Of a stretch of 64,000 nt of DNA, positions 1-64,000 are shown in pieces. The number at the start of each line of letters is the position of its first letter. Position 1 is the stretch's first letter. The stretch comes from Podarcis cretensis (Eukaryota). The stretch spans positions 62,000,001 through 62,064,000 of the forward strand of contig OX638156.1 of the NCBI GenBank assembly GCA_951804945.1. Direction: 5' to 3'. Under the pieces are notes generated by a model. It ran no database searches. It was not told the DNA's origin and worked only from the letters and a program-made list of their open reading frames with translations. Position numbers and translations under genes: made by a program.

Positions 1-189
1 GAGAAGGCCCTCTGCCTGGTTCCCTGTAACCTCACTTCTCGCAGTGAGGGAACCACCAGAAGGGCCTCGGAGCTGGACCTCAGTGTCCAGGCTGAATGAT
101 GGGGGTGGAGACACTCCTTCAGGTTTACAGGACCAAGGCCGTTTAGGGCTTTAAAGGTCAGCACCAACACTTCGAATTGTGCTCGGAAA
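1..189 (-). mobile_element. L2 LINE fragment, interrupted by an L1 insertion; a few bases resume at about 1301-1323
   Basis: Reverse complement matches the plus-strand L2 copy at 18055-18385 (ggacactgaggtccagc...gagggccttctgg...gttacagggaaccaggc). Confidence 0.8.
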
Positions 190-1300
190 AATCGAAACTG
201 GAGACAGAACTGTTAGAACCTAAAACTAAGATTCTTTCAAGAATGTATAACTTGCTGCTGAAATGGAACACTCAGGATGAAACGGTTAAATCAGCCATGA
301 TTAAATGGGCACAGGACATAGGTCATAACATTTTGTTTGCTGACTGGGAAAAGTTGTGGACCACCGGTATGAAATTTACGGCATGTAATGCCCTAAGAGA
401 GAATATTATGAAAATGATTTATAGGTAGTACATGACTCCAGTCAAGCTTGCTAAAATTTATCACCTGCCTGATAACAAATGTTGGAAATGTAAAGAAACT
501 GAGGGTACATTCTTTCACCTTTGGTGGACGTGCCCGAAGATTAAGGCTTTCTGGGAGATGATATATAATGAACTGAAAAAGGTATTTAAATATACCTTCC
601 TTAAGAAACCAGAGGCCTTTCTCTTGGGCATAGTCGGCCAATTGGTGTTAAAGAAAGATAGAACGTTTTTTATGTATGCGATAACAGCAGCAAGAATACT
701 CATCGCAAAGTACTGGAAGATACAAGATTTGCCCACGCTGGAAGAATGGCAGATGCAAGTAATAGACTACATGGAATTGGCAGAAATGACTGGCAGAATC
801 CGAGACCTGGGAGAAGAAGCGGTGGAAGAGGACTGGAAGAAGTTTAAGAACTATCTGCAGAAATACTGCAAAGTTTATGAATGCTAAAAGGATGTTGGAT
901 ATGAAAATAATATGGCATTAGTGATACAGTGTGAAAAAAAACATGCAAAAATGTAACAGAAAAAAGGTGAAAGACAAAAGTTTTATTATGTCAAAGGTAA
1001 ATAATATGTTAAGGGTATTTAAACATAAGGAGGAAAGATTGGAGATATAATAGAGTGATTTTAATAATTAGAAATGATTTCTGAAAGAGGGTTAGAATTT
1101 GCTGTATTTGATTGGGTAAAGAGGAACACAAAAAAGGGAGGCGTGAGGAAGTCAGGAAAGAAAGTTATTCAAGTATGAATTTAAAAGTGGGAGTTTTTAT
1201 CTCTTTTTTATTAATAATTTTATTTTTTCTGTATGTTGTCTTTTTTCTTTGGTTCTACTGTATGTGTATAAAACTTAATAAATATATTTTTTTTAAAAAA
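190..1300 (+). mobile_element. 5'-truncated L1-clade LINE: ORF2 C-terminus, 3' UTR and A-rich tail
   Basis: ORFs 177-428 and 432-887 are one frame split by a single TAG. They carry the L1 CX2CX8HX4C knuckle (CWKCKETEGTFFHLWWTC). AATAAA and an A-run lie at 1277-1300. Degenerate TSD gaattgtgct(c/t)g(g/t)aaa at 174-189 and 1302-1317. Confidence 0.9.
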
Positions 1301-1696
1301 TGAATTGTGCTTGTAAACGTACTTGAGAAGAACGTCTTTTTCCCCCGTTTGCCAGGCTACTAAGGCTAAATCAAGAGGACAGGAAACAAGCAACCTGCAT
1401 AGCACGCACACACGCACACACACCTAGGGACACCCCTAGGTATTTCAGCTATGTTAATTTGTGTCAATAGAGCATTCAAAGGAATAATTTTATCCAGCAC
1501 ACAACTAGGAGAAGATTTTTTTCCATCACTTTGGTTAGATCAAGATAGCTGAGCATACAGTTTCAAACCATTTAATTCCTTGAAGCATGTGGAGTGAACA
1601 AGTTATTCTTATGTTAGAAAACAGGTGAGAGTCAACAGAGGAAAAGATGTTAGACGTGCATTGTTTTGTGTTTATGTGTCCCGCCGAACACCCTCT

Positions 1697-1710
1697 CCAC
1701 CAGGTGGCAG
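1697..1710 (+). promoter_or_regulatory. Candidate CTCF site
   Basis: CCACCAGGTGGCAG matches the CTCF core consensus. Motif only, binding not shown. Confidence 0.5.
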
Positions 1711-1772
1711 TCAAAAATCCTTGTTCATGCTTCCAGATCTTGGGAGTTGACTTCATACTGGCATCAGTGGTA

Positions 1773-1990
1773 AGCTACTGTGGTGTAGTGGTTAGAGTGT
1801 TGGACTAGAAACTGGGAGAGACTAGCCTCCACTCTGCCCTGAAGCTCAGCGGGTGACCTTGGGGGCTAGTTACTCCTTCTCAGCCTAATCCACCTCACAA
1901 GGTTGTTGTGGGGATTAAAGGAAGAGGAGGAGAACCGTGTCCACCACTTCAAGCTTCTTGGATGAAAAGGTGGGATATAACCTAAATAAA
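1773..1990 (+). mobile_element. Old tRNA/CORE-type SINE (MIR/Squam3-like)
   Basis: Head tgtggtgtagtggttagagtgttggac, CORE-like gggtgaccttggg...cctcacaaggttgttgtg, A-rich tail. Confidence 0.65.
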
Positions 1991-2499
1991 TTGATGATAG
2001 ATGATAGGTAGATAGATCCACTCAGAGTTTTTTTGCCCACTAAGAGTAATATGAGCAAAGCTAGTGGAGAAGATTGCTGCCTTTGTTTGAATAGAGTGTT
2101 GTAATAAATATCCCTGCAATAATAAGCAAAGAAGCAGAAAGCCAGTGTTGCTGATGGATTGTGCAGTAATTTATACCCACAAGAGTCGACCTTTGTTGAC
2201 TCCCATTGTTTGCATGCCACTATTTTCCCTGACAGGCTTCCTAAACCTCTAGCGCATTTGACTGCAAAGAGGAAATTCAGCAATTACCGTACTCCTTTTT
2301 CCGGACATGCAGGTCCAATGACTGGGGAAGTCAGTGTGGGCCAGTGGTTTGAGCATTGGGCTTGAACTGTGGAGACCTAGGTTCAACTCCTCTCTCTGCC
2401 ACGAAGCTCACTGGACAACCACGGGCCAATTACAATGTCTCCGCCTGACCTTCCTCACAGTGTTTGTGAAGATAATATGGGGGAAGGAGTGTTATGCAT

Positions 2500-2652
2500 G
2501 CCTCTGTTGGGAATCACAGGTGGGCAGAGTGCTCTTGCTCTCATGTCTTGCTTGTGGGATTCCCATTGGGGCATCTGGTTGGCCACTGTGAAAACAAGAT
2601 GCTGGACTAGGTGAGCCATTGGCCTGGTCCAGCAGGCTCTCTGCTGTTCTTA
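2500..2652 (+). mobile_element. CR1 LINE 3' end (subfamily with TTCTTATG-type tail)
   Basis: gcatctggttggccactgtgaaaacaagatgctggactag...tccagcaggctc, the same family as the copies at 28.1, 33.6, 40.2, 48.7, 58.8 and 61.6 kb. Confidence 0.7.
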
Positions 2653-2738
2653 GGTATTGGGGCTGTGCATTCGGTCCTGACAAATCCTGGGTCACAAACT
2701 GAATTGGAACGCTTCTGGATTCCTGCCCCCCAAATGGT

Positions 2739-2827
2739 CATAACTTGCAACGTTTCCCTTTTTAAAGGTAAATTCCCTTATTATGAATAGGATTCCTCGC
2801 AAGAAAAGGGAAAAGTTGACAGCTATG
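2739..2827. mobile_element. 89-bp hAT-type MITE
   Basis: Imperfect TIRs cataacttgcaac / gttgacagctatg. Perfect 8-bp TSD caaatggt at 2731-2738 and 2828-2835. Confidence 0.85.
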
Positions 2828-2914
2828 CAAATGGTAGCAACTCTATATATTCTGCTTTGTCCAGTAGTGTCACCAGGATCCTTACTGCTTTGGTTCCTCC
2901 CCCCAACCCCTGAA

Positions 2915-3055
2915 GTTTTGAATTTTATTGATATTGATGCTGCATTTTATGTTGTATTTTATGCTGTTTTAAAGTCACACTTTAATCAATGTTCTATATT
3001 TGCTGTTAGCCGTCCTGAGCACGGTTTTTAAACCGGGAAGGGCGGGGTAAAAATA
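2915..3055 (+). mobile_element. L2 LINE 3' end
   Basis: ttttatgctg...gttagccgtcctgagcacggtttt...gggaagggcgggg, near-identical to the end of the L2 at 61050-61522. Confidence 0.65.
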
Positions 3056-3562
3056 TATATATATATTATTTATTATTACTCTCTCTTCCTCCCCTCCACA
3101 TTCCTGTTCATCCTAATGCCAGATCCTTTTTAAAATTTAAATTTGCATGTTGGTCATGACTTGATAAGTAGCTAGCCCTGCTTTTCAGATGAAAATCATA
3201 TTGTGGATAGCCATAATTAAAATTCAATGCATCACGCTGGTGGCAGCGCTGTACACGAAAAGAGGATGTCAGCCTTGCCCTCAGGCTTACAAAGGAAAAG
3301 ACCAAACACACAGGGGAATGCGGCTGGTGGGGGGGGGAAGCAGACGAGGGAAAAGGGAGAGGACGGCAATGAGATCGGCTTGACAAGGCCAGTACAAAAA
3401 TGGACAGGTGTAAACAGGTGTCGTGGCACTTCAGGTCAAGCTTATGCGACCTTTTCTGGGATTCTGCATGGCAGTGATCCTTAGCCTTTTGGCTAGTGAC
3501 AGAGGAGCAGATAGCGTCCTTTTTCTCTCTATGGAGGCTAGAGGAGCATCAGATATGCTTGC

Positions 3563-3615
3563 GAAGAAGAAGAAGAAGAAGAAGAAGAAGAAGAAGAAGA
3601 AGAAGAAGAAGAAGA
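3563..3615 (+). repeat. (GAA)n microsatellite
   Basis: Uninterrupted GAA run of about 17 units. Confidence 0.97.
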
Positions 3616-3913
3616 GTAAAATAATCAATCTGCTTTGCATCCATGGTTGTAATCAAGATCCTTTTCCTGCAACATGCCTTTATCTTATACACAAATCAAA
3701 AAGATAAGCAATACCCTAAACAGTGCTGAAAAGCCGAAGATCATGAAAAGAACAACAACAAAGCAAATTTTCTTTCTTTTTTCTTAAAAGAACCCCCTAT
3801 TTTGCTGTAATTTGTCCCTGTATTTTAATTGCCGGTTATGATTTCAATGCATTTCCTCCCAGATTACATCATGTTAGAATAGGAGAACTTCTGGCCTCTG
3901 TGCCAATGTCAAC

Positions 3914-3927
3914 CCACCAGGGGGTGC
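3914..3927 (+). promoter_or_regulatory. Candidate CTCF site
   Basis: CCACCAGGGGGTGC matches the CTCF core consensus. Confidence 0.5.
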
Positions 3928-4184
3928 AAGTTGGCCCGCCGAGACATTTTCTCCAGTCCATGATGCCCATTTGCCCAACTTTCTGATGGGCAGGAGGGTG
4001 GGGTTCAATCCTGCTGGGAATGTGCTTTCAAAGCAGACCCCTGCACTGAAGGCAGCAAGACTGAACGCTCTGCTCATCAGCTGGTGAGTGGAGGCATCAA
4101 TCCTGGCCACTTTGGCTGTGAGCACTTGTTTCCCTGCTGAAGAGTTTTTATTTTTATTTTTGCAGGCTTCTGAATGTAGATTCA

Positions 4185-4268
4185 AAGCAGAATCAAAGAA
4201 CTGAATTGTAGGGTTGGTAGGGATCCCCAAGGGACATCTAGTCCAGCCCTCTGCAATGCAGGAATCAC
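4185..4268 (-). mobile_element. CR1 LINE extreme 3' end
   Basis: gaattgtagggttggtagggatcccc...catctagtccagccctctgcaatgcagg is the reverse complement of the CR1 end at 20880-20950. Confidence 0.7.
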
Positions 4269-5278
4269 AGATAAAGTGGAAGCGGTTGTTACATTTTGCT
4301 TCTTTCTATAGATGTAGAATGAGAAAGAACTACAGCACCAACAACAGAAGTTCAGCTTGTAACGTTTATAGCTAGCAGCTATAGTTGTTTAAACCCCTGT
4401 TAATCATTATGAAAACCAGGTGAAGAAGAATTGATCCGTCTGGCTCTGATGAGGTGGTTTCATTATACGATCTGTAGAGTTAATTAGCTAACTTATTTAG
4501 TTTGATTATGTCAGAGTCATCAGCTGAATTCTTGCTTTGATGCATTTTTCCTTTTCCTTTCTCATTGATCTTTCTTGGTGGAGTGGAAACACAAAGCTGT
4601 AAACAACGGCAGTGTGGCTAGCTTTTGCAAGCATAGGCGAGGTTGGGAAAACTTGGGTTATCAAAGGATTATCAGCCTAAAAACATAAAACCAAAGGAAC
4701 AGCCCTGCTGGATCAGGCCCAAAGCTGATCTGTCTTAGGTCCAAGCTATTTGAAAGACTGTATTCCCTCACATGAACTTGCCCAGGTCTTGAGATCTTCA
4801 GAGGAGGCCCTTCTCTCAGCCCCAGAAACCCTCACAGGCATGCTTGGTGGGGATGTGGGAGAGGGCCTTCTCAGTGGCCCCCCCTAGACTTTGGAAGCTA
4901 GAAAAGTTAGACCGGCTCCCTCTTTGCTATTCTTCCACCAGCTGGTGAAGACTTTCTAGTTATTATTGTAATTAAATGTATGTTATTAACATATTGTGTG
5001 TGTTTAATTGTTTTTTTTAAATGATTTTCCCTCCTATGTTTTAAGCTGTTCTTGTTCATAAGCCACCTTGAGTCCCTGTCAGGAAAAAGATGGGGGATGA
5101 ATGGATAAATAAGGTAAGCCAGCACTCTGTCCTTACAGTGGACAACCAGGTGGTCATAGGAAGCCAGCAATTAGGACTTCAGCACAATAACTCTCCATCA
5201 CTTGTGGACTCCTGAAACTAGTGTTTAGAAGCATAGGATCTCTGATCTTGTTTGCCTTATCTTCAAAGCAGTTCAAAG

Positions 5279-5418
5279 CAGTACTTTTTTTCTTTAAAAA
5301 AAATTGTCTAGGGGTACTCTCATTGTCCTACTCATATTTAAATAATGCCCCTCAATGAGGCCAAACTTAGATTCACAAAATGTTTAGGTATGCGTACCCC
5401 CCCAGAAAAAAAGCACTG
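5279..5418. mobile_element. hAT-type MITE (140 bp)
   Basis: TIRs cagtacttttttt / aaaaaaagcactg. Perfect 8-bp TSD gttcaaag at 5271-5278 and 5419-5426. Confidence 0.85.
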
Positions 5419-7004
5419 GTTCAAAGTACTCAAGTGGGTGTATACGGGGTAAGTCGACCTTGCAGGCCCTGCCTTGTGGAACTCCTTGCCAATGGAGGCT
5501 GAGCAGAAACAATCCCTGTCTACTTTTAGACATCTCCCGAAAACTATGTTATTCAGACAGGCTTTTGAAACATTAATTTTTCCCCCAACCAGATTTTATT
5601 TACGTTTTTTATTTATCTTATTGTAATATTGTGTACCACTCTGCTGAATTTTTTTTTAATGAAAAATGAGGCCAATAAATATATCGATCAATCATTCACC
5701 CACTCAATGAACTCTTGTGTGAATGAATTCAGTGCACTGTTTGAATAAGGACTTCCTTTTGTCTGGCATAAATCACCCCACCATTCATCTTTGTTGCTGA
5801 CGCTGGATTCTAGCATGATCCGAGGGAGAGAAAGCCTGATCTGTTTATACTTTCTCCACATCATTTAAAATTTTGGGCATGTCTATGCCCCGTCCGACCC
5901 ACTGCTCCACTTACCTTCCCTTCAGGCTAGGGATTTAACACTTGACTTGCCATAAATACAGGGCAACAGTAGGTTTTCCCCCAAGTGGGGCTCGCAACAA
6001 AATGTTGCAGCACAGAGCTTTCCTGTTCAGTGTTCCAGGCATCCAGCCACATTTCCTAGGCAAGTTTTAACTTGTGTCATGTGCAAAGCCTTCCCAGTCA
6101 CTTAAACTATGGCTGGTTCACTGCTAACAAAGAGTTACTTGAGAACCCAGCACTCTTGCTTGACTATGGTTTGCTTTGTCACCTCATCCCAGGCACTCAC
6201 CAAACTACAAAGGCACAAGAGCATCTGGAAGACTGAACAAACCATGGTTTGTTTGATGGGCTGTGGCACTGCATGTGTTCACCTCATGGTTTCTTATGGT
6301 GAACCAGGCCTCTGTCTGAACTCTGCCTTAATTATCACCCTGAAGAAACATCTTTTTATTTCATGTTGCAGATGTAATTGTTAAGAGGGACAAGATTGGT
6401 TTGGAATAAATTCCTCAGGAAGAAATATTTTCTGTTCATCTTGACATATTCTGCAGCTCCGTTAACGCCACCGACCGCCTATATTTTTGTCTCATGCAAT
6501 GAAGCATGTGAACTGGAATGATGGTGTTACAAACTGGTTCCCCGCTCCCATTGTACAACTAATTATGAGACTGACAAACTGTCAAGTCAAAATGCCAAGA
6601 GGAAGAAGGGGGGGGGGGGAGACACAGAGAAGAATTATTTGAATGCATGCAAACAGTTCTATTGTGTTTGCACATACTTGGGGGAGGTCCTTTCGGAGCT
6701 GTAGGGAAGAGGAGTTAGAATAAGCTGCGAGCCGAGTGTTGACAGATGAGCAATATATTTAGAATACTTCTCTTTGAATGGACACAGCAGCCCCGGAACT
6801 GATGATCCATTGTTCTTTGGGGGCAGGAAGAGATGGAATACAAATGCAAAGTCATTCCCTTCTTGTCATATGAAAGATGTTTTATGTCTTGCGCTTGCTG
6901 GTAAAAGAGGCCAAGAGTGGCTCTGTCTTTCTGTGTATGGATGCCTTGGGGAAAGGGTGTGGAGTCTCAGACACAAATGTGCATAGGGATATAGCAAAGA
7001 GCCT

Positions 7005-7340
7005 TACACTGAGTTGGACCATCAGTCCATCCAGCTCTGGCAGCGACCCTCCAGAGTTTCAAGGCAGGGGGCTACCCCGGCTCTACCCCTGCAGATGCCA
7101 AGGATAGAACCCAGGACCTTCTACATGTGAAGCAGATGCTCTACTACCAAACTGCGGCCCTTTCTCAACAAGAAGACTCAGGCCATTGGTCCATCCAGCT
7201 TGGTATTGCTTACACTGACTGGCAGCTGCTCCCCAAGGTTTCAGGAAGGGTTCTCCCACAGCCCTAGCTGGAGATGCTGGGCATTGAACCAGGGACTTTC
7301 TGCATGCAAGGCAGATGCTCTACCACCAAGCTATGGGTCC
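7005..7340 (-). mobile_element. Two tandem copies of a tRNA-headed squamate SINE
   Basis: Each copy has ...gaaccca/agggac...gcagatgctctac(t/c)accaa, the reverse complement of tRNA A/B boxes. Same family at 25372, 27186 and 34955. Confidence 0.65.
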
Positions 7341-7708
7341 TCAGGCATCCCTAACTGGCCTCACACCCTTCTCTGGCTCTGCACCACACACACTCTGAGA
7401 GCTTTCGCTTGGCTGGGATGTCTCCTTGAACTGCGATAATGGGGTGTAGCCATTTTAAGTGTTCTGGGAATGTTTTAAATAGTTATTTTAAACTGCTTTT
7501 ATTTTTAACTGATAAGTTCATTGCTTTATCCTTTTTTCTGTAAACCACTTTGAGGTTTTCTTTTCTTTTCTTTTAAACAACCAAGTGGTATATAAACGTA
7601 TCTGTGATTCCTGGACTAGGGCTGGCTCTAGATGAATCAAAGAAGCATTTCAGTTGAACGCGTTGTAAACTTTGTATGAGAAATCAGGTTGGTGAAAACA
7701 GAACTCCA

Positions 7709-7726
7709 CAGTGCCATCTGGTGTCA
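7709..7726 (-). promoter_or_regulatory. Candidate CTCF site
   Basis: Minus strand reads TGACACCAGATGGCACTG. Confidence 0.4.
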
Positions 7727-7840
7727 ACTTGTTTTGATGCATATACAACGCATATTAATCACTTTTTCTTTGCCAGTGTAGCTGGGTCCCTTCCAACTCT
7801 ATGATTCTATGAGTCTATGAAACAAACAAACAGTTCTGCG

Positions 7841-8220
7841 NNNNNNNNNNNNNNNNNNNNNNNNNNNNNNNNNNNNNNNNNNNNNNNNNNNNNNNNNNNN
7901 NNNNNNNNNNNNNNNNNNNNNNNNNNNNNNNNNNNNNNNNNNNNNNNNNNNNNNNNNNNNNNNNNNNNNNNNNNNNNNNNNNNNNNNNNNNNNNNNNNNN
8001 NNNNNNNNNNNNNNNNNNNNNNNNNNNNNNNNNNNNNNNNNNNNNNNNNNNNNNNNNNNNNNNNNNNNNNNNNNNNNNNNNNNNNNNNNNNNNNNNNNNN
8101 NNNNNNNNNNNNNNNNNNNNNNNNNNNNNNNNNNNNNNNNNNNNNNNNNNNNNNNNNNNNNNNNNNNNNNNNNNNNNNNNNNNNNNNNNNNNNNNNNNNN
8201 NNNNNNNNNNNNNNNNNNNN
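7841..8220. other. Assembly gap
   Basis: Run of N. Confidence 1.
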
Positions 8221-11200
8221 GATTTCCTGCATCACATCATTTCTAGCCCCTAATCACTGACTTATAGAAGAGGGTGGCCTTCTGGGTCTGTATTTTTCTT
8301 TTACAACGAACACAAGGAAGGGGGAGAAGGGAGCAAAAGCTTTATATGCGACAGCAGCCTTTGCAAAAGTCTCCTAGCTCTGTATGAGGGGGCAAAGCTT
8401 AAAGTGAATCCAGTTGTTATTTAGCCCAATGCCCCAAAGCTTGCTTGACTCTCCTGATGCTCTATGAGGAGATGGATAGCTCAGGAACCTGTTGTATTCC
8501 CCGCTGACGGCCTACCCTTTAGCCAAAGTAAACTTTGCAAAAGGTCAGCATAACGGACGATGACCACATACTCATGCTTCACCTGAGCTTTGCCAGACCC
8601 ACCTTGGGGAACAGCAGCCATTCATCTCCGTGTGAATCGATCTATTGGACTCAACAGTCCCACTCTCTCCTGAGATGCACATTTTAAAAGAGAGAGAGAA
8701 ATCCTATCATGCTTCCTAAAAAAATAAAAAATAAATAAAATATCCCCACTGTCAGATATTGGATTTGTGAACTTTTTCTTGGCTTCTACATTCTATGTAA
8801 TTGACCTAATGTGGTTGACTGCAAATTGGCGTGGAAGTGGGTGGGAATCTAAAAAGACCTTGACTTTTAATTGCTGGATTTTAATTGCTGGTTCTAAATG
8901 TGTTCTGATGCATTTTAATCATTTATTTATTTTTGTAGCTGGTTTTCTTTATTGCCCTGTATTTTATAATGACATTCTTTAAATGTTGTAAGCCGCCTTG
9001 AAACCCAAACTGAGAGAGAGGCAGGAAAGAAATACATTAATAAATAATAAAATAAAGCCAAAACCAAAGAGGGTATCACTAATAGGTAGAAAACTACACC
9101 ACAGATTATATATCAATAGCTGGCAATTTGTCGATTATGTATGATTAACAGAAGAAGGAATGTATATATTACCCTCTTCAGTATTATTAATGTCTCCCAC
9201 CAATACTTCGTTGGAGACATGGTTGATATGGTTAATGTATCGTTTTTCTCTGAACATTTTGGCAACAACTCATTTTAAGTGGTCACGATATCCAAGATTC
9301 TGTTGCAGTAAATCTGCCATTTGGTGCCTGCATATTTCTTCCTTGCCATTGCAGAGTTGACAATATGGAGGTACAGAGAGTCAGAGCAGAAAGGGGGGAT
9401 TTACAACACAAACACCATGGAGCTGCAATAGCCTCTCGTTTAGTTATTGTACAATGTACTGTGGTGAATTTTTACCTGTAAAATTTTTAGGGCCAGAAAT
9501 GGTATTTTCAGGGGGTGCAAGATGCATCTCAGACTTTGTCAAAGAAACACCAAACACACCTTTCTATTTCCGTTTATAGCTTTTTGAAGCTTTAAGTGTG
9601 CGGCTTTTTGATTCTACAGGTATATAATCTATCCCCTTTCTCTGCTGCCTCCAGGCACTGTTTTCTGTCTTCTTCACACCAATGTGCTCCTAGCCAAATA
9701 GGGCTCACATTGTGAATGTGATGACATCATGAGCCATGTAGCCAATTGGGCATAGCTTCATGACTGTGTCACTGCAGGCCTTTCTGGGAGTTTTCCCCCC
9801 ATGTAACTAAGAGCACAGTCACACACCACACATTTTACACCAATTCAAAGCACATTTCCCCCAAACTGTAATTTACACCTCATAGAGCTAGAGTTCCAAG
9901 CACCTTTAACAAACTGCTGCTCCCATTATTCTTTGCATGGGACATTGCTTTAAATGTTTGGTGTGGATATGACCTAAGATTCCTGATCTTCTTTTCTATT
10001 CTCCAGTCTCCTTGACTTGGTTTGGATGCAACACTAAACAATAGTTTAGCATTCCGTGCTCCAGCCTCTGGCTTGGATGTTCCCTGTTCCCCTTTCTTCC
10101 CTTGGGCACTGGAAACTCCTGCTCCCACTTTTAAATTAACCAGAGTTTCCCATTACACAAAAACTTAGGGAATTCTGGTTGGTTTAAACCAAGAGTCTCC
10201 AACATGGTGCCTTCCAGCTATTGTTGTACTCCAAATCCCATCAGCCTCAACCAGCATAGCCAATCGTCATGTGAGTTGCAGTCCAAAAACGTTCTGGAGG
10301 GCACCACATCAGCTTACCCTTGGTTTAAACTATTGACAGTGACCAAGACAGAACCATGGTTTAATCCTGGCTTGTTTAGATGTGGCGGAGTTACGAGTTC
10401 AAATGGAAGCAAGAACAATGGCTAGTAGAAGCAGTACCTTTCAACATCTTCCTCGTAGCTGCAGCAGAGAAGGGAGAAGGCAGGGTAGAGTACACAGCCA
10501 TGATTTAGTAACTTACACGGTGTCTCCTGGATCTTGTTGGACTACAGTTGCCATCAGTCCCAACCAGTATGGCCAGTGATCAAGGCTGATGGGAGTTTTT
10601 GGGTAGTCCAGAAACATCTGGAAGGGTACCACATTGGCTGCCCCTATGTTACATCTTCCCAGCCCTGGCTATTTCCTGCAATATCTGCCAATGAATTTCC
10701 TGCTAACCACCCATCCTATTCTGCTGGGATTTGTACCTCCAGAAACCTACACTTCTGGCTTCCCTACCTCAAGATAGGGAGTATTCTTGGGGTGGGGGGA
10801 GAGAGAATGAACACTGGCAATTTCTCCAGTTGGTTTGCATGTGGATACTTGCTGAGGAATTTTAAGATCCAAAGGATCAAATCCCAGGTGGCTGTTGGTT
10901 AGCCAACGGCTTGCCATAGGGCAACTCTGTCCAAAAGTCCATGCTCCCTTTCTTTGTCAAGCCGGAAAGACAGGAGCTACAGCAATGTCCTTGATGTGTT
11001 CTCTGCCCTCAGCGTTTTCCTTTTCAAGCATAGTGTGACCACTTCAGAAAAACAGAGTTTTAAAAAAGCTCTGTTCATAAAGGGAAAAAATTAATTGCCC
11101 TTTTCATAAAACATTTAATACACAGTAGTACACTAAACCTCCAAAGACATGGGTTACCGGCTTCGCCGTAAATCCGCTGCTTATAACCCTACGATGAAAC

Positions 11201-11639
11201 TGGCAAGCATAACAATATATAGGTTTTACATTTAGGGGCCTTTTAAAGGTACATAAAGCGTGCACACGCACACACACACATATCCAGGCTGAGAAATGCC
11301 TGTGGCACGTTTCAGTAATATAGCTTGCTTCCCCTCTGTCTTTTTACACCTATAAATGGATGGTAGTCATCTCCTCTCTGTGAGCTGTTCCATCAGCCTT
11401 TGCTGTGGTGATCCATAGTGTGGCAATAAAAACTAGCCCTCCAAAGGCAATTCTGTCCCTCCACTCCTGAGGACGACGTGCCCATCCATCTTTTAAAGGC
11501 ACTGAATGACTCATTCCACAGTCCTGTCACACACAAAATCTCTTTTGCGATGTCCCACATTTTTAGTTTAGGTCAGAAACCAGATGGTCTACCCCCCAGA
11601 GCTATCACCCTTCGAACCCCAGATTATTGGAGCCATCTC

Positions 11640-11925
11640 CTCCTCCCTTTCATCCTAAGGTCCATGGTGGGTTACAACATTTAAAACACAATGATTAAAA
11701 CTAGTTTAAAGCAATTTACGTTCATAACAATAAGGCTGGTCCTGAAAATATCCAATTCTGGAGTTAAAGAGGCACGTCTTCAACATTCTCCAAAAGCTGT
11801 ATAATGATGGCACCATGTGGGAAGGGAGTCCCACAACTTAGGGGCTGCCACAGAGAAGTCGCTCTCCTGGGTTGCCTCCTCCAAAACTTCTGAGGGAGGT
11901 AAAATTACCAAGAGGGCCCCCTCCT
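11640..11925 (-). mobile_element. Degraded L2 LINE 3' region
   Basis: gggagtcccacaacttaggggctgccacagagaag...agagggcccc, typical L2 minus-strand signature. Confidence 0.55.
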
Positions 11926-12787
11926 GTTATATGGAATGATGGAACAAATAAATTAAGGAGGGTGGCTCCAATTGCATGGGGTGACCTTCTTCCTGCTTTT
12001 GCACACAGAATATCATAAGTTCAACCATCAACATCTCTGGATAACACTGGGAGAGACCCCTGTCTGAATCCTGGAGAGCTGCTGTCAGATCAGGAGCATC
12101 TCAGGCAAGGATTTCAGGGTCCAAACCTGAGACCTAGTGATGGCCCCGATGATGTCATGGAGGCACACCTGGTGATATCACAGGGCAAACCCAGTGATAT
12201 CATGGGGGAAGGCCCCAGAGGTAGTTGTTGATTGAGAGGGGGGAGAAGATGAAGAAAGACCTTCATTGGCCTGTGCTATAATGAAGCAGCCTGCTTCATG
12301 CTGTTCTGAACCTTGCAATCTGCATTCTGTGTAGCCCCTACAGCATCCACAAAAGGTGGAGGAGCTGTGAGATTGATTTGCCAGCCTGGAGCTGTTGCAG
12401 TCCCAGATCAGTGTCTGTGCTGTTGAGTGACAGTAAGTGTTGCCAAGTCAAGAGCACCCCAGTCACTGAGATTTCAGGGCCCAAACCTGAGACCTAGGAG
12501 CAGCACCTGATGTTGTCACAGAGTGGCCCTGGTGATATCATAGATGAGGCCCTCAAGATGGAGGTTAATTGGGAGAGGGGAGTGGATGACAGACCATCCA
12601 AGTGTCCCTATTTTCCAGAGATGTCCCTGATTTAGAGAAGCCGTCCCGATTCCTGATTTAATCCCAGAATGTCATACTTTTCCTTAGGATGTCCTTATTT
12701 TTATTGGAGGAATGTTGGAGGGTATGGAGTTATCTGACCCCCCGAGCCATCTGAAGGCAATCCTGTATAGGTAATGTTTTTTTTAAT

Positions 12788-13050
12788 GAAGAAGAGAAGA
12801 GTTTGGATTTGATATCCCACTTTATCACTACCCTAAGGAGTCTCAAAGTGGCTAACAATCTCCTTTCCCTTCGTCCCCCACAACAAACACTCTGTGACGT
12901 GAGTGGGGCTGAGAGACTTCAGAGAGAAGTGTAACTAGCCCAAGGTCACCCAGCAGCTGCATGTGGAGGAGCAGAGACGTGAACCTGGTTTACCAGATTA
13001 CAAATCCATCAGATTAGGAGTCCACTGCTCTTAACCACTACAGCACACTG
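12788..13050 (-). mobile_element. Squam3-like tRNA-CORE SINE, full length
   Basis: Minus strand starts cagtgtgctgtagtggttaagagc (A box), has CORE gctgggtgaccttgggctag, and ends gatatcaaatccaaactcttc with a CTT tail. Confidence 0.8.
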
Positions 13051-13062
13051 ATTAATATTTTA

Positions 13063-13314
13063 CAGTGGAACCTCGGCTCCTGAATGCCTTGGGAGCTGAA
13101 CATTCCAGCTCCCAAACAAATGAAAACTGCAAGAAATTGTTCCTGTTTTTTTAATGTTATTTGGAAGCCGAACACCTGGTGCGGCTTCTGTGGCTTCTAA
13201 TTGACTGCAGGAAGCTGCCACAGCCAATCAGAAGTCGTGCCTTGGTTCCCAAACTGTTTCAGGAATAGAACAGACTCCCAGAATGGGTTAAATTCAGGAA
13301 CCAAGGTTCCACTG
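13063..13314. mobile_element. Tc1/mariner-pogo (Tigger-like) MITE
   Basis: TIRs cagtggaacctcgg / ccaaggttccactg, TA on both sides. Confidence 0.85.
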
Positions 13315-14376
13315 TATTATGCTTTTATATATGTTGGAAGTTGCCCAGAGTGCTGGGGCAACCCATTAAGATGTGTAGGGTATAAATAGTAAAATTGTCA
13401 TTATGGAATGGGACGTCCCTATTTTCATTGGTGAAATGTTTAAGGGTATGAGATGATGGCAGACTCTGCAGAGTGCTTGCAGGCTGTTGGGCTGAAGCTT
13501 GCACACTGCAGACATGGCACACTTGCTCACCTGGAGACTCAAGCCCTCCCCTGTCACCTGGAGGGAGCCAGGCACACCTGTAGATCAGGCAACCCTGTGT
13601 TGATCAAGAGTATCAGTACCTCCAAAATAATGTCCAGTCTGGTTCAGGAACTTGATGGCTGTTTGTGTCTGGAAGCAGAGGGTGACATTTTTCTTTTTAT
13701 TAGCTGTCCTGATGCTGCTTGGCAATGCATGAAATAGCTTATAGCCCTCAAAACACTTTTCATTCCACTTAAAAAAATGCTTTCCCCCTTAAAGCACAGC
13801 CGCGTGCGTCGCCTCCTGAAGTTCTTTGCAAAACCACAAAGGACAGCAGAGGAATATTAAGCTGCGATTTGGACGGTGACTCCAGCCGCCGATCTGAATG
13901 TTTGCATTTTAATTTTTAATAACTCCAGTAATAGTTTTTGTCCTGAGGAGAAGCAACTGGAAGAATTATAAAACCTTGATGACCTCATTACAAATGAGGA
14001 TCAGCTCTTGACTTTTGCTGTAGTTAATAGCGGATCCTTGCAAATGCTGTACTTAAAGTTGAAGGGTGCTGCCTGGCTGACTTTCCTTACAGTTTTGAAA
14101 TAGACTGCACACATTAAGGGACAGAATTTAAAGCAAGAAGCTCGAGGCTATCCCTGTAGCCGGTTGCAGCACCACTGTGGTGCCCCAAGGGTGGGACTTT
14201 GGGGCAGAGGTCCAGAGCCCCACACAGCAGTGGGTCCTCAAATTCAGCACACCACCTGCTTGTGATTCCCATCAACTGGTATTCAGAGAGATGTGGCCCA
14301 GAGTTCCCTAGGAAGTGGGACTGATTGCTAAACTATTCTGAGAATTGTAGGTCTAGGATTGGAATAGGCATCTTCT

Positions 14377-14787
14377 GTGAGCTGGACCATAAAGAAGGCT
14401 GATCGCAGAATAATTGATGCTTTTGAATTATGGTGCTGGAGGAGACTCTTGAGAGTCCCATGGACTGCAAGGAGATCAAACCTATCCATTCTTAAGGAAA
14501 TTAGCCCTCAGAGCTCACTGGAAGGACAGATCCTGAAGCTGAGACTCCAATACTTTGGCCACCTCATGAGAAGAGAAGACTCCCTGGAAAAGACCCTGAT
14601 GTTGGGAAAGATGGAGGGCACAAGGAGAAGGGGACGACAGAGGACGAGATGGTTGGATAGTGTTCTCGAAGCTACCAGCATAAGTATGACAAAACTGTGG
14701 GAGGCAGTGAAAGACAGGAGTGGCTCGTGTGCTCTGGTCTATGGGGTCACAAAGAGTCGGACATGACTAAATGACTAAACAACAACA
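14377..14787 (+). mobile_element. BovB (RTE) LINE 3' fragment
   Basis: Translates to the BovB C-terminus (SWTIKKADRRIIDAFELWCWRRLLRVPWTARRSN...EKTLMLGKMEG); 3' end gagtcggacatgactaaatgactaaacaacaac. Confidence 0.95.
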
Positions 14788-15725
14788 CCAACTCTCAGCA
14801 CCCTTCACAAACTACAGCTCCCCGAATTCTTTGGGGATGGTTTCAGGTAGTATCATAGCACTTTAAATGCATGGTGTGAATGTGGCCTGAGTCACCCTTT
14901 CCATATGTCCTCCAGCCCTTATTGACATTTCATAGGCAAGGGTAGCCAATATGACATTTCTAGAGGTTGATGGACTACAGCTCCCATCCTTCTGAATCCT
15001 TGCAACACTGACTGGGGCTTATGGGAGTTGGAGTCCAGTAATACCTGGAGAATCCCCTGTTGGCTGTCCCAGGGCTCAGGTCTTTCTCAACTTTGCCTGA
15101 GATCCATTTAACTGAAGATACCTGAACTTGATCTGCTAGTGATGAAATATGCGTGCATAAATAGGAGTCAAAGCTGGAGCGTAAGCTATGCTTGTAGCAT
15201 GGCAATCCTTAAAAAAACCTGAGTCATTTTATTATAAAGACACACTAAAGATGACACTTTGATGGTCCTACAGAGTGAATTTTTCCAAATGGAAATCTTG
15301 AAGGAAATTGATTTTTATCTCTTATGTCCCTTCCCAATCTGCCAGAAAGATTCTGAATACACAGAATAGCTCCAAACGAAAGTCTCTGCAGGGACATTTT
15401 TCAGTAATATTATGAAGTATTGATTATTCCTGCATGTGTTTGCCAAGATAGGTATTTTTATACTGGCACACACTAGTAGCAGCTACTAAATTGTGCTTGA
15501 TGCCAAAAAGTTGTGGGTTGTTGTTTTTTTCAAAAAAGAGTAACCTGAAGGTTTTCATAATTCAGCACTGTTCGATTCCAGATCAATGTGATGCTTTTGC
15601 ACATTGCAAAATCCCTCTAGATGTCAACAAAAGAGACTCAGAGCTAAGGACTGCTATCTTTCATTTAATTGGAATCCAATTTTAAAATTACAAAGCAATT
15701 CAGTCAACTACATCAGCGGGAAAAG

Positions 15726-15950
15726 NNNNNNNNNNNNNNNNNNNNNNNNNNNNNNNNNNNNNNNNNNNNNNNNNNNNNNNNNNNNNNNNNNNNNNNNNNN
15801 NNNNNNNNNNNNNNNNNNNNNNNNNNNNNNNNNNNNNNNNNNNNNNNNNNNNNNNNNNNNNNNNNNNNNNNNNNNNNNNNNNNNNNNNNNNNNNNNNNNN
15901 NNNNNNNNNNNNNNNNNNNNNNNNNNNNNNNNNNNNNNNNNNNNNNNNNN
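15726..15950. other. Assembly gap
   Basis: Run of N. Confidence 1.
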
Positions 15951-16412
15951 TGTGTGCGAAAACTTATGTGTGGATATAATTAGTTGCAATATTTATTGAA
16001 AGTCAATTGTATTTAGCCAAAATAAGGCTTAGAAGAGGCAAATTGAGCATTGCTTCCAATAAAAAATAAACATTTGGGGTGGTCTGATGGATGCACAAGG
16101 GACTTGTTCTTCATAGATTCTGGGATGAACTGGTCTGATCTGCACCTCCCAGACCAATGTGCAGATTTAAACTCCTTCAGATTTTGCACCTCTTTGAATT
16201 TTGCAATAGGTTTTCCACTCAAAAAAGTACCAGAATGCACATAAAAATGAGTTTATTACAGAATGAAACATGTTTCAAATTATGAGAGTAAACACATTTA
16301 GAATTGACTCTTTTGTGGGGGAAATACACCCGAAAATGAAATGCGAATTGAAATATGAATTTTCATGCAGTTGTTTTTGTTTTTTTAAAAAAAGCTATAC
16401 TAATAATGAATG

Positions 16413-16630
16413 GGCCACCTCATGAGAAGAGAAGACTCCCTGGAAAAGACCCTGATGTTGGGAAAGATTGAGGGCACAAGGAGAAGCAGACAACAGAGGA
16501 CGAGGTGGTTGGACAGTGTTCTTGAAGCTACTAACATGAGTTTGACGAAACTGCGGGAGGCAGTGGAAGATGTGCTCTGGTCCATGGGGTCACGAAGAGT
16601 CGGACATGACTAAATGACTAAACAACAACA
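16413..16630 (+). mobile_element. BovB LINE short 3' fragment
   Basis: GHLMRREDSLEKTLMLGK, (CAA)n tail, 13-bp TSD aataatgaatggg at 16402-16414 and 16631-16643. Confidence 0.95.
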
Positions 16631-18054
16631 AATAATGAATGGGGGAATGAATGAATGCATGCAAAATTGGAATGGATGGGAAATAAGGCTGATCTGTCCT
16701 TTTTTTGATGGTGGAAACCTCACCAATCCCACTTATCCGCATTTCCCGATATTGTTTTGGCCTCGCCTTGGGTGGGGTGTGTGTGGCATTGCGGTGTCTC
16801 CTGCAGCACTACTGAGACTAGTGAGTTGCTGCTGCTTCTGATCTCTTGCTCCTTTTTTAAACCCAGGTCTGCAGAAATGATAAGGAAGTGCTTTCCCCTT
16901 CACCACCCTCTCTTATCTTTTAATTAAATCGGAGAGCAATATGCATGTTACATGCTCGCCAGCCACAGTTTCTACCACTGCGGAAGGTACACAGAGGGCA
17001 GTTGGGAAGATAGAGACAGGCCAGAATATGCTAGCAGAGATAAGCCTAATGTTATGGAAGCTGAACCTTTGGCCCCCATTCTTCCTCTTTTTTTAAAAAA
17101 AGATCCACATCTTGGCCCACTGAAACAAACGAGATGGCGGGGGCATCTGTAGTTGTATTTGCTCCATTTTCCAAGCTACAAACAGCCAAGGGATATATAT
17201 ATTTTAGAAGACTTCCCTTTTGCAGCCCAAAATATTCTATCCCATTGTGTTTCTGGATGAGTCCCTATTGTGGGAACACCTCCTCTGATGCTGGTTTGAT
17301 GTCTGTTTTAATTTTGAGTTGAAATGCATCTTTTAGAATCAGATCTATTTGGTGAGCGGCCCGAGGCTTAAAAAACATTGAAATCAATCGATAAACAAAC
17401 TCAGGTTGTGTCCACACTATTCCTTCAAAGCCCGTTCAAAGAATTCTAGGCACTGTAGTTTGTTAAGGGTTTCTGGGAATTGTAATTCTGTGAGGGGAAA
17501 AGTACAGTGCCTGTAATATTTTGAGGGAAAGAATGTGCTCTAAATGTACTTTAAAGGTATAATGAGTGTGCAGCTTCAATTTTAAACTGTCTCCAGGTTA
17601 AACAGATAAGCTAATAGCAAGGAAGGGTCATAGCTCACATGCAAAAGGTCTGAGGTCAATTTCTCAATAGCTCTTCACTTTAAGCTGAGAAAGATTTATG
17701 ACTGAAGCTTGTCAGTATAGGCCAAGGAGGTGGGAATCTTGGTATCTTCCAGATGTTGTTGGAGTCTCCCATCAGCCCTAGCCAGCATGGCCAATGGTCA
17801 GTGGTTAAACACTGAGACCTTTAGTGTGTCATACAGCCCCCCTCCATCCTGTGCTTTCCAGGTGTTGTGGACTACAGCACCCATCATCCCTGACCACAGA
17901 CGAAGCTCACTGGGGCTGATGGGAGTTGCAGCCCAAAAACATCTGGGGGGCACTAAGTTGGATGAAAACTGGTGCAAAACATTTCACTTGTAAAGCAAGC
18001 CTCACTGGGCATGTGAGCAGGCTCATCCCTGGAAGAGCTGTATGCACCATTAGA

Positions 18055-18383
18055 TAAATGGCCTCAGTCCAGTATACCTGAAGGAGTGTCTCGACCCCCA
18101 TCATTCTGCCCGGACACTGAGATCCAGCGTCAAGGGCCTTCTGGCAGTTCCCTCACTGCAAGAAGCAAAGTTACAGGGAACCAGGCTGTAGTGGCGCCCG
18201 TCCTGTGGAAGGCCCTCCCACCAGATGTCAAAAGAAAAAAACAACTACCAGACTTTTAGAAGATATCTGAAGGCAACCCTGTTTAGGAAAGCTTTTAATA
18301 TCTGGACTATTGTGTTTTAATATTTTGTTGGAAGCTACCCAGAGTGGCTGGGGAAACCCAGCCAAATGGGTGGGATATAAATA

Positions 18384-18430
<47 letters not shown>
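18055..18430 (+). mobile_element. L2 LINE 3' end with (ATT)n tail
   Basis: tacctgaaggag...cccagagtggctggggaaacccagcc...gggatataaataa followed by about 15 ATT units. Confidence 0.85.
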
Positions 18431-18432
<2 letters not shown>

Positions 18433-20059
18433 CCCCATGAAAGCAAAGGCATTCTTGCTATTGCAATATTGCTTGGGGCCAGGTTACCTGAAATATCTTC
18501 TCTCCCTATATGAACCTGCCCCGGTGGTAAGATCCTTGGGGGAGCACCTTCTTCTAGTCCATCAACATCAGAGATATGGGGTGGATCTACACAAAGGGGG
18601 GAAACGCTATAAATAAGTCAGAAATTAAATCGTTAAAACAAAAAACAAAACAAAACCGCTATGTAAAATCACAAAGATTTTTTTTGTTGCTCTCCAGAGC
18701 CATCTGTTGTTGCATGTTTTTTTACTAATGCAGGTTAATTGGGAGAGGGGAGCAGAGGAGTCCATGGTTGGTGGTGACACAAGAGAGAGCCTTTTCTGTG
18801 GCTTCTCCCATATTGTGGAATTCCCTCCCAAGAGAGGTTAGACTGGCTGCCTCTTTGCTATCCTTCCGAGCAGCAAGCATCATCAGACAGGTCTTTGAAA
18901 ACTAAGGTGCAGGCCATGCTGATCACTGGGCTGCTGCGTTTTATTTGCTGGTTCTAAATGTGTTTTGGAGTATTTCAGCTACTGTTTTTAACCAGTTTGT
19001 TTTATTATTTTGTATTTTGGAATGTTGTTTTCAAATGTTGCAAACCACCTTGATTCCTAACTTGGTAGAAAGGCAGGCTATAAATACATTTACATAATAA
19101 TATTAATAATGTTCCATAGCTCTGAAGGTTTGTTAGGGGGAAGTGCATAATATAATTCCTCTCCCCTCCCCTCCTGCCACCTTTATAATTCTATAGACAG
19201 ACTCTTCCCTTGTAGTTAATCACTCCGAAAGAAACACGAAGAAAATCCAGATACAGACCGATAGCATGAAGGATTAGAACCGAAGGTCTTTTCAAGATTA
19301 GAAGTTCCACGGACCATAATTATGTTTCTGATTTCAGCAGATAACCACCTTGGCAAGTAGAACAATCCTTGTAATGCAGTGCTGAAAATCTGAAGCATTT
19401 CAGTCCCACAAAAATTCCGCTTGCTCCCAATGAAAGGAGTGGAATTGTATTAATGGAAAACGCTGTCTTCCTTACTTAAAACTGATATTTAATTCATTAT
19501 TTTTCTCAATTTCCTGTCAAATTCCGATTCATCTTCAAAGCATTGACTCGACGCACTTATTATCATGTAGAAAAATGTTAAGGGAGGTAAATTAATTTAT
19601 CCATTGTGGTTTCATTGAGAGGAGCAGCTGTAAAGAGTAATTGATTATAAACAGATTCTGTTGGGGTGAGTGGTTTGAAAATAGATTTAAAAAATGATCA
19701 AGTGGCACATTTTCAATAGTCTCCCATCCAGTAATGAGAAGCAGCACTAACAAAAACAAAGAAGGTGAATTTAAACCAGTGGTAGCCCCAAGTGATGTCA
19801 TGGGATGGGCCCTGGAGATGGAGGTTAATTGGGAGAGAGGAGCAGAGGAGTCTTTGCTATAATTCACAGCCCTTTCCTGCCAGACTGAAGATTGCAAACT
19901 GCATGTACAGCCTTCTTCATATCTATAACTTTTTAAACTATTGGGGGCGTTGGTTTTATTTGTTGCTATGATATGTATTTTTGTATTTTTATGTTGTGAA
20001 CTGCTTTGTGATCCTCAGATGTAAGGTAGTCTAGAAATTAAATAAATAATAATAATTCA

Positions 20060-20950
20060 AGTTACAAGAAAGGATACTCTGACTAGACGTTTGGAAGAAC
20101 CTTCTGAGGATAAGAGTTGTTTGACAGCGGATTCTGGATTCCCGGATTCTGCCAGTCATCTCAGCCAGTTCCATGTATTCCATCACCTTCATCTGCCATT
20201 CTTCCCGAGTGGGTAGATCTTGTGTTTTCCAATACTTTGCAATGAGTATTCTTGCTGCTGTTGTGGCATACATAAAAAAAGTTCTATCCTCCTTTTGCAC
20301 CAATTGGCCGACCATACCCAGGAGAATCCGGGACCAAGGAGAAGAGTCGGTGGAAGAAGATTGGAAAAAATTTAAAGTTTATCTTCAAAAATATTGTAAA
20401 ATTAAGGATTATTAGAAAGATGTTGGAAAAAGAAAATTATGTGGTTCTGGCAGAAATGACATAAATGACATAAAGGTTTAAGTAAAAATGAATTGGTGAA
20501 AGAGAGAACGTAAAATTATAGCCTATTAAGACAAATTATTAAGATAAAAACAAGGTTGGAAGGATTTGCTGAAATAACAATTCGAATTAGAATACAAAAA
20601 TGGGAGGTGTGAGGAGGTCAAGGAAATAAGTAAAGGAAAGAAAGCTATGTAAAGGTTTGATTTATTTATATATATTTTTAATTGATTGTATTATTTCTGT
20701 CTTTTTATTTTTCTTTTTTCTCTTTTTTCTTTTTGTAACCTTTAAAATTTGAATAAATATTACCTATTAAAAAAAAAAGAGTTGTTTGACAGCGGAACTC
20801 CCTCAGAATGTGGTGGACTCTCCTTCATTGGAGGTTTTTAAGCAGAGGTTGGCTGGGCATCTGTCAGGGATTCCTTAGCTGTGACCCCTGCATTGCAGTG
20901 GGTTAGACTAGGTGAACTTTGGGTTCCCTTCCAACTCTACAATTCTACGG
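20060..20950 (+). mobile_element. CR1 LINE 3' end interrupted by an L1 insertion
   Basis: ttacaagaaagg...gactagacgtttggaagaac | ggactctccttcattggaggtttttaagcagagg...cccttccaactctacaattcta. Confidence 0.8.
20132..20776 (+). mobile_element. 5'-inverted, truncated L1 (twin-priming product)
   Basis: About 20141-20317 encodes L1 ORF2 on the minus strand (VGQLVQKEDRTFFMYATTAAR...MTGRIR). The sequence from about 20323 continues it on the plus strand (RIRDQGEESVEEDWKKFK). AATAAA and polyA follow. Perfect 20-bp TSD at 20112-20131 and 20777-20796. Confidence 0.92.
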
Positions 20951-21558
20951 AATGCCTACACCTGAAACAATTGACCACTGCCTCCAGCTGTAGCCCCAGA
21001 CCTCAGGAGGGCACTAGATTGGGGAATAACTTGTTAAAATGCAGCACCTTGACTTTGAGGAAGAGCCGAGGTAGACCCAATGTCATTGCACGTTTGTAAG
21101 ATTCGACTTTCCACACAGAAGGAGCTTGACAGCTAGACGGGGTGAAAAGAATAACATTAACGTACAGAGTGGAGAAAGAGTGAGCTGGAGGAGGTGGAGT
21201 GTGGTTTTCAGTGGGAGGATTTCATAACGGCATCCCAATATGAATTCAAAGTGTGGCTCCACGCAGTGGGGGCGAAGGTCTCCTGCTGAGCATTTTATGG
21301 AAGAGAAGTAAGGAACAAACATCTGTCACTTATCTAATTAGCAGCTGGATGTAGCTGTCATGTCTGAGATGTACGACTGGAGTGTTCTTTTTTTATTGGG
21401 ATGAGGAATGTGAGCGTACATCGAAAAGAGCAGTTTGATCAGAAAGGGGCTCACAAAAATGTGTCACTTTCTCCTGGAAACATCTGCACTGTAAGTAAAG
21501 GCAGCATATATTACAGTGTAACGAGCTGAGGATGAATATGCAAGAAACCCAAAAACTG

Positions 21559-22110
21559 CGTCAGGAAGGAAACTAAACATCTCTGGAATATTTTCAGGGC
21601 ACTCGGTGGTCCAACGGGGAAGCCGTTGGGGTGAGCCGAGCCTCAGAACAGAGGGAGAAAGAGGAAGGGAGGGAGGGGGAGAGAGAGAGAGAAGAAAGGA
21701 GGGGGAGAGAGGTGCAAATCTACCCCAGGACCTCCACAATTGCCACAATGAACTGCTGGATCTGTGTACAGCTGCCCCTTGTGGTGAACCTTCAAACTAC
21801 AGGTGTCAGCTCCTCAGGCCCTGGACTCTCTCTACCCGCCCAGGCTGGCCATTGGATCCTATGGACAGGAAGGACTGTAAGAGGACTTCCTGTTCCCGTT
21901 AAGCCTGGCTTGAGTAGCAAGGTCTCAATGAGCACCTTTGTGACTTTCTACATCCTTAGATGGTCTTCATTGCTGACTCCTGGTTTGGCCCTTGATTCTG
22001 ATTTACTTATCAGTCCTGGACACTGGCCTGAGAACATAAGCAGATGCCCCATGGCTCCTGGTTCCAGGCATCTTCCTTACCTCAGACTACTGTCTATTAT
22101 ATAGCCCTGA
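21559..22110. mobile_element. Possible degenerate solo LTR
   Basis: Begins (c)gtcagg and ends ccctgaca, resembling the termini of the LTR at 50584-51019. No TSD identified. Confidence 0.3.
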
Positions 22111-22438
22111 CAAAGGCCAATGCTCTACCCACTACACTACACTACACTACACCTCCTCTAATGGCAGCTTTTCCTGGCAGCATGTGTCTGGCAATTGATC
22201 CATTTATAATTTTAAAAAGGAGGGTGTGTATGAGTGTTCCTGGGGATGGGCAATTCAGTCAAATTAAGTTTCTATCCATTTTTTGTTTTTTCCAGTTCAC
22301 CTTGCAGCTATTAGGGAATCCATTTCCCTGCATGCCTCCAAATAAATGTATCTTTGTCCAAATTTTTGCCTAGTATAAGCATTTTGCAAGTAATTCCCCC
22401 CAATAGAATACATTTTGTATGTTATTTTCACCAATATA

Positions 22439-22795
22439 AGGTAAAGGTACCCCTGCCCGTACGGGCCAGTCTTGACAGACTCTAGGGTTGTGTGCCCATC
22501 TCACTTAAGAGGCCGGGGGCCAGCGCTGCCCGGAGACACTTCCGGGTCACGTGGCCAGCGTGACAAAGCTGCATCTGGCGAGCCAGCGCAACACACGGAA
22601 ACGCCGTTTACCTTCCCGCCAGTAAGCAGTCCCTATTTATCTACTTGCACCCGGAGGTGCTTTCGAACTGCTAGGTTGGCAGGCGCTGGGACCGAGCAAC
22701 GGGAGTGCACCCCGCCGCAGGGATTCAAACTGCCGACCTTTCAATCGGCAAGCCCTAGGCACTGAGGCTTTTACCCACAGCGCCACCCACGTCCC
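22439..22795 (-). mobile_element. Sauria SINE, full length and young
   Basis: Minus strand reads gggacgtgggtggcgctgtgggtaaaa...cctgccaacctagcagttcgaaagcac...tacctttacct. CpG-rich. 13-bp TSD tttcaccaatata at 22426-22438 and 22805-22817. Confidence 0.93.
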
Positions 22796-24229
22796 GGCAA
22801 TATATTTCACCAATATACTGTCTTATTAGTCTATGCTTTCTTTAGCTGGAGAACTGTGCCAAAGAAAATGCCAATTTAGAAAGTCACATAGAAATGCAAA
22901 CTGTAAGCTTCACCCATGCCCTAATTTCCACACACATTTTTCACTGGAAACCTTTAATATTGCCCTTAATTCATAAGGCTTCTTTTCCCCAGGCTGCCAA
23001 AACTAGGGAAGGCACAGAATGTACACTAACATCCCGTTCTGCTCCCATTTACTCTTACAACAAACCTGCAAAGTAGGCTAGCTATGACATAACCTTTTGC
23101 CAAGGTCACCCCATTGGTATTTCAACTTGAGATTCTCATGTCTTAAGCCTGATATTTTACTTTCTGCACTGCACTACCCCATAGCCTCTATTTAAATTAA
23201 AACTTGCATACTCCCTATATGTTTTCCACATGCATTAATGGTTTTCACTGTTTGACAGGTTCTCTGCTGCACACATGAAACTGGAAATTATTTTGCTGCA
23301 GATTTCTTAGATATGAGAAGCCGCCATACTTCCCCTTCTAAAATATTTTTTTAAAAAACCAGACTTGGATGCAAGTAAAGAATCTCGCAGCTGGTAGAAG
23401 TAATGATTAGAGACAATTATAGCTTGATTGACCTGTCTTGGAAGCTAAATTGATCAGGGACACTTAAAATGCCTAAAAGAATCCCCCCTGTCCTAAATGT
23501 GTGGGATTTGCTGATGTGCATGTATTTGATTTGGGAGGTCGGTTTGTCGATTGGTCTGCATGTGCCAATTTTCATCTGGATGAAATGTTTAGTACAGGGG
23601 GTGGCTGGGTGGAATTGCCCAAATTAATCCTTTTAGTGATAACTAAATTATGTGCTACATCCAACTAAATCCCAATTAAGGGAAGAAGGAAAGAGGAAAT
23701 AAGAAAAGATGGATTTACAGTTGTGCCTTCCAAACATGTGGCACAAATAAACAAAAGGATTTAGCACGGGCTGGTTGAACAGTGCTGCATTGTTTTTTTC
23801 AGGAAATTCTTTTAGGTGCTTGGACAACCGATTCAATAAGGTTGTTCATCACCTGATTCTCCATCGTGTGATTTTCACCACTGAATATGTGGATGCCCTG
23901 AATATGTGGATGCCCTATCATTATAAAGTACTGTGCTCAAGAATGTAAGAAAGCAGAGAGGGAGAAGAAGGGAATCATGTCAACTGGTCCTTCTCCTGAC
24001 TGACAGTGGACACAGATCTTTCTCCTATTTTTGCTATCCCCCTCACACAGGGGAATTTGTTCATTGTCATTTCTTAATCTTCTCTGCCTTTCTTGAACCA
24101 CTGCTGAGGCTTTATGAAGCAGTGCAGTCACTATTGAACTCCAAAGAGGGTACAGGTGAGGTGAGATTGCTTTGCTAGCCTGGAGCTGCTGCGGACCCAT
24201 GCTAAAATTTGTAACCCCATGTCTCATCA

Positions 24230-24551
24230 ACAGCTGCCAGGTAAGGAGTATCTCTGCCCCTGATATTTCAGTGCCCAAACCTAAGGCCAGGGATGGCCTC
24301 TGGTGATGTTATAGTGACAATGTCACATGGGCAGACCCCAGAGATGGAGGTTCATTGGGAGGGAAGAAATGGGTCTATGCAATAATTTGCAGCCAGCTCC
24401 ATTAAGTAAGCTTAATATTTTGTGTTTTGTTTTGTTTTGAAAGTAAAAGACTCTCCCCTACACCTGAATATTCAAGCCCTCCAACTGCCACCTGGAGGGG
24501 ATCAGGCAAACCTGGAGACTTCAGGTCAGACATGAAGATCTGGCAATCTTA
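24230..24551. mobile_element. Second copy of the old AGGGTTGCCA-terminus family
   Basis: atttcagtgcccaaaccta, gagatggaggttcattgggag and terminal agatctggcaatct match 12435-13596. Confidence 0.55.
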
Positions 24552-25371
24552 GTGACAGCAGTGAAGCCAACTCAGGACCCAATAGTCCCCAGCCCAGCTC
24601 ATTCCCTTCTTGGTCCTAGAATGCCCCATTTATGGGCTTTTGTGCTGGCTCCAAGCAGTTGATCTCTTGTGGACCCATACATGCAGGGGATGGCAAGAGG
24701 ATGCCTTAACCAAGAGAGCTGGGCGAAGGAACCCCTTGCTCATTCTACCATCAGCTTTTGGGTTGCTCTATCCATTGCCTACTGGATTTCATATCCCCCT
24801 CCCCAAATGTTGTGACACTGTTCATGGCAATTTAAATGTATCAAACATTATGTAAATACATACTGGGCGGGGAGGGAATACACACTAAAATATATTAAAA
24901 TACATATTTAAATGTGTACTTTGATGATAGTGAACACACACATACAATGAAATAATTTTTGTTATAATGACTTCTAAAAATTGCTGAAAGCAAGCACGAA
25001 AAGGACAATCTCTCTGTTCTATGCCATGAAAGAATGTCTCCCCCAAGACAATACCTTCCATGACACAAAGCAAAGGATGCTTCCTTCTTCAGAATTGTTT
25101 CCTTATATTCAAATTTCTGCAAATTTGAATAATCAGTCAATTTGATCATTTGAGTAATATGTCCCCTAAATATATTATTTTTATAAGTGACTCATATAGT
25201 GATTGAACTGAATAGTAGATTTTCTGAAACTCATATACTTAATCAAATAAGGTTTCTTGAATTTGTGATAGCACTAAAGTGTTTGACTCAGGAAGCCCTG
25301 GAGCAAAGAAGCAAACCTATTCAGGTCAGCGCCATTATGATTTGGGCATTATTTTTTGGAAGTGCAGGGGA

Positions 25372-25545
25372 GCTGCCTTATGCTGAGTCAGACCACTGGT
25401 CCATCTAGCACCATGTTTTCTATACTGACAGTGGCTCTCCAAGGTTTTGAACCAGGAGCTTTTTCCAGCCCTACCTGGAGATGCCAAGGATTAAACATGG
25501 CACATTCTGCATGTAAAACAGATGCTCTTCCACTGAGCCAGAACA
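25372..25545 (-). mobile_element. tRNA-headed squamate SINE
   Basis: gagtcagaccactggtccatctagc...cagccctacctggagatgcc...cagatgctcttccactgagc. Confidence 0.65.
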
Positions 25546-26236
25546 CTTCCCCTTTGATAAACCTGAGGATTTCTCATTTCCCTTGAGCTGTGAAATAGGG
25601 ATAGGAAATATGTCACCCTTCAGATGTCTCTGGACTCCATCTTGAGCTAACATGGCCAATGGTCCGGGATGCTGAGACTTGCCACACAGAAGCTCCCTAG
25701 TCCTGACCTAAAATGGTCACTTAGTTGGGATGTGTCTGGCCTATGTAGCATTGCAGTAGCATCTTACCAAATTCTGGTGGGACAGTGCACATGTCTATAG
25801 TAGCAACCACAATGTGCCTATTTCATGTTTGCTTTTAACTGTTGGATATATGTGTAATAAACATAGAGGGTCATGCATTTTTACTCTTTGGACAGAGTGG
25901 CCCACTCCTTTGTCAGACCACGGAGGAAGGATCAGCCCAAGCAACAGAAGGATGAACATCTCCCTTGCATTGCTTTGCCATTCTGGCTTCCTGCATGAAG
26001 GACATTTTGAGAAGGTTGACCTCCATTGACCACAGCCATCACGGAGAGACATAAGGAGGGCAACTCCTAGTGATTTCCTCCAGTTGAATCTGAATGCCTT
26101 TAACCACTCCAGAGAAAGTGGTTTTGAGATTAGCAACAGGCAGAGAGGCATCAGCAATAACAACAACTCAGAGTTTCTGAAAAAAGAGAGGGAGAGAAGA
26201 GGGCAAGTGGAGAGAAATAAGAAAATTGTATGTTTT

Positions 26237-26298
26237 TGGTGGGTGGGTGGGTGGGTGGGTGGGTGTGTACACACACACACACATGCACACACACACAC
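26237..26298 (+). repeat. Compound (GGGT)n-(AC)n microsatellite
   Basis: Six GGG tracts separated by single T, followed by AC repeats. Confidence 0.9.
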
Positions 26299-27185
26299 TC
26301 CTGGTCCAGAGAGCTCTTGACAAGTGAAATCCATTTCTAGTCTCTTGTTCATGCAATAGCAATAATGCTTTTAAGAGCCCCCTTTATCTCCTCTCCTGCA
26401 TGTTCTCCCTAATTGTTATTTCTGCATTATATTTGAGCTTTCACACAATGCAAAAGCCACTTCTGGAAATATAATGGACTATAATGCATTTCCGTGTTAT
26501 TTGCAAGCGGTTTCTTTTTTCTTTTTTCTGGAAGCAAATAACACGAATGCTAAATTTGTGCTGCATTCCACAGTATTTCTGAAAGTGGCTTTTTTGACAT
26601 ATGAAAGTTCAGACATAATTTGGAAATTATCTGTTAGAGAAATGTCAGGGAAATGGAATAATCTGACATGTGAATGCAACCTTAGTCTGCTGCCCTCCAA
26701 TGTAGCAGAGAACTCTCTTCTGCTCAGTGCTGTTGATAGGCTGTTTTGCATCCTAGGCAAGGCAAACTACTTGCACCATCACCCCCCTCACCAAATTGCT
26801 AACTTCAATTTTCAAAAACAGACAATTTGTATAGAAAATGAAAGGCATGCAGCTCGAAACTGCTAAATCTATTTTCAATTGCAAGTAAAAGTAATACAAC
26901 AAACTTAGATTATCTTTCGGTCTATCTGCATTCAGGTGTGTTTTTTTATTAAAGTTTGTGGCCTATCTATTTAATAGATATGTAAAAAAAACAACCCCAT
27001 TTAATGTATGAATTATTTCAAAAACCGATAGAATGCTTAAAAAAAAGTAAACTATCATCGGAAATGTAGAAGATATAACAAAAAGGGAAGAATTTTATTA
27101 TTTTTGAAATAATTCATACACTGGAATTGTTTTGGAGATCAAGGAATGCAGGAGAAAAGGGGAGGGTCATGTTTTATGGGAAAGG

Positions 27186-27341
27186 GTTGTGGCTCTCTGG
27201 TACAGCCTCTACTTTGAATGCAGAGGATTCCAGCTATGGTCCCTGGCATGTCCAGGAAAGGTTGGGAAAACCTTCCTGTCTGAAATCCTGGTGAGCTGCT
27301 GCCAGCCAGTGTTTGGCAGTACTGAGCTAGATGGACCACAA
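27186..27341 (+). mobile_element. tRNA-headed squamate SINE
   Basis: gtggctctctggtacagc...ccctggcatgtccagg...gagctgctgccagccagtg...gagctagatggacca. Confidence 0.6.
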
Positions 27342-28114
27342 TTTGGGTGCTCTCCTGTTCTCGGCTGACCCTCTGCATATTTCATGTGTGGTTCCATCTT
27401 GGTGCCTACAAAACTCACAGTCGGAATGTCAGAAATCGAAAGAATGATAGACTTTCCAGGTCTGCATAGACTTCAACTGGAAATTCTTTCCTAGCACTAG
27501 ATTTGATGTTGCATTAAGCAAAGTAATCACTCAGTGCCTGCATACCTTTAAAATCCAGACACATTCCACAGCCATCACTACTTCCAACACAGCAGACAAA
27601 ACAAAGCTTCATTTTAGTTCATCCTCATGGTGTATCTTCTATTGCGTCAATACATCTACATGAGTGTGTGCGTACTGACCTCAGTAGTCTTATGTAAGGG
27701 GATCTATTAATAGACTAACTTTAAATGGTTCTTTCCCCTTATTTTTCTTTCTCTCCCCCCCCCCACAATTTAAAAATACATCCTATGAGGATGTGTCATA
27801 TTAGAGAAGCACCACTTCAGATTCCATGATGACTCATAGCAGGACTGACAGAAGTTAAATAATAAAGGTGGAAGTCACAAACAGGAATCCCAAACCATTT
27901 AAAAAAACAACAACATGAAAAACCAATCACCCAGGTAGAGAATTGTCCTTCTGCATCACCTTGGATGCTTGTAAAGAACACTTGCAGCTCCAAGTATCAT
28001 CCAGGAATATTGCATCTCCAAGTATAGTCTTCCTAGATGCATCTCCAAGTATATTGCACCTTGATGCATAGGGCTATTGATTAATATTGATTGATTGATC
28101 AAAATACATATGGA

Positions 28115-28452
28115 GATAAGAGTCTGCTGGATCAGGCCAATGCCCACCTAATCCAGCATCCTGTTCTCACAGTACATATGGAAAAATAAGAAGAGCCTGC
28201 TGGTTCGGGTGAATGACCCATCTAGTCCAGCATCCTGTTCTTACAGTTGCCAACCAGGTGCCTGTGGGAAACCCAAAAGTATGACCTGAGCACAAGAGCC
28301 CTCTCCCCTCTTGTGGTTTCCAGCAACTGGCATTCAGAAGCTTTGCTGCCTCCAACTGTAGAGGCAGAGAATAGCCATCATGCCTAGCAGCTATCAGCAC
28401 AGACCTCTACTCCATGCATTTGTCTAATCCTCATTTAAAGCCATCCAGGTTG
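28115..28452 (-). mobile_element. CR1 3' ends: a short copy plus a longer copy in tandem
   Basis: Two starts of aagag(t/c)ctgctgg...ccagcatcctgttc at about 28118 and 28190. Confidence 0.7.
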
Positions 28453-28601
28453 GAATGAACCCCGTGTAAAGTGTGAATGGACAGGCATGGAAAGCATTCC
28501 ATCCTCACTGCCTAAAACACAAACTTGTATTTCTCCTTATGCTTGGAGCACACCAAAGCCTGGTGGTAGACTGTGTTGTGGTTCCTTGGCATATTTATGT
28601 A

Positions 28602-29406
28602 CAGTGGTATCTCGGGTTGTGGTTCGAGGACCCGACCACCGCGACGTGAAAAGAAGACACAGGGACACGTGATATAAGGTTAATGGGCTAGAAAAGGCCA
28701 CAACTTTATTGATTACAGCAATGAAAAGGTATTGGCTTAGGCATTGGATCGCGAAACAAGTGGGTTTATTCACCAGGGGTTCATCACCTGTTGATGCTAA
28801 TCCAACTATAGGCTCACCCCTGCTGTCACCGAGGGTCGTGCCATGGCCTCCCGCCAAGCAGGCATCGGACAGAATACACGACCGCCAGATTCCTTTAACG
28901 GAATACCCCTAAACATTGAAGGCATAGGCGATGGCCACACCTAGCACTTTGACACACCACAGCACATTATTCCAATGCCTAAGCGCCCGACGAAGAGAAA
29001 TGAGGCCGGGGAGAGGCTGACGCTGCAGCATCAAGGCTGCAGGACACGCCCCCCCACGGCACCTGGTTGGACGGCCACCGGGGGGGCGTGAGCGCCAGCC
29101 AGGTGAGCTGGAGCCAGGGGGCAACGCCCCCTGCTAGGGGCGGTGTTCAGGCTCCCGCCCACAACCACTCCCCTCTCTTTCAGGGAGGAGAGTCTTTACA
29201 TACGCTTCAGGTTACAGACTCCACTAACCCAGAAATAGTGCTTCAGGTTAAGAACTTTGCTTCAGGATGAGAACAGAAATCATGCTCTGGCGGCGCGGCG
29301 GCAGCAGGAGGCCCCATTAGCTAAAGTGGTGCTTCAGGTTAAGAACAGTTTCAGGTTAAGTACGGACCTCCGGAATGAATTAAGTACTTAACCCGAGGTA
29401 CCACTG
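28602..29406. mobile_element. Tigger-like MITE interrupted by a 579-bp insertion
   Basis: TIRs cagtggtatctcggg / cccgaggtaccactg with TA flanks. Uninterrupted paralogue at 51244-51487. Confidence 0.9.
28617..29195 (-). mobile_element. Unclassified TSD-less element, copy 1
   Basis: Sits cleanly between ctcggg and ttacatac of the MITE. Reverse-complement homologue with the same termini at 55557-56322. Strand assigned from the AATAAA orientation. Confidence 0.85.
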
Positions 29407-30807
29407 TACATGCAAGGACCAGGAGCTGTCCGTGGGGCCAGTCTAGCACTCCTGCTGGTGTTTTTGCACCATGGCGACCTTGCAGCTGCCTTGCTCCTCC
29501 ACGCTCCCAGTGAGCCCCAATAATGCTGGTGATGGGACGTCAGGTAAGCGCCAAGGACGTTGGTGATGGGAGGTCAGATAAGCCCCAGTGATGCTGGGTT
29601 CTTGCAAGGCTAAAATGAAGAGGGCAAGGACCATGTACTCCACCTTGAGCTCCTTGAAAGAAAGGTGGGATATGAATCAAACAAATGATGAAATAAGAGC
29701 GGATGACTGCCTGGAACCCTGAACAGGAGTGTGCAGTGCTGCAACATCTTGTTGCAGCCCCCAACTTGTATATTTTTAAAGAAACAATATAATCATGATT
29801 TTTATTTTTTAATCCATTTTTAAGCATTTCCCCTTCCTGCCCATTCTCCTTCTCTATTCCGAACCGGAAGCAGGCAGCTCTAGTCTAGCCCCCCAAAACT
29901 CACTGCATTACAGGAGAACTCTCAGAAGCAATCAAGATGCTAGGCTCACCCCATCTGTGGAAAAGGAGGCAGGATTATCTGTCATTTTATACATAAAAAG
30001 AGGAATTAGTAGGGATTGGACACAAGACAGCAAGAGCTCTGAGCTCAGGGTGTGCCCCCTCTCCTTCATATATTATCTGTTTCGTGAACCCATCTTATGA
30101 CTCCATCACAAACCTGCCACTCCAGCCGAGCTCCTCTCCCGTGCTTTATCATCGGCTGAACGTAAAATACACAGTCCCATGAATGCTTTGAGCTGGGGGT
30201 GAAGGGCTATGCTGTGTAATAAAGATAGCTTTTCTAGCAGTGGACATAGTTATTGCTTTGCATCAGACAATGCAAATCATTGCTTTTTATTGCAGGCCTC
30301 CTTTTATTGGACATCGGGGAAAGGAAGGAGATCGTGTATTCTCTACCTACCGCAAACAGTTGTATTGATATTTCAAAAAGGGTGACTAGATGAGTTTGTC
30401 ATTGCAAAGGCCAGCTCCCATATTAACTATTTGGGTTCCAATTGGAATCCCCTTCCCCAAAATTCCTCTGATAGCTATCAAAGTTGTCTTCTTCCTCTTC
30501 CTCCTCTTCTTTTTTTTAAAAAATGGATCATTTTGAAGTGCTAACTAGAATTCCAGCTGCTGCAGGGCAGATTGGAGTGATCTACGGAAAGAATAAATAA
30601 TCCAATACTTAATCCAATACAATACTTAATGCAAACTGAGTGCAGTGTGCTTTTTTGCTGACCGCATTAAACAGCTGTCAAGCAGTCATATTTTATTGTA
30701 TTTCAGGAGTCCAATTAGACTTTTATTAGATGCACACCAGTTTCGTTAGGCAGGCTGTAAATTCCCAGGGTGGTGGGGTGAGATGGGGGTGGGGACACCT
30801 TTTAGTA

Positions 30808-30876
30808 ATCATAGAATCAGGGAATTGCAGAGTTATAGAGTTGGAAGGGACCCAAAGTGTCATTTAGTCCAACCCA
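30808..30876 (-). mobile_element. CR1 extreme 3' end
   Basis: atcatagaatc...tagagttggaagggaccc...catttagtccaaccc. Confidence 0.7.
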
Positions 30877-33186
30877 CTAAATCTTTGGTTCAGGAATTTG
30901 ATCAGAAGGCAAGAACTAACATTGAGATTTGCAGGACCATCAAATCAGAGATTTGGGTGGAATATAAGGCCCTCAGTAGGATTTAAGTGACCTGAAATCT
31001 CATTGATTTGAATACAAAAATGAAGCTGATTTTATTTTGCGGGGTGGGGGTCGTTGTTTTCAGCATCTGATTTTTATCCACAAGTGTAATGTATTTTTTA
31101 TATTTTCCATAACCTGCTTAGAGGTTATTGATGATCAAGCAGCAATCAATCAATCAATCAATCAATCAATATGCTGAATAGGGAGAAGGGGGAGGAGAAG
31201 GGGAAGTTGTGGTGCCACAAGAGTTTGTAATAATCCAGCTTGCAATGCTCAGCTGATCACTATATGTGTTATATTTTAAGCAATACATGAATGAATACAG
31301 TATATAAATGGGAACACCAATGAAATGCTGCAGTATATTCTCACCCCCTAAAAGGAGTGTTCGGGTTCAACATTCCAACCAGCATAGCCCTACTTGAGAA
31401 TAAGGCAAGCTTTTAGGGATTCATGCATGCCAATTCACTCCCCCTCCCCCACAGTGTTCCGTTTTCCACGTCCAGTTGATACTCAACGTTCCATGGCTCT
31501 TGGGGTCTACTGTGCATGCTCAGACCTCACTGAACTACTTTTAAAGGAGTCCGTTTTCATGCATCCAGTTCCTTCAAACTGCACAATATTAATATCTGCA
31601 ACATGGCCACACTCCGAGCATTGGGCACACCATTAGCCCCACCCCTTGGACATCTGGGCATTGATGCAGGTATCTGCATGGAATAATTCTACATGTGAGC
31701 AACTTCTTGCAAATGGGCTTCTGGGCATTTGGGATCTCTGTGTGATCAGGAGTCCTGATTGTGTGCAAATGTATTCACAAGCACCTACTCATGCATGGGC
31801 TTGCCCCACTGCAGATAGCTATGCCAACCAGCAGATACCTTGGTGGCCTGCCTGATGGCCAGCAGTGTGGTCCTCCTCCTGGTGTTTGCATAGATTAAAA
31901 ACAAAACAAAACATGACCCTGTGAGCTTCTGAACATGAGCAATCACCATTCGGTAGACCAAGCATTCTAAACCAGCTGCTTTGAAAGCACATGGCGAAAA
32001 GTATTTGAACATTAAGCCCATTGCTCTAGTGGGAACTCTCTCTGCTCTCAAATGATGTGTGCTACAAAGCCATCTGCTTTGTAGAACAGCAAAGTTATTT
32101 CATGTTGATCCTCTACTCTCCATGCAACTCTCTTGGATGTGCCATGTATGTCTATGGCCAGATCAGCTGGGCCTGGTAGCCTTTTCAGTAAATGGTGTCT
32201 ATTTGGGACAATTATTTTGACAAAATGTGCAAACATTTTGTTTTGAATGCTGCCCATCACTTGCTAGGGATGAAGGAAATTTTTTCTTCAGTTCACATTT
32301 AAAGGTGAACTTACCCAATTCACACTTTCTAGAACAATATGCAAACCCAAACACATCCTCATTTGCACTTCTCCAAAATTTTGCAATATAGTGTAATGTG
32401 TCCAGATCACATATACTAAGAGTATACTTTGAAATGCCTGTGTTAATGAAAACAACATACAAACATCTATTATATATGGGGAAATTGCTTTGCTATAATG
32501 TTTATGTTAGAGGAAATAGTATATAAAAGTATGTAGAGCAGAAAAATGTGTGTACAGAAATTCACGCAAAAATGCTTGTGAATTTGCAATAGAATTTTTT
32601 TTAACGCACACTGATGTAGAAATGTGAATTTAAGATAATATCTGAAACCCTCTTTTTCTCTTATTTGTATGTGTAGGGTTGATGGTGGTACTCCAATTCT
32701 CATTCATTCTTTCCCATGGTTGGTGCCAGGAATTACAATTCCCTGAGGTCAGGATGATATAGTTCATATACAGGGGACCGTCAGTGTGCATAAGCATGCA
32801 TTACGACACAGAGGAGAACTCTCCAAAGTAGATTATTATTATTTTTCTGAGCTTTTGCTGAGAAAGCTTGTAATCATTACTGAGCGAATTCAGGATCAAG
32901 CCAAGGGAGTTAGCTCATCACTACGAAAAAAGAAGAGAGCATTTTGAAAGCTTTATGAAAATTCTTGCTCCTCTTGTGGATACATTAACCTAGTATAGAA
33001 AACACATAAAGCCTGTTGGATGCAATATAACAGATATAATGTGACAAAGCTCATACGTTTATCTAGTAACTTACAGTTATTGTGTAGCTGTTATTCCTTC
33101 TAAACCCAAGATTCGTGTTCAAAATGGAAAGATTAGCCACCATGGTCATCAGGTTGTAATCTAATCTAATTTTTTCCTTGCATCAG

Positions 33187-33187
<1 letters not shown>

Positions 33188-33235
<48 letters not shown>

Positions 33236-33320
33236 TTGTTGGAAGCCACCCAATTAAAATACAGTAACGCATCAAATGTTAAAAGCTTCCCTAAACAGGG
33301 CTGCCTTCAGATGTCTTCTG
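33188..33320. repeat. (ATT)n microsatellite adjoining a rearranged L2 3' fragment
   Basis: About 15 ATT units, then ttttgttggaagccaccca and aaagcttccctaaacagggctgccttcagatgtcttc, matching both strands of the L2 end at 18260-18345. Confidence 0.7.
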
Positions 33321-33634
33321 AAGCAGGATGTGAGCAGGATGACTTGCTAACCTCTGTCTTCGTTCTCTAGTGGTGGCTAGTACCCATCAGAACAATTAAG
33401 CAGAAGGCAAGGAGACCAACAGTTGGTGGAGTCAGAGCCAATAATAGGTAGAACCAGAGCTGCAACAACAGCCAAAGCCAACAAATTCTAGTTTTGTCCC
33501 CACTATCTTTCCTCATCAGTTCTACAAGGGAGATCAAGGAGGTAACAGGACTGCTTGTAAGTAAGGAGGCAAGCAGGTGTGGGTTGGCTGAAGGGAGACT
33601 GAAGACATAAGAAAGACATTCCCAGAGTGGCTAA

Positions 33635-34050
33635 ACAGATGCCTGTGGGAAACTCACAACAGGGCCCAAGCACAAGAGAATTCCCTCCTGTGGTTTCCAG
33701 CTACTGGCATTCAGATGCTGTACAGCCTCTAATTCTGCAGGCAGAAGCATGGCCATTGTGGCTAGTAGCCATCAGTAGCCCTCTCCTCCATGAATTTGTC
33801 TAATCCTCTTTTAAAGTCATCCAGGTTGGTGGCCAGCATTGCCTCTTGTGCAAGCAAGTCTCATAGTTTTAACCATTCTCTGCATGAAGGAGACTTTCTT
33901 TACTCTGTTCTGAATCTTCCAACATTCACCTTCTTTGGGTGTCCATGAGTTCTTGTGTTCTGAGAGAGGGAGAAAATCATTTGCTTTCTCCATGCCATGC
34001 ACCGTTTTATAAATTTCGATCATGTCGCCTCTTACTCGCCTTTCCTCCAA
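33635..34050 (-). mobile_element. CR1 LINE ORF2 C-terminus and 3' UTR
   Basis: ORF 33817-34086 contains SLEERRVRGDMIEIYKTVHG, the conserved CR1 C-terminal motif. Confidence 0.8.
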
Positions 34051-36592
34051 ACTGTGCCCCGTCCACCCAAATGGAACAGCCTCCACTGTGTTTTGGCCTC
34101 GATATTGTATTTATGATTAAATGTCCTGTGCCTTTCCAGCTGCCCACCCCCTTGACTGCCTCAGCCTGGCTCTTAGCAATTGTAGTGGGATGAAATTATT
34201 TAGCCGTCATTAGCCCAAATAAGAGAGAAAGCTGATTAGTGTCCTCTCTCTCTTGCTCTCTCTAGAATGCAGTAAACATGATTTAGGGTAATGATCACCC
34301 TGAGGTCGGGCCTTCACTCAGCATAGCAGAATTAGTCTGCCCTTTCAGCCAAAGCTTTTCAAGATGGAGAGGAAGGGGCAAGATATAATTTATATGTTGT
34401 CTTGTGGTTAAAAAATAAAAAAGTCAGACATTTCTATCAATCCTCACTTCCAGGATTTTACAAGCTGTGTAAATTAAGCACAATAGACACCAGTGGTGGC
34501 TGTCTGCTTCTGACAACAAAATCTGAGTTGATGGACATCAATATCCCACAGGGAACTAAAACCGTTAATTGAAGCCCTGGTGGCTAATCCATTTCCTCGC
34601 CCCACTTCATGGATCCTGATATAATGGCCGTCTCTGCAACTGGAAAGTCGTTCATGCAGATGTGGTCCAGGCATCCGGTTATGATCAAAGTAATTGATTG
34701 CGTGTATTTATTCCCCCTTTGACCGGCTGTGTGCGTGACAGATGGCAGCCTTGGGATGATAACCAACAAAATGTGCACGCTGATATATTTCCTCAAAACA
34801 ATAGTCTGTGCTGTAAAAGCACCATCTGACAACAAGTATTATTAATGCCACCCAATGTTTCAGGAGCAGAAAACATGAGGTTGCCTGGTTACTTGGGAGC
34901 ACAGGAAGTCAGACCATTGTTCCAATTTGCTGTGATTCCTGCATTCGATGATCTACCTCAGTATTGGCTACACTGACTGGCAGAAGCAATCCAGGGTTTG
35001 GGACAGGAGACACTCCTAGCAATATGTTGATATGCCAGGGATTGAACCTGGAACTTCCTTCATGGAAAGCAGATGCTCTGCCACTGAGCTGATTTTGAAA
35101 ACAAGTGTGCAACACACAGGTGAACAATGGATCGCAGTGACAAAGACAGGGGCAGATGTCATTATTTACTTTCCTCAAGACATTTAAAAAACACACACTC
35201 TGAAACAGCCTTTGTCAACCTAATCTAGAACCTGAAAATGTGCTGGCTGGGGGACTGATGGGAGTTGTAGTCTGGAGGGCACCAGTTTAGTGATGGCCTC
35301 TCTAAAAATACTGGATTAAGTTCAATAGCTTCCAAATTGCAGTGAGATGGACATACCTGGCAGAATGTATCTCTCCACCATCACTTGCATGCCACTTAAT
35401 TTTCTCTGAAGGGTTGGGGGACCCGCTGGAGTACACTGGGGTGTGGAAGAAGCAGCATCTCACTGGGAGCTCAGCCAGAGAACTTTCCCATCACCTTGAT
35501 CTTTTAAAACTAGAGATTCTATGACGGAATCTAAGAAATTATTTTCCCTACCACAAAGCCTCTCCTAAAAGACCCAGATCTTATAGCCAGGAGAAATGTC
35601 TAGATTGGGCCATATGGGCCTCTGTAGACAGAGCAGTGCAGAGTAGTGGCATCACCACCATAAAGGACACAAATTTCTTGTGTCCACCCACCAAACATGG
35701 CAAAGAGGGCCCCAAAGCAAGGCCTCAGGTGTCAAATGAGAGTGCTTGGGTGAGCAAGCTATGGAGAAAATGTCTTATATGAACTCACCAGCTGCCTATG
35801 CATAAATTATGCATTTACCTAGAGCATTTACACCTTGCTATTTGGGTCAAAAAATGTTGTTCCTAGAGTGGCTTAGCAAAAACAGATAAATAAATGCATG
35901 TACCACAATTAAAACTTTTTTTCATGTAGGGCCAATTTTCATGCAGGGCCTCTCTCCACCTGCCAACCCAAGTGGTTGCAAAAGCTCACTGTGAGCTCCA
36001 AGAGTCAATGACTCAGTATAAATTATGTTAAGCAAAACTGTCATGTAAAGTTTACATCAAGGGTAAGCATTCAGAACAAAGAGAGAGAGAGAGAGAGAAA
36101 GACAGACAGAGAGAGAGAGAGAGAAGGTGAAGCATTAGCATAAGGAGGATTAATACACATGGATCTTTGAAATGGCATACACATTTCATGTCTATTAAGA
36201 GTGGAGACTTGGTGGAGAAGAGGAGGGGGAAAACAGGAATTTATTCTACAGCTCAAGGGCAAGCAAGCCATGCAGCCTGATTAGCAAATCTTAATGTAAA
36301 GATAAAGGAGGTCTGTAACACTAGACTAGAACACTGATAACAGATTTGAATTAGCTTGGCAACTGACTGGGAGGGTAAGTGCAGAATTGTAATGATTATG
36401 AATAATGGGGGTGTGCCATGTTTTGTTCCCTCCCAGGCAAATACTTAAGTTCCAGTCAACATCAATGATTGGTTTTGGCCTCAGGGTGGAACTGGCTCCT
36501 TAACACAATACATAAACACCGAGATTGAGGCTTGTATCAAATCCAAGATAGTGGACCAAGGAGGATGTTATGGGCAACCTTAAGAACTGGAA

Positions 36593-37046
36593 AGCTATGG
36601 TTTAAAGCTATGGTTTTCCCAGTAGTGATGTATGGAAGTGAGAGCTGGACCATAAAGAAGGCTGATGGCCGAAGAACTGATGCTTTTGAATTATGGTGCT
36701 GGAGGAGACTCTTGAGAGTCCCATGGACTGCAAGATCAAACCGATCCATTCTTAAGGAAATCAGCCCTGAGTGCTCACTAGAAGGACAGATCCTGAAGCT
36801 AAGGCTCCAGTACTTTGGCAACCTCATGAGAAGGGAAGACTCCCTGGAAAATACCCTGATGTTGGGAAAGATGGAGGGCACAAGGAGAAGGGGATGACAG
36901 AGGACGAGATGGTTGGACAGTGTTCTCGAAGCTACCAGCATGAGTTTCACCAAACTGCAGGAGGCAGTGGAAGACAGGAGTGCCTGGCGTGCTCTGGTCC
37001 ATGGGGTCATGAAGAGTCGGACACAACTAAACGACTAAACAACAAC
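36593..37046 (+). mobile_element. BovB LINE 3' fragment
   Basis: KAMVFPVVMYGSESWTIKKA...DAFELWCWRRLLRVPWTARSN, (CAA)n tail, TSD aagaac(t/g)ggaa at 36582-36592 and 37047-37057. Confidence 0.95.
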
Positions 37047-39168
37047 AAGAACGGGAAGAAAGCCAAGTAGAAGAGGAAAGTGCTGAGGAAGAGAACCAGT
37101 GAAGTGTTGTGATCATAAGACCTGGCTACCTAAATTCAAGGAACAAGGTTATGGTTTTGAAAGAAGTGTCAGGCTGGGAGAGCAAATTGCCCTCAGAGCT
37201 GGTCCTATACATCCCATTGCCCTGGAAAAATCTAGTGTAAATTGAGCCCATTTTGCCAGCATCTCTCTTGCCTGGGGTAGTTGCATTACCGTCCTCTGAC
37301 TCCAGGAATTGACTGTCTTCCTTACACTGTCAGATTCAACGGCTGTTGAGGCAAAAGAGGTGCTTTTAATTTCAGGAGGAAGATCTAGCCATCTAGACTG
37401 AGCTGCTCTCTGTGGAATTGCTTATTGCTGAAGCGAAATTTGAGTTTTGCTCCTGAGTCTCAAGCGCCCTATGGAACTGCCCAAGGTGCTATTTGCACTG
37501 TTGCAACATCTGAGTTTTACTCCTATGAGCCTTGAGCTCTCTATGGAACTGCCCAAGATGCTATTTACATTCTGATAACCTGCTGTGCTTTACCAGAACT
37601 TGGATTATTTCCTTCCTTTTGACTTTGCCTTATATTGCTTAATTACACTCTTGTCTTGCTCAGATCTGGACTTTGTCCTGCTTTGCTGGACCTTGAACTC
37701 TGGGACCCCAGCATCACCACTTCCACTAAGGGCAAAACTCTTGCATTGCTGTGGCCTGGGCCTGGAACAAAACAAGCAGACATTTGTCACATGTAAACAT
37801 TTCCAACAGGGCAACAGGGATGCATGCTTCCAGAATTCTTCATACTCCTTTCTTCATCCATTCTAAGGCCTCTTGAACAGGCAATAGCACCTGGAGGTCA
37901 GAATCGTATTTTGAAAGTCTTTTGTGTTTATTGCCATATCTGAAAAACTGTCCCATAAGATACATAACAACAGGGGAGATGCAGACCCCCTCACAGGCTG
38001 CATCTGTTGGTGGGCTGCTTATGACTTATATGACCAAATAACCTCCTGGTTGGCACATTCCTACTAAATATGACTTTATCTGGTGATGTTTATGAATATT
38101 TGATATATTTTGTATAAATATGAACCTTGTATTCCACTGTGGAATATATTTTATGCTACTGTATTTATTTTTTTCAGTTAAATTTTTTGTCTTGCATTTT
38201 TACTATAATTGCCTTTGTGACTGTGTTTATGATGTATTTTAGCTTGATGCTTTGTTCCATTTGCAAATCTTAATTTAAAAACATTCTAAAAATTATTTTA
38301 AATGCACTTTATATTTCTCTGTTGCCCACACTGCTTTCCAGTTCAAAGAGCAGAAGATTGTCTGGGGAGGGAGAATGGTGGGCAGGGAGGGGGCAGAAAT
38401 CAGCAAACATAATCAAATTAATCCAAATGCATTTGTATGCCTATTAAAATTCACCTGTCTGGGGCTTTTCATTTATCATGATTATGACTGAACAACCAAA
38501 ACGGAGGAAGGTGCTGTATCTCCACTCAATGCAGAATGATGATTTATTACCCTGAGCATCCTTGGTAATGGCTGAGATCTAATGGACATCCCTGCATGAC
38601 AAATCATTCATCCTCCGAGTAAATTTAGACACGTTGTCCTTTCATGTAGAACATTTCACAGCAGTTCGTGAGAAACCTCAAAAAACCTTAAAGAAGAACC
38701 TGCTAAGTAATTGCTCACAGAGCTCAACACGTGAAGCAAATCTCAAGGAACATATGCTAAGATTAAGGTTTTAATGAGTTACAGTAAATAAGCAGTTTGC
38801 CCTAACCTGTTTGCAAATGTCAACCCTTCTCAATTCATAGATTTGAGATTGTTAAAATGCGCTGGGTTTTGTTGCTGGATGGGTGAAGCATGGGGGAAAT
38901 CCCCCATTCATTTTAGGTACACAGGTGAAATGTGTTTAATCTAAGCTGCAATTGGGACTGAGGAATGTATTCACTGGGAAACATCTATGGTTATAGACTT
39001 AGGTGTTATTTCATAGCTTTCTGACTCCAGATGTATGCTTCTCTAATTGCCAGTGCATAAAGAAACACATGGATTCAAAGCAGACATTAAGATTGACAAC
39101 TCAGCGGGCATAGATGTCAGTCTCCCAAGACATTCTATTTCTGACCTCAAGGTCATCATAATTAAAGT

Positions 39169-39202
<34 letters not shown>
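39169..39202 (+). repeat. (AAC)n microsatellite
   Basis: About 11 AAC units. Confidence 0.95.
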
Positions 39203-40224
39203 TTTAAAGTTGGACCATGCGTGACACTGCAGAGCAAGAGTTCATTTGCAGATTGGTACAATTTCATCAAGCCTTAATTGCAGCTTAGCTTGGCTGTCCG
39301 ACTGCAAGGCAGTAATCATATTGTGCATGCAGTCAGGCAAATTGAACCCCAGCCCACAATGGCTGGCTTGCTAGCTGCTCGTTACTGAATTTTGCTTGCT
39401 TCAATTGAATGATTCACGAATCAATTAGGGATGCTTGAAGGATCTGATCGTTGTGAGTTCCTATGCAACGGGGGAATGTGTGACCCCCAAGGTATTGCTG
39501 GACTGCGGCTCCCCCTTCATCCTTGTGGGCTGGGGTTGATGGTTGTTGGGAGTCCAATAACTCCTGAAAAGCCCCATCACAGCTATAGAAAATGCCCGCA
39601 CGACTAAAGTGCTGATCAGAACTTAAGGATCTACCAGATTTTCAATTTCTCCAAATGTTGCAATGCAGTTCTTGGCAGCTCAAATGCAGTAGAATGTGTA
39701 TCTCTTTGGGAGGAAAATATACATATATATTGAGTTATATTTGTTTATTTTTACGTGCATATTCATGCAGAAATAGAACACAGTGGAATTAGGCAAAACC
39801 ATGTGAAAGCAACGCAAATAAAAATCAGGCTGATTTATCCATCTTGTCCAGTCTCTTGACTGTGGTGTGCATATGATATCTTGGACTTCAGGATATGCTT
39901 ATGCTTTTTAAAAATCTCATTAGGGAATGACCACCAATAATGAACTCAGCCTCTGAGCAGGATATCAGAATTCCCAACTTTCCTTTTGGTAGAAGTCCTA
40001 TGCCTTTGACAGCTGCACGATGGACAGCACCAGAGTCGCCATCTTTCTTTACTGTTGTGGCTCTTGTGCACAGTGGGCGGAACTTAATTTGATCGACCAT
40101 CACTCAATTTTCATCACATGACATGTTCCAAAGGGGGACGGCTTAGGGTCCAGACAATCAAATTCATCCAAAAGTGTCTCCATTTGAGCGGCCACCTCTT
40201 CCTCTGCTATTTTGCACAGATATA

Positions 40225-40545
40225 AATAGAAGCCTGCTGGTTCAGGCCCAATATATTGTTCTCACAATGGCCTACCAAATGCCTGTGGGAAACCTGTGAG
40301 CTGGACATAAGCACAACAGCCACTCTGCCCACATGGGATTCCCAGCAACTGGTGTTTGGAGGAATACCGCCTCTGAAAGTGCAGGTAGAGCATAGCCATC
40401 ATGACTATTAGTCATTCATATAGCTTTATCCTCCATAAATGTCTCCAGTCAAAGTTGGTGACCATCATCACCAATGAATTCCACAGTTTAACTATGCACT
40501 GTGTGAAGTAGTGCTTTCTGTTGCCTGTCCTTCCAACAAGAATGC
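40225..40545 (-). mobile_element. CR1 3' end
   Basis: agcctgctggttcaggcccaat...gcctgtgggaaacc...agtttaactatgcactgtgtgaag. Confidence 0.7.
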
Positions 40546-41229
40546 CATTCATTCCAACAAGACTGAAATGTAATTTCCTGGGTTCAGCAAGCCCAGAGAA
40601 AGCCTCACCAGCACCAGCGCCAGCACCTGAAAGGATGATTGGCAATTTCTATGGCTCGGTGCCACAGAGCTACCTTTCCGAATGAGCTCTAACTTTTGTT
40701 CAGTTTGCTTTGTCATGAGTTCTTCTCCTCTCGTGTTCCATACACCTCCCCTGCTGCTTTATTGTCCACTGTTCCCTGTGACCCTATTATAGAACAACTA
40801 GATTACTTGAAGAGACAGTAGAAAACACCAATCTCAAACGTCCTGTTTTTGAGATTTGGGAACTTCCCCCAAAGGCCCTAAGTGGGAAAAGACTTCACCA
40901 GCAAATATGTCTGACTCTTATGCCAGAATATGATCTTATCTAGGGCCCCATCTGCAACACAGGAGCCTGCAAAATCTAGCCTTCCATTCTGATCTCTCAT
41001 AAATGCTTGAATTTCCACAATGGTTCCACAGTGGTTAACTGATCTCTGTTTTTATCTCCTTTATTATTTTATTGGATGGTTTTATGTTTTTATTGCTGTA
41101 AACCACTTTGATATATATTTTTTATGATGCAGCAGTATACACAAATAGTTTTATAAATAAGTAAATAAATTTTACAATAACAAGCAGCTATACAGAGAGT
41201 GTGTGTCTGTGATATCATGGAATATTATC

Positions 41230-41372
41230 CCTGTTGGCATCCGTCAGTCTCAGGAGACAATGAAGGAGTGTGGCTTTGCGGGTGAAGTCAAACTGTCGGA
41301 AGGTTGCAGCACCTGCTGTGGCTATAGAGATTGATATGGGAGAGACATGTTTTGTTGGAGCTGGGGCAGATG
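41230..41372 (-). mobile_element. RTE-type LINE or SINE 3' end (non-BovB)
   Basis: Minus strand ends ttgtctcctgagactgacggatgccaac, resembling RTE 3' termini. Recalled, not searched. Confidence 0.45.
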
Positions 41373-42399
41373 ATGTCACCTGATTGTTCTGCTGCAGATG
41401 AACCATGGCATTTCTTCTGCGCTCATCCCAGTGGCCATTCCTCCTCTGATCACTACTATGGTGCATGATCTGACTGTCTGTCTCCAAATAATAAAATGAA
41501 ATTTCATGAAACAAACATATAGAAACTAAATAAAAACATAGTTGGGATGGGATGTTACATTTACTAGAAGAAATAATAAAGCTGGCTATCCAGATATTTG
41601 TGATGAGATACAGAGAGGTAAGTAGAGAGAAATGTCATAAGAAATGAGAAGGGGGAAAGGTGTGGCACATATGACTTACAAGATATACAAAAAGATGAAC
41701 CTATGACTGAAACTGCCAGAGGCACGAGTATAAAAGGCTCTATATTACATCAATAAAATTTTTCAACCACTTAGGTAATTTTCAACCACTTAGATGATAA
41801 CAAGCACCTTTGTGAACTGCTTTCAAGTATGCAAAAGTAAGATTTCCTCAGTGAATTGCACTCAGCATATTGTTGTTTAATGAAGTTCGAGGATGCAGCA
41901 GAATTATGTATTTAAATAAGCTGCTCCTTCCACCTCTGCAACATCTTACAATCTGACCTAGAGAAGAATCTGAGACAAAAATCACATTCCAGCATCCCTC
42001 AACAGAAGCGCCTCATTGTGTCCATCATTAGTCATAACAGTCCCAATGAAGTCTTCATATTGACATGTTTATCAACCATAAGAGCATGAGTGAATAATTG
42101 CACTATCTCCTAAACAGCCCACTGCATGCTCTCCGATAAATTATATTCATCAGACATGACAGAAACATTCCACAGTTGTGTTTGTTTGGGCCTCACATTT
42201 CTTCTGAAGAGTTTTCAATGACAAAAGTTTTAAACGCCTTGAGAAATGGCCTTTGGATCGGGGATATTCCTCTTCTTTTAACAGAAAAGTTGTCTGGTGA
42301 GTGTTCAATGAACTTTAAGGAATGGCAGAGTGAGCTAGATCTAAACACCTGAGCCACTTCTTCATTATTTTATCATCTTGATTGCCCTCCAAGTTGGAA

Positions 42400-42865
42400 G
42401 TATGCAGAGAAGGGCAAGATGATTAAGGGTCTTTAAGCCAAGCCTACCGAAGAATGGTTGAGAGAGCTATGTTTAGCGTGGAAGATACTAAAAGATAATA
42501 TGATAGCCATGTTCAAATATCTGGCTGACACATGGAAAATGGAGCAAGCTTGTTTTCTGTTGGTCCAGAAATCACAGCTAAGCAGTCCCTGACAGATGAC
42601 CAAGCAACTTCTCTCTAGAAACCTTCAATGAAGGAGAGTCCACCACCTTCCAAGGGATTCCGTTCCACTGTCGAACAGCTCTTACCATCAGAGAGTTCTT
42701 CCTAATGTTTAGTCAGTATCGCATTTCTTGTCATTTGAATCCATTGGTTGGAATCCTACCCTCTGAAACAGCAGAAAACCAGCTTGCTCTATCTTCCATG
42801 TGACACCTCTTCAGATATATGAACATGGCTATCATAACACACCTCAGTTTTCACTTCCCCAAGCT
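42400..42865. mobile_element. Two CR1 fragments in inverted orientation
   Basis: Plus piece about 42400-42570 (atgatagccatgttcaaatatctg...ggagcaagcttgttttctg). Minus piece about 42585-42865 (cagaaaaccagcttgctc...cagatatatgaacatggctatcat). Confidence 0.7.
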
Positions 42866-43187
42866 GTTCGAATCCATGTGATGGGGTGAGTTCCCGTTGC
42901 TCTGTCCCAGCTTATGCCAGCCTAGCAGTTCGAAAGCACACCAGAGCAAGTAGATAAATAGGTACCACCATGGTGGGAAGATAAACAGCATTTCCATGCT
43001 CTATAGCTTCTGTCACGGTGTTCCATTGCACCAGTAGCAGTTTAGTCATGCCGGCCACGTGACCTGGAAAGCTGCCTGTGGACAAATGCTGGCTCCCTCA
43101 GCTTGAAAAACAAGATGAGAGCCGTACATCATAAGTCACCTTTGATCTGACTTAACTGTTTGGGGTTCTTTACCTTTACCTTTACCT
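42866..43187 (+). mobile_element. Older Sauria SINE, 5' part missing
   Basis: gttcgaatcc...ggggtgagttcccgttgc...cctagcagttcgaaagcac...aaataggtacc, (ACCTTT)n tail. Confidence 0.8.
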
Positions 43188-44751
43188 TCTTTGTGCTATA
43201 AATATTTTTGTTGCAACTTTTTACTAGTACATCGAGGCCCAATAAGTTTCAGCTGTTAGCAAAATTCTGCAATCAGCAACTTCTTTCTATATGGAGATTT
43301 TGGTGTGTGTGTTTTTGAAAAAGTTTCACCCATCGAACAAAATTGTAACTTATAAAGCACTTATGGTTTGCTTCCTAGCCAAACAGTATCAGAGGAATGC
43401 CTTGCAACTTCAGCAAAGATGATTTTTTTCCCTTTAAAAAAAGCTGTCGACATCTTATTGAATTTACAGGTGAGATGTAAATGGTGCTGACAGATTGTCG
43501 GAGCAACATGCAGTGGAAATAGATTTGAAAAGTTTTCTCCTCTCCCCTCCCCCCTTGACCCTGGATGCAAATTTCAAGGCTGTTTACGTTTTGCAGGGCA
43601 GTTGAATTAAGGGTGTGAGACTGAGGGAGGCTGTAAACCATAGGATGGGTAGGATCAGGCCTAAACAATTTGCCCCTGCTTTTATTTTATTTTTTGAAAA
43701 ACATATTTTATTGATTTTTCAGACTTAAACAGAATTATATAATAACAACAACAAATAAAACTCCCTCCTACTTTCCTGTCCTAGAGCGTGGATTTGCCTC
43801 TACATAAGCTATCGCTTCTGTCCAGTTCTAAGTTTTCACAAACATAAATAAAATAATTACTTGAGCATGCCTTTCCACAGTGTTTCGTATTTTCTTGGTG
43901 GGTGAAAGCCATGTTCAATAGATTGCACATCTTGAATAAAACCAAACCTTGTTGCATAAAAGGTGGTTCTCCTATTTCCTCCCCTTTCCTCTTCCATGGT
44001 GTAAGATAGAAAATTTGTCCATGAGTATCAAATCCCAGGTCTGTGAGATCCAAGCTTCTATAAGATATGAACTGAGAGATCTCTAGTGTCTGGCGATTAC
44101 TAGCTTTGCAGCTGTTAGCAGATGCATGCTTAAATCTCTATTCATTAAGCTTTCGAAACTCTGGAGATTGATAGGTGAGTAGTGTCGGGATATCAAGCCC
44201 TTTATCAGGAGGAACTGGCAACAATCCTAGGCACCCGGCTTGATTCCCTGTTGACCTCCCTGGCTGCATTCCCCAGCAGGCGCAGGCAAGGTCTCGATCG
44301 GCGATTCTTCTCAAACGTGAGAAGAACACACCCCTCTTTCCTGCCCCCCTGGGCAGGGGAAAGAGATAGACAGAAACATATTTACATGCCTTTATTTCTG
44401 TCTTTGCAGCGTTACAAAAAACATGACTGCTCTCTTCAAGCTCCAGCAGTGTAGAGACAAACACTTCCTGGATAGGAATAAACGGAAGAGCTCATATTAC
44501 ACTCTGAGCTAATTCCGGTGCTTCGCACTGTGAATAGACTGCCCCTCTGATTCCCACGGGCAGTTCCAACATACCCATCATGTTTACTTTTCAAGCTAGC
44601 ACTTTGCAGCTACATTGCATCCATATCGTAACAAGTAGTACCACCTTTGGGCCCATAGGGACAGTATGTTTTGTAATCTGGTCAAATTCAATTATCTGTA
44701 GGACCTTTTCTCCAAAAGGTGTGATTTGGGGGGCAATACCATCATATGCAA

Positions 44752-45105
44752 GGGACGCGGGTGGCGCTATGGGTTAAACCACAGAGCCTAGGACTTGCTG
44801 ATCAGAAGGTCAGCAGTTCGATTCCCCACGACGGGGTGAGCTCCCGTTGCTTGGTCCCTGCTCCTGCCAACCTAGCAGTTTGAAAGCACGTCAAAGTGCA
44901 AGCAGATAAATAGGTACCGCTCTGGCGGGAAGGTAAACGGTGTTTCCGTGCGCTGCTCTGGTTCGCCAGAAGCGGCTTAGTCATGCTGGCCACAAGGCCC
45001 CAAAGCTGTATGCCGCCTCCCTCGGCCAATAAAGCGAGATGAGCGGCGCAACCCCAGAGTCGGTCATGACTGGACCTAATGGTCAGGGCTCCCTTTGCCT
45101 TTACC
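44752..45105 (+). mobile_element. Sauria SINE, full length
   Basis: gggacgcgggtggcgct...gttcgattcc (B box)...ccagagtcggtcatgactggacctaat...cctttacc. Imperfect TSD taccatca...tgca. Confidence 0.93.
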
Positions 45106-48100
45106 ATCACATGTGCAGCAGGGTCCCTTGTTGTTTACAATCTTGCCAACATAGCGGCGAGTGGGTGATTTTATTCAGCTTAGAGGGTTGCATATACCAG
45201 CGATATATAATCTTTCATGCATTTATTTAATGGCACTTCTTTTATTATTTGCTTTCTCAATATATTTCTTTCTGTCGAGACCCCACAGGGACTTAATGAC
45301 ACGAAACTAATAATAGTAATTAAAAAGAAAAGAAAAGCACGTATCAAAGCAGCATAAAAGGATCAGAGCAATAGCAACAATTGCCTGGAAAAGGACCTGA
45401 AACAATACTCAGTGATCATCAACAACAGCTTCATGAGCCTTGGCAATTGCCGGATAGACTTCCCATATAAAATTTCTGTTACGAAAGGTTACAATAAAAT
45501 CTGTTATATATAATCTTTCTATCTTTAAAATGCCATAGATTTTCTCTTTTACACAGTGGAATAAAATTCTAACCAAAAGGTCTGTTATCTGTTATCCAAT
45601 TTAACACATTCATCAATGATCCCCAATGTTCCCATGAAAAAAGGAACCAGTATCTTCACCTATTAACTAAAACCAAGCTGTAAGGGAACCAAACAGACCT
45701 CCTTTGGGATGGAGACAATTTGTATCATTTATTGGGACTGTGTGCAGACCCCCTGTTCCACCCCCAACAATCACAGTAAGATCAAATGATAGGAGAAGCT
45801 TCCCATCCTTTTTGAATTGCAGTACAAAGGTAGCCATTTCCCCACCTCCTTTCCTCCTGGCCTCGCTCTCACTCCACACACTTGGGCCATGTAAAATGTA
45901 GTAATTTCTAATGTGGCTATTGCGGTAAAGTGATTTTTTTTGGGGGGGGAGGGAGGTCTGGCAATGCAGCTACTTGCCAAGGGTGCAAGGGACCGTAGGT
46001 ACACCTATGGTATCCAATCCTGCACAGGTGCTGCTTTGCTTTACAGCATCTGTACCCCACAGGATTGAGGTCTCTGGAGACATGGATCCCGCAGGGCTAG
46101 GAATAAGGCAGGAATGAGAACCAGGGCATTGGGCCAACCTTCTCTTGGGAAGACACAGCAGCCAATTAGGTACGTAGGTGTCAACCTTTTCCATGCAGTT
46201 TCCCCATCCTGTCTGCCCCTGCTTCCTGCCTGATGCCCCACCTTCTGACAGCCACAGATCACTCTGGACCAATCCAACCCAACACACATTGCTGTGTGTA
46301 ACTGATTTCTCCATGACCCAACACCTCTGAACATGCCTAATTTGGGTTGGGCCTTGGTCAAATCCAGTAGACAGCCCTATTATTTATTCAAGGATTTGTA
46401 CCCTGAGTTTCCATCTCTAAAACAGAGGTACTCAAGGTGGCTTCCATCAGGAGTATCTGTCTTCAAAACTGCAATTATCAAGGTTGCAATCCAAGAGACT
46501 TTCTCACCAGCTATTCTAACATTATTTTAAAGCTTTAAAAACCCAATTCATTAGTAAATTCAGTTTAAACCATTTTAAAAATTAAAAACAAGTTTTGAGG
46601 GACACCAAAAAAAAAAAAAACTTGGGATAGCATGGCATCACAAGTGAAGATGCCCTTTTGCACATCCCTGCCAACCACACCTCATTTAATGGTAAACTAC
46701 CCAGAAGGCCTCTGCACAATGACAAGAAATGCAAGAGTGGATTAGGACAGAGGTGGAATCTCCCATCATTTGTCAGGAACAGCAGTAATTCAATATATAT
46801 TTAAAAAAAAGATTTACTATGATCCAAAACTGGTGAAAGGAGGTGGCTGGCAGTGAATATCCCAGTAGTAAGATCTTGGAAAAAAGTTAAGAGTATATTA
46901 AACTGTGAAATCTTCCTATGGGAGTCCTATTGTGTGGACCCATATGAATATATTGAAAATGTACATTTAAATTGATATTTTGAGAGAAAACATGCATTTA
47001 AATAAATACATATTTAAATACATATTTTTGGGAGGATTTCTGTTGCTGCTTAATTTGCAGATTAATGCAGAAACAGAAAGAAGCAGAATAATGGGTAAAA
47101 ACATTCAAAAACAACACAGATAAGAAACAAACAGAATTGTCCATCCCTCATCTACATGCTGTGTCAATCAAGACTCGTTTTTTCAAGGTGGGTGCCGAAG
47201 AAAGGAAAGATGGCACGAAAGCTAGCGTGGTCATTTTTGCGATTCATTACCAGCAGAGCCTTTTCTGATCAAGTCACTCCAGGTGGTAACTTCTGCTCAA
47301 AACAGAAGATGAGGCAGGTCTGGGTTATGGAGGGCTGAAAATGGATTTTTTTTTTCTTGAATAAAAAACCATGGAAATGAGCACTAAAATGAAGGAGGGG
47401 GAAATTTTCCAAGTTTCTAGCCCCTAATGTGTGGGATGTAGGATCGGTGAGAGTATACCCTTTAATCCTCTAACTCAAAGAGGCTTTTTTTGCCCTCCCC
47501 CCTATATTAGGGAAGGGGGAGCAAGTCAGTTTGCATTTAAAGTCAAACCCATCTGGAGGCTGATATGAGAATGGGATGTATATACAGATTACAGCTCTGT
47601 CAAATCCAGTTTGGCCTTAAGAAAATGGGATCTTAGGTCACAGAAAGCCGCTCTAACCAATGAGCTACAGCTCTTCCCAATTTTGTCACCAAGAAAAGGG
47701 CCACAAGCATCCAACATGGCAACTTCATTTCTGGGGATGGAATTGAAAATGGCTATTTGAACTCTCAGTTGCTCAAGCAAAAAGCTCGAGACTAAAAATG
47801 GCATCCTTCAAATAATTTGTGAGAGCAGAAACTCCTATTTCTGTGCCACTTAGAAGGGTGTGGAAATGAGATGTAGGTGCTGTTCCTCCCTTCTGTACTT
47901 TCCTCAGCTATGAAACAAAAAATGCAGCCAGAAGAGTACTATTTCAAACCAGCTAAAAGAAGAACGTATCCAAGAGGAATTGTCAATTATGATTCATGCC
48001 TGAAGCAAGGCATGTCCATCACAGGCCAGGAGAATGTGTCAGCCCCTACAGCTATTATTCTGTAGATAATTACTTGGGTTCTTGAAAATGTTAAAACCTG

Positions 48101-48687
48101 GTCCAGGTTTGGCTGCTCCAGAGAAGTGGGAAAATGCTTTGGAGAGGGAAAAAATGAATAACATTCCTCTCTGTCTGTATGACACTGTTGTTTCACATAC
48201 ACACACGTGTGTGTTTACATGTGTGTTTTTGTATGTAATAAACGCATGCATGGGACCAGAGGTACCACCTTCTCCAGAGGATTGAGAGGGCTGGATGAGA
48301 CATCCTGATGTCGCATAGGATCCCCTCTGAACACTGAGGAGGCCCAGCCCCCCCCCCCAAAAAAAATGGGTACAATAATAAAACTATGATGATGATGACG
48401 ATGATTCTTGTGCATATATAGATATATAACACCTAGAGACGTTTAAAGTTGCAAGCAGGACCAAATGTTGAGTAACATAATAACAAAACAGACCTGTCAA
48501 ATATTAACATTTCTATGCCACATTCTCGTTCAGTGGAAACTCTAAGAGTGGCTAACAATGCACAATAAGGCTGTGCACCAATAAGGCTGTGCACCCATAC
48601 TGAATTGCGCCAAATTGGCGGATATGGTATTTCATATCTGGAGACAGTTCCAGATTGCACCCATTTGGGCCTTCTGGTGCTATAAGG

Positions 48688-49012
48688 ACATAAGAAGAGC
48701 CTGCTGAATCAGGTCAATGGCCCATGTAGCCCAGCATCAGATTCTCACAGTGGCTGACCAGATGCTTGTGAGAAGCCTGCAAGCAGGATTTGAGCGCAAG
48801 AGCCCTCTCCCCTCCCCTGGTTTTCAACAACTGGGATTAAGAAGTGTTTCTGCCTCCAGCTGTGGGGCCAAAGCATAGCCCAAATGGCTAGTAGCCTTCA
48901 ATAGCCCTCTCTTCCATGAATTTGTCATCTTTTAAAAACACCCAGGCTGGGCCATCACTGCCTCCTGCAGGAGTGAGTTCCATAGACTAACTATGTGCTG
49001 TGTGAAGAAGTA
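48688..49012 (-). mobile_element. CR1 3' end
   Basis: acataagaagagcctgctgaatcagg...gagttccatagactaactatgtgctgtgtgaagaag. Confidence 0.75.
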
Positions 49013-50377
49013 CCGACAAGAAATTCAGAGGTCCTTGCTATTATATGTAGTAGTTATTTGGGAAGTAAGAAAAAAAAATGTGTTGTTGGATTCCAACTCC
49101 CATTGGCCCTTTGAGTCACCCAATCACAGTTGCCTTAGTATCCTGCAGTACCTCTTCCTAGTCAGGTGCTTCCTAGTAAGGATGCTCAGGAGCAATTGAA
49201 TGGCAGGTAAACCACCATTGTTTCTACCATAGTTTTTTGTGCTTTGCTGCTGTCACAATTCCAGATGTCTTCTGCTCAGACATACACACATTTTTCTTCC
49301 AGCGACTGAGACTTCTCCTGCTTAATCCAAATAAACAGCCCAGAACCTTTATCATATTTTAAATTCATCTCATTGAACAAACTTGACGAAGCAATATTTA
49401 TGACATTGATAGCACAAGGGGGGTGGAAATGTTAGCAATGCTCAGTTCTTCAATATCCTATTTTCATTTGTTAAAAAAAAAAATTGATCTGGCGAACACA
49501 TTTTATTAAAAGGAATATTTCAGACTTGATTACTGTTCTCTTTGACTGACTGCCTAATTCATGCATGCAGTGTGACTTGGGAAATTACACACAGTAGTTT
49601 GGTAGCTTTATTATGTCACTGTCTGAAAACATTATTTTGCTGAGAGCATAATTAGTCACATACAAAGCTACAGGCCTTTAGACTAATCTCTGCCATCTCC
49701 CTGTGTTAATTATGTGGCTTCCCCCACCCCTCTCTGCAATACACTTTTAGCCCCTAGTCCCTTTAATATATTCTTCCTATTCCTCTCTTTTTTCTTTTTT
49801 ATTCAAAAGAGAATTCAAAAATAAAACAGATTTATTCAGAACATTGCTAAGGAGAGAGGGGAAAAAAAAATCTTTAGAAGCTGTGTCTCCAGATATTAAT
49901 TGGAAAGACCATTGTTAACTGGAAGAAGTTTGACAATTCATTTTCTAGACTTCAGCCAAGTTGAATTATCCAATTTAGAAACCAGACATTTGTTGATTGT
50001 TTTCATTTTTAAAAAGAGAAGGAACTAGGTTACTGAGGTGCAGTGTGGGGTGGCAGGGAGCAGTGAGAACCAACACAATCAAACCAAGGCCTGGTTTATA
50101 ACACAGCCCTGGCCCGCTGGAGGTTTGTTTGGTAAAAGTTTGTTGGGAAAGTGTTTTCTGTGATAAAATCAGCTTAACATTGCTGCTCGGTTTAGGGCAA
50201 ATGATATGACATCTTCCTTTCAAATTGAAGGATCTTTTTTCTCAGCTCCCTGAGGTTATAAAAGTCTCTGCTGGACAGAATGCCCCAAGCAGTCTTTCAT
50301 CATAACATGTTTGCTTAGACAAAACAAAATAAAAAAATTCCTTCCAGTAGCACCTTAAAGACCAACTAAGTTAGTTC

Positions 50378-50419
50378 TTGGTGTGAGCTTTCGTGTGCAT
50401 GCACACTTCTTCAGATACC
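50378..50419 (-). ncRNA. Minimal type-I hammerhead ribozyme, antisense copy with weakened stem I
   Basis: Minus strand GGUAU-CUGAAGA-A-GUGUGCAUGCACAC-GAAAGCUC-ACACC. Same core, one A:C mismatch in stem I. Confidence 0.7.
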
Positions 50420-50425
50420 TTCAGA

Positions 50426-50469
50426 TTGGTATCTGAAGAAGTGTGCATGCACACGAAAGCTCATACCAA
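50426..50469 (+). ncRNA. Minimal type-I hammerhead ribozyme, intact
   Basis: Stem I UUGGUAU/AUACCAA, core CUGAAGA, stem II GUGUGC-AU-GCACAC, GAAA, palindromic AGCU stem III, NUH = CUC. Predicted cleavage after 50462. Confidence 0.85.
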
Positions 50470-50583
50470 GAACTAACTTAGTTGATCTTTAAGGTGCTAC
50501 TGGAAGGAATTTTTTTATTTTGTTTTGACTATGGCAGACCAACACGGCTACCTATCTGTAACTGGATGTTTGCTTAGAGTTTC

Positions 50584-51019
50584 TGTAATGGTTCTAGGGG
50601 GTTGCTCATGCGTAAGTTGCCGCCACTCTTGGCTTGGTTGCCTGGTTGAACCCTTTCTGTCTGGACAGCCCTTCACTTCGTGGCTGTCTCAGTCACTGGC
50701 AGAATCCGTCAGTGGGCGTTTCTTAAACTTCTTCCAGCAAAAAAGTTCTTTGACGCCAAGTCTCCTCCTACTCTCCCTGCGCGGACGTCTTCTGCTCAGG
50801 GAGGGTGTGGGCAGCGGAGTAACCGTGCTCTCCCCACTAGTCTCCGGTGAAGAGTCCTGGAGCCTTTTCTCCGATTCCCCCATCTGCCCCCCTTCTCTCC
50901 TGGTGTTACGTTGATTTCCTTCCCCAGCAGATGGGCTGCCTCTCTCCCTGCTGGGACCCTCTCCAGCATCGCTCTGGAGCCTTCCCTCCGCCTCTGGCTC
51001 TGATGGCAGTTCCCTGACA
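50584..51019 (-). mobile_element. Solo LTR (Gypsy/chromovirus-like)
   Basis: TG...CA termini (tgtaatgg / ccctgaca). Perfect 5-bp TSD gtttc at 50579-50583 and 51020-51024. GC- and CpG-rich. Confidence 0.75.
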
Positions 51020-51243
51020 GTTTCCCTTTGAGTTTTCACTGTTTCCATATTCTTGATCAAAAGAGGGAGAGAAGGTGCTTTCGCTCCTCTTCCCTTGTTA
51101 CTCTAATCTCTGCAGTTTTATTACATCAGAGACAGGGTGGTCTTTATTATTTGTTTGTTAGTTTATTGGATTTATACCCTGCCTTTCCTCCCCACATGGA
51201 GCCCAGGACAGCAAAGGCAACAGCTAAGAGGAAAACCCATATA

Positions 51244-51487
51244 CAGTGGTACCTTGGGTTACATACGCTTCAGGTTCCATATGCTTCAGGTTCCATATGC
51301 TTCAGGTTACAGACTCCGCTAACCTAGAAATTATACCTTGGGTTAAGAACTTTGCCTCAGGATGAGAACAGAAATTGCGTGGCAGCGGGTGGCCCCATTA
51401 GCTAAAGTGGTGCTTCAGGTTAAGAACAGTTTCAGGTTAAGAACAGACCTCCAGAATGAATTAAATACATAACCAGAGGTACCACTG
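51244..51487. mobile_element. Tigger-like MITE, empty paralogue of 28602-29406
   Basis: TIRs cagtggtaccttgggtta / taaccagaggtaccactg, TA flanks, internal ttcaggtt repeats. Confidence 0.9.
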
Positions 51488-51787
51488 TATACACAAAAGT
51501 GAACTTAAATCTCTGAGTCTGCATCTTCAGGGGGTCCAAATGATACCACCCATTTGGGAGATATCAGCAGGTTTGTGGAAAACCGAAGGTTCACAACAGC
51601 ACAAGCAAATCTTTCAGAGAGAGAGAAAATCCCAAAAGAGGAATCTCAAATACAAACTATTAAGAATAGAGTGTCTGATGGGGGCTGGAATGGAGTGTTA
51701 TAGGAAAGGACAAAGCTGGCTGGCCAGCAGCCTGAAGAGGATCACTGCTAGGCCACAGTATGTGACTGAAGAATGCAGCTAGGAGTG

Positions 51788-52124
51788 TGTTATGCACTGA
51801 GCTGAATCCTAGAACAATAGGATCCAGAATGCAGCAGTCTGATTGGTCCACAGGAGCCACCCAATCCAGCTCCAGGTGGAAGTGAATAAGCGACCTGGTT
51901 GGTCTGCAGGAGCAGCCAATCAGGCTCCTGGATGAAGTGAATCAGCAACTTGATTGGCCTGCAGGAGCAGCCAATCAGGCTTCTGAAGGAAGTGAATCCG
52001 CAACCTGATTGGCCTACAGGAGCAGGCTGGAATTAGCCAATCATGCAGGGCCCATTGTGTGAATAATGCTACTATGAGCTGAATAAAGAACATGAAATTC
52101 ACGCTCAACTCCGAGTATATTTCA
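51788..52124 (+). mobile_element. Solo LTR with a 55-bp tandem CCAAT array
   Basis: tgttatg...tatttca termini, AATAAA at 52082, flanks gagtg / gaggg (4 of 5 match, probable TSD). Confidence 0.7.
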
Positions 52125-53074
52125 GAGGGTTTCATGCCGGGCAGCCTAAGTTACCCAGACGCAAATTCCTTTTGCTGCATTTCTGTTTGCAAGACTTTGG
52201 GCGATGCTAATCGTTTTTGCTAAGTAATCATGGTGCTACAAAGGAGAGAGTGGAAGACTCCCATGCCAACACTTTTCTACAGCCCCCTGATCATCGCTCC
52301 ATCAGTTCTCAAGCCAATAACCTCATTTGATGAGAATTGTAGCTTGTCTCCAGTTGCAGCTGAATGCACAATAGCTCAGTAGCCACCTGTAGTGATATAT
52401 TGATCCAAGTCTCCTTCTGACTGCTGTTACCAGAGAAAAAGAAATCTGCTATTCGGAACGCAGCATGGGTCATGGTTGGAAATATACTGCAAAATTACTC
52501 CCTCACTCTTTCCCTGTAATGTCATGTGAGGCACACCACAGAATTCCAAGAGAGTTATCTCAGAGAACGCCAGAATAAAAGAGAACAAAAGGAGGGTCTA
52601 GATTTTGCCAACACTGCGTACAAATTACGTAGCATTACATCAGCTCTAATTTATGCAAATGATGAGGTTCGGTTTAGTCGTCTTCCTCTTCCACATCTCA
52701 CATCCATCTTTGGATAGACACCTCTTCATGTTCTCTCCATCATTCTCTGTTGTTTGCTTCCTGAATCCACACAAGCCCTGCTGTTAATTTTAGATCATCC
52801 ACCCATTGCATAGAAGGTGATGCCTGGGTCTTCTGAATTGTAGGGTCTCCACATCAATACTGCTTTATTCCATCAGCCTCAGTTGCCTCTTGCCACATAT
52901 CCTCTATATATCCATTTTAACTTTGTAGCCTTTTCCTCTACATCCATAACTTTGGATCTTTGGCTGGCTAGTTAAGTATGAAGACATAACATATCTAAAA
53001 AATCTGCTCTGTTTCCATGGAGACAAATGAATGAGCCTTTTCCTAGGTGAAGGCTAGTGGGGACTGGCTATGAG

Positions 53075-53373
53075 AGAGTTGTGTGTGTGTGTATTGGACT
53101 GGCTCTGGAAACTGGGGACACAGAAAGACACGTCTTGCTTTGTGCTGAATTTTGAGCTCCCCTAGAAACTGAATGAGAAAGCGAGATCTGTTGGGGTGTT
53201 CATGCTGAGGTACCCTTAATCCTATGTTCAGATTGTATATAGGTATAAATAAAACCATATATCCTGATGACACCACCGCCTCCATTGACCTTCATTCCAA
53301 TGAAATTGAACCCTGGATAAGCACCTGGAAGCCCAGATTATCTCACAGCTCCGAGAACGGGTGGTGCCTAACA
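53075..53373 (+). mobile_element. Possible LTR 3' portion
   Basis: tataaataaaa signal followed about 120 bp later by ...ggtgcctaaca. Left boundary and TSD not found. Confidence 0.3.
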
Positions 53374-53817
53374 ATATGTAATGTCACACAAAGGGAAGCT
53401 ATGACCATTCATGATGGCTGGGCTGGAAAGAGCAGATGGATAGAGGACATTTTCATCCTTTCCTTTGCCTTCATCTTCCAGCCAGCTACTGCAAAAATCC
53501 TTGTTGGAGAGAGAGGTTGGAAAAACAGATTATTTCTCCTAGTAGAGATAGCATAATGGCTGATATTCTCCAAACATATTAAAACTTGGTTAGATTTTAC
53601 ATCTGACATCATCCACCTTTAAACAAACATTCCCCACAAAAGTACTTAGGCTAGAACAAATCAAAGCCACTTAGCTTTGCAAGTAAGTGAATGTTTTACT
53701 TACAGAGTTTCAGCAGTTGCAGTAAACAAGTATCCATCCAGTAGTAGTAAAGGAGGGGAAAGGATCAAAATGATTTAAAAGGAAATAATTTGGTTTCATT
53801 ACAAAAAAGGATCATGT

Positions 53818-53955
53818 NNNNNNNNNNNNNNNNNNNNNNNNNNNNNNNNNNNNNNNNNNNNNNNNNNNNNNNNNNNNNNNNNNNNNNNNNNNNNNNNNNN
53901 NNNNNNNNNNNNNNNNNNNNNNNNNNNNNNNNNNNNNNNNNNNNNNNNNNNNNNN
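53818..53955. other. Assembly gap
   Basis: Run of N. Confidence 1.
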
Positions 53956-55556
53956 GTATTCCTTCATTTCCAGATGAAAATATTTGCATATTTGAAACTA
54001 TATATCAATTCAGTCAATAGATTGATCCCTCAAGCCTTAGTAAAGTTAACCTGCTGAGATTTCTTTACTTGGGTGACTGAAAAATAACTTTACATCGTAC
54101 TGGTCTGGATCATTACAGTTAGTCCCAATGAACCCTGGGTCTTGGAGGGTTCTTGGAGTCAGAAATGTCTTGTTGCTTAAAAAACACACACCGCAAGGTA
54201 GCATTAACATTGATTCAGCCCACTTGGTATATGAAGCAGTGGGGATTCTTACAAATCTGCAAAGCCACAGATCTTTCCAGGCTCTCTTTGCTTTCATTAC
54301 ATCAAAATTAAATTCTACCCAGACAACTTGCAAAAACAGATGTTCTTGAAAAGCAGATAACTCTGAAGTATTTGTAAAAGGCTTCACGAACCAGACTCCT
54401 CCAGTATGTTTTTAATGTAAATGTCTGGAGGCTCCTCTTTCAAATATGTCTGATTTCCATTTCTCTTCTGATGAATGCTGTCTACTTACTGCTCAGTGCA
54501 TCTGCCTTTATTCCTAAAGGTGAACAACTGTGGTTTCCTTTAGCAGCAATAAATGAAAGTTCCTCTCCCTTCAACAGTGGTCCTACAGAAGAAATCACCC
54601 AGGCCTGCACCCTCCACTGTATTCATGAGATACAAACATGGGTTTAAAACAAAGGGCTACCACCCAATTAAAGACACATTAATTGAATAACCCAACAAGT
54701 TTTAATCAATTAATTCAGGAATCTGATGTTTTGGGGTCTGATGATACATTTGGATTTGGGTGCAAGTTCCATGGTCCCCAACCCCTCTGCTTACTTCCAG
54801 TAGAATTAATCTGAGCACTGAAAATTACATGGAGGAAGTAAGAAAGAGAATTGCTTTTCTAACTTCCTCCTTTAGCTCTATGCTAGGGTTGCCATATTTT
54901 AAGAAGGAAAAATATGGACATAAAAAGTTGTTGATTTCCCAAAATTCCCCCAGGACTCTAATTCCATCATTGGAATCCTGGACATGTCTGGGAAAATCTG
55001 GACATATGCCAACCATACTCTGTGCTGGCACCAGAGTTTGCCTGTCCTTCCCGAGCCCTAGGAAGAGTCTTCTGCTGCCAGACTTTGATGGCTGGTCCAC
55101 AGACTCCTTGGGGCATCAGGAGATAAACCCAAGAAGAAATCCCCACAGCTGTAAACCCTACTACGAACAACTGAGGAGCCAGCAACTGTGGAAAGAGGCA
55201 TTGGCCCTTTAACTGGCCAGGAGGCAACAACTTAGAAGTTGGGGCTTTCAGCCAATGAATAGCACTGCTATAAAACTTGGCCAGTTGCATTGCTAAGTCA
55301 ACTGGGATGGATGGGCATTGCTAAGACAACTGGGATGGTTGGCCTCAATTACAGGATTCACTCCATAAACTTCTCTGTGCTCTTGAAGCCTTGCCTACCC
55401 CACCAACCCAATTGGAAGCTACAGACTTCCCCTTGCTAAGGCCATCATTCCTCCTCTGTACTGAGCATCCCTGTGGATCACAGCAGAAACATGAAGATGG
55501 AGAGTTGGGGTTAAGGTAGAGCATGGGGAGTAACTGGTGGATGGGTGAGAAGACAT

Positions 55557-56322
55557 AGACTCTCCTCCCTGAAAGAGAGGGGAGTGGTTGTGGGCGGGAG
55601 CCCGAGCACCGCCCAGCAGGGGGCATTTGCCCCCTGCCTCCAGCTCACCTGGCTGGCGCTCACGCCCCCCCCCCCCTGTGGCCATCCAACCAGGTGCCAC
55701 GGAGGGGGCATGTTCAGCAGCCTTTTGCTGCAGCGCCAGCCTTTCCCTGGCCTCATTCCTTGTCGTCCCATTGCGAGTCACCCACCCTCCACTCCCTTTT
55801 AGTTAGGGCCTAGGTCATTGGCCTTGCTATGGACCTTAGGTTGGTCGCTCTGGTTGTCCGGTTGGCCTGGTAGGAGTTTTTCCATTTGGCATTAGGCTTT
55901 TTGGTTTTTTTGCCTACCTCGTAGCAATCGTCACAACTTTTGTGGTATTGGTGGGTAGGTTAGGCATTGGAATAATGTGTTGTGGTGTGTCGAAGTGCTA
56001 GGTGTGGCCATCGCCTATGCCTTCAATGTTTAGGGGTATTCCGTTAAAGGAATCTGGCGGTCGTGTATTCTGTCCGATGCCTGCTTGGCGGGAGGCCATG
56101 GCACGACCCTCGGTGACAGCAGGAGGTGAGCCTATAGTTGGATCAGCATCAACAGGCTCCACCTACTGGTGAATAAACCCACTTGTTTCGATCCAATGCC
56201 TAAGCCAATACCTTTTCATTGCTGTAATCAATAAAGTTGTGGCCTTTTCTAGCCCATTAACCTTATATCACGTGTCCTTGTGTCTTCATTTCACTTCGCG
56301 GGGTCGGGTCCTCGAACCACAA
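55557..56322 (+). mobile_element. Unclassified TSD-less element, copy 2 (766 bp)
   Basis: Starts agactctcctccctgaaagagaggggagt, ends ctcgaaccacaa. Same termini as copy 1 plus about 190 bp of extra internal sequence. AATAAA at 56230. Confidence 0.85.
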
Positions 56323-57392
56323 CCTTCCTGCTGGCTAACACTATGGTCTTCTCAGAATCCCCTGCTGTACTCAGTGGCTGGGACCAAAGGACAAACTATG
56401 GTGGGAGAAGGCAGAGTTGAGGGAACAAAGCAGAAGGCAGGACCAAAAGAATAAGCAAGGAATAGGCCAGAGCTCTGGAAAACCTTGTTGCTCAAGCAGA
56501 GTTCAGCAGGAATAGGAAACCAATCAGTCCAGCGCTTGGAGATATTTCACTGAGAAGTGGCCACTTGCAGTTCTATGATTCAACACATTGGATTGCTGCA
56601 TGGAGATCAAGCAGTTCACAATAAGGAGGGATCTCTGAGCATCTGCTAGATGAAGAATTTCACTTTCTGGGCTCATTAGAATTTGATCCCTCTGATTAAA
56701 TGAAAGCTTGCAAAAGATATGTGTGCATACCTGAATAAGGAACATAGCAAATGTCTACACGAATAACTTGTGGGAGGCCTAAACTGTTCTTTGCAGAAAG
56801 CATGACATTTTCTGCTTTTTATTCATGCATTGGGACAAAATATACTTCCATCTTTCTAAAACAAAAGAGGTGCATTCTCTCCCCTCCTCCACCACCAAAT
56901 TGATCAGGGCTGCATCTGATTTCTGAAAATTCAACACTGCTATCCATGACCAGCAGTTCAAACAAGATTTGCCAGCAGTATCATGCAAAATGGCCTAGTG
57001 ATTAGTATACAATAAGTCTGTCGCTGATAGCTATTTGTAAGCTAAAAGCGTCCAAGCAGAAACAGCCCCAATGATTGGTGTCAGATAAACTATTCAGCAT
57101 CCAGTTGTTCTGGGAACAGCATGGCGTCCCTGAAAATTAGCTGTGCCTTTCTAAACACACACACACACAAGAATGAAGAAAGCAATATTGACTGGAATTT
57201 GAGACATGTAGAAAAGTTTGCAGGACAAGCTTTTTGCAATCAATCTCCTCCACCCTTCCCCCACCTGCCTATATAATTCTAATGCCTCTGAACTGACTAG
57301 GTAGATTTCCATTCTATTTTACCATGCTAAGTAGGAGAACTAGTTGCATTTACAACCCAGAAAGAGAGATGCATGAGTGTGGAGCTTGCTTG

Positions 57393-57394
57393 CT

Positions 57395-57429
<35 letters not shown>

Positions 57430-57432
57430 TTT
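57393..57432 (+). repeat. (TTTA)n microsatellite
   Basis: About 10 TTTA units. Confidence 0.95.
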
Positions 57433-59018
57433 GAGACATACTCTCAGATCCAAGAAGCTGGGGTGGGTGGACTGGTACTCACTGAGTCTGGTAGGGTGTA
57501 CGGTAGGGAGGACAACAGTAGGTGGTGCTAGAGGCGATGAGAATTAGAGCCAGCTAATTCTGGTGTTGTTCCCATCCTCCTCCCTGTTGAGTTCTACAAG
57601 ACCAACACAGAATAAGGAGGAGGAAGCTGAAAGGCCATGCTGTCCCTTGGACTGGTAGTAAATGAGAAGGCAGAAGACTGAGATTAGTGGAGCAGTGACC
57701 TGTTGACCAAACTGGACCAACCTCTACTGCAAGAAGCCCATGTCCTGTTCTAGGTGGAGAATGAGTAGAACTGATAGAGAGGTGAGAAATCTCATGGAGA
57801 GAAGTGGATCCACAACAACCTTCCCTTAGTCACAGAGCCCATACTAAAGTGCAGATGGGGTTTTAGCCAATAGGACTCCACTTAAAGCTTGCTTGCACAT
57901 TGCCCTGAGCATAGCTACAAATTATTTGTATGTGTGTACAAGTGTTTGTATGAAAGAGTATTTACTGTTAACTTGTTTTGGACAGCTCAGCTTTCCTCCC
58001 GCACACTGATTGTGCAGTCATTGACTGTAACATGTGAACATCCCTTTATTCAAGGCTAACATATCCCGTTGATTTTAATGGAGACTAAGTTCAACTCACT
58101 TAGGTTAAATAAAAGCATCTGTATTTACTCTAGCAAACACCACCATGCCTGCCTCTTAAAGGCAGCTCCTAATTTGCCGAGGGTTTCATTTTTAGTGCTA
58201 ATTTAACTGTATTTCTAAAAATGAAAATGTGCTTCAGTACTCCAGAATATACTACATTATTCCTTTCCGCTTTCATCTGTCTTCCATTTGGTCATGTTTC
58301 AGTCAAGTATACAATAATCCAGATCCAGCCATATGAAATTGTAAATCCTGCTGGAAGACATTAAGGTACAGCTGCCTGGCGAAAATCCTCTTACAAACAC
58401 AGCGCTCATTAGCGCAAAAGGGGAAGACAGGGGGTTTACGGAGGGAATCAAATCAAAGTATGCTGATGCTTCAGGAATATAATTGTGCTGATGAAATTAA
58501 CCAAAAAAAGGCAGTAATAACACTGGGGAAGTGCTGAGGGTTGTGATGGGAATAAAAATAAATGCCTGCGTACATGGTACCCCTTCTATAATAACTTGTT
58601 CTATGTTCTTAAGGGCAGAAAAAAATGGGAAATCATTGCACATTCTACAGGAGCCAAAAAGGGGGGACATTTTCAGGTAACCACAAACAGTAGTGAGAGC
58701 TAGGATGGTGCAGCTGTTAGAACAACCTTCTCTAGCCTGGTGCTCTCCAGATGCTGAGAACATAAGAAGAGCATGCTGGATCTGGCCAATGGCCCATCTG
58801 TTCCAGCATCCTATTCTTACAATGGCCAATCAAATGCCTGTGGTCACTGGGTAATCTTCGGACATGAAACACACACACTCAGTCTAAGTTACAACTCTGT
58901 TATGAAAACGAAACAGGGTGTGCAAGAGAGAAACTGCATGTGCTATCCTGAAGTGTGGGATTTAAATGAAAGAACATAACCACTCAAGCAGGAATGGAGA
59001 ACCTATGGCCCTCTAGAT

Positions 59019-59139
59019 CATTGTCTTTCAGTTTGGTTCTCCAGCTGCTTTTGGACTACAATTCCCATCATCCCTGACCACTGGTATGATGGGAGTTGTA
59101 GTCCAACAACAGCTGTAGACCCAGGTTTGGGAAACCCTG
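59019..59139. mobile_element. hAT (Charlie/Buster-like) palindromic MITE nested in a related MITE
   Basis: Perfect 8-bp TSD ctctagat at 59011-59018 and 59140-59147. Internal palindrome ggactacaattcccatca / tgatgggagttgtagtcc. Confidence 0.8.
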
Positions 59140-61049
59140 CTCTAGATGGTCCAACTACAATTCCCATCACGCTCTAACCATTCCCATCACGCTCTAATCA
59201 TTGGCCATGATGTCTGGGTTTGATGGGAGTAGTAATTGAAAGTATCTGGAATGCAGCACTCTGAGGAGCGCTGGGATAGAGATGAGTGGGAATAAATGTA
59301 AAAATGTGAATAGCCATTTTCCCTTTCCCAAAGAGAGATGGGGAAGCTGTGGCCTGCAATGGTCACCATTGGCCATGGTGGCTAGGGCTAATGGGAGTTG
59401 GAATCCAACAGCACCAGCACAGGCTCCCTATACTTAATTATTGTTCTGAATTAAAAGCAGGGCCAGTATAAACATGCAGAACCTTAGTGCTAGCTTGGTG
59501 AGAGACTCTATAGAAAAGTCTGTTTTTGGTGTGTGAGTAGAGATGCTTTAAAAATGATTCATGTGAATTCCAGTACAAGCTGATCTGATCTAATCTGGAG
59601 ATCACGAAATAATTTTCCTTCAGGTTTGACTGTTTTTGCAAAACATCAGTATAAACACCTGTTGAGCGGAGGCATCAATCCTGCATGGTGCTGCTTCACA
59701 GGCAGCTTTCCTGCAGAAAAGGAACTTGCAAAGCAGCACATTAACAGTTCCTGCCAGGTGGGGTGTTAGGCAGAAGGAGAGCCAGGAAGCATCATGCTCC
59801 TACCTTTTCCAGAGAAGATGCAGCTGGTGATCTGGTAAGTCCTGGCCTTGGGGGAGGGGGTTTCCCATATGCTGCCTGCCTCTGCTTCCTGCCTGATGCT
59901 TGGCCCCCTAATAGGCCAGATCATTCAGGACCATTCAAACCAACCCAAGGCCAACTTTGGCTGTCTCAACCCAATTCGACCAGTATCTGAATCCTCCAAA
60001 TCGGCCTAATTTGGCTTGGGATTTGGCTGAATCCATTGTTCATCCCTAAAAGCACCCAGTAGGGTGGAAGGTAGAGAGGCCAGCAGTAGATGATGCTAGA
60101 GTCAATGACAGACAGTTTCTAGTTTTGCCCCCATCCTTTTCCCTGCTGCACTCTGCACCGACGCTAAGGAAGAGGGACCTGCACTGGGTGCAAGTACGAA
60201 GGTTGGCAGGAGTGGACAGACTGAAGGTAGACTGCGGTTGGTGGGGCAGTGCCTAACGGATGAGCCTCACCCTAAAAGATGAGCCTTCACTGAATTCTTC
60301 AGATCATCTGCTCCCCACCTGGGAGAATTGTGGCAGCTGCATCTCAAATAGAGGTGGATGGGTGGACATAGGAAGATCTGTGCCAGATCAATTCTTGTGT
60401 CCTGTGTCTTTATTCCTATGGGGGAAGGTGGGAACTCGCCGCACAATGGGCCATCAAGTTGAGCATCCACATTATGGAGCCTGGAAGCTTGGCCACATAA
60501 GGTTGGGAGAAATGTAGAACCAAATGGTGAAAATGTTCCGGAAAACTTGTAAACGTTATATTGGTAGTCAACCCCAGGACTAATTGTTATTTGCTGCAAA
60601 AACGAGCTCATATATGTTTATCAGCTTTGAAGCCTTAGTTTTGGTTCAGGAGAGGCTTCTCATGCTGGCTGCCTGTCAGTTGCTCCCTTATCTGAGATAT
60701 GGATGAGAGCTGGGAGCGGGCCTCTAAGCCAGGGGTGAATTAATTGGGCTATTGATGCAAGCTTACATAGCTTGCTTTGCGTGTAATGATCAACATATTA
60801 GCACTTTGAGGGCAAGTCATGATGACATCTGGCTGCTGGCATGTCTGTCCAACATCTGTAACGGCAGTGAGGTTTTGCAGGCTGTGCTGTAAGTTTATGC
60901 TTCCTTCTTATAATAAAGGGCTGATAAATGCTCTGGCACTTTTTAATACCCTTCTTTGGTATCCCTGCACCGAACCACTCCTCCTTTGGCCTGTGAATCA
61001 GGACAGGAGCGCTCTTTATTACACTTCTCTTTCTCCTGGTATGCCCTGC

Positions 61050-61523
61050 AGAGGACCTTAAGGTCCATGAATAACCATAGCTTAGAGGTCCCGGGCCCTA
61101 AGGAAGTCAGACTATCTTCCACCAGGGCCAGGGCCTTTTCAGTGATGGCTCTGACCTGGTAGAATGCTCTCTCCCATGAGACTAGGGCCCTTCAGGATTT
61201 AACCTCCTTCCGTCAGGCCTGTAAGACAGAACTATTCTGCCTGGTCTTTAATTTGAATTCAGACTGATCTTTTATTTCCCTTCCCCTTTTATGAAGATTA
61301 CCCCCCACATCTAATACTCCCCTTGCCTCCTCGCTGGCCCAAGTAGGACCAACTCAGCCAGCTAGCCCTAACTGATTTCTGATTTCTGATTTTTATTGTT
61401 ATTCATGTTTTTATACTGTATTTTATGCTGCTTTTATAATTAAGTGTTTTAAAGTGTTTAAAATTTGTTGTTGGCCACCCTGAGCCTGGTTTTTGAACCG
61501 GGAAGGGTGGGGTATAAATAAAA

Positions 61524-61570
<47 letters not shown>
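61050..61570 (+). mobile_element. L2 LINE 3' end with (ATT)n tail
   Basis: accagggccagggccttttcagtgatggctc...ggccaccctgagcctgg...ggggtataaataaa followed by ATT repeats. Confidence 0.8.
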
Positions 61571-61915
61571 GAACATAAGAGAGCCTGCTGGATCAGACCA
61601 ATGACCCATCTAGTCCAGCATCCTGTTCCCACAATGGCCATCCACATGCCTGTGGGAAACCAGCAAGCAGGAGCCAACTGCAAGGGCACTATCCCCTCCT
61701 ATGACACCCAGCAACTGGTATTCAGAAGCATCGCTGCTTCCAACCATGGAGGCACAGCGTAGCCATCATGGCAAGTGGCCACTGATAGCCCTCTCCTCTG
61801 CGAATGTGTCCAAACCTCTTTTAAAGCCATCCAAGTTGCTGGCCATCACTGCATCCTGTGGGAGCAAGTTCCGTAGTTTAACTATGCGCTGTGTGAATGT
61901 GTACTTTCATCTATC
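61570..61915 (-). mobile_element. CR1 3' end, tail-to-tail with the L2
   Basis: agaacataagagagcctgctggatcagacc...gttccgtagtttaactatgcgctgtgtga. Confidence 0.8.
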
Positions 61916-62709
61916 CTTTCATCTGCTCGTATGTTCAATTACTCAGTCTGCTACACACACGTGCAACCCTTCGCTTCCTGGCTGGCACTGAAAAAGAACA
62001 TAATTCAAACAAATCATAGAGACTGTTGATCACGTTCAGCTTGAACCGAAAGCAAATGGAGAGACTTAAGAACAAATCATTCAAAGCAAACTCTTTTTTT
62101 TTTAATCCTGCCCATTTCCATGGAGTGGGGCTTCTGTGCACGTTTGGATTTTGAGAGTTTTTAAGCTAAAAATTCCCTCCCAGCTGGCAATCGCTTGGGT
62201 TGGTGTGTTGAAATCATAGCCTCTTTGCTACTAAGTATTTTCCTTCCTCCCCCCCCCCGCCTCCCCTGATGGAATGTTTGCTGGACGGCTGCCAGTCCAT
62301 TTAATTGGAAAAAGAGAAAGAGCCAGCCAAATGAACTTTGGGGCTTGCCAAAAGCAGAGAGAGGGTCAGCTCAGGGAATTCCACTGTACTCCGTAACAGG
62401 GGTAGCCAATATGGTGCTCTCCAGATGTTGCTGAAGGACTTCAGATGCCACCAGGCCCTACTGACATGCCCAATATGCAGGGGCAGGGATGGCTGAATAT
62501 GTCAATTTCAGTTTCTCTTAGTTTATCCTTGCTTCCAGTCTTAAGCTGATTCCTCCCCATTTCTACGTGAGTTTGTGATTCTTACTTTTTAAGACATAGC
62601 CCGCATTCTGTGCATTTTTCCCCCTGCTATACACATTTTCAATGCATTTTTTTTGCCAATATACACATTTTAAAGCATTTTCCCCTAATACAATGCACCT
62701 TTGGAGTTA

Positions 62710-64000
62710 CAGTGGTGCCTCGCAAGACGAAATTAATTTGTTCCGCGATTTTTTTCGTCTAGCGAATTTTTCGTCTTGTGAAGCACAAAATCCCATAGGA
62801 ATGCATTGAAAATCAATTAATGCGTTCCTATGGTCAAAAAAAGTCCAAACAAAGCCAAATTTGGTACAAAAAGAGTTTATTAACTGCTCTTTAAAGTCAC
62901 ACATACTGTAAAGAGCATTTCAAAAACTGAAGGAACAATAAATTAAGTTTATAAACATGACAGAAAAACATTTAAAAATCAACAAAGTGTACAGTACATT
63001 TTCTAAGACTCTGGGGGGCCACTCGAAGAAGGCTTCTCTTCCACTCTTTGCTTCTTGCTCAAGAACCTGTCCATAGTCTGCTGCTTCATCCGCCTTTTCA
63101 GCACCTCCCTGAAAGGCGACATGACCGTCGTATCGTAAGTGTTCCCAAGGTCATGTGCCACGTGCTTGTCAGGGTGGTGCCACTCTGCAAAAGCCTGCAC
63201 CTCCTTCCACTTCAGGCAAAATGTCCCTCAGTTGTTTGGAGGACAGCCGTTCCTCAGTTGCTTCCTCCTCTTCCAGCGAGGCCCGCTCCTGCACAGCCTC
63301 TGCCTGCAGTTCGACCAGCTCCTGGGTGGTCAGCTCGTGGTCGTGCTCCTCCACCAGCTCGCAGACGTCCTCCTCTGTGACCTCCAGGCCCATGGTCCTC
63401 CCCAAGGCAACAATGTCCTGCACCACTGTTGACTCTGGTGCATCAGAATCACTTGGTGCCACACAGTCTGGCCACAGGCTGCGCCAAGCGCAATTCAAAT
63501 TTCTCTGGCTGAGCCCGTTCCAGGCCGTGGTGATCATCTTCAAGCAGGTGACAATGTCGAAGTGGTCCTTCCAGAATTCCCGCAGGGTGATGGTGGTGCA
63601 ATCAGTCACCTCGAAGCATCGCCTGAAAAGCTCCTTGGTGTAGAGTTTTTTGAAATTGGCGATGACCTGCTGATCCATCGGCTGGAGCAGTGGCGTGGTG
63701 TTAGGTGGCAGGAACATGATGTTGATGAAGCTGAACTCCTCCAACAAGTCCACCTCAAGGCCTTTAGGATGAGCAGGGGCATTGTCCATCAGAAGCAAAG
63801 CCTTCAGCGGCAGGTCATTGTCCAGCAGGTACTGTTTGACAGCAGGGCCAAAAGCAAGATTGACCCAGTCCACAAACAGCACACGTGTGACCCAAGCCTT
63901 ACTGTTGGATCGCTGCTCCTTGTCCACCTTGTGTCTCTTGAAGGCCCGTGGGTTCTCCGAGTGGTACACCAGCAGGGGCTTGATCTTCAGGTTGCCGCTT
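62710..64000 (-). mobile_element. pogo/Tigger DNA transposon; 3' TIR in the window, 5' part beyond it
   Basis: TA plus TIR cagtggtgcctcgcaagacg at 62710, minus-strand AATAAA at 62876-62881, transposase upstream. Confidence 0.92.
63003..64000 (-). pseudogene. Tigger-family DDE_1 transposase C-terminal half (DD36D), frameshifted
   Basis: Motifs KPLLVYHSENPRAFK, SKAWVT, LLLMDNAPAHP, FLPPNTTPLLQPMDQQVI. Removing one base from the A4 run at 63218-63221 joins ORFs 63169-63969 and 63003-63200. Confidence 0.9.

Follow-up and report, generated by a model that had tools for sequence, protein, structure and literature searches.

Two published descriptions of insertions of Penelope-like elements (PLEs) come close to the locus analysed here. 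Craig et al. (2021) report insertions with an inverted, 5'-truncated copy beside the 5' end and a tail of 30-40 bp that is often present at one end only (PMC8557442), and the examples given by Arkhipova et al. (2013) show head-to-head inverted pseudo-LTRs (pLTRs), one of which bears a tail, and a target-site duplication (TSD) of 8-10 bp (PMC3846280). Schostak et al. (2008) located a 34-bp repeat where the ORF begins (PMC2377424). As to the ribozymes, Cervera and de la Pena (2014) list minimal hammerheads that occur in twos, one on each strand and at a distance of 100-700 bp, and that probably derive from truncated PLEs; such opposite-strand pairs were reported there for Schistosoma, and a single minimal hammerhead showed no detectable cleavage (PMC4209133). 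Dimer cleavage of minimal hammerheads is attributed to PMC5785218 in the review PMC6765202.

The Poseidon element PAc of Anolis carolinensis carries a hammerhead in its pLTR, and its ORF starts at an ATG in stem II (PMC11167929). According to Frangieh et al. (2024), the protein of the anole Poseidon introduces nicks in both target strands and extends them, two internal start sites of reverse transcription (RT) bound the tail, the RNA that serves as template is uncut, the hammerhead cuts only in the presence of the protein, and RNA ends are absent from the cut site (PMC11167929). The animal non-LTR retrozymes are non-coding and PLE-derived and consist of tandem same-strand units with type-I hammerheads, at least two in number (bioRxiv 10.64898/2026.07.22.740005; PMC7229834). 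Finally, Porath et al. (2017) describe lizard Penelope as massively edited, at more than 40,000 sites, and a palindromic Harbinger repeat of the frog as edited without a partner (PMC5625713).

The insert considered here was found in a stretch of 64,000 nucleotides of Podarcis cretensis, the whole of which is referred to as the window. It consists of two short segments, both copied from the end of one high-copy repeat and placed head to head within a 13-bp duplication. An initial annotation, made from the sequence alone, had described a 246-bp insert with two 100-bp inverted arms that differ at 2 positions, a 38-bp tail and a 13-bp TSD, and all of these coordinates were confirmed (Table 1). The insert as such extends from 50320 to 50565 between the two copies of the TSD (ATGTTTGCTTAGA). 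An exact 13-mer at fixed ends has a chance probability of 1.9e-8; in the window there are four pairs of exact 13-mers spaced 200-320 bp, one of which flanks the insert. The two mismatches between the arms are at 50362/50485 and 50383/50464. No other long and close inverted repeat was found in the window (41 shared 20-mers, centred at 50423.5, with one stray 20-mer elsewhere), and neither a second copy of the insert within the 64 kb nor a tandem array at the insert was recovered. The tail likely represents the start region of the ORF of the parent element. The 8-nt centre probably belongs to the direct copy, as sequence upstream of its arm, the alternative being an insert templated at the junction.

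Table 1. Features of the insert and its target-site duplication (positions in the window)
Feature	Position	Strand	Remark
Left TSD, 13 bp	50307..50319	+	13/13 match to 50566-50578
Inverted 5'-truncated pseudo-LTR copy, tailless	50320..50419	-	reverse complement of 50428-50527, 2 mismatches
Minimal type-I hammerhead, weaker copy	50378..50419	-	core at 50414; stem I with A-C mismatch (50383)
8-nt centre	50420..50427	+	starts TTCAG, as in the upstream flank of the family
Minimal type-I hammerhead	50426..50469	+	core at 50433; predicted cut 50462/50463
Direct 5'-truncated pseudo-LTR copy	50428..50527	+	very high-copy repeat in three DNA runs
One-sided 38-bp tail	50528..50565	+	reads MADQHGYLSVT from ATG 50531
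Right TSD, 13 bp	50566..50578	+	identical to left TSD

Two further repeats lie to the right of the insert. A solo-LTR-like repeat with inverted ends TGTAAT...ATTACA (50584-51125) begins 5 bp past the right TSD; the DNA runs introduced below contain multiple copies of its first 130 bp, and a flanking duplication is not evident. A 16-bp tandem of 3.2 copies (51257-51308) opens a repeat at 51291-51489, which is also present at 29196-29408 (84%). Runs of N occupy 7841-8220, 15726-15950 and 53818-53955, which amounts to 743 bases.

Judged by its sequence, the hammerhead motif fits the published consensus for the minimal hammerheads of metazoan PLEs. On the plus strand, a stem I of up to 7 bp is combined with an unpaired A (50440) between CUGAAGA and stem II, with GAAA and with a stem II that constitutes a perfect 14-nt palindrome (50441-50454). 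The initial annotation had called this motif a complete type-I hammerhead. The core, the 7-bp stem I, the cut site and the self-complementary AGCU in the place of stem III all stand, but the 6-bp stem II that had been proposed folds as 5 bp with a 4-nt loop (CAUG), and 'complete' overstates a motif in which helix III is reduced, within AGCU, to a single pair around a 2-nt loop. The same core had been expected on the minus strand from the other arm, and it was indeed found there. When folded in isolation, the plus motif reached a z-score of -2.66 (4 of 200 shuffles were equally good), whereas the minus motif was unremarkable (z -0.14; 75 of 200 shuffles) because of the mismatch in its stem I. 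A comparison with Rfam, which had been put forward as a check, yielded no hammerhead match for the insert; the 28 matches obtained were sub-threshold and mostly generic miRNA hairpins, and the segment 50420-50480 gave 0 matches. Two free copies of the motif are predicted to pair via the palindromic stem II (-42.4 versus 2 x -12.7), in line with dimer-type motifs, and this modelling favours the assignment to the minimal dimer-type class that had been made before. Any single transcript of the insert contains one sense hammerhead only.

The catalytic G12 (50455) is essential for hammerhead catalysis. It is replaced by A in 20.5, 12.8 and 5.3% of the family depth in the three DNA runs, and the genomic copies therefore appear to be decaying. 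Both hammerheads of the insert are predicted to be inherited passengers that are inactive here. The frame from the ATG inside stem II (50447-50563) contains two stops in the insert and is open in three predicted proteins (P0001-P0003), which form a biased sample.

The arm is a very abundant repeat in related animals. In the survey of the family, contigs of three DNA runs and raw reads of one RNA run were placed on 50420-50720, which covers an arm together with the tail and the flank to its right; the samples are runs other than the source of the window, and the contigs, which handle palindromes badly, show presence and not absence. The right arm was recovered, whole or in part, in 21 of the 24 runs listed, with at least half of its words in 14, and these matches carried 9 organism labels. 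The three DNA runs contributed 18,541, 10,435 and 22,937 contigs that matched 50420-50720. The summed depth over the hammerhead (7.3, 2.1 and 1.2 million, versus around 7-240 for single junction contigs) does not equal copy number, and the resulting ratio of family to single-contig depth, roughly 7e4-1.4e5, is an overcount. In metagenome, viral and prokaryote contigs an exact 30-nt pattern gave 0, 0 and 0 hits and a degenerate pattern 1, 1 and 0 loci; both of these loci (L001 and L002) lacked the stems and were discarded as chance matches.

The ends of the family copies are informative with respect to the insert. Among the loose ends listed, copies exit to unrelated flanks at two sites around 38 nt apart, one behind 50525 (58 and 49 contigs) and the other behind 50563 (51 and 72 contigs). 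Both sites coincide with outer ends of the insert, the tailless inverted arm ending at the one near 50525. Because many copies run on upstream of 50429 (95, 85 and 112 contigs and 113 reads, with a common sequence that ends in TTTCAGT), the arm is to be regarded as a fragment of a longer element. In the copies that run on, helix I comprises 4 bp only. Relative to the family majority, each arm has a single change in 100 positions (50485 in the right arm, where 96-99% of the family has G, and 50383 in the left), and the insertion is therefore young. The 5' ends of family copies tend to fall close to the hammerhead. The family sequence upstream of 50429 is pyrimidine-rich and ends in TTTCAG before helix I, which resembles a splice acceptor; the intron of Drosophila virilis Penelope is described to end at the 5' end of helix I (PMC4209133).

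Considering the above, the insert is very probably a dead insertion of an endonuclease-bearing PLE, with both copies 5'-truncated and the hammerheads as passengers, and its layout is ordinary and published. That it should be identified as a truncated Penelope-like stub is, if anything, a shade more certain. The initial annotation had already proposed a Penelope-type origin, and this proposal is supported by the type of hammerhead, the layout of the tail and the two end sites of the family. An RT or GIY-YIG ORF that could be linked to the repeat was found neither in the stub nor among the 296 frames of at least 62 amino acids in the window that were compared with Pfam. A 40-amino-acid read-through query led to three candidates for a link to an RT (P0001-P0003), all of which were short unnamed frames with no significant domain. 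A named PLE that matches the family was not encountered in the literature consulted, and a search for the family's motif in the supplements of PMC4209133 and PMC8557442 gave no exact hit.

For the insertion we propose the following route. The GIY-YIG endonuclease would nick the two target strands 13 nt apart, and each nicked end would prime reverse transcription, starting at one or the other of two internal sites that lie 38 nt from each other, which would yield one arm with and one arm without the tail. Both cDNAs would pass through the hammerhead, stop a few bases upstream and then be joined head to head, so that the centre would be formed anew at each insertion. Because both arms span the cut site, the RNA that served as template was uncut.

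The most serious alternative accepts the same element and differs in the way in which the arm was copied twice: a single reverse transcript would fold back, or an antisense template would prime itself, with the hammerhead stems as the fold-back point. We consider this a real contender, though somewhat short of an even chance, and the choice between two-strand priming and fold-back is about even. Self-priming has been proposed for head-to-head Penelope repeats (PMC3846280). The junctions of the family copies vary. Among 15 junctions listed, 4 join opposite strands (50429/50444, 50431/50512, 50431/50513 and 50444/50519). In a second table, of which 12 of the 40 junctions were listed, 11 run from a higher to a lower place, with 11 different pairs at a depth of 79-581; this table does not specify the kind of joint, and two joints from 50563-50564 may be tandem. 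Those listed include joints of 50441, 50447, 50453, 50466, 50469 and 50512 to 50428-50429, and further ones are 50482/50447, 50496/50465 and 50515/50435. In favour of self-priming, 8 of the 12 have one side at 50428-50431, one junction contains re-copied pieces of the arm between its sides, and the centre of the insert (50420-50427) repeats 50410-50416. Nevertheless, the clustering at 50429 is partly an artefact, as the reference leaves the commoner upstream sequence at that position. Moreover, DNA folding indicated that a cDNA that ends at 50429 pairs back on stem I with a probability of only 0.00-0.18, and a simple fold-back alone leaves unexplained why the ends of the arms coincide with the two end sites of the family.

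The sequence of the predicted proteins bears on the same junction. P0003 reads S-L-V-S-E-E-V, versus R-L-V-S-E-E-V in the window and F-S-V-S-E-E-V in P0002. This reading of P0003 makes it probable that there is a subfamily with a longer helix I, and likely that the 8-nt centre represents the copy's own upstream sequence. That the three extra bases TTG in stem I arose at the junction is made less likely by P0003, which resembles a second copy with the same bases, and by the weak fold-back of the DNA.

The initial annotation had gone further and suggested that the unit, should it recur with the same centre and ends, would be a non-coding retrozyme-like family. A non-autonomous, self-propagating foldback family of this kind, moved in trans by the Penelope protein, now seems very unlikely. 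It is true that non-autonomous retrozymes can originate from the termini of PLEs (bioRxiv 10.64898/2026.07.22.740005), that both outer ends of the insert are preferred throughout the family, and that one centre recurs: the joint 50429/50444, the commonest, was present in three organisms (10, 5 and 4 contigs) and in 3 RNA reads. However, the insert's own centre was absent among the 15 and 12 junctions listed, the other centres vary and occur near single-copy depth, and the recurrent one accounts for 0.02-0.07% of the family depth, thus less than 0.1%. There is in addition no tandem array and only one hammerhead per strand, whereas the animal retrozymes are described as tandem same-strand repeats. 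P0002 reads through another foldback copy, which is independent and has a different centre: its inverted arm extends at least 15 nt further upstream, and around 23 unrelated codons lie between this arm and the direct one. Variable palindrome centres had been named beforehand as the observation that would speak against a self-propagating unit. The centres do differ, both in P0002 and among the contig copies (in which palindromes are poorly handled), and by that yardstick there is no such unit.

The recurrent joint 50429/50444 could be a hotspot, a copy within another repeat or a small propagating subfamily. For this fixed-centre subset one might conceive of a non-autonomous foldback carried by the Penelope protein, in which the fold of the hammerhead and not its cutting sets the point where copying stops, and which keeps seeding hairpins of a size fit for ADAR or Dicer that damp the parent element. 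We regard this as improbable, although by a trace less so than a foldback family that includes the insert.

Given its inverted arms, the insert should dominate the folding of any RNA that crosses it. For the plus strand, the predicted hairpin has -193.6 kcal/mol, versus -128.2 kcal/mol with the hammerhead forced, a gap of 65 kcal/mol. The arms were predicted to pair with a probability of at least 0.96 at every transcript prefix tested, and stem I to form with a probability of 3.6e-37 once the plus motif is complete (transcription at 50469); on the minus strand the latter value was 9e-40. Burial of both motifs in the duplex in any read-through RNA is thus a sound prediction, and the folding agrees with the initial suggestion that, on both strands, the antisense arm traps the ribozyme in a 100-bp duplex. 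The designation 'self-silenced ribozyme' on the other hand reads too much into this. Single minimal hammerheads showed no detectable cleavage when assayed in the literature (PMC4209133, PMC11167929) and hence leave little activity that could be silenced, and the label implies a function beyond what the data support. A host RNA that crosses the insert would fold into a 100-bp duplex and become an ADAR substrate as a side effect, devoid of function.

This brings us to the RNA itself. The RNA run provided 743 reads, which stem from many loci and from a fragmented single-cell library with the same organism label as one of the DNA runs, although from a different individual. Among the 27 variable positions of the element that were listed, 11 reached at least 5% in RNA while staying below 1.3% in all three DNA runs. 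Nine of these lie in the arm, 7 of which are A>G (50476, 50480, 50491 and 50492; 8-18%) or T>C (50434, 50464 and 50474; 7-9%). The A>G changes were commoner on plus reads at all four sites (134/875 versus 80/845) and the T>C changes on minus reads at all three (33/547 on plus versus 56/555 on minus), a bias with a sign-test value of 0.016 for sites that share reads. The two remaining RNA-only variants of the arm, G>A and C>T, occur at similar levels, and A>G at 50528 is biased in the opposite way. The excess of 7 out of 9 was non-significant (p 0.09), as was the comparison of the kinds of change between RNA and DNA (p 0.25 and 0.65), and the neighbour test for editing (no 5' G) gave p 0.30; the signal is therewith weak on three of the four tests. 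The suggestion that the insert serves as an ADAR substrate thus meets with an editing-like signal in the RNA of the family, read from many loci and not from this insert, and with mostly non-significant tests. It is suggestive that the variants represent A-to-I editing at the level of the family, in agreement with the published result for lizards. The private change of the left arm (50383) coincides with the editing-like RNA site 50464 T>C; this is a single transition and may be chance. No pile of read ends was observed at the cut site 50462/50463 in the 743 reads, which for a fragmented library is a weak test.

That the host has retained the insert as a regulatory RNA, either a deliberately silenced ribozyme or a hairpin gene for small RNAs, is hardly credible. 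The hairpin is very stable and there are sub-threshold matches to Rfam miRNAs, but the latter are generic hairpins that stay under the gathering scores, the arms differ from the family majority at only 1 in 100 positions as in a young insertion, and the locus shows no sign of conservation. In addition, no host exon was found among the 296 stop-free frames of at least 62 amino acids in the window that were compared with Pfam, a search which shorter exons, UTRs and non-coding RNA would escape. The sole Pfam match above the cut-off in the window was a DDE_1 transposase (63172-63999 on the minus strand; a 276-amino-acid open frame, E 1.6e-28), which reaches the end of the window. Equally far-fetched is a foldback DNA transposon or a MITE that ends in terminal inverted repeats; the insert is indeed short, palindromic and flanked by a TSD, but has asymmetric ends with a 38-bp tail on one side, an arm that belongs to a longer element, junctions that vary and a PLE-type hammerhead.

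The preferred reading, a doubly truncated PLE insertion, makes the insert a remnant of a mobile element with a layout described before; as a single locus it is of little consequence. In common with the published PLE insertions it has a head-to-head inverted copy, a one-sided tail (38 bp here) at the start of the ORF, a TSD and a variable inverted length; unlike these, both copies are cut down to around 100-146 bp and no body of the ORF is left. The TSD of 13 bp compares with 8-10 bp in the rotifer examples of PMC3846280. Among the hammerheads in the supplement of PMC4209133, the closest is that of Chrysemys picta, with CUGAAGA and a bulged A, G10.1-C11.1, GAAA and a palindromic AGCU at helix III, a motif that is not marked there as PLE-associated. 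The bulged A before stem II is usual in Penelope minimal hammerheads and present here too, and the 4-bp helix I of the commoner subfamily is likewise as in PLE minimal hammerheads (PMC4209133). The perfect 14-nt palindrome of stem II and the 7-bp helix I of this copy, on the other hand, set it apart from the PLE minimal hammerheads with which it was compared.

With respect to PAc (PMC11167929), the insert has an ATG in stem II (50447) as well, 119 nt before the end of the tail, where RT in PAc starts 111-118 nt into the ORF; the distance from the cut site to the ATG is 16 nt here versus 26 in PAc, and the likeness is one of layout. The outer ends on two preferred end sites and the uncut arms fit the two-strand priming that was shown in vitro for the anole element, and the insert may therefore serve as a clean, young example of how PLEs build head-to-head ends. 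Like the retrozymes (bioRxiv 10.64898/2026.07.22.740005; PMC7229834), it is non-coding, PLE-derived and provided with a type-I hammerhead; unlike these, it constitutes an inverted pair with one hammerhead per strand. Finally, the family and the edited lizard Penelope of PMC5625713 can be likened by kind alone, both being self-folding repeats, ADAR substrates in the published case and predicted ones here. The layout offers a structural reason for the heavy editing of Penelope in lizards, where it ranks with the most edited LINE-class repeats, in that many insertions would be ready-made hairpins.
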